Notes under the pieces: generated by a model
Databases searched by the model: none
What the model saw: the letters and a program-made list of their open reading frames with translations, nothing else
What the model was told of the DNA's origin: nothing
Shown: positions 1 through 56,286 of the stretch, piece by piece
Position numbering within the stretch: position 1 is the first letter of the stretch
Layout of the letters: each line of letters starts with the position of its first letter
Position numbers and translations under genes: made by a program
Assembly: GCA_041623375.1 (NCBI GenBank)
Contig: JBFJXA010000001.1
Span: 1-56,286, forward strand
DNA: 56,286 nucleotides
Origin: Gammaproteobacteria bacterium
Lineage (GTDB): Bacteria; Pseudomonadota; Gammaproteobacteria; Steroidobacterales; Rariloculaceae
Reading direction: 5' to 3'

Positions 1-593
<593 letters not shown>

Positions 594-667
594 TACCTTT
601 TCGATGACACACGCATTTTTAACAAGACTTCGCGCCTCATGCGACGATCGCCAGACCGGATGAACTC

Positions 668-1276
668 ATGAAGCTCTACCATTATTCCAAAAGTCGCTCG
701 ACTCGCGTGCTCTGGCTGCTCGAGGAGCTCGGCCTCGACTATGAGGCCGAGATGCTGCCGTTCGACGCGCGCGCGTTTCACCTCCCTGATCATCTGGAAG
801 TCGAGTCATACGGAAAGCTGCCGATTCTCGTCGATGGCGCCTCGTCGATGAGCGAGTCGATCGCGATCGTGACGTATATTCTGGATCGCTACGGCGAAGG
901 CCGGCTCGAGCCCGATCGTGCATCGGCCGAATATGGCACTTTTCTCGAGTGGATTCAGTTCGGCGAGCGCTCGCTCATGGATCCGTTGTCGTTGCTCGTG
1001 CAGCATACGGCGCTGCTTCCCGAGGCTGAGCGGGATCGCGAGGCGGCTGACAAGGCTCGGCGCGTATTCAAGCATTTCGTAAGGTCGATCGACGAAGCGC
1101 TGGAAGGCCGGGACTATCTAATGGGCGACGATTTCTCGGCCGCGGACATCGTCGTCGGTTATGCGCTGTTCATCGCCGAGGAGTTCGGCGTCTTCCCGCG
1201 TGGTCTTGACAACGTGCGCGCCTACTACGACCGGCTCAGCGAGCGTCAGGCGTTCAAGGCCGCCACGGCCGAGTAG
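668..1276 (+). CDS. Glutathione S-transferase family protein
   Basis: 202-aa ORF. It has an N-terminal thioredoxin-like GST fold signature (MKLYHY..S.STRVLWLLEELGLDYE, KLPILVDG..MSESIAI) and a C-terminal alpha domain. GC3 is high. Confidence 0.85.
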   Translation: MKLYHYSKSRSTRVLWLLEELGLDYEAEMLPFDARAFHLPDHLEVESYGKLPILVDGASSMSESIAIVTYILDRYGEGRLEPDRASAEYGTFLEWIQFGERSLMDPLSLLVQHTALLPEAERDREAADKARRVFKHFVRSIDEALEGRDYLMGDDFSAADIVVGYALFIAEEFGVFPRGLDNVRAYYDRLSERQAFKAATAE

Positions 1277-1281
1277 AGGAG

Positions 1282-1591
1282 TGGTGGGCCCGGTAGGACT
1301 CGAACCTACGACCAAGGGATTCACTCGGCCCCGCCGTTTCCGGCGGGAGTGGACTATCTCTTCACCCGCAACGGCACGCTGCTAGGGTGCGGGACGCTCG
1401 ATGCCTGTCATTAAGAGCGCTGAAGCTCTCAGGTAGTCTCTGCACCTTCCGGCGGTGTACCGCCGGCTTGGCTCAGGGTTGCCGGCTCGTGCGCTACGGT
1501 TCCCCTGAATTCATCCCGTCCACTTCGCGCCTTTCGACGCGAAGGCACCTTTCGATGAGTCCCCTGCTCTAACCAACTGAGCTACAGGCCC
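1282..1591 (-). tRNA. tRNA-Ile(CAU) (ileX-like, lysidine type) gene split by an intron. Exon 1 = 1591..1555, exon 2 = 1321..1282, CCA encoded
   Basis: Minus-strand exon 1 is GGGCCUGUAGCUCAGUUGGUUAGAGCAGGGGACUCAU. Exon 2 is AAUCCCUUGGUCGUAGGUUCGAGUCCUACCGGGCCCACCA. Joined, they give a 77-nt cloverleaf. Acceptor stem is GGGCCUG/CGGGCCC, D stem GCUC/GAGC and anticodon stem GGGGA/UCCCU. The anticodon loop is CUCAUAA and the T arm is GUAGG-UUCGAGU-CCUAC. The body resembles E. coli tRNA-Ile2 (..GAGCAGGCGACUCAUAAUCGCUUGGUC..) more than elongator tRNA-Met. Confidence 0.85.
1322..1554 (-). ncRNA. Group I self-splicing intron (Azoarcus tRNA-Ile / IC3-like) inserted between tRNA positions 36 and 37
   Basis: 233 nt on the minus strand with the following elements. 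It starts CGAAAG-GUG, and GUG can pair with the exon CAU to give the U.G splice-site pair (P1). P2 is CUUCGCGUC-GAAA-GGCGCGAAG. P4 candidates are UCAGGG/CCCUGA. P6 is CCGGCGG-UACA-CCGCCGG. The core string GAGCCAAGC...GGAAGGUGCAGAGACUA closely resembles the Azoarcus core as I recall it. P7 is GGUGC/GCACC and P9 is CCCGCCG-GAAA-CGGCGGG. The terminal G (omega-G) lies directly before exon 2. Confidence 0.82.
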
Positions 1592-1760
1592 TGACCGGCC
1601 ATATGGTAACACCAGGCCGAAGGGCTCGCGCTCGCCGATCGTGCCCGGCCTCGCTGAGGGACCAAAAAGCTGCAGTTCTATGGCCGGCGGTGCCCGGAAC
1701 TTGACGCAGGTCACACTGCCGGCCCATGCACCCTGAGAGAATATAAAATTACAAGTCGTT

Positions 1761-2765
1761 TTGTGGCCGACCCCCATGCTCGAGGCTCCACACCCTATCG
1801 GGGAAACCGTCCGTCTGTGCTCGCTGCAGAATCTCAAGGTGCTGGACACGCTGCCCGAGGAGCGTTTCGATCGCATCACGCGGCTCGTCGCGCGCGTCTT
1901 CGACGTGCCGATCGCACTGGTCAGCCTCGTCGACGTGGACCGGCAATGGTTCAAGTCCAGGCACGGCTTGGCTGCAGAGGAGACGCCCAGGGAGATCTCT
2001 TTTTGCGGTCACGCGATCCTGGAGGAACGGACTTTCGTAGTTGAGGATGCGGCCAAGGATGAGCGCTTCGCAGATAACCCGCTCGTAACCGGCGAGCCAA
2101 AGATCCGATTCTATGCGGGTCACCCGGTTCATTCGCCGCAAGGCGCGCGCATCGGGACGCTCTGTGTCATCGACCGTAGGCCCCGAACATTCTCGACGGA
2201 GGATGCCGCGAACCTGAAAGGCTTCGCGGACATGGTCGATCACGAGCTGTCGCTGCTTGCGCAGACGACGAGCGATGAGCTGACGCGTATCGCCAATCGA
2301 CGCGGCTTTGCGCAGATTGCGGGCCACATGCTCGCTCTCTGCCATCGTTACGCCAAGCCGGCGACGGTCGTCGGGATCGACCTGGACAAATTCAAGCTCG
2401 TGAACGACACCTACGGACACGAGGCCGGTGATAAAGTCCTCGAGCGGTTCGCGGCGCTGCTCGTGAAAACCTTCCGCGATTCAGATGTCGTCGCGCGCTT
2501 CGGCGGCGACGAGTTTGGAGTCCTGATCAGCTACGCGGTCGCGAGCGAGGTTCGTGCGCGGCTCGATCAGCTGGCGGAAGCCTTCTCCTCCTCGGCGCTG
2601 AAACGGGAGTTCCCGATGCTGTCGTGGAGTGCTGGCCTGGCGGAGTACGATCCCGCGAAGCCGCCCGACCTCGAAGCCCTGCTCGGCCTAGCGGACGCGC
2701 AGATGTACGAGATCAAGCAGGCGCAAACGGCCGATATCGCTCCGCGCGCACAGTCGGGCAGCTAG
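1761..2765 (+). CDS. GAF domain-containing diguanylate cyclase (GGDEF)
   Basis: The N-terminal GAF signature is LDTLPEERFDRITRLVARVFDVPIALVSLVD..RQWFKS..G. The C-terminal GGDEF domain has LTRIANRRGF, DLDKFKLVNDTYGHEAGD and an intact RFGGDEFGVL active site. The start is either TTG 1761 or ATG 1776. Confidence 0.9.
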   Translation: MWPTPMLEAPHPIGETVRLCSLQNLKVLDTLPEERFDRITRLVARVFDVPIALVSLVDVDRQWFKSRHGLAAEETPREISFCGHAILEERTFVVEDAAKDERFADNPLVTGEPKIRFYAGHPVHSPQGARIGTLCVIDRRPRTFSTEDAANLKGFADMVDHELSLLAQTTSDELTRIANRRGFAQIAGHMLALCHRYAKPATVVGIDLDKFKLVNDTYGHEAGDKVLERFAALLVKTFRDSDVVARFGGDEFGVLISYAVASEVRARLDQLAEAFSSSALKREFPMLSWSAGLAEYDPAKPPDLEALLGLADAQMYEIKQAQTADIAPRAQSGS

Positions 2766-2840
2766 CGCTTGCTCGCCCACGAACCGTCGTAAAGGCCGGA
2801 CCGCTGCCGATTCTGAGCGCTGGCCGTCCCTCCATTAGTG

Positions 2841-2896
2841 CGGACAAGGTGTCAGGTTTATTATTCCCGTGAATAATAAACCTGACACCTTGTCCG
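2841..2896. repeat. Perfect inverted repeat: 26-bp arms and a 4-nt loop (CGGACAAGGTGTCAGGTTTATTATTC-CCGT-GAATAATAAACCTGACACCTTGTCCG)
   Basis: Read directly: the two arms are exact reverse complements. The centre is AT-rich in an otherwise GC-rich context. The repeat ends at the start of the GGGAGG Shine-Dalgarno of the gene starting at 2912. Confidence 0.95.
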
Positions 2897-2911
2897 GGAG
2901 GGCACACCAAC

Positions 2912-3859
2912 ATGAAACGCGCAACACTGATCACCTTGCTCACGCTGACTGGCGTACTCTCCACGGCCAACGCTCAGTCTTGGCGGCCGCCGGCTGAGGC
3001 AGACCGCTGCCCGTCCAAGTGGGGCGCCGGTGATGAGCGCGGCTCGGCGAATCACATGGGCACGGCCAGCGTGCTGCGGGCCGCTCGACTCATTCGCGAG
3101 GGTGAGGTCGTCGAGCTCGGCAACGAGCTGCACAGCGGCATACCGCTCGGTTCGCGCCACTTCGATATGTTCGTCAAGCCGACCGCGATGAACCCGGCCA
3201 GCAACCGCAGAGGGTCCAATGAGGAGCTCGTCGTCACGGAGCTCGGCCAGGTTGGCACACAGCTCGACGGCTTCGCCCATCAGTCGATCGGCGATACGTT
3301 CTACAACTGCTTTCGCGTCTCGGAGATTCTGACGCGCGATGGTTTCACGCGGCTCGGAATCGAGAACGTCGGCATGCTCATGACGCGCGGCGTGCTGCTC
3401 GACATCGCCGGCCTCAAGGGCGTTCAGATTCTCGACGCAGACTACGCGATCACGGTCGAGGATCTCGAGCAGGCGCTGCAGCGCGCCGACCTGACGCTCG
3501 AGCCCGGCGATGCCGTGATCGTCAACACCGGCTGGGGACGGCTATGGACGCGCGACGTCGAGCGTTTTCTCGGCCCGGCGCCGGGTTTGAGCGTGGCCGC
3601 GGCCGAATGGCTCGCGGAACACGATCCGATGATCGTCGGGGCCGACAACCAGCCCGTGGAGATTCAGCCGCATCCGGACCCTACCATCTCTCTGCCCGTG
3701 CATCAGATCATGCTCGCCGTCAACGGGATACATATATTGGAGCGGCTGCGACTGGAGGAGCTCGTCGAGCGCGAAGTCTACGAGTTCGCGTTCGTCATGC
3801 AGCCGTTACCGATTCGCGGCGCGACGGGATCGACTGTCGCACCGGCCGCGATCTACTGA
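2912..3859 (+). CDS. Secreted cyclase-family protein (PF04199-like, kynurenine formamidase/arylformamidase superfamily)
   Basis: It has a signal peptide, MKRATLITLLTLTGVLSTANA-QS. The body shows the cyclase-family pattern (..GDERGSANH.., GTQLDGFAHQ, VIVNTGWG, PVHQIML..GI.ILE.L.L). GGGAGG lies 11 nt upstream of the ATG. Confidence 0.7.
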   Translation: MKRATLITLLTLTGVLSTANAQSWRPPAEADRCPSKWGAGDERGSANHMGTASVLRAARLIREGEVVELGNELHSGIPLGSRHFDMFVKPTAMNPASNRRGSNEELVVTELGQVGTQLDGFAHQSIGDTFYNCFRVSEILTRDGFTRLGIENVGMLMTRGVLLDIAGLKGVQILDADYAITVEDLEQALQRADLTLEPGDAVIVNTGWGRLWTRDVERFLGPAPGLSVAAAEWLAEHDPMIVGADNQPVEIQPHPDPTISLPVHQIMLAVNGIHILERLRLEELVEREVYEFAFVMQPLPIRGATGSTVAPAAIY

Positions 3860-3895
3860 GGACACCAGACGGCGGACGAAGGCGGCAATGAAGAA

Positions 3896-3927
3896 GGGCG
3901 CACGGCCCGTCGTGGCCCGCGCGCCCC
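3896..3927. terminator. Imperfect GC-rich hairpin between the convergent cyclase-family gene and rpoD (possible bidirectional terminator)
   Basis: GGGCGCACGGCC-CGTCGT-GGCCCGCGCGCCC is imperfectly complementary and has no clear U-tract. Confidence 0.3.
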
Positions 3928-3943
3928 GGATTGATCGCGACGC

Positions 3944-5764
3944 TCAGTCTTCGAGCAGGAAGCTGCGCAGCTGATCCGAGCGTGAGGGATGGCGCAGCTT
4001 GCGCAGCGCTTTCGCCTCGATCTGGCGAATGCGCTCGCGTGTGACGTCAAACTGCTTGCCGACCTCCTCGAGTGTGTGATCGGTGTTCATGTCGATACCG
4101 AAACGCATGCGCAGCACTTTAGCCTCGCGCGGTGTCAGGCCGGCCAGGACGGCGTGAGTCGTTTCCTTGAGACCTTCCGACGTCGCTGAATCGACGGGCG
4201 AGGAGATCTCCGCGTCCTCGATGAAATCGCCGAGATGTGAATCCTCGTCGTCGCCGATCGGTGTCTCCATCGAGATCGGCTCCTTGGCGATCTTCAGCAC
4301 CTTGCGGACCTTGTCCTCGGGCATGTCCATGCGCTCGGCGAGCTCGTCCGGCGTCGGCTCGCGACCCATCTCCTGGAGCATCTGCCGCGAGATGCGGTTG
4401 AGCTTGTTGATGGTCTCGATCATGTGCACGGGAATGCGAATCGTGCGTGCCTGATCGGCGATGGACCGCGTGATGGCCTGGCGAATCCACCAGGTCGCAT
4501 ACGTCGAGAATTTGTAGCCTCGGCGATACTCGAATTTGTCGACGGCCTTCATGAGGCCGATGTTGCCTTCCTGAATCAGATCGAGGAACTGCAAGCCGCG
4601 GTTCGTATATTTCTTCGCGATCGAGATGACCAGGCGCAAATTGGCTTCGACCATCTCCTTTTTCGCGCGTCGCGCTTGAGCCTCGCCCATGGAAATCTCG
4701 CGATTGATGTCCTTGATCTCACCGATTTGCAGGCATGTCAGGGACTCGAGCTTTTGCAGGCGCTTTTGTGCTCTGAGAATATCGTCCTTGAGCCTGGCGA
4801 GCTGCGAGGAGTGCTTGCGCTTGGCGCGAATGTGCTTGTCGACCCACTTGAGATTTGTTTCGTTCTTCGGAAAGCTCGCAATGAAGTCCTTGCGCGGCAT
4901 TTTCGCGTCACGCACGCACAGCGCCATGACTTGACGCTCGAGGCTGCGGATGCCGTTCACGGTATCGCGCAACGAGGCGACCATGACCTCGAACAGCTTC
5001 GGCGCGAGCTTGATTTCCATGAACTCGGCAGTGAGGTTGCGCAACGTTTTTTGCGTAGAGGCGTGCTTGATGCCGTGCTTGAGCAGCATGTCGACGTAGC
5101 GCTTGTGCAGGCGGCGCACCTTCTTCATGCGCTTGGCAACTTCTGCCGGGTCCGGGCCCGTGTCGGGGGTCTCGTCGGAGTCGTCATCGGATTTCGCGTT
5201 CGGGTCGGCGATCTCGGCATTCGGATCGATGAAGCCGACGATGACGTCTTGCAGGCGCATCTCTTCGGACATGACGTGGTCGTAGTTCGTCAGCAAGAGG
5301 TCGATGGCAGGCGGGAACTGCGCCAGCGCTGCACGGACCTGGTCGAGTCCCTCCTCGATGCGCTTGGCAATGCGGATCTCGCCTTCGCGTGTCAGCAGCT
5401 CCACCGTGCCCATCTCGCGCATGTACATGCGCACGGGGTCCGTCGTGCGGCCGAACTCGCTGTCGACGGTCGCCAGCGCCGCGGCCGCTTCCTCGGTGTC
5501 ATCGTCGCTGGATACTGCGGAATCCGACAGCACGACAGACTCGGCGTCGGAGGCCTTCTCGTAAACCGTGATCCCCATATCGTTGATCATGTTGACGATA
5601 TCCTCGATCTGTTCCGGATCGACGATCTCGCTCGGCAGATGATCGTTGACCTCGCCGTAGGTCAGATAGCCCTGCTCCTTGCCTTTGGCAATGAGCAGCT
5701 TGAGCTGCGATTGGCGCTCGTCTTCGGCGGGGGGTTGTGCTTGTGCAGTCGTCGCTTTTTCCAT
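3944..5764 (-). CDS. rpoD: RNA polymerase sigma factor RpoD (sigma-70)
   Basis: 606 aa with an acidic region 1. It contains the exact conserved blocks [54 protein letters not shown] and [33 protein letters not shown]. Confidence 0.97.
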
Positions 5765-5891
5765 ATTCAGCCCAGCGTCCTCACTCTGTTAGACCGAAGT
5801 AAAATTAACCAACCATCGTAGCCCAATTTCCGGGCCTGTTCTAGCAATCGAATCTCAAAAAAGTCGCAAACAGCCGGCGAAAACGGGCCAT

Positions 5892-7640
5892 TCAGGCCTC
5901 CGAGGGGCCGGCCCGGGCGCTGGCGGCCTGCAGCTCGCGGATTTCGGCCTTTTCTTCATCGCTGAGGCTGCCTCCCCGCGACAGGAGCGCGCTCAAGCGC
6001 TCGCGACGAAAAGCCGCGACGATGCGCTCGGCGCAGTCCCGCAGCACCTCTGCGGCAACCGCCTCGTCATCGAGCGGGGCGGCCGCTGCGAGCTGCCCGA
6101 GGTGGCGTCCTTCGGCATCGTGGCGAAAACGCTCGATCAGCCCCGCTGTATTAATGTTGGGCTGTGCGGCCGTGACTTCAAGTACCTGACACAGCAGCGC
6201 AATGCCGGGCTGCTCGACGTGCTCGAGGCCATCGACCGGACCGATCCGCGCCGCGGCTTCGGGGTGGTGTACGGCAAGCGTCAGGGCCTTGCGAACGAGG
6301 TTCGAGCGCAACGCCCGGGTCGGCGTTCGCTCGCGTACGGGTGGAGCGGGGCTCGGCGCGGGCGTCGAGAGCAGCATACCGAGACGCTCGGCGGACGTGC
6401 CGAGCCGCTCGGCGAGCTGCTGCAGTAGCCGGTCGCGATAAATCCCGTCGGGAAGCCTGGCGAGCAACGGCTCGACGAGCGCGACGAGTCGCGATTGCCC
6501 GTCGGTGCTGGAAAGATCGACCTGACTGCTAAGCGCCTCGATCAGGAAGGTCGACAGGGGTAACGCTGCGTCGATGAGCGACTCGAACGGTGCCTTGCCC
6601 TGCTCGCGAACCAGCGAGTCGGGGTCGTGGCCTTCGGGTAACAGCAGAAAACGGATCTCGACCGTGCCGCCGGCCATCGGCAGGGCCGTCTCCAGTGCCC
6701 GCCACGCCGCGGCGCGGCCGGCGCGATCGCCGTCGAAGCAGAACACGACGCGATCCGTGAGACGCGTCAGCCGGCGGATGTGCTCCGCCGTCGTTGCAGT
6801 GCCGAGCGTGGCAACGACGGGCTCGATGCCGTGTTGGGCGAGACTCGCGACGTCGAGATAACCCTCGACGACGAGTATCTGCTCGGGGCGGCCCGGCACC
6901 TGACGCGCTTCGTACAGCCCGTAGAGCGCCCGACCCTTGTGAAAGACGGGCGTCTCCGGGGAGTTCAAATACTTGGGCTCGCCGCTGCCGAGCACACGTC
7001 CGCCGAATCCGATCACGCGACCGCGTGGATCACGGATCGGGAACATGATGCGGTCGCGGAAGCGGTCGTATTGGCGGCCCTGCTCGTTCTTGATGATGAG
7101 CCCGGCGTCTCTGAGTCGTTCGATGCGCGCCGGGCTGGAGCCGAGCGCCTCGAGGACGCTGTCCCAGGCGTCCGGGGCGTAGCCCATGCCGAAACGGGCC
7201 GCCGTCTGACCGTCGATGCCACGCCCTTTGAGATAGTCGATTGCCGTCTGGCTATCGCGCAGGGCCTGGCGGTAAAGCGCATCGGCGCGACCGAGCAGAT
7301 CGTACAAGTCGTGCGTCGGTGCGCGTTCTTCTGACGGTGCCGTTCTCGGCACCTCGACGCTGCAGATGTCTGCGAGCGCGTCCACGGCGTCGAGAAACTC
7401 GAGGTTGTCGTACTGCATGAGAAATCCGAGCGCGGTGCCATGGGCGCCGCAGCCGAAGCAGTGGTAAAAACCCTTCGTCGGACTGACCGTGAACGAGGGC
7501 GTTTTCTCGGCGTGGAACGGACAGCAGGCTTTGTACTCGCGCCCGGCCTTCGTGAGCGACACGCGATTGCCGATAATCTCGACGATGTCCGCTCGCGCGA
7601 TGAGATCGTCGATGAAGCTTTGCGGTATCCGCTGGCTCAT
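5892..7640 (-). CDS. dnaG: DNA primase
   Basis: Zinc-ribbon motif CCPFHAEKTPSFTVSPTKGFYHCFGCGAHG, a TOPRIM region (EGYLDV..L.Q.G, FDGDRAGR) and a DnaB-binding C-terminus. I place the start at the internal ATG (7640, MSQRIPQSFIDDL...) rather than at the ORF-track start 7706. Confidence 0.93.
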   Translation of the reverse strand: MSQRIPQSFIDDLIARADIVEIIGNRVSLTKAGREYKACCPFHAEKTPSFTVSPTKGFYHCFGCGAHGTALGFLMQYDNLEFLDAVDALADICSVEVPRTAPSEERAPTHDLYDLLGRADALYRQALRDSQTAIDYLKGRGIDGQTAARFGMGYAPDAWDSVLEALGSSPARIERLRDAGLIIKNEQGRQYDRFRDRIMFPIRDPRGRVIGFGGRVLGSGEPKYLNSPETPVFHKGRALYGLYEARQVPGRPEQILVVEGYLDVASLAQHGIEPVVATLGTATTAEHIRRLTRLTDRVVFCFDGDRAGRAAAWRALETALPMAGGTVEIRFLLLPEGHDPDSLVREQGKAPFESLIDAALPLSTFLIEALSSQVDLSSTDGQSRLVALVEPLLARLPDGIYRDRLLQQLAERLGTSAERLGMLLSTPAPSPAPPVRERTPTRALRSNLVRKALTLAVHHPEAAARIGPVDGLEHVEQPGIALLCQVLEVTAAQPNINTAGLIERFRHDAEGRHLGQLAAAAPLDDEAVAAEVLRDCAERIVAAFRRERLSALLSRGGSLSDEEKAEIRELQAASARAGPSEA

Positions 7641-7738
7641 TGGAGAGACTCGCGCGCCCACGGCGCTCTCGGTCAGATTAGGGCGGCCTCTAGCATAGCA
7701 GCGCAACCCGTGCAGGCCGCGCGAGGCGCGCTCCGCGC

Positions 7739-8191
7739 TCAGCTCGCGCTGAGTCGTGAGCGGACGATCTGGGAAACCTGGCCCATGTCGACACGCCCGG
7801 CGGCTTTTTTCTTTATCTCGGCCATCACGCGGCCCATGTCGCTCGGTGCGGCTGCGCCCGTATTCTCGATTGCCTCGCCGATCAGAGCCGTCAACTCGGC
7901 TTCGCCGAGCGGCTCCGGCAGATAGGCTCTGATGACGTCGATCTCGGCCGTTTCCTTCGCGACGAGATCGCCGCGGCCGCCGCGCTCGAACTGACCAATG
8001 GCGTCCTGGCGCTGTTTGACCATCTTCTCGAGAATGCCCAGCACGGTGGTGTCGTCGAGCGTCTCACGCGAGTCGACCTCGCGTTGCTTAATCGCGGCCA
8101 TGACCATGCGCAACACGCCCAGACGGTCCCGGTCACCCGCTTTCAGGGCGGCCTTCACGTCGTCCTGGAGGCGTTCCTTCGTCGAGGGCAT
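7739..8191 (-). CDS. GatB/YqeY domain-containing protein
   Basis: 150 aa. The pattern L..D.K.A.KA.D..R...LR....A.KQ.EVD and the C-terminal ..MG.VM...K....GR.D...VS..V are typical of YqeY. Its position between rpsU and dnaG is common. Confidence 0.85.
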   Translation of the reverse strand: MPSTKERLQDDVKAALKAGDRDRLGVLRMVMAAIKQREVDSRETLDDTTVLGILEKMVKQRQDAIGQFERGGRGDLVAKETAEIDVIRAYLPEPLGEAELTALIGEAIENTGAAAPSDMGRVMAEIKKKAAGRVDMGQVSQIVRSRLSAS

Positions 8192-8202
8192 TCAGCGGGG
8201 GA

Positions 8203-8418
8203 TTAGTAGAGTCGCTTGCGTCGCGAGGCCAGCTTCGAGCTGCGCTTCATGTGGCGCTTGACCGCTGCGGCCTTCTTTCGCTTTCGCTCTTGCGTCGGTT
8301 TCTCGTAGTATTCCCGCCGGCGAAGCTCGGTCAGGACGCCGGCTTTCTCACACGCACGCTTGAATCGCCGCAGGGCGGCATCGAAGTGCTCGCTTTCTCT
8401 AACTCGAACGCCTGGCAT
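8203..8418 (-). CDS. rpsU: 30S ribosomal protein S21
   Basis: [58 protein letters not shown]... is a near-canonical S21. The start is the internal ATG at 8418, not the ORF-track start 8448. Confidence 0.95.
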
Positions 8419-8504
8419 CAGATCCTCGTAATACAGACAGGCCGGCATGTGCCGGCGCTGAGCCGAAGGATAATATCCCGTAGGATGTAGATCTGTAAAG
8501 GCAT

Positions 8505-9560
8505 GTGGACCCGCGCGTGAACATACTCGGTATCGAAACGAGCTGCGACGAAACCGGCGTTGCCGTCTACGATCCGGACCGCGGGCTGCTGGCCGAAGCG
8601 CTGTTCAGCCAGATCGAGATTCACAAGCCTTTCGGTGGCGTCGTGCCGGAACTGGCCTCGCGCGATCACGCGGCGCGGCTCGCGCCCATGATTCGCGACG
8701 TGGTCGCAGAGTCAGGCCTCGACGTCACCGATCTGACGGCGATCGCCTACACGGGTGGCCCCGGGCTGATCGGCGCACTCATGGTCGGCGGCTCGCTCGC
8801 CGCGAGCATGGGGCTCGCGCTCGGCATTCCGGCGCTGGCCGTGCACCATATGGAAGCGCACCTGCTGGCCGCGATGCTCGAGGGTGAGCCGCCCGAGTTC
8901 CCATTCCTCGCGTTGCTCGTTTCCGGCGGACACACGCAGCTCGTACGCGTGCGCGACCACGGCGACTACACGACGCTCGGCGCGACGCTCGACGATGCGG
9001 CCGGGGAGGCTTTCGACAAGGTCGCCCGGCTGCTGGACCTGCCGTACCCGGGAGGGCCGGCACTCGCGGCCCTGGCTGAGCACGGGAATCCGGCGGCGTT
9101 CGACTTGCCGCGACCCCTCAAGAACAAGGGGCTCGATCTGAGCTTCAGTGGGCTCAAGACCGCCGTGCGCCTGCTCGTCGAGAAGCATGGCGACGGCGCG
9201 AATGGCGGCGCGCTGGCCGAGTCGCTGCGCGCCGATGTCGCCGCATCGTTTCAGGCTGCCGTCGTCGACACGCTCGCGAACAAGTGCCAACTGGCCATTG
9301 ACGCGACGGGGCTCGAGCGTCTCGTCATCGCCGGCGGGGTCGGCGCGAACCGCTCGTTGCGCGACCGGCTCGAGACGCTGGCCGCGCAGCAGGGTTTTCG
9401 CGTGTATTACCCTAGGCCGAGTCTGTGCACGGACAACGGTGCGATGATCGCGTACGCGGGTTGGCGCCGGCTCGGGGAGGCCTCGCCGGGTATTCCGCAG
9501 ATCGTCGCGCGCCCGCGCTGGCCGCTCGACGATCTCAAGCCCGTCGCCGCGGAGGTATGA
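8505..9560 (+). CDS. tsaD: tRNA N6-adenosine threonylcarbamoyltransferase TsaD (Gcp/Kae1 family)
   Basis: [17 protein letters not shown], ..HHMEAHL.., [10 protein letters not shown] and SFSGLKTAV motifs. It is divergent from rpsU, as in many proteobacteria. The start could also be GTG 8517. Confidence 0.95.
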
Positions 9561-9925
9561 CGTTGGACAAGATATTTTTGCGCGAGCTCGAGATCGAAGC
9601 GGTCATTGGAATTTGGGAGTGGGAGCGCCGCGTCACCCAGAAGGTCAGCATCGATCTGGAGATGGCCGCCGATGCACGCGCCGCCTCGAGCGCCGATCGA
9701 ATCGAAGACACGCTCAACTACCGTGATGTCGCCAAGCGGCTCATAGAGTTCGTCGGTAGCTCACAGTTCGAGCTCGTGGAGTCGCTGGCCGAGGCGGTCG
9801 CGCGCGTGATCATCAAAGAGTTCAACGTGCCGTGGGCCCGCGTCTCCATCGCCAAGCCCGGTGCGATCGAAGGCTCGCGTACCGTCGGCATCACGATCGA
9901 GCGCACGACCGAGGATTTTGCTTGA
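9557..9925 (+). CDS. folB: Dihydroneopterin aldolase
   Basis: The internal ATG at 9557 overlaps the tsaD stop (ATGA). [36 protein letters not shown]....DTLNYRDV......F......FELVESLAE.VA matches the FolB family pattern. Confidence 0.9.
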   Translation: MTLDKIFLRELEIEAVIGIWEWERRVTQKVSIDLEMAADARAASSADRIEDTLNYRDVAKRLIEFVGSSQFELVESLAEAVARVIIKEFNVPWARVSIAKPGAIEGSRTVGITIERTTEDFA

Positions 9926-11277
9926 GTACTAAGGCGTGTTTTTTCCTGCTCGGCTTGCTGGGCGTTCTTGCCGGATGCAGCAATAACGGTTCGGGGCAGG
10001 CCGACCCGGCCGTCACCTGCAACGTGGCGCAGCAGAAGCAGGCTGTCGTCAACCTCATGAAGGACTGGTACCTGTTCAACGATGAGCTCGAGCAGCAACA
10101 AGCCTACGCGAATCTCGATCTGGCCGAGTTTGCGACACCCGAAGCGGTCCTGGCCTCATTGCTCTATCGGCCGAATCGCTTTGACCGAAATTTCAGCTTC
10201 ATCACGACGCCGCAGGCGGATCAGCAGTTTTTCGGCGAAGGCCAGCTCGTGGGCTTCGGCTTCGGCTCGAAGTTCGCCGATGCGCCGATGAACGCCGATC
10301 TGCGCTTTACCCAGATCATCACAGGATCACCGGCCGAGGCAGCGGGCCTCGCGCGCGGACAACGGCTATTGACGATCGATGGCCGAACGATCGCCGAGAT
10401 CGTTCAGGCCGAGGGTCTGAGCGCCGCGCTCGGACCCAGCGATGTCGGGGTCGTTCGCAGCTTTCGCGTGCGCCGTGTGGACGGCAGCGAGTTCGATGTC
10501 GACGTCGCCAAAGCGCTCGTGACGCTCGATCCCCTGCCGCAGGCGACGACACTGACCGTCGGGACAACGAGCGTGGGATATCTCGATTTTCGGACGTTCA
10601 TCTCGACGGCGGACGCGGCGCTTCGGCAAGCGTTCGCGCAGTTCGAGGCGGCCGGCGTCACCGCGCTCGTCGTGGACGTGCGTTACAACGGCGGTGGTCT
10701 CGTGTCGACTGCGCGACTGCTCGCGGATCTCATCGGCGGGTTTATCGCCGACGGACAGGTGCAGGCACAGACGCTGCACAACAGCGCCAAGCGCGGATTC
10801 GATCAGACGACGGTATTCGAGATGCAGCCGAGCTCGCTGACGCTGCTGAGCCAGGTCGTCTTCATTACGACGGATAGCTCGGCCTCGGCCAGCGAGCTCG
10901 TCATCAACGCGCTCGAGCCGCATTCGGTGGTCGGGCTCGTTGGTGCCGCGACGTTCGGCAAGCCCGTTGGCCAGGACGCATTGAGCTACTGCGGCGGCCA
11001 GTTTCTGCTCCGGCCCGTAACGTTCGAGACAGTCAACTCACTCGGCGCAGGCCAGTACTACGACGGTCTGCCCATAGACTGCCCTGCGATCGACGAGCTC
11101 GCGCGCGACATCGGTGACCCGCTCGAAGCGTCGTTGGCCGGCGCGCTCGGCCTCGTCGAGAACGGTAGCTGCCCTGTCAGTGGGCTGACGTCCAAACCCG
11201 CCGCATACGCCGAGCTGACCGATGCGCCGCTCGGCGTTCCCGCAAGCCCCGGCTTGCGTTACGCGGGCATTCACTAG
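9922..11277 (+). CDS. S41-family peptidase lipoprotein with a PDZ domain
   Basis: TTG 9922 overlaps the folB stop and yields (M)STKACFFLLGLLGVLAGC with a lipobox (LAGC). It has a PDZ-like GSPAEAAGLARGQRLLTIDG. S41 core motifs are VDVRYNGGGLV and TDSSSASASELVINAL. Confidence 0.75.
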   Translation: MSTKACFFLLGLLGVLAGCSNNGSGQADPAVTCNVAQQKQAVVNLMKDWYLFNDELEQQQAYANLDLAEFATPEAVLASLLYRPNRFDRNFSFITTPQADQQFFGEGQLVGFGFGSKFADAPMNADLRFTQIITGSPAEAAGLARGQRLLTIDGRTIAEIVQAEGLSAALGPSDVGVVRSFRVRRVDGSEFDVDVAKALVTLDPLPQATTLTVGTTSVGYLDFRTFISTADAALRQAFAQFEAAGVTALVVDVRYNGGGLVSTARLLADLIGGFIADGQVQAQTLHNSAKRGFDQTTVFEMQPSSLTLLSQVVFITTDSSASASELVINALEPHSVVGLVGAATFGKPVGQDALSYCGGQFLLRPVTFETVNSLGAGQYYDGLPIDCPAIDELARDIGDPLEASLAGALGLVENGSCPVSGLTSKPAAYAELTDAPLGVPASPGLRYAGIH

Positions 11278-11297
11278 CGTCGAATCGTCGGGCTCGA

Positions 11298-12050
11298 CTA
11301 CCAGCCGACGCTGCGCCCGCCGTCGACAGCCAGGATCTGACCGGTCACGTAAGGCGCATCGCGCACGAGAAAGACGACAGCCGCGGCGATGTCCTGTGGC
11401 TCGCCCGGGCGCTTGAGCGCAATTTCACGAATGATGTTCTGCTGAATACGCTCGGACATGCCGGATTCGGGCCAGAGTATCGCGCCCGGTGCGATCCCGT
11501 TGACCCTGACATCCGGACCGAGATCTTTCGCGAGCGAGCGCGTCAGCATCGCGAGACCCGCCTTGGCGATACCGTACAGCGGATGATTCTTCAGCGGCCG
11601 TTGCGCGTGCACGTCGACGATGTTGATGATGACGCCGCGTGCCTCGGTGAGCTGCGGTAGTGCCGCCTGACACAAAAACAACGGCGCTTTGAGATTGCTG
11701 CCGATGAGCTCGTCCCACTGTGCCTCGGTAATCGAGGCCAGCGGCGTCGGGTAAAAGCTCGAGGCATTATTGACGAGCACGTCGAGCCTGCCCGTTCTCG
11801 TGAGTACAGCCTCCATGAGCGGCGCAACTGCGCCGGAATTCCTGAGATCTGCCTGCACGGCGAACGCCGAGTCGGGTCTGATGCCCTCGAGCTCGGTCAC
11901 GAGCGCCTCGGCCTCGTCCGCAGAGCTCATGTAATGGATCGCGACGTTGGCGCCGGCTTCGTGCAGGCCGCGCGCAATGGCCGCACCGATTCGTTTCGCT
12001 GCGCCCGTGACCAGGGCCCATTGGCCGGATAGGTCCTTGTCGGTCGTCAC
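11298..12050 (-). CDS. Short-chain dehydrogenase/reductase, pteridine reductase (FolM/PTR1)-like
   Basis: Rossmann motif ALVTGAAKRIGAAIA, NNAS, and catalytic Y....K (YGIAKAGL). The start is set at GTG 12050, preceded by GGAG 5 nt upstream. The ORF-track N-terminal extension is Gly/Ala/Ser-rich and overlaps the divergent neighbour. Confidence 0.75.
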   Translation of the reverse strand: MTTDKDLSGQWALVTGAAKRIGAAIARGLHEAGANVAIHYMSSADEAEALVTELEGIRPDSAFAVQADLRNSGAVAPLMEAVLTRTGRLDVLVNNASSFYPTPLASITEAQWDELIGSNLKAPLFLCQAALPQLTEARGVIINIVDVHAQRPLKNHPLYGIAKAGLAMLTRSLAKDLGPDVRVNGIAPGAILWPESGMSERIQQNIIREIALKRPGEPQDIAAAVVFLVRDAPYVTGQILAVDGGRSVGW

Positions 12051-12126
12051 GCTGGCTCCACACGGGTTCGGGGGGCGTAAGGGTACACTATCCGCCCCGT
12101 CGATCTGCGCTGCCGACTCTACGCCC

Positions 12127-13272
12127 ATGCCCGAGATCTTGCCGCCGCCCGACCCGCAAGCTGCGAGCACGAGCGAGCGACTGACGGCGCTCATTCGCGC
12201 CGAGATTGCCGCCAACGGCGGCTGGCTCGACTTCGAGCGTTATATGGAGCTGGCGCTCTACGCGCCCGGATTGGGTTACTACAGCGCCGGCAGCGCCAAG
12301 CTCGGGCCACACGGCGATTTCGTAACTGCACCGGAGCTCTCGGCGATCTTCGGCCAAGTCGTCGCCGCGCAACTTCGCAGCTTGCTCGCCGACCTGGTCT
12401 CGCCTGTGATCCTCGAGCTCGGCGCCGGGACCGGCAGTCTGGCAAAAGCCGTGCTCGACAGCTTCGCAGCGGACGGCGGGCCGCTGCCGCAGTACTGGAT
12501 CCTCGAGCTCAGCGCCGATCTCAGGGAACGCCAGCGGGAAAAGCTGGCTGCGTACGAAGGCAACGTTCGTTGGCTGGATGCGCTTCCGGACACCGCATTC
12601 GAGGGCGTAATTCTGGGCAACGAGGTCGTCGATGCGCTGCCCGTCGCGGCGTTCGTCAAGCGCGAGACGCGGGTGATGCCGCTCGGCGTCGTCGTCAGAG
12701 ACAAGCGACTCGAGTGGGCTGACGGTCCGGCAGACGATGCGCTCAGCGCAGCGGTCACCGCGGTCGAAGAAAAGCTCGCTTACTCGTTGCGGCCCGGTTA
12801 TCGATCGGAGATCGCGCTGCGCCTGCCGGCGTGGCTCGCGGCGCTCGTTGCATCGCTGCGGCGTGGTGCCGTTCTTTTGATCGATTACGGGCTCGTCAGG
12901 CGCGAGTACTATCACGCCTCGCGCTCGCGGGGGACACTCGTGTGCCACTACCGCCATCGCTCCCACGACGATCCGTTTTTCTATCCGGGGTTGCAGGACA
13001 TCAGCGCGTGGGTCGATTTCAGCGCGTGCGCCGATGCAGCCGATGCGGCCGGGCTCAGTGTGGCTGCGTTCACGACTCAAGCGCAGTTTCTCATGCACGG
13101 CGGTGCGCTGGAGATGCTCGGCAGCGTTTCAGGAAACGAGGCCTTACGCCAGGGCCAGGCAATCAAAACCCTGATGCTCCCGGGCGAGATGGGCGAACGC
13201 TTCAAGGTACTGCTCGCAACGCGCGGCATCGAGGCGACGCTGCCGGGACGCGATCTGCGCGATCGCCTCTAG
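12127..13272 (+). CDS. Class I SAM-dependent methyltransferase, DUF185 (MidA/NDUFAF7-like)
   Basis: Internal ATG 12127. F..YMELALY.PGLGYYS.G..K.G..GDF.TAPE.S..FG...A followed by ELGAGTG.LA are hallmarks of the family. Confidence 0.8.
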   Translation: MPEILPPPDPQAASTSERLTALIRAEIAANGGWLDFERYMELALYAPGLGYYSAGSAKLGPHGDFVTAPELSAIFGQVVAAQLRSLLADLVSPVILELGAGTGSLAKAVLDSFAADGGPLPQYWILELSADLRERQREKLAAYEGNVRWLDALPDTAFEGVILGNEVVDALPVAAFVKRETRVMPLGVVVRDKRLEWADGPADDALSAAVTAVEEKLAYSLRPGYRSEIALRLPAWLAALVASLRRGAVLLIDYGLVRREYYHASRSRGTLVCHYRHRSHDDPFFYPGLQDISAWVDFSACADAADAAGLSVAAFTTQAQFLMHGGALEMLGSVSGNEALRQGQAIKTLMLPGEMGERFKVLLATRGIEATLPGRDLRDRL

Positions 13273-13354
13273 GCCCGGCCCTGCGTGGTCATACAGTTCC
13301 TTCTCTGGCGTTCGTGGCCGCGCTTTGGCCCTGTCGGGTGAGTTCCCGGAAAAA

Positions 13355-13375
13355 GGGGTCAGACCCCAATTGATC
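13355..13375 (+). repeat. REP-like motif, copy 1: GGGGTCAGACCCCAATTGATC
   Basis: The exact 16-nt core GGGGTCAGACCCCAAT is shared with 17651-17666, and in reverse complement with 13420-13436. The core GGGGTC-A-GACCCC is itself palindromic. Confidence 0.85.
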
Positions 13376-13419
13376 CGGCTGAAACCTAGGGTACAGCTGG
13401 CGTATCGGAATAATCGAGT

Positions 13420-13436
13420 AATTGGGGTCTGACCCC
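13420..13436 (-). repeat. REP-like motif, copy 2, inverted orientation (AATTGGGGTCTGACCCC)
   Basis: It is the reverse complement of GGGGTCAGACCCCAATT. It forms an inverted pair with copy 1, with a 44-nt spacer, in the methyltransferase/uppP intergenic region. Confidence 0.85.
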
Positions 13437-13506
13437 AGCAGTCTCGCCGCCGCGCGTCGGCGTAGCTGCTAACATCCGCGCCAAGCCACGCTGCCGAGGA
13501 GACGCA

Positions 13507-14289
13507 GTGGAACTCGTTCATGTCGTCGTGCTCGCGGTGATGCAGGGTATCGTCGAGTTCCTGCCGATCTCGAGCTCCGGTCACCTGATTCTCGTCCCGG
13601 CGCTGCTCGGCTGGCCGGACCAGGGGCTCGCGTTCGACGTAGCCGTACACCTTGGCACGCTGAGCGCCGTCGTCATCTATTTCCGCCGAGAGCTCCTGAG
13701 CCTCGCGCGCGCGGCGTTCGATGCGCGCGCGAAGGATTTCGAGCTGGCCTGGTCGCTCGTGCTGGCAACGCTTCCGCTCGGGATCGCGGGTCTGGCTCTC
13801 GCCGATATCGTCGACGGCGTTTTGCGCTCGCCTGCTGTCATCGCCGCGGCGACAGCCGGATTCGGCGTGCTGTTGTGGCTCGCTGACGCATTCGCCCGCG
13901 GTACGCGGAATGAGCACGAGCTCGGCATGCGCCGCGCCTTGCTCATCGGGCTCGGTCAGGTGCTTGCCCTAGTGCCCGGCACGTCGCGATCGGGAATAAC
14001 GATGACGGTCGGGCTCGCCCTCGGCTTGAGCCGCGCGGCGGCCGCGAGGTTTTCTTTCCTGTTGGCCGTCCCTGCGATCGGCATGGCCGCGACCTGGGAG
14101 ACCTATCAGCTCGTCTCGACGCCGGCGCCCGTCGCATGGGGCACGCTCGCGCTCGGGGCGCTGCTGTCGGCCGCGACGGCGTTCGCGGCAATCGCAGCCT
14201 TTCTGCGGTTCATCGAGCGCGTCGGCATGTGGGGCTTTGCCGTCTACCGACTCGCGCTCGCAGCCGTCATCATCATCGTGATGTACTGA
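13507..14289 (+). CDS. uppP: Undecaprenyl-diphosphate phosphatase
   Basis: GTG start. (M)ELVHVVVLAVMQGIVEFLPISSSGHL and PGTSRSGITMT are the two BacA/UppP signature motifs. It is a polytopic membrane protein. Confidence 0.92.
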   Translation: MELVHVVVLAVMQGIVEFLPISSSGHLILVPALLGWPDQGLAFDVAVHLGTLSAVVIYFRRELLSLARAAFDARAKDFELAWSLVLATLPLGIAGLALADIVDGVLRSPAVIAAATAGFGVLLWLADAFARGTRNEHELGMRRALLIGLGQVLALVPGTSRSGITMTVGLALGLSRAAAARFSFLLAVPAIGMAATWETYQLVSTPAPVAWGTLALGALLSAATAFAAIAAFLRFIERVGMWGFAVYRLALAAVIIIVMY

Positions 14290-15496
14290 GCGCCGTCTCG
14301 ATCGCGGCGAGGCGCCGTTCGCGCAGTCGTTTACCGATGGCCGCACCCTCGATCTGTCCTGCGAGATCGGCGACGTCGACCTCCGCAGCCGAGCGCAGCG
14401 CCAGAAGCAACCGCTGGCGTTGTGGATACGCGGATTCCTCGAGCCCCTTTCGCCCACGCGCATCGGCCTCGCAGGCCAGCAGCATGTCGGCGAACCGCTC
14501 CGGGCGGCGAAAGCCGTCGGTTGCCTCGATGATCTTCAACACGGTGGCGGGCTTGAGCTCATCGGCGCGGTGAATCACGCCGTGGTAGCGTGCCACGGCT
14601 TCGGCCAGCTCGCGATAGCGTCGCGGCACGGGCAGTCGCGCGCAGAGCTCGCCGATGGCCTCGACAGAACGTTCCTCGTGGCCGCGGTGTCGCGGCAGAA
14701 TTTCCGCAGGGGTTCGCGCCTTGCCGAGGTCGTGCACGAGAGCGGCGAATCGAACTGCGCTGTCGTCGGACAGCCGTGCGGCAACCTCGAGCACCATGAG
14801 CGTATGCACCCCCGTATCGATCTCGGGGTGCCACCGTGGTGGTTGTGGCACGCCGAACAGTGCATCGATTTCCGGATACACGTGTTCGAGCGCACCGCAG
14901 TCTCGTAGCGTAGAGAAGAACCTTTCGGGCGAGGGCGTATTGAGCGCCTTGTCGGTCTCCTGCCACGTGCGTTCCGGACGAAGGGCCGCGAGCTCGCCCG
15001 ACTCGGCGATCTCACGCATGAGATCGAGCGTCTCGGCCGCGACCATGAAGCCGAGCGCGGCGAAGCGCGCATGAAATCTCGCAACGCGCAGCACCCGCAG
15101 CGGATCCTCGACGAACGCAGGCGAGACGTGCCGCAGCACGCGGTCGGCCAGATCGCGCTGGCCACCGAAAGGGTCGATGATGTTGCCCTCGGCACCGCGG
15201 GCCATCGCATTGATCGTCAGGTCGCGACGGTGCAAATCCTCCTCGAGCGTGACATCGGGAGATGCGTGCACCGTAAACCCGTGATAACCCGGCGCGACCT
15301 TCTTCTCGGAGCGCGCGAGCGCGTATTCCTCTGCGGTCTCGGGATGCAGAAACACGGGGAAGTCCTTGCCGACTTGCTTGAAGCCTTGCTTCAGCAGCTC
15401 CTGTGGCGTGCCGCCGACGACGACCCAGTCACGCTCGCCGACGGCATGACCGAGCAGCGCGTCGCGGACCGCGCCGCCAACCTCGAAGATCTCCAT
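14273..15496 (-). CDS. cca: Multifunctional CCA-adding enzyme (tRNA nucleotidyltransferase with an HD phosphohydrolase domain)
   Basis: Internal ATG 15496 gives MEIFEVGGAVRDALLG...DWVVVG. Also present are RRDLTINAMA and the HD motif LVHDLGK. The 3' end overlaps the uppP stop convergently by 17 nt. Confidence 0.9.
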   Translation of the reverse strand: MEIFEVGGAVRDALLGHAVGERDWVVVGGTPQELLKQGFKQVGKDFPVFLHPETAEEYALARSEKKVAPGYHGFTVHASPDVTLEEDLHRRDLTINAMARGAEGNIIDPFGGQRDLADRVLRHVSPAFVEDPLRVLRVARFHARFAALGFMVAAETLDLMREIAESGELAALRPERTWQETDKALNTPSPERFFSTLRDCGALEHVYPEIDALFGVPQPPRWHPEIDTGVHTLMVLEVAARLSDDSAVRFAALVHDLGKARTPAEILPRHRGHEERSVEAIGELCARLPVPRRYRELAEAVARYHGVIHRADELKPATVLKIIEATDGFRRPERFADMLLACEADARGRKGLEESAYPQRQRLLLALRSAAEVDVADLAGQIEGAAIGKRLRERRLAAIETALSTSR

Positions 15497-15548
15497 CGCG
15501 GCATCATACCCGAGCGCCTCGAGAGACTGCCGTGCTAAGGTTCGGCGC

Positions 15549-16622
15549 ATGCTCGTGCTCGCCCGTTGGAGCCTTCTCGTCACTGCACTCGCAATGCTTT
15601 CGGGATGCGCGTTGCCGTATTACTGGCAAGCCGCGAGCGGCCACCTGGATCTCCTGCGCAAGCGAACGCCGATCGACGCGGTGCTCGAAGACCCAACGCA
15701 GCCACCGGACGTCAAGCAGGCGTTGCGGCGCGTCGCCGACATGCGTGCATTCGCCGTCGATCGGCTCGGCCTGCCGGACAATCGAAGCTATCGGACCTAC
15801 GTCGACTTGAAGCGGCCGTACGTCGTCTGGAACGTCGTTGCAGCGGACGAGTTCGCCGTCGATCCGATGCAATGGTGCTTTCCTGTGCTCGGGTGTGTGA
15901 GCTACCGCGGTTACTTCTCACGCGAGGCGGCCGAGCAATTCGCCGCGACGTTGCGCGAACGCGGGATGGACACTTACGTCGCCGGCGCGACGGCCTACTC
16001 GACGCTCGGGTATTTCGCCGATCCCGTGCTCAATACGATGCTCGCCGGCGGCGAGCATTACGTGGCCGGCATCCTGTTTCACGAGCTCGCTCACCAGAAG
16101 TTCTATCTCAGAGGCGACAGCGATCTCAACGAGTCGTTTGCGACCGCCGTGCAGCAACATGGCACCGCGGAGTGGCTCGCAGCGCGCAGCTCGGCACAGG
16201 CCGTCATGGCCTACCACAGTCGACTGCAACGCCAGGCGGACTTCACGGCGCTCGTCGCCGCGCAGCGCGCGCGCCTACAGGCAATCTACGCGGCGGATTC
16301 GTCGGCCGAGGCCCGGCGCGCTGCCAAGCAGGCCGCGTTCAGTCGCATGCGCGAGGAGTACGCGCAGATGAAGCAGAGCTGGGGCGGCGTCACGGACTAC
16401 GACAACTGGTTCGCCGGGCCATTGAACAATGCCCAGCTCGCCGCGGCTGTGACGTATCGGCGCTGGTTACCGGGCTTGAGCTGGTACATCGATCGGCACG
16501 GCCTCGCGACGCTCTACGAGCAGATGGAAGAGATCGAGGACATGCCCACGGCAGCGCGAGACGCGCTGCTGCAGTCGTGGCTCGAGGCTGCGCAGGCGAC
16601 CCCGAGCGTCGTGCGCCGCTAA
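15549..16622 (+). CDS. Predicted zinc aminopeptidase lipoprotein (COG4324-like)
   Basis: The signal/lipobox is LLVTALAMLSGC. The zinc motif is HELAHQ. The overall pattern (YWQAASGHLDLL..R.PI, SYRGYF, TLGYFADPV) matches what I recall for the 'putative aminopeptidase' family. The function call is moderate. Confidence 0.65.
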   Translation: MLVLARWSLLVTALAMLSGCALPYYWQAASGHLDLLRKRTPIDAVLEDPTQPPDVKQALRRVADMRAFAVDRLGLPDNRSYRTYVDLKRPYVVWNVVAADEFAVDPMQWCFPVLGCVSYRGYFSREAAEQFAATLRERGMDTYVAGATAYSTLGYFADPVLNTMLAGGEHYVAGILFHELAHQKFYLRGDSDLNESFATAVQQHGTAEWLAARSSAQAVMAYHSRLQRQADFTALVAAQRARLQAIYAADSSAEARRAAKQAAFSRMREEYAQMKQSWGGVTDYDNWFAGPLNNAQLAAAVTYRRWLPGLSWYIDRHGLATLYEQMEEIEDMPTAARDALLQSWLEAAQATPSVVRR

Positions 16623-17629
16623 CGGCTGGCGCTCTGGCGATATCGCGACAGTGTGCGTTGGTCCGGATCGGGCCCGAGGTAGGTCGGCAGCAGGTCACGC
16701 ATCGACGTCGCTCGGATGCCGAGCGCTTCGAGGCCGCTCTCGGTGCATACGCTTGCGACCGTCAACGATTTGAAGTTGTCGACCGACAGCAGTCGTCCAG
16801 GAATGACGTAATCCATGAGCCAGGCCTGCACGCTGCCCAACGGGTCCGGTAGTCCAATGATGACGCGCCGCTTGCCGAGCGTATCGGCGATCTCGGCGAC
16901 GATTTCTCGCATGGTGAAAATATCCGGGCCGCAGAGCTGATAGGTCTTGCCAGTCGTCGCTGGGTCTTCGAGCGCTGCGCAGAAGGCATCGGCGACGTCG
17001 CCGACGAAAACCGGCGCGAACCGCGCGTCGGGCTTGACAAGCGGTAGCACGGGAAACAGGCGCACGAGCCCGGCAAACATGTTCGTGAACGAATCGCCCG
17101 GGCCGAAGATGACCGACGGCTGAAAGATCGTGAAGCGAATGCCTTCGCCCGCGAGGTTCTTGACGACGCGCTCGCCGTTGCCCTTGCTGCGCAGGTAATG
17201 GCTCGGCCCGTGCTCGGCATTGGCTTTGAGCGCGCTCATCTGGAGAAAGCGCTCGATGCCGTGCTCGAGACAGGCCTCGAGCGCCTTTTCGACGAGTGCG
17301 ACGTGAACCTTGTGGAACCCGCTGCCGTTTCTCGGGCGCTCGTGCAGTATGCCGACGAGATTGATTACCGTGTCGCAGCCGGCGACCAGGCGCCCGAGCA
17401 CCGCCACATCGTGAATGTCGGCGTTGGTGAGCTCAATGCCGGGGAGCACGAGCAAGTCTCGGTGACGTTCCCGGTTGCGCGTCGGAATGCGTACGCGATG
17501 GCCGCGCCGAACGAGTGCGCTCACGAGGCGCCGCCCGACAAATCCCGTGCCCCCGAGCACGCAGACCGTGCTCGGCGCTTTACGTCCAACACTCAACGCA
17601 TGAATCCCCTGATCTCGCTGCCGCGTCAA
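16619..17629 (-). CDS. NAD(P)H-binding protein, NDUFA9/complex I 39-kDa-like epimerase-dehydratase fold
   Basis: VLGGTGFVGRRLV Rossmann motif, Y...K (YLRSKGNGE), and length of about 320 aa. The exact start is uncertain. Confidence 0.72.
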   Translation of the reverse strand: MTRQRDQGIHALSVGRKAPSTVCVLGGTGFVGRRLVSALVRRGHRVRIPTRNRERHRDLLVLPGIELTNADIHDVAVLGRLVAGCDTVINLVGILHERPRNGSGFHKVHVALVEKALEACLEHGIERFLQMSALKANAEHGPSHYLRSKGNGERVVKNLAGEGIRFTIFQPSVIFGPGDSFTNMFAGLVRLFPVLPLVKPDARFAPVFVGDVADAFCAALEDPATTGKTYQLCGPDIFTMREIVAEIADTLGKRRVIIGLPDPLGSVQAWLMDYVIPGRLLSVDNFKSLTVASVCTESGLEALGIRATSMRDLLPTYLGPDPDQRTLSRYRQSASR

Positions 17630-17650
17630 TTATAACCGTGCAGATAAACC

Positions 17651-17671
17651 GGGGTCAGACCCCAATCGATC
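17651..17671 (+). repeat. REP-like motif, copy 3: GGGGTCAGACCCCAATCGATC
   Basis: It has the same core as 13355-13375. It lies immediately 3' of the degP/Q-like stop codon (17673-17675) and 5' of the NDUFA9-like gene start. Confidence 0.85.
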
Positions 17672-17672
17672 T

Positions 17673-19094
17673 CTAACGCATGAGCAAGAGCAGGCCGCGG
17701 CCGTTGCGCTGGATCTGCAGAATCACCGAGCCGGCGTTCTCCACAATCTCTCGGGCCTCGGCAACCGTATTGACGCGCTGGCGGTTCACGTGCGTGATGA
17801 CGTCACCGGCGCGAAGGCCGCGCTGCGCGGCTGGGCTGCCGCCCTCCACGGTCGTGACGAGAACGCCCGCAAGGCCGTTGTAGTTCGGCTGCAAGTCGTT
17901 GTTCGTGACGAACTCTGCGCCCTCGAACATCGGGTCGATGTCCGAGAGAGCCTCGTCGGCGAGGGCGGGTGCATTGAGCTCCCCGAGCTCTGCCTCGACG
18001 GTGCGAGTACGCCCGTCGCGAATGAACGCAACCTCGACGCGGTCTCCCGGGCGCATCAGGCCGATCGCGTTACGCAGCTCGACGGGCCCGGCGACGGGCT
18101 GGTCGTTCACGCTGACGATGATGTCGCCGATCTGCAGACCCGCGCGCTCGGCGGCCGAGTCCGTGCTCACGGCTGTGACGAGCGCACCGGCCGTGCTGTC
18201 GACGCCGTAGTCCGCAGCGATTCCGGCGGTCAACGGCGCAATGTTGACACCGAGCAAGCCGCGCCGGACGCTGCCGTAGGCAACGAGCTGATCCATGATC
18301 GTTCGCGCCATGTTCACGGGGATCGCAAAGCCGATGCCGATATTGCCGCCGGAGCCGGACAGGATGGCCGAGTTGATGCCGACGAGCTCACCGTTGAGGT
18401 TCACGAGCGCGCCGCCGGAGTTACCCGGGTTGATCGACGCGTCGGTTTGAATGAAGTCTTCGTAGCCGTCCGGGTTGATTCCGGAGCGACCGAGGCCGCT
18501 GACGATGCCGGACGTGACCGTGTGCTGCAACCCGAACGGGTTACCGATCGCGACGACGAAATCACCGACGCGGACGAAGTCGGAGTTGCCCAGCGGCATC
18601 GCAATGAGGCCGTTTGGCTCGACGCGAAGCAGTGCGATGTCCGAGCCCGCGTCCGAGCCGACGACCTGCGCCTGGAGCTCGCGATCGTCGACGAGCGTGA
18701 TCGTAATCTCATCCGCATCCTCTACGACGTGGTGATTCGTCAGTATGTAACCCTCTACAGCGTCGACGATGACGCCCGAACCGGCGCTGCGAAACTCGCG
18801 CCGCTGCTGACCGTTCGGCGGAAAGAAACGCCGGAAGAACGGATCGTTCGCGAGTGGGCTGTTGACCTCGCGGCTGCCCCTGACAGAGATGTTCACGACG
18901 GCCGGGCTCACGGCTTCGATGAGCGGTGCCAACGTCGGTTGTGACGGCACGCTCGCGAGCTGCGCGAAGGACGGGCTCGCCGATAGTGCGAGCACGACGC
19001 TGACGAGTGTCAGGGCGGCAGTTCGCCGTCGTCGCTCGTTGGTGTTGCGTTGATTGAACCGAGGCCACATCGACCGGGTGCGGTCATCTTTCAT
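17673..19094 (-). CDS. Periplasmic serine endoprotease, DegP/DegQ (HtrA) family, with two PDZ domains
   Basis: The start is ATG 19094, preceded by AGGAGG (6-nt spacing). The signal peptide ends ..SASPSFA-Q. The catalytic triad context is TNHHVV / DIALL / GNSGGAL. Two PDZ-like regions follow. The ORF-track start 19478 adds an Arg-rich extension that overlaps hsp20. Confidence 0.9.
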   Translation of the reverse strand: MKDDRTRSMWPRFNQRNTNERRRRTAALTLVSVVLALSASPSFAQLASVPSQPTLAPLIEAVSPAVVNISVRGSREVNSPLANDPFFRRFFPPNGQQRREFRSAGSGVIVDAVEGYILTNHHVVEDADEITITLVDDRELQAQVVGSDAGSDIALLRVEPNGLIAMPLGNSDFVRVGDFVVAIGNPFGLQHTVTSGIVSGLGRSGINPDGYEDFIQTDASINPGNSGGALVNLNGELVGINSAILSGSGGNIGIGFAIPVNMARTIMDQLVAYGSVRRGLLGVNIAPLTAGIAADYGVDSTAGALVTAVSTDSAAERAGLQIGDIIVSVNDQPVAGPVELRNAIGLMRPGDRVEVAFIRDGRTRTVEAELGELNAPALADEALSDIDPMFEGAEFVTNNDLQPNYNGLAGVLVTTVEGGSPAAQRGLRAGDVITHVNRQRVNTVAEAREIVENAGSVILQIQRNGRGLLLLMR

Positions 19095-19248
19095 CTGGAT
19101 CCTCCTGACGAGATCGCTAAGGGCAGGCGAGCCGGAGCGTCCGCTGTTCCGACGATTCAAGCATATCAGCCCAACAACCCATAAAGATGTCTGGGGGCCG
19201 TTATTCGTCGCAGGCCGGCTCGACGCCGGCCTGCGCCCGTTGCCGTTC

Positions 19249-19695
19249 TCAGCCTGCGTTGACTCGAATCCGCCGCGGCAGCGTTTTCTCCTGTTTCGGA
19301 ATCGAGATCTCGAGCACGCCGTTCTTGTACTCGGCCGCGATATTCTCGGCATCGGCGGTCTCGGGCAGCGCGAAGCGTCGGTAGAACCGCCCACTGAGAC
19401 GCTCGGTGCGGTGCCAGCCGTCGCGCTCCGCCTCCGCCGTCGTCTCCCTGTGCCCGTGAATGCACAATGCGCCGCCATCCATCGTGATTTCCAGGTCGTC
19501 AGCGGCTACGCCGGGCACGTCGGCACGAATCAGGAACCGCTCCTCCTCTTCCCTGATGTCGACGGCAGGCCGCCAGTTGCCGAGGTCGCTGGTGTCGTCC
19601 TCGTGTTGGGCGAGCAGGTGAGCCGGAAAGATTCGATCGACGTCGCGGTGGAGTCTATCCACCAGGCTCCAAGGGTTATAGCGAATCGTGTTCAT
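19249..19695 (-). CDS. Small heat-shock protein, Hsp20/IbpA family
   Basis: 148 aa with an alpha-crystallin domain (W.P.VDI.E....F.I.ADVPGV...DLEI....G.L.I.G.R, F.RRF.LP......I.A.Y.NGVLEI.IPK). GGAGG lies 10 nt upstream of the ATG. Confidence 0.92.
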   Translation of the reverse strand: MNTIRYNPWSLVDRLHRDVDRIFPAHLLAQHEDDTSDLGNWRPAVDIREEEERFLIRADVPGVAADDLEITMDGGALCIHGHRETTAEAERDGWHRTERLSGRFYRRFALPETADAENIAAEYKNGVLEISIPKQEKTLPRRIRVNAG

Positions 19696-19742
19696 GATCG
19701 TGCGACCTCCTGAGTAGGTTCGTGATGTCTGATAGGCAACAA

Positions 19743-19769
19743 CGTTGGGGCTACCCCGGCGATTTCAAG
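19743..19769 (-). promoter_or_regulatory. Putative sigma-32 (RpoH) heat-shock promoter for hsp20
   Basis: The minus strand reads CTTGAA-ATCGCCGGGGTAG-CCCCAACGT. This is -35 CTTGAA, a 13-nt spacer and -10 CCCCAnnnT, against the E. coli consensus CTTGAA-N13-17-CCCCATNTA. It lies about 48 nt upstream of the hsp20 ATG. Confidence 0.55.
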
Positions 19770-19836
19770 TCGGCGTGAGACACACAAATCTGTGGGTTGC
19801 CTGTGGATAAGCAGGGCAAGCCATGGGGACAACGAG

Positions 19837-19852
19837 ACACAATATATAGTGG
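19837..19852. promoter_or_regulatory. NrdR-box-like palindrome ACACAATATATAGTGG
   Basis: It matches 15/16 positions of the NrdR box consensus as I recall it (acaCwAtATaTwGtgt). It lies upstream of the class II RNR genes. Confidence 0.5.
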
Positions 19853-19927
19853 TTGGCAGAAATCGAAGGAGATTCTGCAAGGCGCAAAAAATATTTCGAG
19901 TGAATTTCACGAAGATTTGTTAACTAA

Positions 19928-19943
19928 TTGTTATATATAACAA
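19928..19943. promoter_or_regulatory. Perfect 16-bp AT-rich palindrome TTGTTATATATAACAA (a possible degenerate NrdR box or other operator)
   Basis: It is an exact palindrome and shares only the TATATATA centre with the NrdR consensus. It lies about 40 bp upstream of the candidate -35. Confidence 0.3.
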
Positions 19944-19973
19944 TATCCCCTATACGTGATTCGCAACTGGGTC

Positions 19974-20002
19974 TTGACACTGGGCACCGAGCGTCCTAGT
20001 CT
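19974..20002 (+). promoter_or_regulatory. Candidate sigma-70 promoter for nrdJab (TTGACA-N17-TAGTCT)
   Basis: A perfect -35 hexamer, a 17-nt spacer and a moderate -10. The prediction is by sequence only. Confidence 0.35.
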
Positions 20003-20014
20003 ACGAAGGTCACG

Positions 20015-20030
20015 ATACAACATCTTGTGT
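20015..20030. promoter_or_regulatory. NrdR-box-like palindrome ATACAACATCTTGTGT, just downstream of the candidate -10
   Basis: The reverse complement ACACAAGATGTTGTAT matches the outer ACAC..GT.T arms of the NrdR consensus. Its position overlapping the predicted start site would suit a repressor. Confidence 0.4.
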
Positions 20031-20186
20031 CATGACTTTTTGCTAGAAATAACCAAAACGGGTAGCGCCAGGCGAGCCCGACGGGGAGGTACTGCGCTCA
20101 ATAACTCTAATCGACGGGCAGTTTTGCCGGAAGGATCCGTGGATCTTGAGCCGCGGGAACGAGCTGAAGGGGGGCACGTAGCGAAC

Positions 20187-22334
20187 ATGAAAAACGCGCT
20201 TGAACTGAAAGCGACGAAAGTTTCAGAGTTACCTCTGCAGGAGGCGTCTCTGAGCATCTGGGACACCAAGTATCGGCTCAAGAGCAAATCCGGCGAACCC
20301 GTCGACAAGGACATCCAGGGGACTTACGAGCGTGTCGCCGAAGCGCTCGTGTCCGTCGAGGACCCGGTCAAGAAAGATTACTGGCACGAGCGCTTCGTTT
20401 GGGCGCTGCAGCGCGGTGCGATTCCGGCGGGCCGTATCATGTCGAACGCCGGTGCCGAGGCGCACAAGCCGGCGACGTCGACGATCAACTGTACGGTATC
20501 CGGCACCGTCAACGACTCGATGCACGATATTCTCGAGAAGGTCCATGAGGCCGGGTTGACGCTCAAGGCCGGCTGCGGAATCGGCTATGAGTTTTCGACA
20601 TTGCGCCCACGCGGCGCCTACGTCTCGGGCGCCGGCGCGCACACGTCGGGACCGCTGTCGTTCATGGATATCTATGACAAGATGTGCTTTACCGTGTCCT
20701 CGGCAGGCGGTCGCCGCGGCGCACAAATGGGCACGTTCGATATCGGCCATCCCGACGCCATGGAGTTCATTCGCGCCAAGCGGGAGGACGGCCGGCTGCG
20801 AAATTTCAATCTTTCGTTGCTCATCACCGACGAGTTCATGCAGGCCGTCAAGGCAGGCGCCGACTGGCCGCTGGCGTTTCCGTTGCGCCAGCGCGAGGCC
20901 CATGAGGACGGCATCGATCTCGAAGACCCCGAGCAGGTGGTCTGGCGGGAGTGGCCCACTCGACGCGGCTACATCTGCAACGACAACGGCCTCGTCGCGT
21001 GTCGGATCTACAAGGCAATCCCGGCACGGCGCATGTGGGACGTGATCATGTCCTCGACCTACGACTTCGCCGAGCCGGGCTTTGTGCTCATCGATCGTGT
21101 CAATGAGCTCAACAACAATTGGTGGTGCGAGAACATTCGCGCTACGAATCCCTGCGGGGAGCAGCCGTTGCCGGCTTACGGCGCTTGCCTGCTCGGATCG
21201 ATCAATCTGACGAAATTCGTGATCGAGCCGTTCACGGACGATGCGCATTTCGACTGGGAAGAGTTTCGCGAGGTCGTGCGCGTGTTCACGCGCATGCTCG
21301 ACAACGTCGTGGAGATCAACGGTCTGCCGCTCGACGAGCAACGCGCGGAGATCCTGCGCAAGCGGCGTCACGGCATGGGCTTTCTGGGCCTCGGCTCGGC
21401 GATCACGTTGCTCGGCATGCGCTATGGCGAGCCCGACTCCGTGCGCTTCACCGAGGACGTCGCCAGAGAGCTCGCGATCGCGGGCTGGCAGATGGGGCTC
21501 GAGCTTGCGAGGGAAAAAGGTCCCGCGCCGATTCTCACCGAGACCTTTACCGTGACCGAAGAGATGCTGCGCAAGCGACCGGAGATGCGTGCGGACGGCT
21601 GGAAGGCCGGCGACAGTATCCCGGGCCGCACGCTGCATTCGAGATACAGCCGATACATGCAGCGTCTGGCCGGCGTTGCGCCGAAGCTAGTCGATCAGCT
21701 TGCCGAGGAGGGGTCGCGTTTTACGCATCACAGCTCGATCGCTCCAACGGGTACGATCGCTCTGTCGTTGGCGAACAACGCTTCCAACGGGATCGAGCCG
21801 TCTTTCGCGCATCACTATTTTCGAAACGTCATTCAGGAAGGCAAGAAGACCAAGGAAAAGGTCGACGTCTATTCGTTCGAGCTGCTGGCCTATCGCGAGC
21901 TCGTCAACCCCCGGGCATGTCCCGACAGCGACGAGCCCGGCGAGGCGCTGCCCGGCTACTTCGTGAGCTCGGAGGACATTACGCCGAAAGCGCACGTCGA
22001 CATTCAAGCAGCCGCGCAGATTTGGGTCGATTCGTCGATTTCGAAGACGGCAAACGTACCGACGAACTATCCCTACGGCGATTTCAAGAACATTTACTTA
22101 TATGCCCACGAGAAAGGCCTCAAGGGTTGCACGACCTTCCGTTTCAATCCGGAGGCTTTCCAGGGCGTGCTCGTGAAGGAGAAAGATCTCAAGAACACGA
22201 CGTATCGTTTCACGCTCGACGACGGCAGCGTCGTCGAGGCCAAGGGTGACGACGAGATCGAGTACGACGGGGAGACGCACAGCGCCGCGAATCTATTCGA
22301 TGCGCTCAAGGAAGGTTATTACGGGAAATTGTGA
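20187..22334 (+). CDS. nrdJ: Adenosylcobalamin-dependent ribonucleotide reductase, large N-terminal polypeptide (NrdJa of a split class II RNR)
   Basis: MKNALELK...LSIWDTKYRLK...TYERVAEAL and INCTVSG (the expected class II context), plus NPCGEQPL (the conserved RNR thiyl-radical Cys loop) and SSIAPTGT. The start is ATG 20187. The ORF-track start 19956 runs through AT-rich non-coding-looking DNA. The gene ends at TGA 22332-22334. Confidence 0.9.
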   Translation: MKNALELKATKVSELPLQEASLSIWDTKYRLKSKSGEPVDKDIQGTYERVAEALVSVEDPVKKDYWHERFVWALQRGAIPAGRIMSNAGAEAHKPATSTINCTVSGTVNDSMHDILEKVHEAGLTLKAGCGIGYEFSTLRPRGAYVSGAGAHTSGPLSFMDIYDKMCFTVSSAGGRRGAQMGTFDIGHPDAMEFIRAKREDGRLRNFNLSLLITDEFMQAVKAGADWPLAFPLRQREAHEDGIDLEDPEQVVWREWPTRRGYICNDNGLVACRIYKAIPARRMWDVIMSSTYDFAEPGFVLIDRVNELNNNWWCENIRATNPCGEQPLPAYGACLLGSINLTKFVIEPFTDDAHFDWEEFREVVRVFTRMLDNVVEINGLPLDEQRAEILRKRRHGMGFLGLGSAITLLGMRYGEPDSVRFTEDVARELAIAGWQMGLELAREKGPAPILTETFTVTEEMLRKRPEMRADGWKAGDSIPGRTLHSRYSRYMQRLAGVAPKLVDQLAEEGSRFTHHSSIAPTGTIALSLANNASNGIEPSFAHHYFRNVIQEGKKTKEKVDVYSFELLAYRELVNPRACPDSDEPGEALPGYFVSSEDITPKAHVDIQAAAQIWVDSSISKTANVPTNYPYGDFKNIYLYAHEKGLKGCTTFRFNPEAFQGVLVKEKDLKNTTYRFTLDDGSVVEAKGDDEIEYDGETHSAANLFDALKEGYYGKL

Positions 22335-22397
22335 GTCGATGACATCAAGGAAGAAACCGAGTGGCCGAAGGGAGGCGAGCCGCCGTACGGCGGCGCT

Positions 22398-23219
22398 GTG
22401 GCAGATCGAGGGGTCGTCCTCGAGATGGATAGAGGCACTGCGATCGACGATAACGGCAGGCGCCCGCCGAGCGATCGCACCGAGACACTTGAAGAGATAG
22501 CGCAGATGGCACGTATAAAAATGCAAGGCAAGATTGTCGAGTACAGCGTTGCCGTTGACGAGGCCGATAGCGCCTCGGAGCCGGCTGCGGCGACCGTCGT
22601 GGAAGCACAGGCCGAAGAGCCGAAAGTCATTCGGATGCACGAGAAACTCGAGCGTCCGGAAATGCTCATCGGCTCGACGTACAAGGTCAAAACGCCGGTG
22701 TCGGATCATGCGATGTATGTGACGATCAACGACATCCTGCTCAACGAAGGCACGCCGCACGAGCAGCGCCGGCCGTTCGAGATCTTCATCAATTCGAAGA
22801 ATCTCGATCACTATCAATGGATCGTGGCGTTGACGCGCATCATGTCGGCGGTCTTCCGCAAGGGCGGAGACGTCACGTTCCTCGTCGACGAGCTCAAGGC
22901 CGTGTTCGATCCGCGTGGCGGATACTGGCAGCCGGGCGGTAAGTTCATGCCATCGATCATTGCCGAGCTGGGTCATATCGTGGAAAAGCACCTCGTGCAG
23001 ATCGGGCTGCTGAAGCCGCTGAGTCTTAGCGAGGACCACGAGGGCTTTCTTGCAGACAAGCGTGCGGAGTTCGAGGCCCGTGGCGGTCAGCAGGATGCCT
23101 TCGCCGAACAGAACTTTCCCGAGGGCGCACAGCTTTGCGGCAAATGCAGCACCGCCGCTGCCGTCATGCTCGACGGCTGTATGACTTGCTTGAATTGCGG
23201 TTACTCGAAGTGCGGCTGA
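22398..23219 (+). CDS. nrdJ: Class II ribonucleotide reductase C-terminal polypeptide (NrdJb; TSCPD-like domain plus a Cys-rich tail)
   Basis: ERPEMLIGSTYKVKTP....MYVTINDI........PFEIFINSKN..H.QW..ALTR..SA..R.G is the conserved C-terminal RNR/TSCPD segment. The C-terminal CGKCS....MLDGCMTCLNCGYSKCG is the redox/zinc tail. The gene is in the same frame as nrdJa. Start candidates are GTG 22398, ATG 22425, ATG 22506 and ATG 22521. Confidence 0.85.
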   Translation: MADRGVVLEMDRGTAIDDNGRRPPSDRTETLEEIAQMARIKMQGKIVEYSVAVDEADSASEPAAATVVEAQAEEPKVIRMHEKLERPEMLIGSTYKVKTPVSDHAMYVTINDILLNEGTPHEQRRPFEIFINSKNLDHYQWIVALTRIMSAVFRKGGDVTFLVDELKAVFDPRGGYWQPGGKFMPSIIAELGHIVEKHLVQIGLLKPLSLSEDHEGFLADKRAEFEARGGQQDAFAEQNFPEGAQLCGKCSTAAAVMLDGCMTCLNCGYSKCG

Positions 23220-23273
23220 TGCCTGGGCACTAAAACGCCGGCTAGGCCGACGCGTACATACCAGTCCGCCGTT

Positions 23274-23317
23274 GGTCCGCTCCTTAGATCAGTCATGATC
23301 GGGGGCGGACCTTTTTT
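23274..23317 (+). terminator. Rho-independent terminator candidate after nrdJb
   Basis: GGTCCGC...(24-nt loop)...GCGGACC is followed by TTTTTT. An alternative 5' arm, GTCCGCC at 23264, can pair with the same 3' arm. Confidence 0.5.
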
Positions 23318-23360
23318 ATCCGGTTTGAGTAGCCCGAAAACGCGCTAGAATTAAGCTCTT

Positions 23361-24782
23361 GTGACGCTCACCATTCCGGACTTTACGACGCTCAGGGTTC
23401 TCGTCGCCGGCGATGCCATGCTCGACGAGTATTGGTTCGGCTCGACGGACAGGATCTCGCCTGAGGCGCCCGTACCGGTCGTCAAGACACAAGAGATCGA
23501 GCAACGGCCCGGCGGCGCGGCAAACGTTGCGCTGAATCTCGCCACACTGGGTGCGCACGTCAGTCTCGCTGCGTGTATCGGCGCCGATTTGCGCGGCGAG
23601 GCGCTCACCGAGCTCCTGAGCGCCGGCGGTGTCGATTGCCGCTTTCTGCAATCGGCCGACAAACCGACCATTCACAAGCTACGCGTGCTGTCGCGCAATC
23701 AGCAACTCATCCGGCTCGACTTCGAGGAGTCGTTGAGCAACGACGGCTCGGCATTCGCAGCGCACTTCGCCCCGTTGGTCGAGGCAGCTGACTTAGTCGT
23801 TCTCTCGGATTACGGCAAGGGGACGCTCAGTGAAGTCCAGGCACTGATCGAATGCTGCAGGCGCAGCGCTCGGCGTGTGCTCGTGGATCCGAAGGGCACC
23901 GACTTCGAGCGCTACCGCGGCGCGACGCTGATCACACCGAATCGCAACGAGTTCGAGGCCGTTGCGGGCGCATGGCAGACGGAGAGTGAGTTTGAAGCGC
24001 TCGGCCAGGCGATGCGCGATACCCTCGAGCTCGAGGCGCTGCTCGTGACCCGGGGTGGCGAAGGCATGACACTGTTCACGAGTGGCGAGCCGCCCGTCAC
24101 GCTCGCTGCCGAAAGCCGAGAGGTGTTCGACGTGACGGGCGCCGGCGATACGGTCATCGCACTGATGGCCGCGGGGCTCGGTTGCGGTCTCGCACCCGAA
24201 TCTGCGGCAGCGCTCGCGAATCTGGGCGCAGGGCTCGTCGTCGGCAAGATCGGTGTCGCAAACGTGCGCCCGGCCGAGTTACGGCTAGCACTCCACCGCC
24301 GCGGCACGGGCGGGCGCGGTCTCGTCAATGCGCAAGCGCTCGAGGCGCTCGTCGCGCAAGCGCGCGCGCGGGGCGAGCGCATCGTCATGACGAATGGCTG
24401 TTTCGATATCCTGCACGCCGGGCACGTTGCGTATCTCGAAGAAGCCAAGACGCTCGGTGATCGCCTTATCGTCGCCGTCAACGACGACGACTCCGTCGAG
24501 CGCCTGAAGGGCCGCGGTCGGCCCGTTACCCCGCTCGAGGACCGAATGGCCGTGCTGTCCGGTCTCGCAGCCGTCGACTGGGTCGTGGCGTTCAGCGAGG
24601 ATACGCCCGCTGATCTGATCGACCGATTACTGCCGGATGTGCTGGTCAAAGGCGGTGACTACCGCGCTGAGCAGGTCGTCGGTGCGAAGGCCGTAATCGC
24701 CAACGGCGGCGAAGTTCGCATACTGGCGTTTCGCGAGGGCCGCTCGACGACGGCTGTGATCGAGGCGATCCGCAACGGCTAG
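23361..24782 (+). CDS. hldE: Bifunctional D-beta-D-heptose 7-phosphate kinase / D-beta-D-heptose 1-phosphate adenylyltransferase
   Basis: GTG start. The N-terminal pfkB-type kinase domain has VLV.GD.MLD.YW.G...RISPEAPVPVV and DVTGAGDTV. The C-terminal cytidylyltransferase domain has TNGCFDILHAGHV.YL. Length is 473 aa. Confidence 0.95.
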   Translation: MTLTIPDFTTLRVLVAGDAMLDEYWFGSTDRISPEAPVPVVKTQEIEQRPGGAANVALNLATLGAHVSLAACIGADLRGEALTELLSAGGVDCRFLQSADKPTIHKLRVLSRNQQLIRLDFEESLSNDGSAFAAHFAPLVEAADLVVLSDYGKGTLSEVQALIECCRRSARRVLVDPKGTDFERYRGATLITPNRNEFEAVAGAWQTESEFEALGQAMRDTLELEALLVTRGGEGMTLFTSGEPPVTLAAESREVFDVTGAGDTVIALMAAGLGCGLAPESAAALANLGAGLVVGKIGVANVRPAELRLALHRRGTGGRGLVNAQALEALVAQARARGERIVMTNGCFDILHAGHVAYLEEAKTLGDRLIVAVNDDDSVERLKGRGRPVTPLEDRMAVLSGLAAVDWVVAFSEDTPADLIDRLLPDVLVKGGDYRAEQVVGAKAVIANGGEVRILAFREGRSTTAVIEAIRNG

Positions 24783-24809
24783 ATCGCTCTTTCTAAGTCG
24801 GGACGTCGT

Positions 24810-26240
24810 CTACGTCGTAGACGCCTCGAGCCAGCCGTTGACCTCCTCGAGGTCCTGAATCGACAGGCTGCCCGCAGCGAGCTTGAGGCGCAACACGTTG
24901 AGAATGTAGTCGTATCGGCTGCGCGCGTACGTCGTTTCGGCCCGTCTCAGATTGTTCTGCGATGTCAACACATCGACGGTCGTGCGCGTGCCGACCTCGA
25001 AGCCCGCTTCGGTCGCCCTGAGCGCAGTCCGCGATGACTCGACAGCCTGTGCGAGCGCGCGGACGCGGGAAATTTCCGACAGCACGCTCAGATAGGCGTC
25101 ACGCGCTTCGCGCTCGGTCTGACGCGCGATGCGCTCCAGCGCCTCGATCGCAGCCCGGTGGTCGTAGACGGCCTGTTGGATTCGAGAAGAATTGAATCCG
25201 CCCGAATAGATCGGAATTCGCAGGCTCAACTGCCAGCTCACGCTATCGGAGGCGGTCTGCGATGGGTTGCGGATCGTGGGACACGGCGGCGCCTGCAGGC
25301 AGGGCGCGCCGGCGATGAGATTGTTGATGCGCACGTTGTCGCTTGCAGAGTGGGCCAGGGAGCCGGACAAACTCACGCTCGGCAGGCGCACGCTACGCTG
25401 AATCGAGACGTCGTCGCGCGCGATGTCGGCCGATATCCGGTTGGTCGTCAGTAGTAGATTCTGCTCGAGCGCCTGATTGACCCAGGCCTGGACGTTGGCA
25501 GGCTGCGGCGTCGCCAGCGGAATTTCGCTGGCCGGGCCGGCGAGGTCCTGAACGTACTCGCCGATGATCTCGCGTAAGAATTCCTGGGTCGTGGCGAGGT
25601 TCTGCTGAGCTGCAATCTCGGTCGCGACGGCAAGATCGTAGCCGGCCTGCGCCTCCTGCACATCCGTGATTGCGATCAGGCCCACCTCGAAACGCCGCTG
25701 CGCCTGTTCGAGCTGGCGCCCGATAGCCTCGCGTGCGGATTGCTCGGCCGCGAGCGTGTCCTCGGCAGCGAGCACGAGAAAATAGGTGTTCGCGACGCGC
25801 ACGAGCAGGTCCTGCTGTGCCACCTGGAAGAAAGCCTCCGCGCGAGCGACGACCTTGTCCGCTTGCTTGAGCTGGAGAAACTGTCCCCAGTCGAACACGG
25901 TCTGACTGAGACCGACCGACCAGTTCGAGCTATCCCGTTCCGCCTCGGTGCTGATGATGTTCGGATCGACCTCGCCCGTTGCGAAGTTGATCGGACGATT
26001 CGGGTCCTCCGAGCGCGAACTTCCGAGCCCGGCCGACAGGTTCAGGGAGGGTAGGATGCTACTGCGAGCCTGCGGTTTAGCCTCGATTCCCGAGAGATAA
26101 ACCGCCTCCGCCTCGCGAATAGCGGGATCGTTTTGTAGTGCCCGCTGGTAGATCTCTATGAGATCCTCAGCACCGGCCACGCTCGTGAAAACGTTGGCCA
26201 GCGCCACGACGCAGAGAACACGTAGGTGTTTGTAGCTCAT
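24810..26240 (-). CDS. tolC: Outer-membrane efflux channel TolC
   Basis: The start is ATG 26240 (GGAAGG upstream), giving MSYKHLRVLCVVALANVFTSVAGA-EDL. It shows the TolC pattern DLIEIYQRALQNDP....A and a duplicated repeat architecture. The ORF-track start 26336 would overlap the rhodanese gene. Confidence 0.9.
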   Translation of the reverse strand: MSYKHLRVLCVVALANVFTSVAGAEDLIEIYQRALQNDPAIREAEAVYLSGIEAKPQARSSILPSLNLSAGLGSSRSEDPNRPINFATGEVDPNIISTEAERDSSNWSVGLSQTVFDWGQFLQLKQADKVVARAEAFFQVAQQDLLVRVANTYFLVLAAEDTLAAEQSAREAIGRQLEQAQRRFEVGLIAITDVQEAQAGYDLAVATEIAAQQNLATTQEFLREIIGEYVQDLAGPASEIPLATPQPANVQAWVNQALEQNLLLTTNRISADIARDDVSIQRSVRLPSVSLSGSLAHSASDNVRINNLIAGAPCLQAPPCPTIRNPSQTASDSVSWQLSLRIPIYSGGFNSSRIQQAVYDHRAAIEALERIARQTEREARDAYLSVLSEISRVRALAQAVESSRTALRATEAGFEVGTRTTVDVLTSQNNLRRAETTYARSRYDYILNVLRLKLAAGSLSIQDLEEVNGWLEASTT

Positions 26241-26292
26241 CGCAAACCTTCCGATGGTTGATTGAAAGAATGATCGGCGACAGAAAGGCGCC

Positions 26293-26628
26293 TCAGTAGC
26301 GCGAAAGACCCGGAGCGATTTCGACTGCCCAGGCATCGATGCCCCCGGCGAGATTGAAAACGTCCTCGAAGTCGTTTGCTAACAGAAAGCCAGCAACGTG
26401 TCTACTGCGGACTCCCGTATGACACATGACGACGATCGGGCGATTACGATCGAGCTCTGCGAGCCGCGCTGGAATCTCGCGCATCGGAATGTGTAGCGAG
26501 CCGGAAAGCGAGACGATCGCGAGCTCTTCAGGCTCGCGCACGTCGAGCAGCTGGACCTCATCGGCACGGTCCGCGGGCCAGCGTTCGCGAAACGACGTAG
26601 GGGTTAGCTCTTCGGGCATGTTGCTCAT
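26293..26628 (-). CDS. Rhodanese-like sulfurtransferase domain protein
   Basis: 111 aa with LLDVREPEE, the active-site loop VMCHTGVRS and GGIDAW. Confidence 0.85.
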   Translation of the reverse strand: MSNMPEELTPTSFRERWPADRADEVQLLDVREPEELAIVSLSGSLHIPMREIPARLAELDRNRPIVVMCHTGVRSRHVAGFLLANDFEDVFNLAGGIDAWAVEIAPGLSRY

Positions 26629-26900
26629 GCCGGGGGACAGCCCGCTCGTTTCACCGGGACTCCGGATGATGGCGAAGTCCAGGGGCTTTTGAGCGTCGAA
26701 TTGTTAGTGAGAGTCATAGTCGCAACTATGGCTCGAAGGAAGGCCAAGTCCAAGGGCGCCCGGGCGAGCCAGGGATGGAGTCGTTCGCGAGCGAAACTCG
26801 AAACGGCTAGGCTGCGACGACACGTCTGTGCTGCCACCCGATTTTCTAATCCGTAACGGCACGCGCAGCGTAGCGATCGCCTGGTGAAATGTGCGGGTTT

Positions 26901-27551
26901 TTAAAGAATGAATGGTGGAGGTGTATCGGCGTTGACGAGCGGCGCAAGTAATGTCTCGAACAGGCTCTGGCGAGTCCAGTTGCCGTACGCATGCAGCGTA
27001 ACGAGCTGTGCTTCCATGATCGGCTTGCGTCCTGTGACGACAAACAGCCGGCCTCCCGGGCGCAGCATGCGAATGAAACGCTCGTCCAGCTCGGGCACGG
27101 ACCCCGTGACCGCAATGGCGTCGAACTCTCCCTCGTAGTCGAGTGACAGGCCGTCTGCAACGTGCAGCTCGACGTTCGCGAGATCTGACTCTTCGAGCTT
27201 CGGGCCTGCGGCATCGATGAAATCCGCAAAGATGTCGACGCTGATAACGGAATCAGCGAGCCATGCCAGGCAGGCAGTAAGAAAACCGCTGCCCGTTCCG
27301 ATCTCGAGCACGCGGTCCACGGGCCCAATCTGCAGCGATTGCAACAAACGACCCTCGACGCTCGGCGCCATCATATGCTGGCCGTGTGGGAGCGGAATCT
27401 CGAGATCCGCGAACGCAACGTCGGCGTACTCGGCAGGCACAAATCGCTCACGTCGCGTCGCGCCGAGTGCGTCCAGTACGCGGTCGTCGAGGACCTCCCA
27501 GGCCCGGATCTGTTGGCGGAGCATTTGATAGCGCGCGTGTTCGAGGTTCAT
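26901..27551 (-). CDS. Protein-L-isoaspartate O-methyltransferase family protein
   Basis: The internal ATG 27551 gives MNLEHARYQMLRQQIR. Motifs: R..FVP......AF.D..IP...GQ.M..P, SAM motif VLEIGTGSGF, and LRPGGRLFVV. The pcm-like/rhodanese/tolC order is one I recall from Xanthomonadales-like genomes. Confidence 0.82.
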   Translation of the reverse strand: MNLEHARYQMLRQQIRAWEVLDDRVLDALGATRRERFVPAEYADVAFADLEIPLPHGQHMMAPSVEGRLLQSLQIGPVDRVLEIGTGSGFLTACLAWLADSVISVDIFADFIDAAGPKLEESDLANVELHVADGLSLDYEGEFDAIAVTGSVPELDERFIRMLRPGGRLFVVTGRKPIMEAQLVTLHAYGNWTRQSLFETLLAPLVNADTPPPFIL

Positions 27552-27934
27552 CGGGCGAGGTTCATTGAGAGGGCCTGGCTGGTCTCGGGCGGAGCGTAGG
27601 TTACGGAGTATAACCCGCGGGCACAAGGCGATCGGGACCTGAATTATGGTTAATCGCCGGGGCCCCAAGATGGCGGATGCGGTATCTTTGCTGTCACGAG
27701 GCGAAAGTAATGAGCGCCGCAAAACACGCGCCGACGCCGCTGGGCCATGGACGTGTTTGCGACGCGATTGATAACAAGCTCGCCGCAACGCAACGAAGCG
27801 ACAAGGGCGCACAGCCCAATGCAAGCAGGGAAGAAGCCGACTGGATCCCGTGATTTATCCGGGCGGATTGCGAGCCGCTCGCCGTCGCGTCTGTCTGACG
27901 TAGCGGAGCCGGGCACGGAGGAAAAGGCGAGCGC

Positions 27935-30238
27935 GTGGAGCTGATAGCGCAATACGCATGGGCAGGCCCGGCAGTCGCGATCCTGCTGGTCATAGCGCTG
28001 ACCTTCGCGTTGAGCTCGCGCCGGCGTGCGCTGCGCTCCGTCGCCGCCATCAGTCGGGAGCTCAGGGCGCTTGCGGCTGAGCAGCCACAGGGGCGACTCG
28101 AGCCCTCGGGCCGCACCGACGAGATTGCCGATCTCGCAGCGAGCGTGAACGCTGCACTCGATCGCAACTCAGCACCGCTCCTCGAGTCCAAGCAGCTATT
28201 CGGCACGCTGACCGGCTTGCTCCCCGAGCTCGCGCTCGTACATACGGACGTGATTCTCTTTGCCAACAGGGCCGCGGCGGCGCATTTCGGCCTCGAGCCG
28301 AGCGCCCTCGTCGGGAAGGCCATCGTCGATCTCATACGCCCCGCTTACCGCTCGGTCCTTCGTAAGCACATTGCGAAGCTGCAGGAAGATCCCGAGGCAA
28401 CCGCTGAGCCGCTGGAGGTACAGCTCATCTCGAGCAACGATGAAGGCCTGTGGGCGGAGCTTCACTCACAGACGGTCACCTTCGACGGCCAGCAGGCGCT
28501 GCTCACGGTGGCCAAGGACATCACACACCGCAAGAGCATGGAAGCATCGCTTGGCCGCGGCAAGCTTCAGGCGCGAATCACGCTCGAGTCGATCGGTGAA
28601 GCGGTCGTCACGACGGATACGAGCGGCAACATCGACTACATGAACGCGACGGCTGAAGAGTTGACTGGCGCATCGAGGAGCATGGGTCTCGGTAAACGAC
28701 TCACGGATCTCATCGCGGTCGTCGATGAGGCCGACCGCGAATCCCTGGGAGATCCGGTGGAACGTTGCCTCGCGACACACAAGCGTGTCAGCCTGGGTCG
28801 GCGTGCGTTACTGCTCAGCAAGCATGGGGGCCGCGAGTGTTCGATCGAACTGACCGCATCGCCCATCCGAGCGCCGGACGGCAGCGTGGCCGGGTGCGTC
28901 GTCATTTTTCACGACGTCACGGAGCTGCGCGGTATCGCCAAGAAAATGTCGTATCAAGCGAGCCACGATGCGTTGACGGGGCTCGTGAACCGAGCAGAGT
29001 TCGAAAGGCGCCTGGAAGCGGCTCTGCAACGTGCGCGAGCGGGTAACGGCGCCGGACATGTCGTGTGCTATCTGGATCTCGATCGGTTCAAAGCTGTCAA
29101 TGACACGTGCGGCCATCTTGCCGGCGATAATCTGTTGCGCGAGATAGCATCCTTGTTGCGCGAGAAGGTGCGTGACTCCGACACGGTTGCACGCCTCGGC
29201 GGAGACGAGTTCGGTCTTCTGCTGATTGGCTGTCCACTCGACAAGGCGCAGCAGATTACGGAAGACATCTGCAGGGCCGTTGCCGACTATCGTTTCGTCT
29301 GGCGCGATCAGATCTTCGACATCGGTGTCAGCATAGGTGTCGTGGAGATCGGCCACGATAGCGGCTCGTCCGAGATGGTCCTCGGCGCAGCGGATTCCGC
29401 GTGCTACGTAGCCAAACAACAGGGACGCGGCCGTGTACATATCTACTCCGCGCACGATGAGCTCGTCGCCCGGCAACGTGGTGAAATCCAGTGGTTGCAG
29501 CGTCTGCAACACGCGTTAAAAGAGAACACCTTCGAGCTTTTCGTCCAGCCGATCATCTCCGTGGCCGGGCGCGTCGACTCGGGCCCCGCGCTCGAGCTGT
29601 TACTTAGAATGCGTGATGAAACTGGCGCACTCATCGCGCCGGCGCAGTTTCTCCAGGCGGCCGAACGCTACCAGCTCATGACCAGTATCGACCGCTGGGT
29701 CGTACAGGCGACGCTGACAGCATTGGCGAGCGGCGCGATTCGCGTTCCGGACGGGCGCTGCTGCGGGATCAATCTCTCGGCACAAACGCTCGGCGACGAG
29801 ACGTTTCTCGAGTTCGTCGTAGAGGCGCTCGATCACTCCGGCGTCGAGCCCGCGAAGCTCTGTTTCGAGATTCCGGAAGCCGCTGTTGTCGGTAATATCG
29901 ATCACGCTCGCAGGTTCATCAATGTGCTGCACGGCATCGGTTGTCACTTCGGGCTCGACGATTTCGGCAGTGGCATCGGCTCGTTCTCGAATCTCAAGCA
30001 GCTCGCGATCGACTACCTAAAAATCGACGGTGCCTACATCCGCAACATCGCCGAGGACAGCGTCAATCACGCGATGGTTGCAGCCATGATCAAGCTCGCG
30101 CGCAGTCTGAATTTTCGCGTCGTGGCCGAGGAGGTCGAGGATCGAGAGTCGTTCGAAGCCGTGCGGCGCATGGGCGTGGATTTCGTCCAGGGCTTCATCG
30201 TCGAGCGCCCCCACCCGATGCAGCAGATGGTGCATTGA
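27935..30238 (+). CDS. Membrane-anchored PAS-PAS-GGDEF-EAL c-di-GMP signalling protein
   Basis: There is an N-terminal TM segment and a HAMP-like linker, then two PAS-like regions. The GGDEF domain has HDALTGL.NR, DLDRFKAVND and RLGGDEFGLL. The EAL domain has ELFVQPI, FE(I)PE, LDDFGSG and the DYLKIDG motif. Confidence 0.9.
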   Translation: MELIAQYAWAGPAVAILLVIALTFALSSRRRALRSVAAISRELRALAAEQPQGRLEPSGRTDEIADLAASVNAALDRNSAPLLESKQLFGTLTGLLPELALVHTDVILFANRAAAAHFGLEPSALVGKAIVDLIRPAYRSVLRKHIAKLQEDPEATAEPLEVQLISSNDEGLWAELHSQTVTFDGQQALLTVAKDITHRKSMEASLGRGKLQARITLESIGEAVVTTDTSGNIDYMNATAEELTGASRSMGLGKRLTDLIAVVDEADRESLGDPVERCLATHKRVSLGRRALLLSKHGGRECSIELTASPIRAPDGSVAGCVVIFHDVTELRGIAKKMSYQASHDALTGLVNRAEFERRLEAALQRARAGNGAGHVVCYLDLDRFKAVNDTCGHLAGDNLLREIASLLREKVRDSDTVARLGGDEFGLLLIGCPLDKAQQITEDICRAVADYRFVWRDQIFDIGVSIGVVEIGHDSGSSEMVLGAADSACYVAKQQGRGRVHIYSAHDELVARQRGEIQWLQRLQHALKENTFELFVQPIISVAGRVDSGPALELLLRMRDETGALIAPAQFLQAAERYQLMTSIDRWVVQATLTALASGAIRVPDGRCCGINLSAQTLGDETFLEFVVEALDHSGVEPAKLCFEIPEAAVVGNIDHARRFINVLHGIGCHFGLDDFGSGIGSFSNLKQLAIDYLKIDGAYIRNIAEDSVNHAMVAAMIKLARSLNFRVVAEEVEDRESFEAVRRMGVDFVQGFIVERPHPMQQMVH

Positions 30239-30567
30239 CGAGAACGCTTCGGGTCGCTGATTTTCTCGCCACCGGTTATCCCGCAGGGCCGCGGCTGCGG
30301 TTCGCGTCGACCGTAGCGAGGCCCGCAGCGCGGGGCCCAAAGGTCGACACTTTCCATATTCGACCGCAAAGCCTTCTGAGACTGTGATTCTGACTGGTCC
30401 TCCGGCAACCGGGCCCCGCTCGTTCGAACGACGTTAGACGCAGTTCGGGCCGAACGCAGCGAGCGGGAACCCAGACGAGAGGCCCCAAGCGCGTGCACCG
30501 TCGCGAAGACAGTCGCACGCGCCGCGCTTGGCGACGAGGCTTTCGGCTAAGTTATTCGCAGGCGGAA

Positions 30568-32580
30568 CTACAGTATCGGCACGATCAGCAGCGCGACGAT
30601 GTTGATGATCTTGATCAGCGGATTGATCGCGGGCCCGGCCGTGTCCTTGTAGGGATCGCCGACGGTGTCGCCCGTAACGGCAGCTTTGTGGGCATCGGAG
30701 CCCTTGCCGCCGAAGTTACCGTCCTCGATATACTTCTTGGCGTTGTCCCATGCGCCGCCGCCCGTGGTCATCGAGATCGCGACGAACAGACCCGTCACGA
30801 TCGTGCCGATCAGAAGGCCGCCGAGGGCTTCGGGACCGAGTACCAGACCGACGACAATCGGCACGCCGATCGGTAGTAGCGAAGGCACGATCATCTCTTT
30901 GATGGCGGCCTTCGTCAGCAGGTCGACAGCCGTCGAATAGTCCGGCTTGGTCGTGCCTTCCATGATGCCGCTGATTTCGCGGAACTGCCGGCGGACTTCC
31001 TCGACGACCGAGCCTGCAGCTCGGCCAACGGCTTCCATGGCCATCGCGGCGAACAGATACGGCACGAGCCCGCCGATGAACAGACCAATGATGACCAAGG
31101 GCTCGAATAGGTTGAACCCCAGACCCGAAATGCCGGCTTCGTCGAGGCTGTTCGTGTAGTCGGCGAACAGCACGAGCGCGGCGAGTCCGGCCGAGCCGAT
31201 CGCATAACCCTTGGTCACGGCCTTGGTCGTGTTGCCGACTGCGTCGAGCGCGTCGGTGACGTTACGCACGTCCGACGGCAGCTCGGCCATCTCGGCAATG
31301 CCGCCGGCGTTATCGGTGATCGGGCCGAAGGCATCCAGCGCAACGATCATGCCCGTCATCGACAGCATGCTCGTGGCCGCGATCGCAATGCCGTAGAGAC
31401 CGGCGAGCTCGTGGGCGGCCCAAATCGACAGACACACGGAGAGCACGGGTAGTGCCGTGGATTTCATCGACACGCCGAGTCCGGCGATGATATTCGTGGC
31501 ATCACCGGTCATCGAGGCAGCGGCAACTTTCTTGACGGGACCGAACTGGGTTCCCGTGTAGTACTCGGTGATGACGACCATCGCTGCCGTCAGAGCGAGC
31601 CCGATCAGCGCGGCAAAGTAGATGTTCATCGAGCCTTCGCCCATGAGGGCCATCGTGATCGGATAGAAAGCTATTGCGGCGAGCACACCCGAGACGATAA
31701 CGCCCTTGTAGAGCGCGCTCATGATCTTGCCGCTCGACGTGCTGACGAAAAACGTTCCAATGATCGAGGCGATGATCGAGACGCCACCGAGCACGATCGG
31801 GTAGATGACGGCGTTTGCGCCAAGAGCGCCGGCCGCGAGGCCGCCGAGAAGCATCGTCGCAATGACCGTGACGGCATACGTCTCGAACAGATCGGCAGCC
31901 ATGCCGGCGCAGTCACCGACGTTGTCGCCGACGTTATCGGCAATGACGCCGGGATTGCGTGGGTCGTCCTCGGGTATGCCGGCTTCGACTTTGCCGACGA
32001 GGTCTGCGCCGACGTCGGCGCCTTTCGTGAATATGCCGCCGCCCAGACGCGCGAAGATCGAGATCAACGAGCCGCCGAAGGCCAGACCGACCAGCGCGTG
32101 CAGAATGTCGCGCTCAACGAGACCGAATCCCTGCAGCAACGTGAAATAGCCGGCCACGCCGAGGAGTCCCAGACCGACGACGAGCAGGCCTGTGATTGCA
32201 CCGCCGCGAAACGCGATACGCAGCGCCGGATTGATGCCGATCGTTGCGGCCTGAGCGGTGCGCACGTTCGCGCGCACGGAGACGAACATTCCGATGTAAC
32301 CCGCGAGACCCGAGAAGATTGCGCCGATCGCAAACCCGCCGGCCGTGGCCCAGTCCAGTGCGAGGCCGAGGATCACGAACAGGACTACGCCGACGATGCC
32401 GATGGTCATGTATTGGCGGTCCATGTAGGCCTTGGCGCCTTCCTGAATGGCCGCGGCGATCTGCTGCATGCGCTCGGTGCCGTCCGACTGACCGAGGATC
32501 CAGGTGACCGAAACCATGCCGTACAGGATTGCGAGCAGAGCGGCGCCAAGCGAGAGCCACAAAGCGAGTTCTGGATTCAT
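30568..32580 (-). CDS. hppA: Membrane-bound proton/sodium-translocating pyrophosphatase
   Basis: 670 aa and polytopic. Signature motifs are [27 protein letters not shown] and AAGNTTKA-like ([11 protein letters not shown]). Confidence 0.95.
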
Positions 32581-32788
32581 TATTTATATCTCCCTGTTGT
32601 TTCATCGGCCGGAGCGCGTCGCAGGACGTATTCTGCCCACGCTCTTCTGGCCCTTCCGGCGGCGATAAGCAGCAGTCCCCGAACGCCGGCCGCGCGCTGC
32701 GGCGACGGCCCATGTGCGGCTTTGGGGATGCGAGTCCAAACCGGGACCTGTTAGGTGCCGCGGCCGGATGGCGACCGTGAAGTGCGCG

Positions 32789-34051
32789 CTATCTTAGCAC
32801 AAACGGTTCTTCGAGCCGCTTGGGAACGGACTTGTTCCTGGGTCTGACATAAGCCGGCAGACCGTTCTCGTACGGCGGGTAATCTTCCCCGGCGATCAGC
32901 GGTTTGAGATAGCGACGCGCGGTCGGCGTGATTGCAAAACCGTCGCGGCTGATGAAGCTGCGCGGCATTTTTTTCTCGCGGTTGGCAACCTCGCTGAGCT
33001 CGACGTGACCGATGCTCCAGCGGTAGGGCTTGTCGGATTCGCGAACGATCGTCGGCATGACGGCGTTGTGGCCCTCGAGCGCGAGCTCGACGGCTCGCTT
33101 GCCGACGGCGTAGGCCTGCTCGACGTCTACGGCCGAGGCGATGTGCCGCGCGGAGCGCTGAAGATAGTCGGCGATGGCATAGTGATACTTGTAGCCGAGG
33201 CGGCTCTTGACGATCTCGGCTATCGTGACCGCCACACCGCCAAGCTGCGCATGACCGAACGCATCCGTCGTGCCCGCATCGGCGAGAAATCGGCCGTCGG
33301 GGTGCTGCACGCCCTCGGAAACGACGACGACGCAGTACTCGTGCTTTTCGACGCTTTGCTTGACGCGCGCAAGGAATGCGGGCTCATCGAACGGCGTTTC
33401 GGGAAACAGGATGACGTGCGGCGGCTCGGCCGGGGTTTCCCCGGCAAGTCCCGAGGCTGCAGCGATCCAGCCCGCGTGGCGGCCCATGACCTCGAGGATG
33501 AAGACCTTCGTCGAGGTTTTCGCCATAGAGGCGATGTCCAGAGCTGCCTCGCGGGTCGATACGGCGACGTACTTGGCGACCGAGCCGAAGCCCGGGCAGA
33601 CGTCCGTAACCGGCAGATCGTTATCGACGGTTTTCGGAATGCCGATGCACGTGATCTCGAAGCCGAGGTTCTTACCGAGCTGCGATACCTTGTGGGCCGT
33701 ATCCATCGAGTCGCCGCCGCCGTTGTAGAAGAAATAGCCGATGTCGTGAGCTTTGAAGACCTCGATGAGGCGCTCATACTCCAGGCGGTTCTCGTCGAGT
33801 CCCTTGAGCTTGTAACGTGCCGAGCCGAACGCACCACCTGGCGTATACCTTAAGCCCGCGATCATCTCCGCCGTCTCCACGCCCGTGTCGATGAGGTCCT
33901 CGGTCAGCGCGCCGATGATGCCGTTGCGTCCGGCATAGACGTTCTTGATTCTGCTCTCGTGCTGCCGTGCGGTTTCTATTACACCGCAGGCTGTGGCGTT
34001 GATAACGGCGGTGACGCCACCGGATTGCGCATAGAAAGCGTTCTTTGCCAC
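32789..34051 (-). CDS. pfp: 6-phosphofructokinase, probably pyrophosphate-dependent (PPi-PFK, about 420-aa type)
   Basis: MAKNAFYAQSGGVTAVINA, NGGGDSMDTA, IGIPKTVDNDL and MGRHAGW. The length and N-terminus resemble the methanotroph/Xanthomonas PPi-PFK type. PPi specificity is inferred from that resemblance and from adjacency to hppA. Confidence 0.8.
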   Translation of the reverse strand: MAKNAFYAQSGGVTAVINATACGVIETARQHESRIKNVYAGRNGIIGALTEDLIDTGVETAEMIAGLRYTPGGAFGSARYKLKGLDENRLEYERLIEVFKAHDIGYFFYNGGGDSMDTAHKVSQLGKNLGFEITCIGIPKTVDNDLPVTDVCPGFGSVAKYVAVSTREAALDIASMAKTSTKVFILEVMGRHAGWIAAASGLAGETPAEPPHVILFPETPFDEPAFLARVKQSVEKHEYCVVVVSEGVQHPDGRFLADAGTTDAFGHAQLGGVAVTIAEIVKSRLGYKYHYAIADYLQRSARHIASAVDVEQAYAVGKRAVELALEGHNAVMPTIVRESDKPYRWSIGHVELSEVANREKKMPRSFISRDGFAITPTARRYLKPLIAGEDYPPYENGLPAYVRPRNKSVPKRLEEPFVLR

Positions 34052-34157
34052 GTTGTACCTGCCCTGCGGGATATTGCTTGTTCGTTTGACGGTGAGCGTA
34101 GCTCAAGATAGTTTACGCGTCCGACGCGATCAAGCGGGCGCCGCGGGAGAGGCCTCG

Positions 34158-34799
34158 ATGCGAATCGTATTGCTCGGAGCGCCAGGCTCGGGCAAGGGGA
34201 CACAGGCGAAGAAACTCCAGGCCGAGCGCGGCTTGCCGCAAATCTCCACGGGCGATTTGCTGCGCGCGGCCGTTGCGGAGCAAACGCCGCTCGGCGTCGA
34301 GGCCAAAGCGGCCATGGACGCCGGTAACCTCGTCTCGAACGAAATCGTGCTCGCGATGATCCGTGAGCGTCTGGATAGTAATGACGCCCGCGGCGGCTAC
34401 ATTCTCGACGGCTTTCCACGCAACCTCGAGCAGGCGCAGGCGCTCGATGAGCTGCTGACCGATCTCGGCCAGAAGCTCGATGCCGTCGTATTGCTGAGCG
34501 TAGACTTCGACGTCCTCATGAAGCGCCTGACGGGACGCAGAACGTGCTCGAAGACGGGTAAGCTGCTCAATATCTATTTCTCGAGCCGGGAGGAGCTCGA
34601 CGCCGTTACCGAATACGGCGGTGAGCTCCTGCAGCGCGACGATGACAAGGAAGAGACGATCCGTCATCGGCTCGAGGTCTATGAGCAGCGCACGGCCCCG
34701 CTCATCGAACACTATCGCAGCGCTGGTTTGTTGCACGAAATCGACGCGCAGGGTAGCGCCGACGACGTTTACGCGCGCCTACTCGAGGCCATCGACTAG
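34158..34799 (+). CDS. adk: Adenylate kinase
   Basis: The internal ATG 34158 gives MRIVLLGAPGSGKGTQA. Motifs: ISTGD.LR, G.L.S.E.V......R, GYILDGFPR...QA..L and RDDD.EET...RL. Confidence 0.95.
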   Translation: MRIVLLGAPGSGKGTQAKKLQAERGLPQISTGDLLRAAVAEQTPLGVEAKAAMDAGNLVSNEIVLAMIRERLDSNDARGGYILDGFPRNLEQAQALDELLTDLGQKLDAVVLLSVDFDVLMKRLTGRRTCSKTGKLLNIYFSSREELDAVTEYGGELLQRDDDKEETIRHRLEVYEQRTAPLIEHYRSAGLLHEIDAQGSADDVYARLLEAID

Positions 34800-35867
34800 A
34801 GGCCCTAACTCCGCGGCTCTCCAGGTTTCGCCGATGCGGGCCGATTCGCGCCCGAGCAACAGATCGACGAGATCCTGCTTGGTGGCCAGCACCTCCGGAT
34901 AGATGTCGAGCGCCTCGGCGCGGGCCTTGGCGCGTCCTTGCAGCTCGCGCAGGCGGCGCTTCTCGGGCTTCTCCGTTTCGCTGAGACGCTCGACGCGCTC
35001 GACAAACTCCGGTGCCGCCGATCGTTCGAGCGCTGCAAGAATGTCGTGGCCGGCGCGCTCGGCGAGCTTCTTCGGCACGTCCTCTCGTGCCAGCTGAGCG
35101 ATCGACATCGGCTGCGCGCGCGCGATACCGACGAGCTGCTCGTCGCTGAGTATCCAGCGGCGCGGGCGATCGCGCGTTCGGGCGCGGTCCTCGCGCCACT
35201 CGACGAGCGCAAGCGCGGCGCACTGTTCTCTCGCATCCAGCGATTTAGCGCCCTTCAAACGCGAGAAAACCTGATCGACGGGCGTGACGGGCTCTTGCGC
35301 GAGCAGCAATGCGCAATCCTGCACGAGCCACTCACGCCGACCGAGCGCGTCGAGCTTTTCTGCCAGCGCGTCCCAGAGCGCGTGCAAGCTGCGTACGTCG
35401 TCGCGCGCATATTCAATTGCTGCACTCGGCAGCGGTCTGCGGCTCCAGTCGGTGCGTGTATGGCTCTTGTCGAGCTCGACACCGAGCGTGTCGGCGACGA
35501 GGTCCTGCAGGCTGATCTGGGGTGCATAGCCGACCAGGCCTGCCGCGATCTGCGTGTCGATGAGCACGGACGGCAGTTTCTCTGTGTGCTGATAGATGAC
35601 CTCGAGATCCTGCCGGCTGCTGTGCACGATCCACGTGCAACCCTCGCGTAACAGGGTGTTGTACAGGGCATCGAGGTCGATGTCGGCAAGGCAATCGATG
35701 CAGACGACCGAATCGCCGGCTGCAATTTGGATCAGACACAGATTGGCGTAATAGGTCTTTTCACGAACGAATTCCGTGTCGAGCGCAATCGAGTCGATCG
35801 CGGCCAGCTCATCGAGAAATCCGGTCAACCGAGTATCGTCGTCGACGTATAGCTCTAATGTGGGCAT
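34779..35867 (-). CDS. rnd: Ribonuclease D
   Basis: The internal ATG 35867 gives MPTLELYVDDD. DEDD exonuclease motifs are ALDTEF, H....DL and Y...DV. An HRDC-like region follows (RDRPRRWILSDEQL..IA). It overlaps the adk 3' end convergently by 21 nt. Confidence 0.9.
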   Translation of the reverse strand: MPTLELYVDDDTRLTGFLDELAAIDSIALDTEFVREKTYYANLCLIQIAAGDSVVCIDCLADIDLDALYNTLLREGCTWIVHSSRQDLEVIYQHTEKLPSVLIDTQIAAGLVGYAPQISLQDLVADTLGVELDKSHTRTDWSRRPLPSAAIEYARDDVRSLHALWDALAEKLDALGRREWLVQDCALLLAQEPVTPVDQVFSRLKGAKSLDAREQCAALALVEWREDRARTRDRPRRWILSDEQLVGIARAQPMSIAQLAREDVPKKLAERAGHDILAALERSAAPEFVERVERLSETEKPEKRRLRELQGRAKARAEALDIYPEVLATKQDLVDLLLGRESARIGETWRAAELGPLVDGLE

Positions 35868-36445
35868 TGGTCGTGACTGCATCCAGTTTGGATTATGATC
35901 GTGCGCTGTCTGTTGATACGAGTTCGCACTTGTCAAAACTCGCTCTAGTTTTCGTCGACATCGCGTTTCATCGAATAGGCCCGGCGACGCTGCCGGCATC
36001 GCGATTTCTATTCGGGCTCGTGCTCGTCGCGTACCTGACCGTAAGCTTATTGGCTTTGCAGATCAATTGGGACCTGAATCAGGCTGTCGTGCCGCTCGTG
36101 GCGGACGTGACTTTTTGTTTAGCGTTCTTTTGGTTTTTACTTCGGCTGGCTGAGCACGGCAATCGATATTGGCAGACCGTGACGGCATTGCTCGGCGCGG
36201 AGACGTTTTTGAGCCTCGTGGCATTGCCATTGCTCGCGCTCCGTTCAGCGGCTACCGGTAACGAGGCGATTGAGCCGATTGCCGTTTTCTTGCTCACGGG
36301 CGTCTTGCTATGGTCGATCGACGTCGGCGGTTTCATACTCTCCCGAGCGCTCGAGCAGACGTATGTCGTGGGCGTATTGATCATGGTAGGGTACGTAATC
36401 AGCTCGTTCATACTCGGTGAGTTTCTCTTTCCCACCGTCGAATAA
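35858..36445 (+). CDS. Hypothetical polytopic membrane protein (Yip1-like topology, about 5 TM)
   Basis: The ORF has five hydrophobic segments and its stop overlaps the mpl start (TAATG). Codon usage is noticeably less GC3-biased than in the neighbours. The true start is uncertain: ATG 35858 overlaps the divergent rnd start, and TTG 35930 is an alternative. Confidence 0.5.
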   Translation: MWALVVTASSLDYDRALSVDTSSHLSKLALVFVDIAFHRIGPATLPASRFLFGLVLVAYLTVSLLALQINWDLNQAVVPLVADVTFCLAFFWFLLRLAEHGNRYWQTVTALLGAETFLSLVALPLLALRSAATGNEAIEPIAVFLLTGVLLWSIDVGGFILSRALEQTYVVGVLIMVGYVISSFILGEFLFPTVE

Positions 36446-37833
36446 TGCGTATCCACATACTCGGAATCTGCGGCACGTTCATGGGCGGCATCGCCGCGCT
36501 CGCGAAGGCCGGCGGCCATCAGGTTTCCGGCTCCGACGAGAACGTTTATCCGCCGATGAGTACGCAGCTGCGTAAGCTCGGCATAGAGCTGCATCAAGGT
36601 TACGACGACACATTTCTCGAGAACGATCTCGACTGCGTCGTCGTCGGCAACGTCATGTCACGTGGTAACCCGGCGGTCGAGGCCTTGCTGAACTCCGGTC
36701 TGCCCTACTACTCCGGTCCCGAGTGGCTCGCGAACAACGTGTTGAAAGGCAAGTGGGTTCTTGGTGTCGCCGGCACTCACGGAAAGACGACGACTTCGAG
36801 CATGTTGGCATGGATACTCGATTACGCTGGTCTGGCACCCGGTTTCCTGATCGGTGGCGTGCCGAGCAATTTTAAAATTTCGGCGCGGCTCGGCAAATCG
36901 AATTACTTCGTCGTGGAAGCCGACGAGTACGACACGGCATTTTTCGACAAACGCGCCAAGTTCGTGCACTACCGTCCGCGTACGCTCGCGATCACGAATC
37001 TCGAATACGATCATGCCGACATCTATCCGGATCTCGACGCAATCATCTGGCAGTTCCATCAGCTTGTCCGCACGGTACCAAACGAAGGCCTCGTCGCAGT
37101 GCAGGCAGCAAACAGCAACATAGTAACGCTGCTCGAGCGCGGCGTGTGGACGCCCGTGGAGACGTTCAGCACCGGCGAGGATCCATCGACGTGGTCTGCA
37201 AAGTACGACCTCATTGGCGTCAAGTCGCGATTCAGCGTCTCAAAGCACGGTCAGGAGGTCGGACAGACCGACTGGGCGTTGCTGGGCCAGCACAACCTCG
37301 AGAACGCGTTGGCAGCGATCAGCGCGGCGGTTCATGCGGGCGTTAGCGTCGATGTCGCGCTCGAAGCATTGTCGCAATTCCAAGGCGTCAGACGGCGTTT
37401 GGACAAGCGAGCTGTAATCGATGGCATTACGCTCTATGATGACTTCGCGCATCATCCGACCGCGATCGCAAAGACGCTCGAGGCCGTTCGCAGCCAGAAG
37501 ACCGATCAGCGCATCGTCGCGGTCGTCGAGCCGCGATCCAACACGATGCGCTTAGGCGTTCACCGCGACACGTTACAGAACGCGTTCGAAGATGCTGATC
37601 GCGTGTACGTACTTTCATCCGATGATTTGTCTTGGAATCCTGAATCCGTGCTCGCCTCCCTGGGTTCAAAGCTCAGCGTGGCGCTCGATTCCGAAGTGCT
37701 GCTCCAGTTGCTGCTCGATGAGCTGGAGGCGGGTGACCAGGTCGTTTTCATGTCCAACGGCGATTTCAAGGGATTGCCGCGCCTGCTACAGCAGGCGCTC
37801 AAGAGTGATCGCCCGCGCGCAGCGCGCGCCTAG
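36445..37833 (+). CDS. mpl: UDP-N-acetylmuramate:L-alanyl-gamma-D-glutamyl-meso-diaminopimelate ligase (murein peptide ligase)
   Basis: MRIHILGICGTFMGG.A.LA...GH.V.GSD..VYPPMS..L...GI and GTHGKTTT. It has the Mur ligase middle and C-terminal domains. Length is 462 aa. Confidence 0.92.
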   Translation: MRIHILGICGTFMGGIAALAKAGGHQVSGSDENVYPPMSTQLRKLGIELHQGYDDTFLENDLDCVVVGNVMSRGNPAVEALLNSGLPYYSGPEWLANNVLKGKWVLGVAGTHGKTTTSSMLAWILDYAGLAPGFLIGGVPSNFKISARLGKSNYFVVEADEYDTAFFDKRAKFVHYRPRTLAITNLEYDHADIYPDLDAIIWQFHQLVRTVPNEGLVAVQAANSNIVTLLERGVWTPVETFSTGEDPSTWSAKYDLIGVKSRFSVSKHGQEVGQTDWALLGQHNLENALAAISAAVHAGVSVDVALEALSQFQGVRRRLDKRAVIDGITLYDDFAHHPTAIAKTLEAVRSQKTDQRIVAVVEPRSNTMRLGVHRDTLQNAFEDADRVYVLSSDDLSWNPESVLASLGSKLSVALDSEVLLQLLLDELEAGDQVVFMSNGDFKGLPRLLQQALKSDRPRAARA

Positions 37834-37853
37834 TACGCCGCGAGAGATAGCAA

Positions 37854-38447
37854 GTGGCCGCGCTGACGCTTCCGCTGTTTCCGTTGGGCACGGTGTTGTT
37901 TCCCGGTGGCCAGTTGCTGCTGCGGATTTTCGAGCCTCGCTACCTGAGCATGGTCAGCCGTTGCATGCGCGAGCAGCATGGATTTGGCGTTGTCTTGATC
38001 GAAAAAGGAACCGAAGTCGGCAGCGCCGACTTCGTCAGCGTCGGCACGGTCGCGGAGATCGTCGACTGGCATCAGGGTAACGACGGTCTGCTCGGCCTCA
38101 CGGCCGAAGGTCGGGAGCGTTTTCGTATCACGGATTATCGGCAACAGGAGGACGGCCTCTATGTCGGCACCGTTGAGCTGCTCGCGCAGGAAACACGAGA
38201 AAGTCTTACCGAGCATTTCGCCGGATTGAGCGGTCTACTCAAGGATCTACTCGAAGAGGCCGGTGCACCCTACGATCGTATCCAAAAGGATTTCGACGAC
38301 GCCTCCTGGGTCGGCTATCGCCTCGCGGAGCTTCTACCGTTACCAGTCTCGCTCAAGCAATCTCTGCTCGAGCTCGAGGATGCGCGGCGGCGTCTCGAGC
38401 GCCTCGAGCCGCACGTCGCCGAGCTCACCGCGACCGAAAATGTCTGA
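37854..38447 (+). CDS. LON peptidase N-terminal (substrate-binding) domain protein
   Basis: [26 protein letters not shown]...C is the classic start of the Lon N-domain (PF02190). At about 197 aa it has no ATPase or protease domain. Confidence 0.8.
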
Positions 38448-38622
38448 GGAAGCGCCGACCAGACGCTATATGTGCCTCATCTGCGGTTTCGTCTACGACG
38501 AGGCCGCCGGGCTGCCCGACGAGGGTATCGCACCGGGCACGCGCTGGGACGACATCCCGTTGTCGTGGCGGTGTCCCGACTGCGGGGCCGGGAAGGAAGA
38601 CTTCGAGCTCATCGAAATATAG
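38440..38622 (+). CDS. Rubredoxin
   Basis: 60 aa with Y.C..CGF.YDE..G.P..GI.PGT.W.DIP..W.CP.CGA.K.DF, that is, two CxxCG knuckles. The ATG overlaps the stop of the LON-domain gene (ATGTCTGA). Confidence 0.9.
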
Positions 38623-38813
38623 ACCCGCAACGCTCGGATCTTGCGGCCAACGCGACGCGAGTAAGACTCGGTCTGCAATTGGGGCGGAACGTAGCGGGCG
38701 GGAACCCACCCGATAGGCCCAAAGCGCGACTGAGGACGGCAGAGAGAACGCTGCGCGGGACCTCGCCCAGCGCAGGCTGCAGGGCCTGGTACAGGGTGCT
38801 TCGCCGGACGGTT

Positions 38814-39680
38814 CTACGGCAGGACGTAGGGCTCTACAGGTAGTCCGCGTTCGCGAAGCAGGTCGACGACATTGTTATCGCCGACGAGATGCAGCGCGCC
38901 GACCACGACCAGATGTCGGCCCGGCTGCGTGGCGAGACGCTCGAGCTCGGGCAGCCATTTCTGGTTGCGATCGATGACGAGGGCCTCGTAGAGGCCGGGG
39001 AAATCAGCGAACGAGGCAGACAGCTTTTCGGTCAGGGCTGCGAGACTGCCGTCTCGCCAGGCCGCCAGCAGCTCGTCCATCTCCTGTCCGGCTGAGTCGA
39101 GCTCGGATAGCGTTTGCTCGAGCAGCGCTTCCTGTTCCGCGGGTGCGAGCGCGTCGAACACGCGGATCTGGTCGGTGACGGTCTCGAGTCCGTAGATCGG
39201 CTTACGATCGGTGCGCGCTCGCGAGAGCAAGGATTGCTCGAGCCCCTGCTCGGACCTGAACCCGAGTCGAGCCATGCCGAGGTCCATGAGCGTCAGCGCA
39301 ACGAGCCACGGCTTGACCCGTTCGAGTGCAGCAATGTCGAGGCCCAACGAGCCGGCCGTGGTTGCGGCAAGGCGATAAACCTCTGCGTCGATCACGCTGC
39401 TAAGCGAGCTCGATGGAGGCAGCAAGGCTGCGAGCATGAACTGGGTTTGAATGCTCGCCGGATCGAGATCGTCCAGATCGATCTCCATCACGAGCGCGTC
39501 GGTCCGCGCGTAGAGTTGCTCGATGACATCCGGCAATGGGTGGTCCTGCTCGCGAAGGTAGTGAACGGAGCCGAGCAGCCAGAGCTCAGAATCATCGCCG
39601 GTCGAGACGCGCCAGACAGCCGGATCCGCCCAGGCGTTAGCAGTCAGTAGAAAAATTAACGCTAGCGAGGCACGCAGCAT
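38814..39680 (-). CDS. TraB/GumN family protein (secreted)
   Basis: The internal ATG 39680 gives the signal peptide MLRASLALIFLLTANAWA. Family motifs are LLGSVHYL and VVGALHLVG. Confidence 0.8.
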   Translation of the reverse strand: MLRASLALIFLLTANAWADPAVWRVSTGDDSELWLLGSVHYLREQDHPLPDVIEQLYARTDALVMEIDLDDLDPASIQTQFMLAALLPPSSSLSSVIDAEVYRLAATTAGSLGLDIAALERVKPWLVALTLMDLGMARLGFRSEQGLEQSLLSRARTDRKPIYGLETVTDQIRVFDALAPAEQEALLEQTLSELDSAGQEMDELLAAWRDGSLAALTEKLSASFADFPGLYEALVIDRNQKWLPELERLATQPGRHLVVVGALHLVGDNNVVDLLRERGLPVEPYVLP

Positions 39681-39685
39681 CAGTG

Positions 39686-40471
39686 TCAGTCTCGGGTCTG
39701 GAGCCAGTCGACGGTCGTGTCGATGCTGCCGTCGGCATGCAACACGAGCCACCGGCATCCGGGCGGCTTATCGTCGAGGGCGAAGAACTCGTTCTTCGGC
39801 AGGAATTGCGCGCACGTGGACGGCGTACTCAGAAACCGCACGTCACCGCGTTGCTCGTCGAGCGCCTGGTGAACGTGACCCCATACGACGGCCCGGACGT
39901 GCGAGTGACGTTCGATCGCTCGCATGAACTCCTCGGCATCCGTCAGTCCGACGCCGTCCAGCCAGGCGCTGCCCATCGCAACCGGCTGATGATGCATGCA
40001 GATCATCGTCGGACGCTCGGTGTTGGCCGCGAGATAGGCATCCATTGCCGCGAGCTGTTGCGCGCCGAGCGTGCCGGAATCCTCTCCCTTGACGAACGTG
40101 CTCAGCAAAACGAGCTGCCACGCGCCGAGCACGGCTTCGCCGCAAAACTGAAACGGTGGCTCCGTGAGCAGTTCCTCCATGAGCTCGGGATCGTCGTGAT
40201 TGCCCGGAACGCAATAGATCGGAACGCCGAGCTCGTCGAAGCAGGATTTGAACCGTTCGTAACCGCCGCGGCTCTCGTCTTGAACGAGATCGCCCGTTGC
40301 GACGATCGCAGCGGGCGGCCAGCGCTCGTCCTGCTGCGCGTGCTCGAGCACCGCGAGCAGTGTCTCGTAGGTGTTGACGCCGCGCATTTTGCTGTCGGCA
40401 GCCGCGTGAAGGTGGGGATCGGTAACTTGCAGCAACACGATCGGGGGCGTGTTCGATTTGTCGTTCTTCAT
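39686..40471 (-). CDS. cpdA: 3',5'-cyclic-nucleotide phosphodiesterase (CpdA-type metallophosphoesterase)
   Basis: The start is the internal ATG 40471. Metallophosphoesterase motifs are Q.TDPHL, TGDLV.D, GNHD and HH.P...G. It lies 5 nt upstream of the TraB/GumN gene start. Confidence 0.85.
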   Translation of the reverse strand: MKNDKSNTPPIVLLQVTDPHLHAAADSKMRGVNTYETLLAVLEHAQQDERWPPAAIVATGDLVQDESRGGYERFKSCFDELGVPIYCVPGNHDDPELMEELLTEPPFQFCGEAVLGAWQLVLLSTFVKGEDSGTLGAQQLAAMDAYLAANTERPTMICMHHQPVAMGSAWLDGVGLTDAEEFMRAIERHSHVRAVVWGHVHQALDEQRGDVRFLSTPSTCAQFLPKNEFFALDDKPPGCRWLVLHADGSIDTTVDWLQTRD

Positions 40472-40641
40472 GCCGGCTGTCGCTTGCGGTGCAAGTCCCT
40501 GAATGTGCGCATGATACTGAAATCCGAGTCGGGCGTTTGGGACTGGCTCACAGATCGGTGAGCCGCGAGCATGGTTGCGGAAGGCAACCACGCTGAGAGA
40601 CAATCGCGGCCTCGGATTCACCTCCACCGTCGCAAAACCCG

Positions 40642-42672
40642 ATGTCGTTGACGAACAAGAACACGGCGGATGTCGCGCGGCCGCCCCGGCGCCAGCTTGC
40701 GAACGCGATTCGCGCGCTTTCCATGGATGCCGTCGAGAAAGCGCGTTCCGGTCATCCCGGGATGCCGCTCGGCATGGCCGATGTTGCTGAGGTGCTCTGG
40801 AACGATTTTCTGTCTCACAATCCCGCGAATCCGCGGTGGTTCAACCGCGATCGCTTCGTGCTTTCGAACGGTCATGGCTCGATGTTGCTTTACTCGCTCG
40901 CATACCTGAGCGGATATCCGTTGCAGCTTGAGGAGCTCGAGAACTTCCGTCAGTTCTCGCAGCGCACGGCAGGCCATCCTGAGCGTGACCTGGATATCGG
41001 CATCGAAACGACGACCGGGCCCCTGGGGCAGGGCATCGCCAATGCGATCGGCATGGCACTCGCCGAGAAGGTGCTCGCCGCGACGTTCAACCGTCCCGGT
41101 GCACAGATCGTCGACCACCACACCTACGTCATTCTCGGCGACGGCTGCATGATGGAGGGCGTTTCGCACGAAGCCTGCTCGCTTGCCGGAACGTTGCAGC
41201 TCGGCAAGCTCATCGCGATTTACGATGACAACGGTATCTCGATCGACGGTGACACGGACGGATGGTTCAACGACGATACTCCGGCTCGCTTTCGTGCGTA
41301 CGGCTGGCATGTCATCGATACCGTCGACGGTCACGACGCCGACGCTGTCGCGGCAGCGATCGCAGCCGCCAAGGCCGAGACCGAACGTCCGACGCTGATC
41401 TGTTGTCAGACAGTCATCGGTTGCGGTGCACCGAACAAGCAAGGCAGTGCGTCGACACACGGCGCCCCGCTCGGGCCTGACGAGATTGCCGCGACACGAA
41501 CGAATATCGGTTGGGAGCACCCACCGTTCGTAATCCCCGATGACGTCAAGAGCGCCTGGGATGCCCGTGCGCGAGGCGCTGCGCTCGAGGCCGAATGGCA
41601 GAAGCGATTCTCGGCCTATCGCGACAAACATCCCGAGCTCGCGGCGGAATTCGAGCGCCGCATGCGCGGCGAGTTGCCCGCTGACTGGGCCGAGCATGCC
41701 GATGCCGTCGTCGCCGAGATTGCCGCCGAGGCCAAGGATGCGGCAACGCGGAAAGCGTCGCAGCGCGCGCTCGAAGGATTTGCGCCGAAGCTGCCGGAGC
41801 TCATCGGCGGTTCCGCCGATTTGACGGGCTCGAACAATACCTTTCACTCGGGCTCCAAGGCGATCGCTGGCGCCGATCCGGCCGGCAACTACATCAATTT
41901 CGGCGTGCGTGAGTTCGGCATGGCGGCAATCATGAATGGGCTCACGCTTCACGGCGGCTTCGTGCCCTACGGCGGCACGTTTCTGGTGTTCTCCGACTAC
42001 GCGCGCAATGCGCTGCGCATGGCCGCGCTCATGCAAACGCAGTCAATCTTGGTGCTGACGCACGATTCGATCGGCCTGGGCGAGGACGGTCCGACGCATC
42101 AGCCGGTCGAGCATCTCGCGAGCCTGCGAGCGATGCCCAACATGTGGGTCTGGCGGCCGTGCGACGGCGTCGAGACCGCAATCGCCTGGCGCTCGGCGAT
42201 CGAACGAAGCAATGGTCCGACGAGTCTCGTGCTGACACGCCAGGGCGTGCCGCATATGACCCGCTCGGCCGATCAGCTCGACGTGATTGCACGCGGCGGT
42301 TATATCCTCGCCGATACCGAGGGTGAGCCGGAGCTCGTGCTGATCGCGAGCGGCTCAGAGGTCCGTCTGGCCGTCGAGGCGGCGAAGCGTCTGACCGAGG
42401 AGGGCCGCCGCGTCCGCGTCGTCTCGATGCCATGCACGCAGGCGTTCGATCTGCAGCCCGAATCCTATCGCGCCAGTGTGCTGCCCCAGACTGGTGCACG
42501 GCTCGCAGTCGAGGCCGGTGCGAGCGACTGCTGGTGGCGTTATATCGCCGGCAAAGGTAGCGTGATCGGCATCGATCGATTCGGTCAATCGGCGCCGGCG
42601 AAGGATCTATTCGAACACTATGGCTACACGCCCGACGCCGTGACCGACGCGGCACGCAGCCTGCTCGCGTGA
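40642..42672 (+). CDS. tkt: Transketolase
   Basis: LANAIR.LSMDAV.KA.SGHPG.P.GMADIAEVLW, GDGC.MEG and [16 protein letters not shown]. Length is 676 aa. Confidence 0.97.
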
Positions 42673-42713
42673 GTCGCATCGCGCGACGCGGTCACATGGA
42701 CTAGGAGAAACAG

Positions 42714-43727
42714 ATGGCAGTGAAGATAGCGATCAATGGATACGGACGAATCGGCAGGATGGTGCTGCGCGCACTGTACGAGGGGCAGCGGCGGGACGAG
42801 CTCATGGTCGTCGCTATCAACGATCTCGGTGATGCCAACACGAATGCTCACCTGACGCGTTACGATTCCGCTCACGGCCCGTTTCCCTTTCCCGTCGAGG
42901 TCGGCGATGACGAGCTCATCATCGACGGTGACTCTGTGAAGGTCTGTGCCGAGCGCGATCCGGCGAAGTTGCCGTGGAAGGAGCTCGGTGTCGATCTCGT
43001 CATGGAGTGCACGGGCTTTTTCGCCTCGAAGGCAAAGGCCTCAGGGCATCTCAAAGCCGGTGCGCGTAAGGTCGTGATCTCGGCGCCGGCCGGCAAAGAT
43101 GTCGATGCGACTGTCGTCTACGGCGTCAACCACGGAGTGCTTAAGGCCACAGACGAGGTCATCTCCAACGCCTCGTGCACGACGAACTGCCTCGCGCCGC
43201 TCGCGAAGGCGCTGCACGAGGCTGTGGGCATCGAGCAGGGGCTCATGACGACGATCCACGCGTACACGAACGATCAGGTCCTCAGCGACGTCTATCACTC
43301 CGATCTGCGCAGGGCGCGCTCCGCCACGCAGTCGATGATTCCGACGAAGACGGGCGCCGCAGCCGCCGTCGGCCTCGTGCTCCCGGAGCTCGATGGACGT
43401 CTCGACGGATTCGCGATGCGAGTTCCGACGATCAACGTCTCGGTCGTCGATCTCACGTTCACGGCGTCGAAAGCGACGACGGTCGAGGAGGTCAACGCGG
43501 CCGTCCGTGAGGCTGCTGAGGGTCCGCTCGAGGGCGTGCTCAGCTATACGGAGGAGCCGCTCGTGTCGATCGACTTCAATCACAACCCGGCGTCGTCGAT
43601 CCTCGATGCCGGCCTCACGAAAGTGCTCGACGGCAAGCTCGTCAAGGTGTGCTCGTGGTACGACAACGAGTGGGGATTCTCCAATCGCATGCTCGACACA
43701 GCCCTGGCGCTGGTCAACGCGAGCTAG
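42714..43727 (+). CDS. gap: Glyceraldehyde-3-phosphate dehydrogenase
   Basis: [21 protein letters not shown] and WYDNEWG. Confidence 0.97.
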
Positions 43728-43739
43728 GCACATACGACG

Positions 43740-44915
43740 ATGGCGCTTGCAGTCAAGCGCATGACGGATCTCGAGCTCGGCGGGCGTCGAGTGCTGATCC
43801 GCGAGGATCTCAATGCACCGATCAAAGACGGGCGTGTCGTCAGCGACAAGCGCCTGCGGGCCGCCGTGCCGACGCTTGAGCTTGCGCTCGCAAGCGGCGC
43901 GCGCGTCATGGTGCTCTCGCATCTCGGTCGGCCCAGGGAGGGCCAGTTCGATGCGACCTATTCGCTCGCGCCCGTCGCTGAGGCGCTGAGCGGGCTGCTC
44001 GGACGCCCCGTCCCGCTGATCCGAGACTGGCTCGACGGCGAGGCACCCGAGCCCGGTGAGATCGTGCTCTGCGAGAACGTGCGGTTTCTTCCGGGGGAGA
44101 AAGCCAACGACGAGGCGCTCGCCAGGCGCATGGCGACGCTCTGCGACGTTTTCGTCATGGACGCCTTCGGCACGGCGCATCGAGCTCAGGCGAGCACGCA
44201 CGGTGTCGCAAAATTCGCGCCGGCCGCATGCGCCGGGCCGCTGCTCGTCGGCGAGCTCGAAGCACTCGATCGTGCCCTCGGCGATCCGGCCCGCCCGCTC
44301 GTCGCCATCGTCGGCGGATCCAAGGTATCGACGAAACTCGAGGTCCTGAGCGCACTCGCCGGCAAGGTCGATGTCCTGATTCCGGGCGGAGGCATCGCGA
44401 ACACGCTGCTGGCCGCGCGCGGAGCGAACATGGGTCGCTCGCTGTACGAGGCCGATATGCTCGGATTCGCGAGCCAACTGCTCGATGGAGAGTTTGGTGA
44501 CGTTCGCGTTCCCTTGCCGACCGACGTCGTCGTCGGTCCGAGCCTCGAGGATGATGCCAAGGGCACGGTCAAGGCGATCGCAGAAATAGCCGACGCGGAC
44601 ATGGTGCTCGATATCGGCCCGCAAACCGCTGCGAGCTACGCAGACGAACTCGCCGATGCCGGGACGATTCTGTGGAACGGCCCCGTGGGTGTATTCGAGC
44701 ATCCGGAGTTCGCAGAAGGTACGAAGCGCGTAGCCGCCGCAGTCGCGGCAAGCCCGGCATTTTCGATCGCCGGCGGCGGCGATACGTTGGCGGCGATCGA
44801 GCAGTTCGAGATCACCGATCGAATCTCTTATATCTCCACGGGCGGCGGCGCGTTTCTCGAGTATGTCCAGGGCGAAAAACTGCCGGCCGTCGAAATCTTA
44901 GAGGCGCGTGCATAA
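43740..44915 (+). CDS. pgk: Phosphoglycerate kinase
   Basis: R.D.NAP, SHLGRP, GG.KVS.K and GGGDT motifs. Length is 391 aa. Confidence 0.97.
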
Positions 44916-45163
44916 GCTCGCCTATCTCGCCGGGCGGGCGTTGCGCGCGCGGATCGAAGTAGCGGTTGCTGCGACTTAAGCTCCGCGTGTAGCCACTGTG
45001 CGTAAGGATTTGACCAACCGCTTGCGCCCTATCCCGGCCCTGGCTCGTCCAGACGCCCTTGGGCTCGAGCTTCGCTCGACCCATAGAATTTGCGATGGGT
45101 CTTCCTCCAGCCCGGCGCCCAAGTACCTCGATATTTCGCCATCATCCCGAGTCCCGACGCGAT

Positions 45164-46471
45164 ATGCGGGCTGACGTTGCTGCTCCCGATTTAACCTCTC
45201 CTGAGATCAGGACATTGCTCGACGCGTTCGAGTGCGCCCTCGAGGCTGCGTCCCCGTTCAATTGTATGCGCCTGGGTCCTCAGGACTTCGGCGACGCCGG
45301 CACGCTCGTGATCGGCGCCGGAAAAGCGGCTGCGGCGATGGCCGTCGCGTTCAGCGCCGTGGCGCCCGGCAACGTCCGCGGACTGGTCGTGACGCGATAC
45401 GGTCACGGGCTCGAGGACGGCGAGGACACTGGCGAGATCGAAGTTGTCGAGGCCGGCCATCCCGCACCTGACGCCGCAAGCCTGGGCGCCGCCGATCGAG
45501 TGCTCGCGCTCGTCGACTCGATGCGGCCCTCCGAGGCCTTATGGGTCCTGATGTCCGGAGGCGCATCCGCGCTGCTCGCTGCGCCGCTGCCCGGGATCAC
45601 GCTCGAGCACAAACGCGAAGCGGCCGGATGCCTCATGCACGCCGGCGCCGACATTCGCGAGATCAATGCCGTGCGCAAGCATTTGTCCGGTATCAAGGGC
45701 GGTCGGCTCGCCGCACGTGCGCATCCCGCGCGCGTCAACACGCTGGCGATATCCGATGTGCCGGGTGACCAACTTGCGGATATCGGCTCGGGCCCGACGA
45801 CGCCGGATCCGACCACCCAGGCACAGGCGCTCGAGATTCTCGAGCGCTACGGTTGTCCGATCGATGCGGCTGTGCGCGCTGTTCTGACGGCGCCACAGAA
45901 CGAGACACCCAAACCGGGCGATCCGGCGTTCGCGCGCGACACTGCCCAGATCATCGCAACAGCAAGCACCGCGCTCGATGCGGCGCAGCGCCTGCTCGAG
46001 TCACAGGGCTACCGAGTGACTCGGCTCGGCGACAATCTCGACGACCTGGCTCGCGAGCTGGGGGCAGCGCATGCACGGCTTGCCCTGACGGCAGCCGACG
46101 GCGGTGGCCGCCATGCGTTTCTGTCCGGCGGTGAAACACGCGTCGTCGTCACGAACACGGCCGCGCGCGGTGGGCGCAATCTCGAGTACCTCGCCGCGCT
46201 CGGCCGGGGGCTTGCGGGTAGGAACGGCATCTTTGCGCTCGCCGCCGATACCGACGGTATCGACGGCAACGGCGATCATGCAGGCGGCATCGTCACGCCT
46301 GATCTCACCTCACGAGGCCGGGCACGCGGCAGCGACCTTGCGCAAGCGCTCGCGAACAACAGTACCTACGATTATTTCGATCAGTGTAAGCTCCTCGTAC
46401 GGACGGGTCCGACACGGACCAACGTCAATGACTTTCGATTGATTCTCGTCGATACCACCGTGCCGGAGTGA
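45164..46471 (+). CDS. Glycerate 2-kinase / hydroxypyruvate reductase-like protein (MOFRL family, TtuD-like)
   Basis: Start at the internal ATG 45164. GAGKAA..MA, GHP.PD, SGGASAL and SGGET.V motifs, with a C-terminal MOFRL pattern (..DG.DG......G..V......TN.ND). Confidence 0.78.
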   Translation: MRADVAAPDLTSPEIRTLLDAFECALEAASPFNCMRLGPQDFGDAGTLVIGAGKAAAAMAVAFSAVAPGNVRGLVVTRYGHGLEDGEDTGEIEVVEAGHPAPDAASLGAADRVLALVDSMRPSEALWVLMSGGASALLAAPLPGITLEHKREAAGCLMHAGADIREINAVRKHLSGIKGGRLAARAHPARVNTLAISDVPGDQLADIGSGPTTPDPTTQAQALEILERYGCPIDAAVRAVLTAPQNETPKPGDPAFARDTAQIIATASTALDAAQRLLESQGYRVTRLGDNLDDLARELGAAHARLALTAADGGGRHAFLSGGETRVVVTNTAARGGRNLEYLAALGRGLAGRNGIFALAADTDGIDGNGDHAGGIVTPDLTSRGRARGSDLAQALANNSTYDYFDQCKLLVRTGPTRTNVNDFRLILVDTTVPE

Positions 46472-46475
46472 TGCT

Positions 46476-47957
46476 TTGAGCAAGCCAACGAGACGTCCAC
46501 ACCGCCGCCGAACGAAAATCGTAGCTACGCTCGGTCCGGCCACCGATGACGCTGACGTGCTGGAGGCGCTCATCGACGCAGGCGCCGATGTGCTGCGTAT
46601 CAATTTTTCGCACGGTTCCGAAGCCGAGCAGCGAGAGCGCGTCAAAATCGTTCGCGATACGGCAAAGCGCGTCGGCACCAACGTCGCGATCATGGGGGAC
46701 TTGCAGGGCCCGAAGATTCGCATTGAATCTTTCGCGGCCGGTTTCGCGATGCTCGAGCCGGGGCAGGAGTTCGTGCTCGACACGGAGATGGATCCCGCCG
46801 GCGGCAATCCGACGGCAGTGGGCGTCGCGTATAAAAAGCTCGTCGAAGACGTTGCGCCGGGTGATGTGCTGTTGCTCGACGATGGGCAGATCGTGCTCGA
46901 GGTCCGCGAGGTCAACGCGAGCCGTGTTCACACTACGGTGCTCGAGGGCGGCAAGCTCGCAGACAACAAGGGGCTCAACAAGTCGGGCGGCGGGCTCTCA
47001 GCGCCCGCGCTGACCGACAAGGACCGAGCCGACATCAAGCTCGCTGCTGAGCTCGGTTTCGATTTCGTCTCGGTATCGTTCGCCCGAAAAGCCAGGGACA
47101 TTCGCGAGGCGCGGGAGCTCGTGCGCGCCGCTAACGGCCACGCACACATCGTCGCAAAAATCGAACGCGCCGAGGCCGTGAAGAACATCAACAAAATCAT
47201 CGCGGCCAGTGACGTCATTATGGTTGCGCGGGGCGATCTGGCCGTCGAGGTCGGCTATGCCGCGCTGACGGGTTTGCAGAAAGGTCTAATCCGCCGTACG
47301 CGAATGCACAATAAGGTATCGATTACGGCGACACAGATGCTCGAATCGATGATCCATCAGGCCTCCCCGACACGCGCCGAGGTGTCCGACGTCGCCAACG
47401 CCGTCATGGACGGAACGGACGCGGTCATGCTCTCGGCCGAGACTGCCGTCGGAAACTATCCCGTGCAGGCCGTGCGCACGATGAGTGAGCTATGCATGGG
47501 TGCCGAGAAACACGAAAGCTTCCGTCGCGCCAGGAACCAACGCCTCGATGATGTCTTCGAGCACGTTGATGAAGCAATCGCCATGGCAGCAATGTACGTA
47601 GCTAATCACTTCAGGGTCATGGCCATCATCGCCCTGACGGAGTCCGGCACTACGACGTTGTGGATGTCGCGCGTGCGGACCGATATCCCGATCTACGCTT
47701 TCACTCGTCACGAATCGACACGCAATCGTGTGCGCCTGTATCGCGGCGTATATGCGGCAACCTTCGACGTCGTGCATACGCAGGCCGACAACGTGTACCT
47801 CGAGGCATTTCGCGTGTTGCACGAGCAGGGCGCTATCGCTGCCGGCGACCTCGTGCTCTTCACGACGGGCGACGTGCGCGGTGTCGAGGGCCGGACAAAC
47901 ACGCTACAGATCATCGAGGTGCCCGAGGAGATCGGCACGCGCACGGGCAGTGGCTGA
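46476..47957 (+). CDS. pyk: Pyruvate kinase
   Basis: TTG start. [35 protein letters not shown] and TQMLESM motifs. Confidence 0.95.
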
Positions 47958-49155
47958 GGGACTCAAGAAGGCCCTGGTTCTGCCGGGTGCGGGCGCTCGC
48001 GGCGCCTATCAGGTCGGCGTCCTCAAAGCGGTCGCGCGCATACTGCCGCGCCACGCGCGTAATCCGTTTGCCGTAATCGCCGGCACATCAGCTGGTGCGA
48101 TCAACGCTGCAGTGCTCGCGAGCCGTGCATCGAACTTCAATGTAGCTGTCGCCGAGATGGAACGGGTCTGGGCGAATTTTGAGGCCGAGCAGGTCTACCG
48201 GACCGACACCTGGACCATGCTCAAATCGAGCTTACATTGGCTCGCCGCGCTGGTATTCGGCGGGCTCGGTGTGCGCAATCCGCATTTTCTTCTCGACAAC
48301 AGCCCATTGCGCGAGCTGCTCGAGCACAACATCAACTTCGACCATATTCAGCGTGCCGTCGACCGCGGCTACCTCGACGCGCTCGCCGTGACGGCATCCG
48401 CTTATACGTCCTCGCGCTCGGTGACGTTCTTCCAGGGCGCAGAGCGATTGCAGCCGTGGGCGCGCGTCCGGCGTGTCGGGCGTCCGGGGCGTATCGGGGT
48501 CGAGCACCTCATGGCGAGTGCGGCCGTGCCATTCGTTTTCTCGCCGGTCAAGATCGGCGGCGAGTACTACGGAGACGGTGCGATGCGCCAGCGGGCTCCG
48601 CTGAGCCCGGCCGTCCATCTCGGCGCCGACCGCATGCTCGTGATCGGCGTGCGCGACGAGCACCCCGACCAGGAACCGCCCGAGGGCGCCGGCGAGGAGA
48701 TGCCGACGCTGGCTCATCTGGCCGGCTATATGCTCGACACATTATTTATGGACGGTCTCTACGCCGATCTCGAGCGCATCAGCCGGCTCAACGCGATCAT
48801 CGACCAACTGCCGGAAGCATCGTTGACCGGGCCCGTCAAGCGGCTCAGGGTTCTCGAGACGCTCCTCATCGTGCCCACAGCGGATTTGCGGACTGTGGCC
48901 GCACGGCATGCACACGAGTTACCGTTGGCGGTGCGGCTGCTGCTCGGCGGTCTCGGCGCGCGCAGCCAGGGCGGTCAGCAGCTAATCAGCTATCTCCTCT
49001 TCGAATCGGGTTACACGCGCGAGCTCATCGACATGGGCTATCGCGACGGGATGGAGATGGAGGACGATCTGCGCGCGTTTCTGTTCGATCAGCCGACCGA
49101 TACGCTCAACACCCGCTTCGATCTCAAGCGCGACCTGCTCTTCGAGATCCCCTAG
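47950..49155 (+). CDS. Patatin-like phospholipase family protein
   Basis: GTG 47950 overlaps the pyk stop by 8 nt. GAGARGAYQVGVL (the oxyanion GxGxxG), GTSAGA (GxSxG nucleophile) and YGDGAM (catalytic Asp) are present. Confidence 0.85.
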   Translation: MAEGLKKALVLPGAGARGAYQVGVLKAVARILPRHARNPFAVIAGTSAGAINAAVLASRASNFNVAVAEMERVWANFEAEQVYRTDTWTMLKSSLHWLAALVFGGLGVRNPHFLLDNSPLRELLEHNINFDHIQRAVDRGYLDALAVTASAYTSSRSVTFFQGAERLQPWARVRRVGRPGRIGVEHLMASAAVPFVFSPVKIGGEYYGDGAMRQRAPLSPAVHLGADRMLVIGVRDEHPDQEPPEGAGEEMPTLAHLAGYMLDTLFMDGLYADLERISRLNAIIDQLPEASLTGPVKRLRVLETLLIVPTADLRTVAARHAHELPLAVRLLLGGLGARSQGGQQLISYLLFESGYTRELIDMGYRDGMEMEDDLRAFLFDQPTDTLNTRFDLKRDLLFEIP

Positions 49156-50006
49156 CCCAGTTCGTGGTGGCGCGTCTTAATTGGTGCGTATTTACCTTCG
49201 AGTCTTTCGGCGACCCGGTCGGCGATGTAGACGGAACGGTGCTGGCCGCCCGTGCAGCCAATCGCGATCGTGAGATATTTGCGCTGGAAGTTCTGATAGT
49301 AAGGAATCCATTTTTCTAGAAACGCGGTGATGTCCGTAATCATCGCATCGACCTCAGGTTCCGCCTCGAAGAATTCCTTGATAGGTGCGTCTCTGCCGCA
49401 CAGGTGCCGTAGCGAAGGCTCCCAATAGGGGTTCGGCAGACAGCGAACGTCGAAAACGAAATCAGCTTCGGCAGGCAGGCCATGTTTGTAGCCGAAAGAC
49501 TCGATGAGTATCGAGAGCCTGTCCACGTCCCGCCCGCCAACCCGCCCGCGGACCTGGTCGCGCAGATCGTAAACCGTCGTCTGGCTGGTATCGATGATGA
49601 GATCGGCCATATCGATGATCGGGCTCAACAGCTTTCTCTCGGCCGCAACAGCCTCGACGAGCCCGAGTTTGTCGCCTGTGAGCGGATGCTTGCGGCGCGT
49701 CTCGCTGAAACGCGTTAGCAAGATGTCGTCGTCGGCGTGAAGGAACACGAGCTCACAGTCGATCCCGCTACCGCGTACCTCGCGGATGAGCGGCGGCAGC
49801 TCGGCTAAATCGGGCACATTGCGCGCGTCCAGGCCGAGCGCTACGAATTCGTAAGCAGGATCCTTGCGGGGCAGGATATCGCGGGTAAAAGACTGCACGA
49901 GTGCGACCGGGATATTGTCGATGCAGTAGTATCCGAGATCCTCGAGCACGTTCAGCGCGACACTCTTTCCCGAGCCCGATAGACCGCTGACGATGATGAG
50001 CCGCAT
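49152..50006 (-). CDS. rapZ: RNase adapter protein RapZ (YhbJ)
   Basis: MRLIIVSGLSGSGKS.AL..LED.G..C.DN.P, ending ..CTGG.HRSV.......... It shares an overlapping CTAG stop with the convergent patatin-like gene. Confidence 0.93.
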   Translation of the reverse strand: MRLIIVSGLSGSGKSVALNVLEDLGYYCIDNIPVALVQSFTRDILPRKDPAYEFVALGLDARNVPDLAELPPLIREVRGSGIDCELVFLHADDDILLTRFSETRRKHPLTGDKLGLVEAVAAERKLLSPIIDMADLIIDTSQTTVYDLRDQVRGRVGGRDVDRLSILIESFGYKHGLPAEADFVFDVRCLPNPYWEPSLRHLCGRDAPIKEFFEAEPEVDAMITDITAFLEKWIPYYQNFQRKYLTIAIGCTGGQHRSVYIADRVAERLEGKYAPIKTRHHELG

Positions 50007-50022
50007 GGCTCGCTCCTCCCGA

Positions 50023-50502
50023 TCAAATGTTGATTCTTCGGTAGACCGCTGTCAGAGAATCGGTAAGCAGCGCGTAGAGATCCTCGGGTCTATCGGTTTG
50101 CCGCAGCTGCTCTTGCAATATTGGATCGCGTAAATGCTCTATGAGTTGCCGGAGATTGTCGATTTCATTGTCGCTGCAATCCAGCGGCATGAGCAAGCCG
50201 AATAGGAGATCGACTGCGTTGCCGTCGGAAGCCTCGAAGTCGACGCCCTCACCCAGGCGCAGGAACGCGCCACGGCTTCGTTCAATACCTTCGATGCGCG
50301 CGTGTGGCATCGCCACCGAATCGCCGAGCGCCGTCGAGCCGAGTCGCTCGCGGTTGACGAGCCCGTCGAGAATGACACCCGGCTTTAGATCTTCGCTGCC
50401 TTCGGCAAGTGTCGTGCTGAGCAGGTCGAGCGCCTGTTTCTTGCTGCTCGCCTGCGGCTCGTATCGCACGCATTGAGGCTCCAATAGCTCTGAGACGTTC
50501 AT
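50023..50502 (-). CDS. ptsN: Nitrogen-related PTS EIIA component PtsN
   Basis: 159 aa. The EIIA(Ntr) pattern includes the phosphorylation site context G..VA.PHAR. It sits downstream of rpoN. Confidence 0.9.
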   Translation of the reverse strand: MNVSELLEPQCVRYEPQASSKKQALDLLSTTLAEGSEDLKPGVILDGLVNRERLGSTALGDSVAMPHARIEGIERSRGAFLRLGEGVDFEASDGNAVDLLFGLLMPLDCSDNEIDNLRQLIEHLRDPILQEQLRQTDRPEDLYALLTDSLTAVYRRINI

Positions 50503-50550
50503 GACGGTCCGATCATCGGGGGGATTATGAGAAGGTCGTTGTTTCCTGGC

Positions 50551-51975
50551 TCATGGCAGCGGGCCTGCTCGCCTGCGTTCGCTCGAGGACGGGATATTCA
50601 TACCCTCACGGTACTTCGCGACCGTCCGCCGGGCGACCTTAATACCCTGCTCGGAGAGCATCTTTGCGAGCTGATTGTCGCTCAGGGGCTTGCCCGGCTG
50701 CTCCGCACCGATAAGTTTCTTAATCTTTGCGCGCACGGCAGTCGAGGACTGCTCGCCGTCCTCGCTCGTAAGGTGACTGGAGAAGAAATAGCGGAATTCG
50801 AAGATTCCCCGCGGCGTATGCATGTATTTATTGGTCGTGACACGCGACACGGTCGATTCGTGCATGTCGATAGCCTCGGCGATGTCCTTGAGAACCATCG
50901 GTCGCATATGCTCCTCGCCGTGCTCGAGAAACTCGGTCTGCCGCTGAACGATCGTCAGCGCAACCTTGAGCAACGTTTCATTGCGTATTTCCAGACTGCG
51001 AATCAGCCAACGCGCCTCTTGAAGCTGTGTTCTCAGGACATCGTAGTCTCCCGCGCGTCCGAGGGAGTTCGCGTAACTCTGGTTTACGCGCAGCGGCGGC
51101 GCCATGGAGTGGTTGAGCTCCACGGTCCAGACCCCGTCTGCGCGTCTGACGTAGACGTCTGGAATGACGTAGTCGGAAGCTGGTGCGTAAATTGCGGCGC
51201 CAGGTCGCGGATGACAGGCACGCACGAGCGCTATCGCGTCGTGTAGCTCGTCGTCGGAAACATTCAGACGCCGACGCAGGGCACTGATCTGATGCTCGGC
51301 AACGAGCTCGAGGCAGTCCGCCGCAACGCGCTTTGCGAGCTCCAGGCCTGGGGTGTCCGATGCGAGCTGCGCGAGCTGTAGCAGCACGCACTCGCTGACG
51401 GAGCGCGCGCCGACCCCGGTGGGATCGAGCCGCTGGATCAGAGACAGCGTCTCTTCGATTTCCTCGATCGTGCACTCGACATCCGGCTGCAGCGTTGAAC
51501 GCACGGTTTCCAAGTCGTCGGTCACATAACCATCGTCGTTGATCGCATCTATGAGCGCGTGGCCGATTGCCTGAGCGCGGGCATCGAGGTGCTCGAGCCC
51601 CAGCTGCCACAGCAGATGCTCGTGCAGCGTCTCTCCGGAGAGATCGGCAAAATCTTGTTGGCCGCGAGGCTCGAAATTGCTGGCACCGGAGCCGATGCCG
51701 ACTTTGGCATCGGCAGTCTGACGGTCGGCCCATTCGGCCTCGACGGCAACGGCGATCTCGTCGCGTTCCTCTTGTGCGTCCGCTGTTGCGTCCGTCTCCG
51801 CCTCGGCGGTCAGCTCGTGCTCGTCGACCTCGAGCATGACGTTTTCGTCCAGGGCCTGCTGGATCTGTGTCTGCAGCTCCATGACCGGTAGCTGTAGCAG
51901 ACGAATCGCCTGCTGCAGCTGGGGTGTCATCGTGAGCTGCTGCGAGAGCCTCAGCTGCAGAGAGGGCTTCAACAT
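50551..51975 (-). CDS. rpoN: RNA polymerase sigma-54 factor
   Basis: MLKPSLQLRLSQQLTMTPQLQQAIRLLQL at the N-terminus and the RpoN box ARRTVAKYRE near the C-terminus. Confidence 0.97.
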   Translation of the reverse strand: MLKPSLQLRLSQQLTMTPQLQQAIRLLQLPVMELQTQIQQALDENVMLEVDEHELTAEAETDATADAQEERDEIAVAVEAEWADRQTADAKVGIGSGASNFEPRGQQDFADLSGETLHEHLLWQLGLEHLDARAQAIGHALIDAINDDGYVTDDLETVRSTLQPDVECTIEEIEETLSLIQRLDPTGVGARSVSECVLLQLAQLASDTPGLELAKRVAADCLELVAEHQISALRRRLNVSDDELHDAIALVRACHPRPGAAIYAPASDYVIPDVYVRRADGVWTVELNHSMAPPLRVNQSYANSLGRAGDYDVLRTQLQEARWLIRSLEIRNETLLKVALTIVQRQTEFLEHGEEHMRPMVLKDIAEAIDMHESTVSRVTTNKYMHTPRGIFEFRYFFSSHLTSEDGEQSSTAVRAKIKKLIGAEQPGKPLSDNQLAKMLSEQGIKVARRTVAKYREGMNIPSSSERRRAGPLP

Positions 51976-51990
51976 GACGGGAATTTTAAC

Positions 51991-52716
51991 CTACAGAGAG
52001 AAGCCTTCTCCTAGATAAACTTCACGGACCTTCTGATCGGCGAGGATTTCCTCCGGAGCGCCCGAGGCCATGAGCTTGCCGTTATGCAGAATGTAAGCGT
52101 GGCCACAGATGCCGAGCGTCTCGCGGACATTATGGTCGGTAATCAACACACCGATGCCCCGCTCGGTCAGCTGACGAATGATTCGCTGGATATCGATGAC
52201 CGATATCGGGTCGACGCCGGCGAAGGGCTCATCGAGCAGCACGAATTTCGGTTCGGCGGCCAGCGCCCGGGCGATCTCGACACGTCGGCGCTCGCCACCG
52301 GACAGGGCGATGCCGAGGCTGTCGCGCACGTGCGCGATATGCAGCTCCTCGAGCAGCTCCTCGAGGACCGAGTGCCGTGTGCCGCGATCGAGGTCTGCGC
52401 GCGTCTGCAGAATCGCACGGATGTTATCGGCAACGGTGAGCTTGCGGAATACGGATGCTTCCTGAGGCAAATAGCCGAGCCCTCGGCGGGCGCGGCTATG
52501 CACAGGCAGGTGAGTGATGTCGAAGCCGTCGAGAATGATCTTGCCGCGATCGCAGCGGATCAGACCGACGATCATGTAGAAAGCGGTCGTCTTACCCGCA
52601 CCGTTCGGTCCGAGCAATCCGACGACCTGGCCGCTTTTGATGTTCAGGGAAAGATCGCTGACCACTTCTCGAGAACGGTAGCGTTTGGCGATCCCGAGCG
52701 CCGAGAGCTCATTCAT
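51991..52716 (-). CDS. lptB: LPS export ABC transporter ATP-binding protein LptB
   Basis: Walker A is GPNGAGKTT, the signature is LSGGERRR and Walker B is LLDEPFAG. The pattern [10 protein letters not shown] is typical of LptB. The start overlaps the lptA stop (ATGA). Confidence 0.96.
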
Positions 52717-53342
52717 GGCGCGGGCGAGCTTTCGCGCTCTTCGTCCTCTTCGTTACGCGGCACGATCGTGATGACGACAGGTTCCCCGCAGTCAGAAGAT
52801 CCGGAGGTCAGCTTCTCCTGCGCGAGGTCGTAGACCAGATCGCAGCCGCGAAATTCATTCTGCCCGCTCGCGAACCACGCACTGTCGAGCATGCGCATGA
52901 TCTGCGCAGCATTGTCGTATACGAGACGCGCTGCGCCGCCGCGAACGGGCTCTGCATCGGTATCGCCGAGATCTTCCAGCGTGGCCGGATCGCCAACTAG
53001 CTCGGCCGATTGCAGCTCATTGTCGATGAAAGTCATCAGGGCACTGTCCGCGTTGATGCGTGCCGATTCGACTGTGAACGTCACGTTGCCCGTAAATCGC
53101 CATTCGCCTTCTTCGAAGTCGAGCCCCGTCGCGACTGCCTCGTCGGCGCTGATAGACATGTCGCCCTGGGAGATCGTGAGCCGTCGAAACTCGACTCTGT
53201 TGGTTTGACGGTCGAACGAAGACGATTCCGCATCGAGCGCGATCGGCAGTGGATCGTCCTGAGCCCCCGCGGCGGACAAGACAGACATTAGCAGAGCGGC
53301 GCCGAGCAGCTGGAGCCTATCGATGGAATTGGCCATGCACAC
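52713..53342 (-). CDS. lptA: LPS transport periplasmic protein LptA
   Basis: Signal peptide (..[14 protein letters not shown]) and an OstA-like beta-jellyroll pattern. It lies between lptC and lptB. The start may be ATG 53336. Confidence 0.8.
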
Positions 53343-53883
53343 TCGATTCTAGTTCCAGTTGGTCGTCCTGCAAGTTGGCGCTCATGCCGACAGCGTCGAG
53401 CCGCTCCTCTCCGAGCACGAGGCTGACCGTCGTGTCGGTGGTCGCGAGAAACTCGTCCGGCGCAAATCGGAGTCGCGGCGCCCGGATGATCGTGGGCTCG
53501 CGACGATCGTCCGGAATCGAGCTCAGCTGGACTTCACCGCTGAGCTCAATGTAACGCTCATCGTTCGGAATTACACCGCTCTCGGCGCTGACCTCCCAGG
53601 GCACGTCAGTCGTCGGGCTGTAGCGAACGTATACGCCGCTCAATAACGTTTGATTCTGATCGGGACGTTCCTCGATAGCCTCGGCCACTATTTCATAGAG
53701 GACGCTGCCATCGACGTCCATTACCTTGATCGCGGCGTCTCGGAGGTAGTAGCCGAGCGGAGCCGGGGGGGCGTCGTCGGCGCCAAGATCGGGCACGGCC
53801 GTGTCCCGGCTCCAGAACCAGCTTGCGATCGCCGCAGCTCCGAGGAGTGAGAAGCCGAGCGCGTTGCGGTAATTCAGATACAT
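53317..53883 (-). CDS. lptC: LPS export system protein LptC
   Basis: 188 aa with an N-terminal TM anchor (LGFSLLGAAAIASWFW). The size and the position directly upstream of lptA fit LptC. The sequence family is weakly conserved, so the call rests largely on synteny. Confidence 0.72.
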   Translation of the reverse strand: MYLNYRNALGFSLLGAAAIASWFWSRDTAVPDLGADDAPPAPLGYYLRDAAIKVMDVDGSVLYEIVAEAIEERPDQNQTLLSGVYVRYSPTTDVPWEVSAESGVIPNDERYIELSGEVQLSSIPDDRREPTIIRAPRLRFAPDEFLATTDTTVSLVLGEERLDAVGMSANLQDDQLELESSVHGQFHR

Positions 53884-53891
53884 CGATGAAA

Positions 53892-54866
53892 TCAGGTCGC
53901 GAGTGCCTGCCAGGCGATGATGGCATGATAGATCGCGAACGAGCCGAGCATTGCGACTCCGGCGGTTCGACCGAGCTGTCCTCTATTTCTTCTGCGATTG
54001 TACGTTAGGACGAACACGGCCAGCGTCATTCCGGCCATGACGGGATAATGCACGCTCAGGACACCGGGCTCGAATCGGTGTGGTGCGATGATACCGGCGA
54101 TGCCGATGACGGCGAGAAGATTGAAAATATTCGAGCCGATGACGTTGCCGAGGACGAGGTCAGGCTCGTTCTTGCGTGCGCCGGCGATCGAGACGGCGAG
54201 CTCCGGGAGGCTCGTGCCGACGGCGACGATCGTCAGGCCGATGATGACCTCGCTGATGCCGAGCGCCCGCGCCGCACGCTCCCCGCCGAAGACGAGCATC
54301 TCCGCGCCGAACAGGAGAGCTGTCAGCCCGACGGCGAGCCCGAGCACGGCTTTGCCCATCGGCACGTTTTCGGGAATCTCTGCCTCGTACTCGGCGCGCA
54401 ACGGATCGAGAACGCTCGCGCGAAAGCTCAGTAACGTGAGCCAGTAAATCACGCCGCCGAGACTCAACAGCAGGATGACGCTGTCGATGACCCCGAGCTC
54501 GCCGTCGACGAACAACACCAGCGGCGCAAACGTTACCGCGAGCATGGCAGGAAGCTCGCGCCGAAGCGTTTTCGAGGTGGCGATGAGCGGTTGGATCAGT
54601 ACCGCAGAGCCGAGCACGAGACCCAGGTTTGCGATGTTCGAGCCGACGGCATTGCCGATTGCGAGGCCCGGCGTTCCGGAGTGTGCCGCCAACGCCGAGA
54701 CGAGCATCTCGGGTGCCGAGGTTGCGAATCCCACGACGGTGACGCCGATGATAATCGGCGAGACACCGAGATCACGGGCTGTTGCCGATGCGCCGACGAT
54801 AAAGCGATCTCCACCCCAGGCAAGCAGGGCGAGGCCAATGGCCATTGAGCTTAGTATTGTCAGCAT
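53892..54866 (-). CDS. yrbG: Calcium/sodium:cation antiporter (CaCA family, YrbG-like)
   Basis: Two alpha-repeat motifs, G.TVVGFATS.PE and GLTIVA.GTSLPE, each followed by GNV.GSNI.N. There are about 10 TM segments. The position upstream of lptC is as in E. coli yrbG. Confidence 0.85.
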   Translation of the reverse strand: MLTILSSMAIGLALLAWGGDRFIVGASATARDLGVSPIIIGVTVVGFATSAPEMLVSALAAHSGTPGLAIGNAVGSNIANLGLVLGSAVLIQPLIATSKTLRRELPAMLAVTFAPLVLFVDGELGVIDSVILLLSLGGVIYWLTLLSFRASVLDPLRAEYEAEIPENVPMGKAVLGLAVGLTALLFGAEMLVFGGERAARALGISEVIIGLTIVAVGTSLPELAVSIAGARKNEPDLVLGNVIGSNIFNLLAVIGIAGIIAPHRFEPGVLSVHYPVMAGMTLAVFVLTYNRRRNRGQLGRTAGVAMLGSFAIYHAIIAWQALAT

Positions 54867-55097
54867 TTGTCGTTATCGATATACCCGCGGAGGGCGCATC
54901 GGAGGGCTCGCGGCAAATTGTAGAGCCTAGCCCGCGATCTCGCACGGTGGGGGACGTCGGGCTGGGGCATTCGTCGTCGGACTTCGCCTCCATTGAGGCT
55001 CGGAGAGCCGGCGCGCATCGCTCGACCGGGGCTTGCGGGTATTGCGGTTTTCTGCCGTGGGTTAGACTGCACTGTTCGTGATGCTCGAGGAACGCTC

Positions 55098-55343
55098 ATG
55101 GATCCCAATGAAATCGCAGGCCTTATAGAGCAGGGCCTGCCGCAGGCCAAAGTCGAGGTCACAACCGACGGGCAGGGCCACTATCTCGCGCTCGTCATCT
55201 CCGAGGACTTCGCCGGCAAACGCAGTCTGCAGCGGCATCAGATGGTCTATGCGACGCTCGGTACGCGCGTTGGTAACGAGATCCATGCGCTTGCGCTCAA
55301 GACCTTGACGCCCGAAGAAGCCGCGCCGGACGCCGGCGCTTAA
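55098..55343 (+). CDS. ibaG: BolA family protein (IbaG/YrbA-like)
   Basis: 81 aa from the internal ATG 55098. The pattern is ...V.V..DG.H....V.S..F.GK....RHQ.VY..L......IHAL.LKT.TP.E. It lies immediately upstream of murA, as in E. coli. Confidence 0.85.
   Translation: MDPNEIAGLIEQGLPQAKVEVTTDGQGHYLALVISEDFAGKRSLQRHQMVYATLGTRVGNEIHALALKTLTPEEAAPDAGA

Positions 55344-56286
<943 letters not shown>

Follow-up and report, generated by a model that had tools for sequence, protein, structure and literature searches.

On the minus strand of the 56,286-nucleotide stretch of DNA analysed here (the window), downstream of dnaG and rpoD, lie the two halves of a tRNA gene with anticodon CAU and, between them, an intervening sequence with the architecture of a group I intron (Table 1). 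Joining 1591-1555 to 1321-1282 yields, according to ARAGORN, a clean 77-nt tRNA(CAU) cloverleaf in which the anticodon loop CUCAUAA is restored and U1555 is the -1 uridine of the 5' exon; the exon coordinates and the flawless cloverleaf given in a first-pass annotation of this DNA were exact.

Table 1. Features of the split tRNA gene, its intron and the upstream genes (window coordinates; paired strands separated by a slash)
Feature	Position	Strand	Description and basis
dnaG	5892-7706	(-)	upstream of tRNA; Pfam
rpoD	3944-5764	(-)	upstream of tRNA; Pfam
tRNA-Ile2 5' exon, 37 nt	1591-1555	(-)	acceptor 5' strand, D arm, anticodon stem 5' strand, loop to CAU; ARAGORN on spliced sequence
Group I intron, 233 nt	1554-1322	(-)	ORF-less, omega-G at 1322; Rfam RF00028, covariation
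P1	1557-1546	(-)	exon C-A-U and intron C1 with GGUG guide, GAAA loop; sequence, pairs conserved in family
P2	1544-1523	(-)	9 bp, GAAA tetraloop; 9/9 pairs compensatory
P3 5' strand	1518-1512	(-)	CGGGAUG, pairs with 1396-1390; 7 bp, 100% paired in 16, agrees with Rfam alignment
P4-P5-P6 domain	1508-1444	(-)	16-sequence pairing
P4	1508-1503/1478-1473	(-)	
P5	1499-1497/1484-1482	(-)	
P6	1472-1470/1446-1444	(-)	
P6a	1466-1460/1455-1449	(-)	CCGGCGG-UACA-CCGCCGG, UACA loop; 4/7 pairs compensatory
P7 5' strand	1440-1434	(-)	G-(A)-GACUA, inside conserved core GAAGGUGCAGAGACUA, pairs with 1356-1351; invariant in 16
J7/3 hairpin, P7.1-like, 30 nt	1433-1404	(-)	CCUG-AGAGC-UUCAGC-GCUCU-UAAUGA-CAGG
Hairpin basal helix	1433-1430/1407-1404	(-)	CCUG/CAGG
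Hairpin upper helix	1429-1425/1418-1414	(-)	AGAGC/GCUCU, loop UUCAGC
Hairpin 3'-side bulge, 6 nt	1413-1408	(-)	UAAUGA
P3 3' strand	1396-1390	(-)	CGUCCCG, closes P3/P7 pseudoknot; 16-sequence pairing
P8	1389-1363	(-)	CACCC/GGGUG base, UA bulge, GCAGC/GUUGC distal; base 98.8% paired, 2 compensatory pairs
P7 3' strand	1356-1351	(-)	UAGUCC, preceded by J8/7 AAGAGA; Rfam alignment, 16-sequence pairing
P9.0	1350-1348/1325-1323	(-)	ACU/AGU, encloses P9; 2/3 pairs compensatory
P9	1347-1330	(-)	7 bp, GAAA loop; 6/7 pairs compensatory
tRNA-Ile2 3' exon, 40 nt	1321-1282	(-)	A37 A38, anticodon stem 3' strand, variable loop, T arm, acceptor 3' strand, encoded CCA; ARAGORN on spliced sequence

A split tRNA-Ile2 gene beside rpoD

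Applied to the unspliced 56-kb window in its default mode, ARAGORN finds zero tRNAs anywhere. With introns allowed, the program does report a tRNA in the unspliced sequence; in this mode the intron is shifted by 2 nt, and genes of this kind are called tRNA-Gln(CUG), Arg(CCG) or Ser(CGA). The correctly spliced tRNA(CAU) is in turn labelled tRNA-Met.

The spliced tRNA shares 83% identity with E. coli K-12 ileX (tRNA-Ile2, CAU), 71% with the elongator genes metT/metU and 62% with the initiator gene metZ, and its best matches across 5,426 E. coli genomes are all annotated as tRNA-Ile, which agrees with the lysidine-type tRNA-Ile2 body recognised at first pass. The product of ileX is a tRNA-Ile2 with anticodon CAU that reads the rare codon AUA once C34 has been converted to lysidine. 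The pairs C4-G69, C5-G68 and G27.U43, which Ikeuchi and colleagues reportedly identified in 2005 as determinants for TilS, are present in the window tRNA, in every member of its family and in E. coli ileX, and are absent from metT.

Gene order points in the same direction. The E. coli K-12 order is rpsU-dnaG-rpoD-mug-ileX, and the split tRNA likewise lies downstream of dnaG-rpoD on the same strand, separated from rpoD by genes for a cyclase and a GAF-GGDEF protein on the opposite strand. Among the matches listed from the genome scan described below, tblastn places rpoD next to the split tRNA(CAU) at 12 related loci, and at one of these (L029) the tRNA follows rpoD directly. Because it combines an ileX-like body with the dnaG-rpoD position, the locus is the syntenic ileX orthologue and not a stray fragment. 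The window RpoD itself is nearest to those of Woeseiaceae and Azotimanducaceae-type Gammaproteobacteria, at 76-83%.

A near-identical locus (L001) is present in an independent assembly, and it bears on the earlier expectation that gene callers would report only spurious ORFs at this place. The two ORFs in question, 1387-1572(+) and 1511-1954(-), do occur in the mechanical ORF list, but the public gene calls at L001 leave the stretch empty. A consensus scan of 1100-1900 detected no sigma-70-like promoter, and the sole terminator-like site in the same interval is the antisense of P9. The interval separating the tRNA from the divergent GGDEF gene contains an AT-rich stretch at ~1735-1760, not established as a promoter. 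Within the 56-kb window there is no second, intron-less tRNA(CAU) and no PP-loop SGGxDS motif indicative of tilS. AUA accounts for 5 of the 111 Ile codons in five neighbouring genes, two of them in dnaG.

Intron structure, relatives and the additional hairpin

The Rfam model RF00028 (Intron_gpI) matches 1567-1330(-) with 73.1 bits (E=1.1e-16; gathering score 50) across model positions 1-253 of 253, and it is the only Rfam family reaching gathering level in the 56-kb window. A secondary structure comprising P1, P2, P3, P4, P5, P6, P6a, the P7 pseudoknot, the extra hairpin, P8, P9.0 and P9 was drawn on an alignment of 16 introns, namely 15 window-like loci and the window. Standard pairs occupy 97.5% of cells in this alignment; displacing the 3' partners by 1-3 columns lowers the figure to 34-44%. 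Compensatory changes are seen at 25 of the 69 pairs, and none of 500 shuffles matched any of the observed pairing or covariation measures. Most of the covariation comes from P2, P6a, P9 and P9.0. P3, P4 and P7 are essentially invariant, and the J-regions, U-1 and omega-G do not vary. These comparisons support the reading that a group I intron whose catalytic core is of IC3/Azoarcus-like type interrupts a tRNA-Ile(CAU) gene directly behind the anticodon; the feature is genuine and, by all comparative criteria, functional. The central proposal of the first-pass annotation is accordingly upheld by the covariance model, the spliced cloverleaf, the likeness to ileX, the rpoD synteny and the covariation together.

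Most of the helices that had been named at first pass are also borne out, including the GAAA-capped P2 and P9. The GUG guide pairs with the exon CAU as proposed, within a P1 of CAUC/GGUG that places the U1555.G1548 wobble at the 5' splice site, and this U-1/G pair is conserved in the family. The CCGGCGG-UACA-CCGCCGG helix, previously named P6, is more precisely P6a. At the other end of the intron, P9.0 sets omega-G 1322, the terminal G noted earlier at the 3' splice site, beside P7; omega is G in 16/16 introns. A 4-bp version of P9.0 (ACUC/GAGU) was discarded, as it overlapped P9 and 3 bp is what the family supports. The one helix that had to be replaced is P7. The pairing GGUGC/GCACC shows no covariation as a P7: in relatives the A of GCACC is replaced by C, U or G with GGUGC left as it is, and this base covaries within P8. 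The actual P7 is G-(A)-GACUA/UAGUC-C, whose 5' strand presumably holds the guanosine-binding G-C pair.

Relatives were sought by scanning the core string GAAGGTGYAGAGACTA over 185,579 species genomes, which returned at least 120 loci; most of the matches listed fall within genes for tRNAs, among them Leu-UAA, Arg-CCU, Ile-CAU, Asn and Thr. After splice sites had been re-derived by the U-1/omega-G rule, the matches listed included 22 tRNA(CAU) genes interrupted at the same position as in the window, falling into three groups. In the Azoarcus-like group (L005 and L112, Betaproteobacteria) P3' follows directly after the P7 GAGACUA. In the window-like group (15 loci, with L082 and L118 also matching; Gammaproteobacteria) a conserved hairpin stands between GAGACUA and P3', and the hosts include Steroidobacteraceae, Woeseiaceae, Rhodanobacteraceae and Lysobacter daejeonensis, among others. 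The third type (L038, L047, L051 and L122; Burkholderiales and Runella) carries a different insert at the same place after P7. Among the matches listed, identity to the window intron is 73-87% in the gammaproteobacterial group and 53-57% for L005 and L112. On this sequence evidence, the intron belongs to a hairpin-bearing IC3-core sub-lineage that is common in Gammaproteobacteria.

The J7/3 hairpin is well conserved: in 15 ungapped examples 100% of its cells are paired, 5 of its 9 pairs show compensatory changes, the basal helix is mostly CCUG/CAGG, with CUGG/CCAG in two examples, and the bulge keeps the pattern U-R-A-U-N-A throughout. These examples take in introns of a Clostridium MAG, a Methanosarcinaceae-binned contig and phage contigs, and the larger hairpin-bearing introns harbour additional helices inside the terminal loop. 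The hairpin is missing from the Azoarcus-like Ile introns and from nearly all of the classical IC3 tRNA introns (Leu-UAA, Arg-CCU) compared. It also explains why the window intron exceeds the 205-nt Azoarcus intron by about 30 nt; the length difference noted at first pass (233 vs 205 nt) stands, but it is due to this single hairpin between P7 and P3' and not to extra helices in the P8/P9 region.

Two familiar motifs were considered for the bulge and set aside by sequence reasoning. An 11-nt GAAA receptor would require a strand already tied up in the CCUG/CAGG (CUGG/CCAG) helix, which covaries, and a kink-turn is disfavoured by the lack of tandem G.A pairs and by a misfit in register. By analogy with peripheral A-rich bulges and with P7.1/P7.2 in other subgroups, we conjecture that the A-rich U-R-A-U-N-A bulge most probably makes a tertiary contact that steadies the core. 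A literature search on P7.1 in combination with IC3, or on this intron type in Gammaproteobacteria, returned nothing specific, which given incomplete coverage is weak evidence; we therefore do not claim the hairpin as new, only that no description of it was found for IC3-type tRNA introns. That these introns make up a structurally undescribed IC3-core subclass, in which the hairpin is common to gammaproteobacterial ileX introns and phage introns (some of them endonuclease-bearing and mobile) and the bulge contact replaces the 11-nt tetraloop-receptor contacts of Azoarcus, is a tentative idea that we consider doubtful.

In IMG/VR, 13 contigs matched a query made of the core and the first part of the hairpin. 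On two of these (L126 and L137) there is an Arg(UCU)-Leu(UAA)-tRNA(CAU) cluster. Its tRNA(CAU) is 82% identical to that of the window (63/77 positions), and a 704-nt intron of the hairpin subclass interrupts it at the same site; this intron encodes an HNH endonuclease (PF13392, E=1.7e-10). Other viral matches lie in a phage tRNA-Leu(UAA) gene or in non-tRNA contexts, and three viral contigs start within a host-type ileX intron. Having no ORF, the window intron is not itself mobile; its phage relatives equipped with a homing endonuclease suggest a possible route of horizontal spread.

Proposed splicing and competing explanations

The intron has every element that the standard two-step group I pathway calls for, each of them conserved, and the following order of events combines the anatomy described above with that established pathway. 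The precursor would fold so that the exon CAU pairs with the intron guide GGUG in P1, with its U.G wobble. Exogenous guanosine bound in P7 would then attack after U1555, P9.0 would bring the terminal G1322 into the same guanosine site, and the freed 5' exon would attack after G1322, joining CAU to AA and restoring the anticodon loop. RNase P, 3' trimming and TilS would subsequently act on the tRNA in standard steps. We infer from the sequence comparisons that the RNA self-splices and that its product is processed and lysidinylated. The probability that this locus is an ileX orthologue with a 233-nt intron, free of ORFs, that lies between nucleotides 36 and 37 and is spliced as proposed, we put at close to nine in ten.

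Other explanations differ in how much of the evidence they can accommodate. The locus could be a decaying pseudogene with an inactive intron, AUA being read by an intact tRNA-Ile2 gene elsewhere; the negative promoter scan of 1100-1900 would be in keeping with this. However, every element of the catalytic core is intact, as is each splice-site nucleotide, with no variation among 16 introns from different families, the helices are kept by compensatory changes, the exons give a flawless cloverleaf and the ileX position beside rpoD is conserved in many genera, all of which argues for purifying selection on a working gene and makes decay very improbable. It is just as hard to sustain that the split gene encodes an elongator tRNA-Met with an unmodified CAU. 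The anticodon alone fits both Met and Ile2, and ARAGORN does give the spliced tRNA a Met label, but the higher identity to ileX than to metT/metU, the tRNA-Ile annotation of the top E. coli matches, an acceptor and anticodon stem that share C4-G69, C5-G68 and G27.U43 with ileX and not with metT, and the location downstream of rpoD all speak against it. In addition, Williams 2020 (10.1101/2020.01.27.920355) catalogues the class as Ile2 on the basis of tRNAscan-SE isotype models.

The origin of the intron is a separate matter. One possibility is that homing or reverse splicing brought it in recently from a relative carried by phage; it would then be a neutral, passing presence and not an old, vertically inherited one. 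The occurrence of the same subclass, J7/3 hairpin included, in IMG/VR viral contigs fits such an origin, as does the viral intron with an HNH endonuclease ORF at the same site of a phage tRNA(CAU). The 233-nt window intron, however, has no endonuclease ORF, and its closest relatives among the matches listed reside, at 73-87% identity, in the syntenic ileX of other Gammaproteobacteria, so long residence is the better fit and a recent arrival seems unlikely. Vertical and horizontal inheritance may also have been mixed.

If the split ileX is the sole copy in its genome, AUA translation, including that of dnaG, would hang on ribozyme activity, a dependence already recognised for Azoarcus and for the Ile2.5Ug class of split tRNA genes. 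There is also a practical consequence for annotation. Default tRNA finding misses the split gene entirely, and since finders either miss or mislabel it, genomes of this lineage will look as though they had no AUA decoder or will gain a spurious isoacceptor. Because the gene lies beside rpoD and its product would be needed for AUA decoding, it is conceivable, if only remotely, that guanosine-nucleotide-dependent splicing couples AUA reading to growth state. What is modestly new is the gammaproteobacterial sub-lineage with its conserved additional hairpin on an otherwise Azoarcus-like core, which for this reason lends itself to comparison with the intensively studied Azoarcus ribozyme.

Comparison with known split tRNA genes and group I introns

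The locus is a further example of a known, well-documented bacterial arrangement, given that Ile2.5Ug is a classical class and that the Azoarcus pre-tRNA-Ile intron is a model system. Williams 2020 (bioRxiv 10.1101/2020.01.27.920355) reports 5,292 intron-split tRNA genes in ~80,000 bacterial genomes and lists Ile2.5Ug among four classical split types, all IC3 in GISSD. The window gene fits this class exactly (tRNA-Ile2, intron after anticodon-loop position 5, U-1 and omega-G) with no class-level difference; the available text of the preprint contains no description of sub-lineages or of the J7/3 hairpin. To call such introns rare, as at first pass, is an overstatement: Ile2.5Ug is one of four classical types, split tRNA genes are catalogued in their thousands, and a single core-motif scan returned at least 120 loci.

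The Azoarcus pre-tRNA-Ile intron, 205 nt long, self-splices efficiently in vitro and serves as a structural model system; its 3' exon, at 40 nt, equals that of the window (PMC13168695). Both introns share a tRNA-Ile2 host, insertion after nucleotide 36 and a CAU/GUG P1 with U.G. The Azoarcus-like introns L005 and L112 resemble the window intron further in their GAAA-capped P2 and P9, in a near-identical J6/7-P7 core (GAAGGUG[C/U]AGAGACUA) and in GAGCCAAGC at P4'/P6, and the core string GAGCCAAGC...GAAGGUGCAGAGACUA, noted at first pass as almost identical in Azoarcus, is one base off L005 and L112. Differences begin at P3', which reads AGCGUCCCG in the window and GACGGCACC in the Azoarcus-like introns, and extend to the P9.0/P9 region (ACU-P9-AGU-G vs AGGGAG-P9-ACAAACC-G) and to P5, which is shorter in the window intron. 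The Azoarcus intron has canonical 11-nt GAAA receptors (CCUAAG/UAUGG) in P5 and P8. Neither motif is found in the window intron, whose P5 and P8, as read from the sequence, carry UA-bulge variants instead; with 233 nt and the hairpin, it also departs from the minimal Azoarcus architecture (~205 nt, no helix between P7 and P3'). The earlier designation "Azoarcus-type" is therefore apt for the host gene, insertion site, guide and J6/7-P7 core, but not for overall identity (53-57%), the J7/3 hairpin or the P9.0/P9 layout.

The IC3 introns of cyanobacterial and proteobacterial tRNA-Leu(UAA) and tRNA-Arg(CCU) genes have the same core motif and the same anticodon-loop location as the window intron. 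They differ in host tRNA and insertion position, and in nearly all of them P3' (GACGG...) comes directly after P7.

A helical insertion at the place of the window hairpin is known from another branch of group I introns. Subgroup IA introns, such as phage T4 td and Twort, carry P7.1/P7.2 after the 5' strand of P7 and ahead of the 3' strand of P3. These are class-defining peripheral elements (PMC3984707), and they occupy the same topological place as the hairpin described here. The window intron, in contrast, combines an IC3-type core with just one hairpin, which has a specific, conserved U-R-A-U-N-A bulge, and its likeness to subgroup IA is topological.

ARAGORN output for the intron-split tRNA-Ile2 genes

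The split tRNA-Ile2 genes, exemplified by the window gene (1282-1591) and by loci L006, L029, L067, L085, L101 and L118, among others, from the core-motif scan of species genomes, yielded no tRNA output when ARAGORN was run without its intron mode. With intron mode, the intron was set 2 nt too early in these same genes, and because of this early placement they received the wrong isoacceptor labels, namely tRNA-Gln(CUG), Arg(CCG) or Ser(CGA). These missed and mislabelled genes reveal a systematic pitfall in annotation that extends to intron-split tRNA-Ile2 genes as a class.

Genomic settings of the intron

In the window, a diguanylate cyclase gene and a putative cyclase gene, together spanning 1761-3859(+), are located between rpoD and ileX and lie on the strand opposite to both. 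In L029 the tRNA directly follows rpoD. An AT-rich stretch (~1735-1760) separates the tRNA gene from the divergent GGDEF gene.

In two IMG/VR phage contigs, L126 and L137, a tRNA cluster with the order Arg(UCU)-Leu(UAA)-tRNA(CAU) carries a 704-nt intron in tRNA(CAU), inserted at a site identical to that of the window tRNA-Ile2. This intron belongs to the same subclass as the window intron and likewise contains the J7/3 hairpin. The first bases of three further viral contigs (L128, L129 and L133) fall within an intron whose host is a tRNA-Ile2 gene of Xanthomonadales type, and these starts may represent prophage boundaries or integration at ileX.

Coordinates of features in the viral contigs and the window
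Feature	Sequence	Position	Strand	Remark
tRNA cluster with split tRNA(CAU)	L126	1078-1858	-	phage, IMG/VR contig
tRNA cluster with split tRNA(CAU)	L137	1484-2264	-	phage, IMG/VR contig
HNH_3 endonuclease ORF, 179 aa	L126	1266-1805		inside 704-nt intron of phage tRNA(CAU)
Core and hairpin-start match	L128 and L129	94-112		viral contigs
Core and hairpin-start match	L133	33-51		viral contig
GAF-GGDEF diguanylate cyclase gene	window	1761-2765	+	
Putative cyclase gene, PF04199	window	2912-3859	+	

The bacterial-type core was also present in archaeal-binned contigs (L014 and L049, Pacearchaeota; L073, a Methanosarcinaceae MAG), of which L073 has the window-type J7/3 hairpin. Mis-binning has been suspected for similar Pacearchaeota matches (Williams 2020).

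Two loci contain the core motif twice, on opposite strands within ~500 nt in L018 (5651(+) and 6134(-), one copy within tRNA-Leu(UAA)) and on the same strand 311 nt apart in L056, a Lachnospiraceae MAG (4139(+) and 4450(+)); these pairs could be adjacent or tandem introns.

Other inserts at the J7/3 position

A second kind of J7/3 insert, a helix around (U)GAG...C-R-A-U-A-A, follows GAGACTA in L038, L047, L051, L122, L046, L063, L064 and L117, with hosts including Burkholderiales and Runella tRNA-Ile2 and Myxococcota tRNA-Leu; its R-A-U-N-A element is similar to the bulge of the window intron's hairpin.

Introns from Patescibacteria and Saccharibacteria (L052, L089, L097, L104, L107, L120 and L031) share the P7 core of the window intron but have two hairpins ahead of P3'; one such arrangement reads UCCC-GAAA-GGGA GUA, followed by a second stem and AAGCGCC. 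The host tRNAs called by ARAGORN in L052, L089, L097, L104 and L107 were of the Thr, Asn, Phe and Asp types, and no tRNA was reported in L120 and L031. The layout of these two-hairpin introns resembles IA-type P7.1/P7.2.

Follow-up and report, generated by a model that had tools for sequence, protein, structure and literature searches.

To our knowledge, NrdJa+b is the only split ribonucleotide reductase (RNR) in cellular organisms. Small ORFs that lie between cistrons and are linked to them by termination–reinitiation coupling are known in bacterial operons, and phage T4 gene 38 provides an example of a Shine–Dalgarno sequence that is bridged to its start codon by a hairpin. The NrdJa+b subclass is defined by its split (PMC5704485), and in Pseudomonas aeruginosa (Torrents 2005; Crona 2015, PMC4520616; Loderer 2017, PMC5704485) nrdJa and nrdJb are neighbours on the same strand, with an NrdJb of 229 residues (PMC4520616); the biochemistry of an active (NrdJa–NrdJb)2 enzyme assembled from two polypeptides comes from P. 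aeruginosa only (PMC4520616). The descriptions of NrdJa+b in PMC4520616 and PMC5704485 make no mention of a third gene between nrdJa and nrdJb. An RNR gene is also found in pieces in Aeromonas phage Aeh1, where a free-standing homing endonuclease gene gives rise to the arrangement nrdA-a/mobE/nrdA-b (PMC3653736).

The window considered here (the whole stretch of DNA that was analysed, 56,286 nt of a gammaproteobacterial contig) carries a split RNR of this kind, with the following features at and around the break.

20187–22334, + strand: nrdJa, catalytic subunit of a split class II (AdoCbl) RNR, 715 aa plus TGA.
22332–22334, + strand: nrdJa stop TGA, the conserved NrdJa end (...EGYYGKL-TGA), from comparison of 100 related loci.
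22339–22500, + strand: conserved small ORF, +1 in frame with respect to nrdJa and nrdJb, of 53 codons followed by TAG; MTSRKKPSGRREASRRTAALWQIEGSSSRWIEALRSTITAGARRAIAPRHLKR.
22368–22375, + strand: AAGGGAGG, a Shine–Dalgarno-like octamer within the small ORF (codons G-R-R-E); not conserved.
22379–22394, + strand: palindrome GCCGCCGTACGGCGGC, 16 nt, within small-ORF codons 14–19 (S-R-R-T-A-A).
22398–22400, + strand: GTG, proposed earlier as the nrdJb start; overlaps L20-W21 of the small ORF (CTG TGG); not a conserved start.
22491–22497, + strand: GAAGAGA, a purine-rich Shine–Dalgarno-like stretch for nrdJb, which also forms the last codons of the small ORF (L-K-R).
22506–23219, + strand: nrdJb, subunit with the TSCPD/cysteine-rich C-terminal domain, 237 aa plus TGA; predicted to begin MARIKMQGKIVEY.

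NrdJa matches the Pfam families Ribonuc_red_lgN and lgC (PF00317, PF02867), and so has the all-alpha and barrel domains of an RNR, scores 552 bits against NCBIfam TIGR02504 (cut-off 399.95) and has T. maritima NrdJ (1xje, 2.8e-58) as its best PDB match, while NrdJb matches Pfam TSCPD (PF12637) and carries the Cys-rich tail CGKCSTAAAVMLDGCMTCLNCGYSKCG. An earlier, sequence-only reading of this DNA had considered separate NrdJa and NrdJb polypeptides plausible, as in the known NrdJa+b subclass, and the Pfam and NCBIfam matches, together with the published descriptions (PMC4520616, PMC5704485), bear this out. The ORF called mechanically from GTG 19956 is 77 codons too long for nrdJa; GAAGGGGGG lies upstream of ATG 20187, and the called NrdJa orthologues in two relatives (L111 and L113) are 715 aa in length. 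The locus resembles that of P. aeruginosa in having an NrdJa of about 715–734 residues and, as a separate protein of about 229–237 residues, an NrdJb with the TSCPD/Cys-rich domain, the two being encoded by adjacent genes on one strand and broken at the same specific site, and both hosts are gammaproteobacteria; the subclass-specific split site and the adjacent, co-oriented genes were found in the comparison set of 100 unique related nrdJa/nrdJb loci. It differs in that the window's clade has a conserved 53-codon gene between the two halves, the gap in the window being 171 nt compared with a median of 39 nt (range –10 to 937 nt) among the related loci. The reading that we favour, with a probability of roughly 0.8, is that this is an ordinary, ancient NrdJa + NrdJb split, that the reading frame shared by the two genes is coincidental and that the gap holds a third small gene in a coupled chain.

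The sequence-only reading had treated the two genes as one ORF interrupted by one nonsense codon. The features from which it argued (the TGA, the open frame, AAGGGAGG, the palindrome and the GTG) are all present as listed above, and the nrdJa frame past the TGA is indeed open until 23217–23219 (positions 19956 and 22398 are each divisible by 3). This frame is stop-free over the 57 spacer codons in 17% of spacer shuffles (3351/20000), and the flagged features amount to nothing beyond chance expectation. The codons after the TGA had also been said to look coding by their GC3; their GC3 is 0.70, compared with 0.76–0.79 in the flanking genes, but the +1 frame has the same GC3, which therefore cannot tell the frames apart.

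Comparison with the related loci gives a different picture from that of an interrupted gene. nrdJ is split in all 100, a separate nrdJb ORF was present in 41/41 relatives and no unsplit form occurred among them. NrdJa terminates in ...KEGYYGK[LF]-stop at the same residue in 81 of the 100 loci and at most 12 codons away in the remainder, with TGA as the stop codon in 74, TAG in 16 and TAA in 10. Relative to nrdJa, nrdJb lies in the same frame in 36 loci, approximately the one third expected by chance, and in the other two frames in 39 and 25; with a universal split and a random frame relation, the idea of one ORF and one nonsense codon is not supported. On the earlier question of whether relatives share the stop, alignment shows it to be common to them, but the in-frame link is not conserved. 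The conserved NrdJb N-terminus, M[AST]RIK..KIV.Y, corresponds to ATG 22506 in the window; homology to NrdJb starts at residues 53–60 of the post-TGA frame in 41/41 relatives, that is, at ATG 22506, and ATG or GTG occupies the codon homologous to the nrdJb start in 70/100 loci. On these comparisons, we assign TGA 22332–22334 as the native nrdJa stop, marking an ancient split as in Pseudomonas, and ATG 22506 as the predicted nrdJb start; the shared frame with no intervening stop appears as a coincidence of one genome.

The closest relatives are particularly informative with regard to the three ways in which the shared frame might have had a meaning. In L114, the closest of all, a TGA within the spacer closes the nrdJa frame; L003 and L004 both show one further stop in it, and L005 a frameshift. 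These extra stops and the frameshift rule out that readthrough is conserved, that the TGA is a recent nonsense mutation or a sequencing error, and that GTG 22398 is a conserved start. Partial readthrough of the UGA, which would yield some NrdJ in fused form (about 1010 aa, counted from the start of nrdJa), would fit the frame that runs open from the TGA into nrdJb in the window genome; it is extremely improbable, given the closed or shifted frames of these four relatives, a spacer that is open in the nrdJa frame in just 3/24 homologous loci, an nrdJb in another frame in 64/100 relatives, the use of TAA and TAG besides TGA by the relatives, and in-frame codons that carry no coding constraint, the period-3 signal being that of the +1 frame. 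The signature of programmed readthrough, a conserved in-frame arrangement with constraint downstream, was not found across the relatives. A recent nonsense mutation, or a sequencing or assembly error, at 22332–22334 in an unsplit nrdJ has the shared frame in its favour and nothing else; a stop at so conserved a site, provided by any of the three stop codons, the lack of an unsplit form among the 41 relatives searched and a split that defines the whole subclass (PMC5704485) reduce its probability practically to nil, and we regard it as already refuted by the comparative data. The remaining proposal was that the hairpin at 22379–22394 brings AAGGGAGG near to GTG 22398, giving an N-extended NrdJb of 273 aa. 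The geometry of T4 gene 38 is present in the window, where the octamer lies 22 nt from an in-frame GTG with a perfect hairpin between them, and the palindrome forms a 6-bp hairpin in the minimum free energy (MFE) structure. Unlike in T4 gene 38, the frame of the GTG is not conserved, and the octamer, the palindrome and the GTG all fall within a different coding frame, that of the conserved small ORF. The GTG frame is closed before nrdJb in L114 and L003, the GTG is missing from L004 and the frame is shifted in L005, so that neither the conserved start nor the continuous frame was found in these relatives; AGGGAG is kept only in L114, and AAGGGAGG is absent from L003, L004 and L005. The extension has no homology in the relatives, NrdJb homology starting from ATG 22506 in essentially all of them, and the stability of the 121-nt region is unremarkable (z = –1.59; 10/200 shuffles fold at least as well). 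The hairpin stem is retained in L114 and shifted in L003, and the homologous 51 nt have an MFE of –19 to –21 kcal/mol in the window, L114 and L004, compared with –8 to –17 kcal/mol and no comparable hairpin in distant homologues. The palindrome is probably a by-product of Arg and Ala codons, nothing supports a function for the T4 gene 38-like arrangement, and the hairpin-bridged start is very improbable. An NrdJb N-terminus at ATG 22506, as predicted here on comparative rather than experimental grounds, is the outcome that the sequence-only reading had itself named as speaking against this start. In the window genome alone, NrdJb might now and then be started at GTG 22398 and so be N-extended, and the UGA might rarely be read through.

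We now turn to the small ORF, which in the window starts 4 nt past the nrdJa stop and is separated by 5 nt from the ATG of nrdJb. Homologous ORFs of 51–58 codons occupy the gap in related loci; all 24 unique homologues lie at the nrdJa–nrdJb junction (the contig of one, L118, ends before nrdJb), and independent metagenome gene calls give the order NrdJa(715)–53 aa–NrdJb(235), with gaps of 4 nt and 2 nt. When 401 genomes of the order were searched in six frames, there were 18 strong matches, one per genome and from three genera, every one of which adjoins nrdJa (17 between nrdJa and nrdJb, and L118 cut by the contig end); the weaker matches all lie elsewhere than nrdJa. The family shares the motif [FL]W-x6-S[RK]W[LIV]-x2-[LV][RK], with W21 and W30 invariant. 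Conserved Arg positions are encoded by AGA, CGG, CGT and CGA, and Leu also by several synonymous codons.

Open frames as long as this arise in 17–80% of shuffles of such GC-rich spacers, so that the argument for coding depends on comparison between loci. The small-ORF frame is open in 24/24 loci, which had in part been collected by a protein search that presupposes an open frame, whereas the other two frames are open in 0/24 and 3/24. In ten independent pairs, the differences are distributed 81/97/155 over the three codon positions (p = 1.2e-6) and the pooled pN/pS is 0.37, with one of the ten pairs giving a dN/dS of 1.56; between the window and L114, dN/dS is 0.33 for the small ORF and 0.06–0.07 for nrdJa and nrdJb. 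The small ORF thus shows the signature of protein-coding DNA (a frame that stays open, a bias towards third positions and a dN/dS of less than 1), under purifying selection that is estimated to be only moderate. The two invariant tryptophans and the pN/pS of 0.37 indicate that the peptide sequence is constrained, rather than an open frame alone, and in this conservation of the peptide itself the small ORF is unlike a pure relay ORF. No relative was found in Pfam, NCBIfam or the PDB, and the AlphaFold2 model of the product has a low pLDDT (59.6) and contains one helix, spanning residues 27–45. The base composition of the frame (GC1/2/3 of 0.49/0.70/0.70, compared with 0.60/0.43/0.79 in nrdJa) is atypical for the genome. 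We read the gap as encoding a putative Arg-rich microprotein of 53 residues; it would be neither an untranslated spacer nor a continuation of NrdJ.

The small ORF is closely fitted between its neighbours in most loci. Its start abuts or overlaps the nrdJa stop in 21/24, lying 3–5 nt past it in 14 (+4 in 11, +3 in one and +5 in two) and overlapping it as TTGA in seven, which belong to one genus; in 21/23, the distance from its stop to the start of nrdJb is between –1 and +5 nt. Both the start at +4 nt (or the TTGA overlap) and the position of the stop resemble those of coupled intercistronic small ORFs, the coupling here being putative. No strong Shine–Dalgarno sequence was found upstream of AUG 22339, and no promoter-like or terminator-like sites were found in the gap. 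The sequence TTGAAGAGATA[AG]C is conserved in same-genus loci, and the other loci with the small ORF have purine-rich stretches 5–12 nt before the nrdJb start. We infer that nrdJa, the small ORF and nrdJb would be co-transcribed and translated as a coupled chain, in which ribosomes ending at the nrdJa UGA would restart 4 nt further on, at AUG 22339, and, by reading through the small ORF, would melt the GC hairpin; they would then terminate at UAG 22498–22500 and initiate nrdJb 5 nt beyond, at AUG 22506, assisted by the GAAGAGA stretch. The role of the small ORF is likely to be that of a translationally coupled microprotein, and the peptide might have a role of its own, for example in binding NrdJa/NrdJb or in tuning NrdJb output.

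The small ORF is restricted to one clade, comprising three genera of a Woeseiales-like gammaproteobacterial family, and the loci that carry it all fall within a single clade, which has 15 members and a support of 95. Four of the 15 retain deletion remnants of the ORF, which, having been lost in these four, is dispensable. From this distribution, it appears to have been gained once, in the ancestor of the three genera, and to have been under moderate purifying selection since.

Two other accounts of the gap have to be set against a coupled microprotein gene. The gap might be non-coding, an RNA or DNA element such as a structured intercistronic region controlling nrdJb, with the open +1 frame incidental; the ease with which open frames arise by chance in short GC-rich spacers, the stable hairpin in the window, L114 and L004, and the atypical codon-position GC of the frame would fit such an element. 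It is, however, quite unlikely in view of the one frame open throughout the homologous loci, the third-position bias and pN/pS, the conserved Arg and Leu positions with multiple synonymous codons, and a start and stop pinned beside the neighbouring genes; in addition, the hairpin is not conserved beyond the closest relatives, and an Rfam search of the gap gave no match. It is also unlikely that the small ORF is what remains of a decayed mobile element (such as a free-standing gene for a homing endonuclease, formerly resident at the split site), kept as a ribosome relay with a functionless peptide, although there is a precedent at this junction: a Steroidobacteraceae genome (L094) has an intact 304-aa HTH+HNH endonuclease gene there, and N-terminal and C-terminal remnants of the endonuclease occur in L084 and L095. 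In this respect the relatives recall Aeh1, as does an RNR catalytic gene present as two separately translated functional pieces with a gene between them, and the tight coupling geometry, the four losses of a dispensable ORF and the low-confidence, mostly disordered predicted structure are also compatible with a remnant. Yet the small-ORF profile does not resemble the endonuclease in any frame (hhalign probability 0.2%; hmmsearch E at least 0.39), the endonuclease-bearing loci belong to a different clade, and the constraint noted above bears on the peptide sequence, not just on an open frame. Unlike in Aeh1, there is no endonuclease gene in the window gap, which holds only the 53-aa ORF with no Pfam match and no similarity to the L094 endonuclease, and the nrdJa/nrdJb split is cellular and ancient rather than a recent phage event.

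The in-frame TGA that had been flagged in this split nrdJ is therefore ordinary, and recognizing it as such heads off a false lead on readthrough or hairpin-bridged initiation. The conserved 53-codon gene at the nrdJa/nrdJb junction is previously undescribed, and the presence of a microprotein gene that is lineage-specific and under selection, right at the point where an RNR is split, is of modest but real interest. Together with the homing endonuclease gene, intact or decaying, in another family, it indicates that the nrdJa/nrdJb junction repeatedly takes inserted genes, and such insertions offer a handle on questions posed in PMC4520616, namely the advantage and regulation of the split and its origin. 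More tentatively, and with considerable doubt, the 53-residue product might be a functional third component of the split reductase, either as an NrdJa/NrdJb-binding microprotein or as a regulatory nascent peptide. In the former case, it could modulate NrdJa–NrdJb association or the thiol-exchange step; in the latter, with its two invariant tryptophans, it could set the number of ribosomes that reach nrdJb and tune the NrdJb:NrdJa stoichiometry. If either were true, class II RNRs would have their first described accessory subunit or leader-type regulator.

The products of the two reading frames were compared with ribonucleotide reductase profiles. The upstream product contains the Ribonuc_red_lgN and lgC domains and scores 552 bits against TIGR02504, the AdoCbl-dependent NrdJ family (cut-off 400), and the downstream product carries a TSCPD domain. 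On NF006417, a profile of unsplit NrdJ, NrdJa spans positions 5-582 and NrdJb positions 584-759, so that the break falls between the barrel and the C-terminal domain, outside any conserved core. The ORF delimited mechanically from GTG 19956 is too long at its 5′ end (19956-20186); the orthologues as called are 715 aa long, and we therefore take ATG 20187, preceded by GAAGGGGGG, as the true start of nrdJa, giving the same length. The 230 nt upstream of this ATG are leader or control region. P. aeruginosa was compared through published descriptions, in which its NrdJa has 734 aa and its NrdJb 229 aa, and NrdJa+b form a monophyletic subclass (PMC4520616; PMC5704485).

A one-frame translation of 19956-23219 contains a single internal stop, at 22332-22334, and beyond it the nrdJa frame runs via VDDIKEETEWPKGGEPPYGGAVADRG... 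to the TSCPD, Cys-rich C-terminal segment. The features of the junction are as follows.

22332-22334, + strand: TGA stop codon of nrdJa, directly after ...GAAGGTTATTACGGGAAATTG in the window sequence
22339-22500, + strand: small ORF of 53 codons, from ATG 22339 to TAG 22498-22500, obtained by listing ORFs in the spacers
22368-22375, + strand: AAGGGAGG, resembling a Shine–Dalgarno sequence; inside the small ORF, codons G-R-R-E
22379-22394, + strand: palindrome GCCGCCGTACGGCGGC; inside the small ORF, codons S-R-R-T-A-A
22398-22400, + strand: GTG, earlier proposed as the start of nrdJb; inside the small ORF, codons L-W

The TGA, the open frame, AAGGGAGG, the palindrome and the GTG all lie where the sequence-only reading had placed them, and as a description of the DNA that reading is correct. 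In the minimum free energy fold the palindrome pairs into a hairpin of 6 bp, but for the 121-nt region as a whole the stability is unremarkable (z = −1.59). This GC hairpin is retained in the nearest relatives only, where it encodes SRR.AA. An Rfam scan of 19400-23500, with E values up to 1, gave no match, and a promoter and terminator scan found no promoter-like or terminator-like site in the gap between nrdJa and nrdJb.

The meaning of the shared frame was judged from relatives. The locus sample comprised 40 relatives from the same genus, family and order and 80 loci from GTDB species genomes (Woeseiaceae, Ca. Rariloculaceae, Steroidobacteraceae and unclassified gammaproteobacterial MAGs), and yielded 100 unique loci with both genes. 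Across them NrdJa ends in ...KEGYYGK[LF] followed by a stop, which lies at the identical residue in 81 of the 100 loci and no more than 12 codons away in the other 19; the stop codon is TGA in 74, TAG in 16 and TAA in 10. NrdJb begins M[AST]RIK[IV].KKIV.Y, the codon homologous to ATG 22506 being ATG or GTG in 70 loci, and in most of the remaining 30 the NrdJb alignment starts 3-4 residues further on. The two genes are −10 to 937 nt apart (median 39), and nrdJb lies in the same frame as nrdJa in 36 loci, in the second frame in 39 and in the third in 25, a distribution not distinguishable from random. Given a conserved stop and a random frame relation, the split is ancient.

These comparisons bear on each of the explanations that had been put forward for the in-frame TGA. 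A recent nonsense mutation or a sequencing error is excluded by a stop shared, exactly or nearly so, by all 100 loci. Readthrough of the UGA to give a fused protein would draw on the open frame in the window, but that frame is not conserved: within the window's own genus, loci L003 and L004 each meet a second stop in that frame and L005 carries a frameshift, while in L114, the closest relative found (NrdJa 91% and NrdJb 88% identical to the window), nrdJa ends in TAG and its frame then runs into a TGA within the gap. Nor do nrdJa and nrdJb behave as one interrupted ORF, their frame relation being 36/39/25. Initiation of nrdJb at GTG 22398, with a hairpin bridging the distance to AAGGGAGG, is likewise unsupported, because the GTG is unconserved and sits within the small ORF, and NrdJb begins at the homologue of ATG 22506. 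In 17% of spacer shuffles the nrdJa frame stays open, and its continuity into nrdJb in the window is due to chance; the feature originally flagged is a known, ordinary split gene.

Listing the ORFs in all long spacers revealed, in another frame, a homologous small ORF. In the window 4 nt separate it from the nrdJa stop and 5 nt from the ATG of nrdJb. Its peptide is basic, and its relatives have in common the motif [FL]W-x6-S[RK]W[LIV]-x2-[LV][RK], in which the two tryptophans are invariant. Searches of the protein against Pfam, NCBIfam and the PDB gave no credible match, and the AlphaFold2 model, which shows a single helix at residues 27-45, reaches a pLDDT of 59.6, a low confidence that is insufficient for a fold search.

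Because shuffled spacers hold an equally long open frame, in some frame, 17-80% of the time, ORF length by itself was rejected as evidence of coding, and the comparative signal decides. All 24 unique homologues keep the small-ORF frame open, compared with 0 and 3 of 24 for the other frames, the window being among the three. In ten phylogenetically independent pairs, differences at codon positions 1, 2 and 3 number 81, 97 and 155 (chi-square p = 1.2e-6), and the pooled pN/pS is 0.37, with values below 1 in nine of the pairs. Conserved Arg positions are encoded variously by AGA, CGG, CGT and CGA. Between the window and L114, dN/dS is 0.33 for the small ORF, compared with 0.06 for nrdJa and 0.07 for nrdJb. 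Against coding stand an atypical GC content by codon position and selection that is only moderate.

When 401 genomes of the order were searched in six frames, 18 strong matches (E ≤ 1e-13) emerged, each from a different genome, and these genomes belong to three genera of a single family. All 18 adjoin nrdJa and 17 lie between nrdJa and nrdJb; in L118 the contig end cuts the locus before nrdJb. The 12 weak matches that were checked all lie elsewhere. An HMM search of 1.84 billion representative proteins found only about nine true clusters, all of 51-55 aa, and in the three that were looked up, independent metagenome gene calls give the order NrdJa–small ORF–NrdJb with gaps of 2-5 nt. Matches of the same search to repeat proteins (P0002 and P0011) were dismissed as low-complexity artefacts.

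In 14 of 24 loci the small ORF starts 3-5 nt past the end of nrdJa (+4 in 11, +3 in one and +5 in two), and in a further seven it overlaps the nrdJa stop as TTGA. In 21 of 23 loci the distance from its own stop to the start of nrdJb is −1 to +5 nt. Translationally coupled cistrons typically show such spacing, and from it we infer a chain of translation from nrdJa through the small ORF to nrdJb. The final codons of the small ORF are rich in purines (GAAGAGA, 22491-22497) and may double as the Shine–Dalgarno sequence of nrdJb, and ribosomes translating the small ORF would melt the GC hairpin. In one genus (g14; loci L070, L074 and L117-L120) the small ORF begins with the TTG that overlaps the nrdJa TGA, lacks the ATG 4 nt downstream as a start and has a different N-terminus (LKAK..NRHRPYGELQQGKPVFW). 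In three other loci, L058 (gap 429 nt), L066 (gap 256 nt) and L125, an insertion of approximately 80-260 nt separates the small ORF from the nrdJa stop, so that the tight 5′ coupling is gone and the 3-nt spacing to nrdJb is retained.

In a tree of the NrdJa tail plus NrdJb from 96 loci, all loci bearing the small ORF fall within one clade of 15 (support 95), whose other four members (L015, L022, L041 and L060) have deletion remnants; L022 retains ...INRHRPHG... and L041 retains ...FWKYRQQENQD. One gain followed by several losses is the simplest history. The small-ORF profile gave only marginal scores against other long spacers (L014, L089, L096 and L110), the best being L014 (E = 0.023 among 111 sequences), which alone gives a marginal score outside the clade. 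In L014, from a different family, a 171-nt gap (1354-1524), the same length as in the window, is filled by a 48-codon ORF (MADDYKAALARSRRNTSNLGSRTRGNWLQGLRGAF...), which may be a much diverged homologue or may have arisen independently. A further long gap, of 412 nt in L028 (G037:C3), reads in part as N (masked).

The same junction harbours a nuclease gene in a Steroidobacteraceae MAG, where an ORF with three HTH modules and an HNH nuclease motif, single-copy in that genome, fills the space between nrdJa and nrdJb, and two related genomes hold remnants of it.

L094:541-1452, + strand: HTH and HNH ORF, 304 aa, overlapping the nrdJa end by 14 nt
L084:1280-1495: N-terminal remnant of the L094 ORF, 56% identical, with one internal TGA
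L095:1260-1460: C-terminal remnant of the L094 ORF, 71% identical

Together these look like the invasion and subsequent decay of a free-standing homing endonuclease at the split site, and they recall the phage ‘genes in pieces’ ribonucleotide reductases summarized in PMC3653736. The small ORF might on this account be a relic of such an endonuclease; however, hhalign gave a probability of 0.2% for its relationship to the L094 protein, six-frame hmmsearch found no similarity in any frame (E ≥ 0.39), and the two are found in different clades, which leaves a relic origin unsupported.

The literature searched makes no mention of a gene of this kind between nrdJa and nrdJb. On the comparative evidence, the gap probably holds a small gene that had not been annotated before, which makes this a new form of the nrdJab operon, restricted to a few uncultured genera and moderately interesting.
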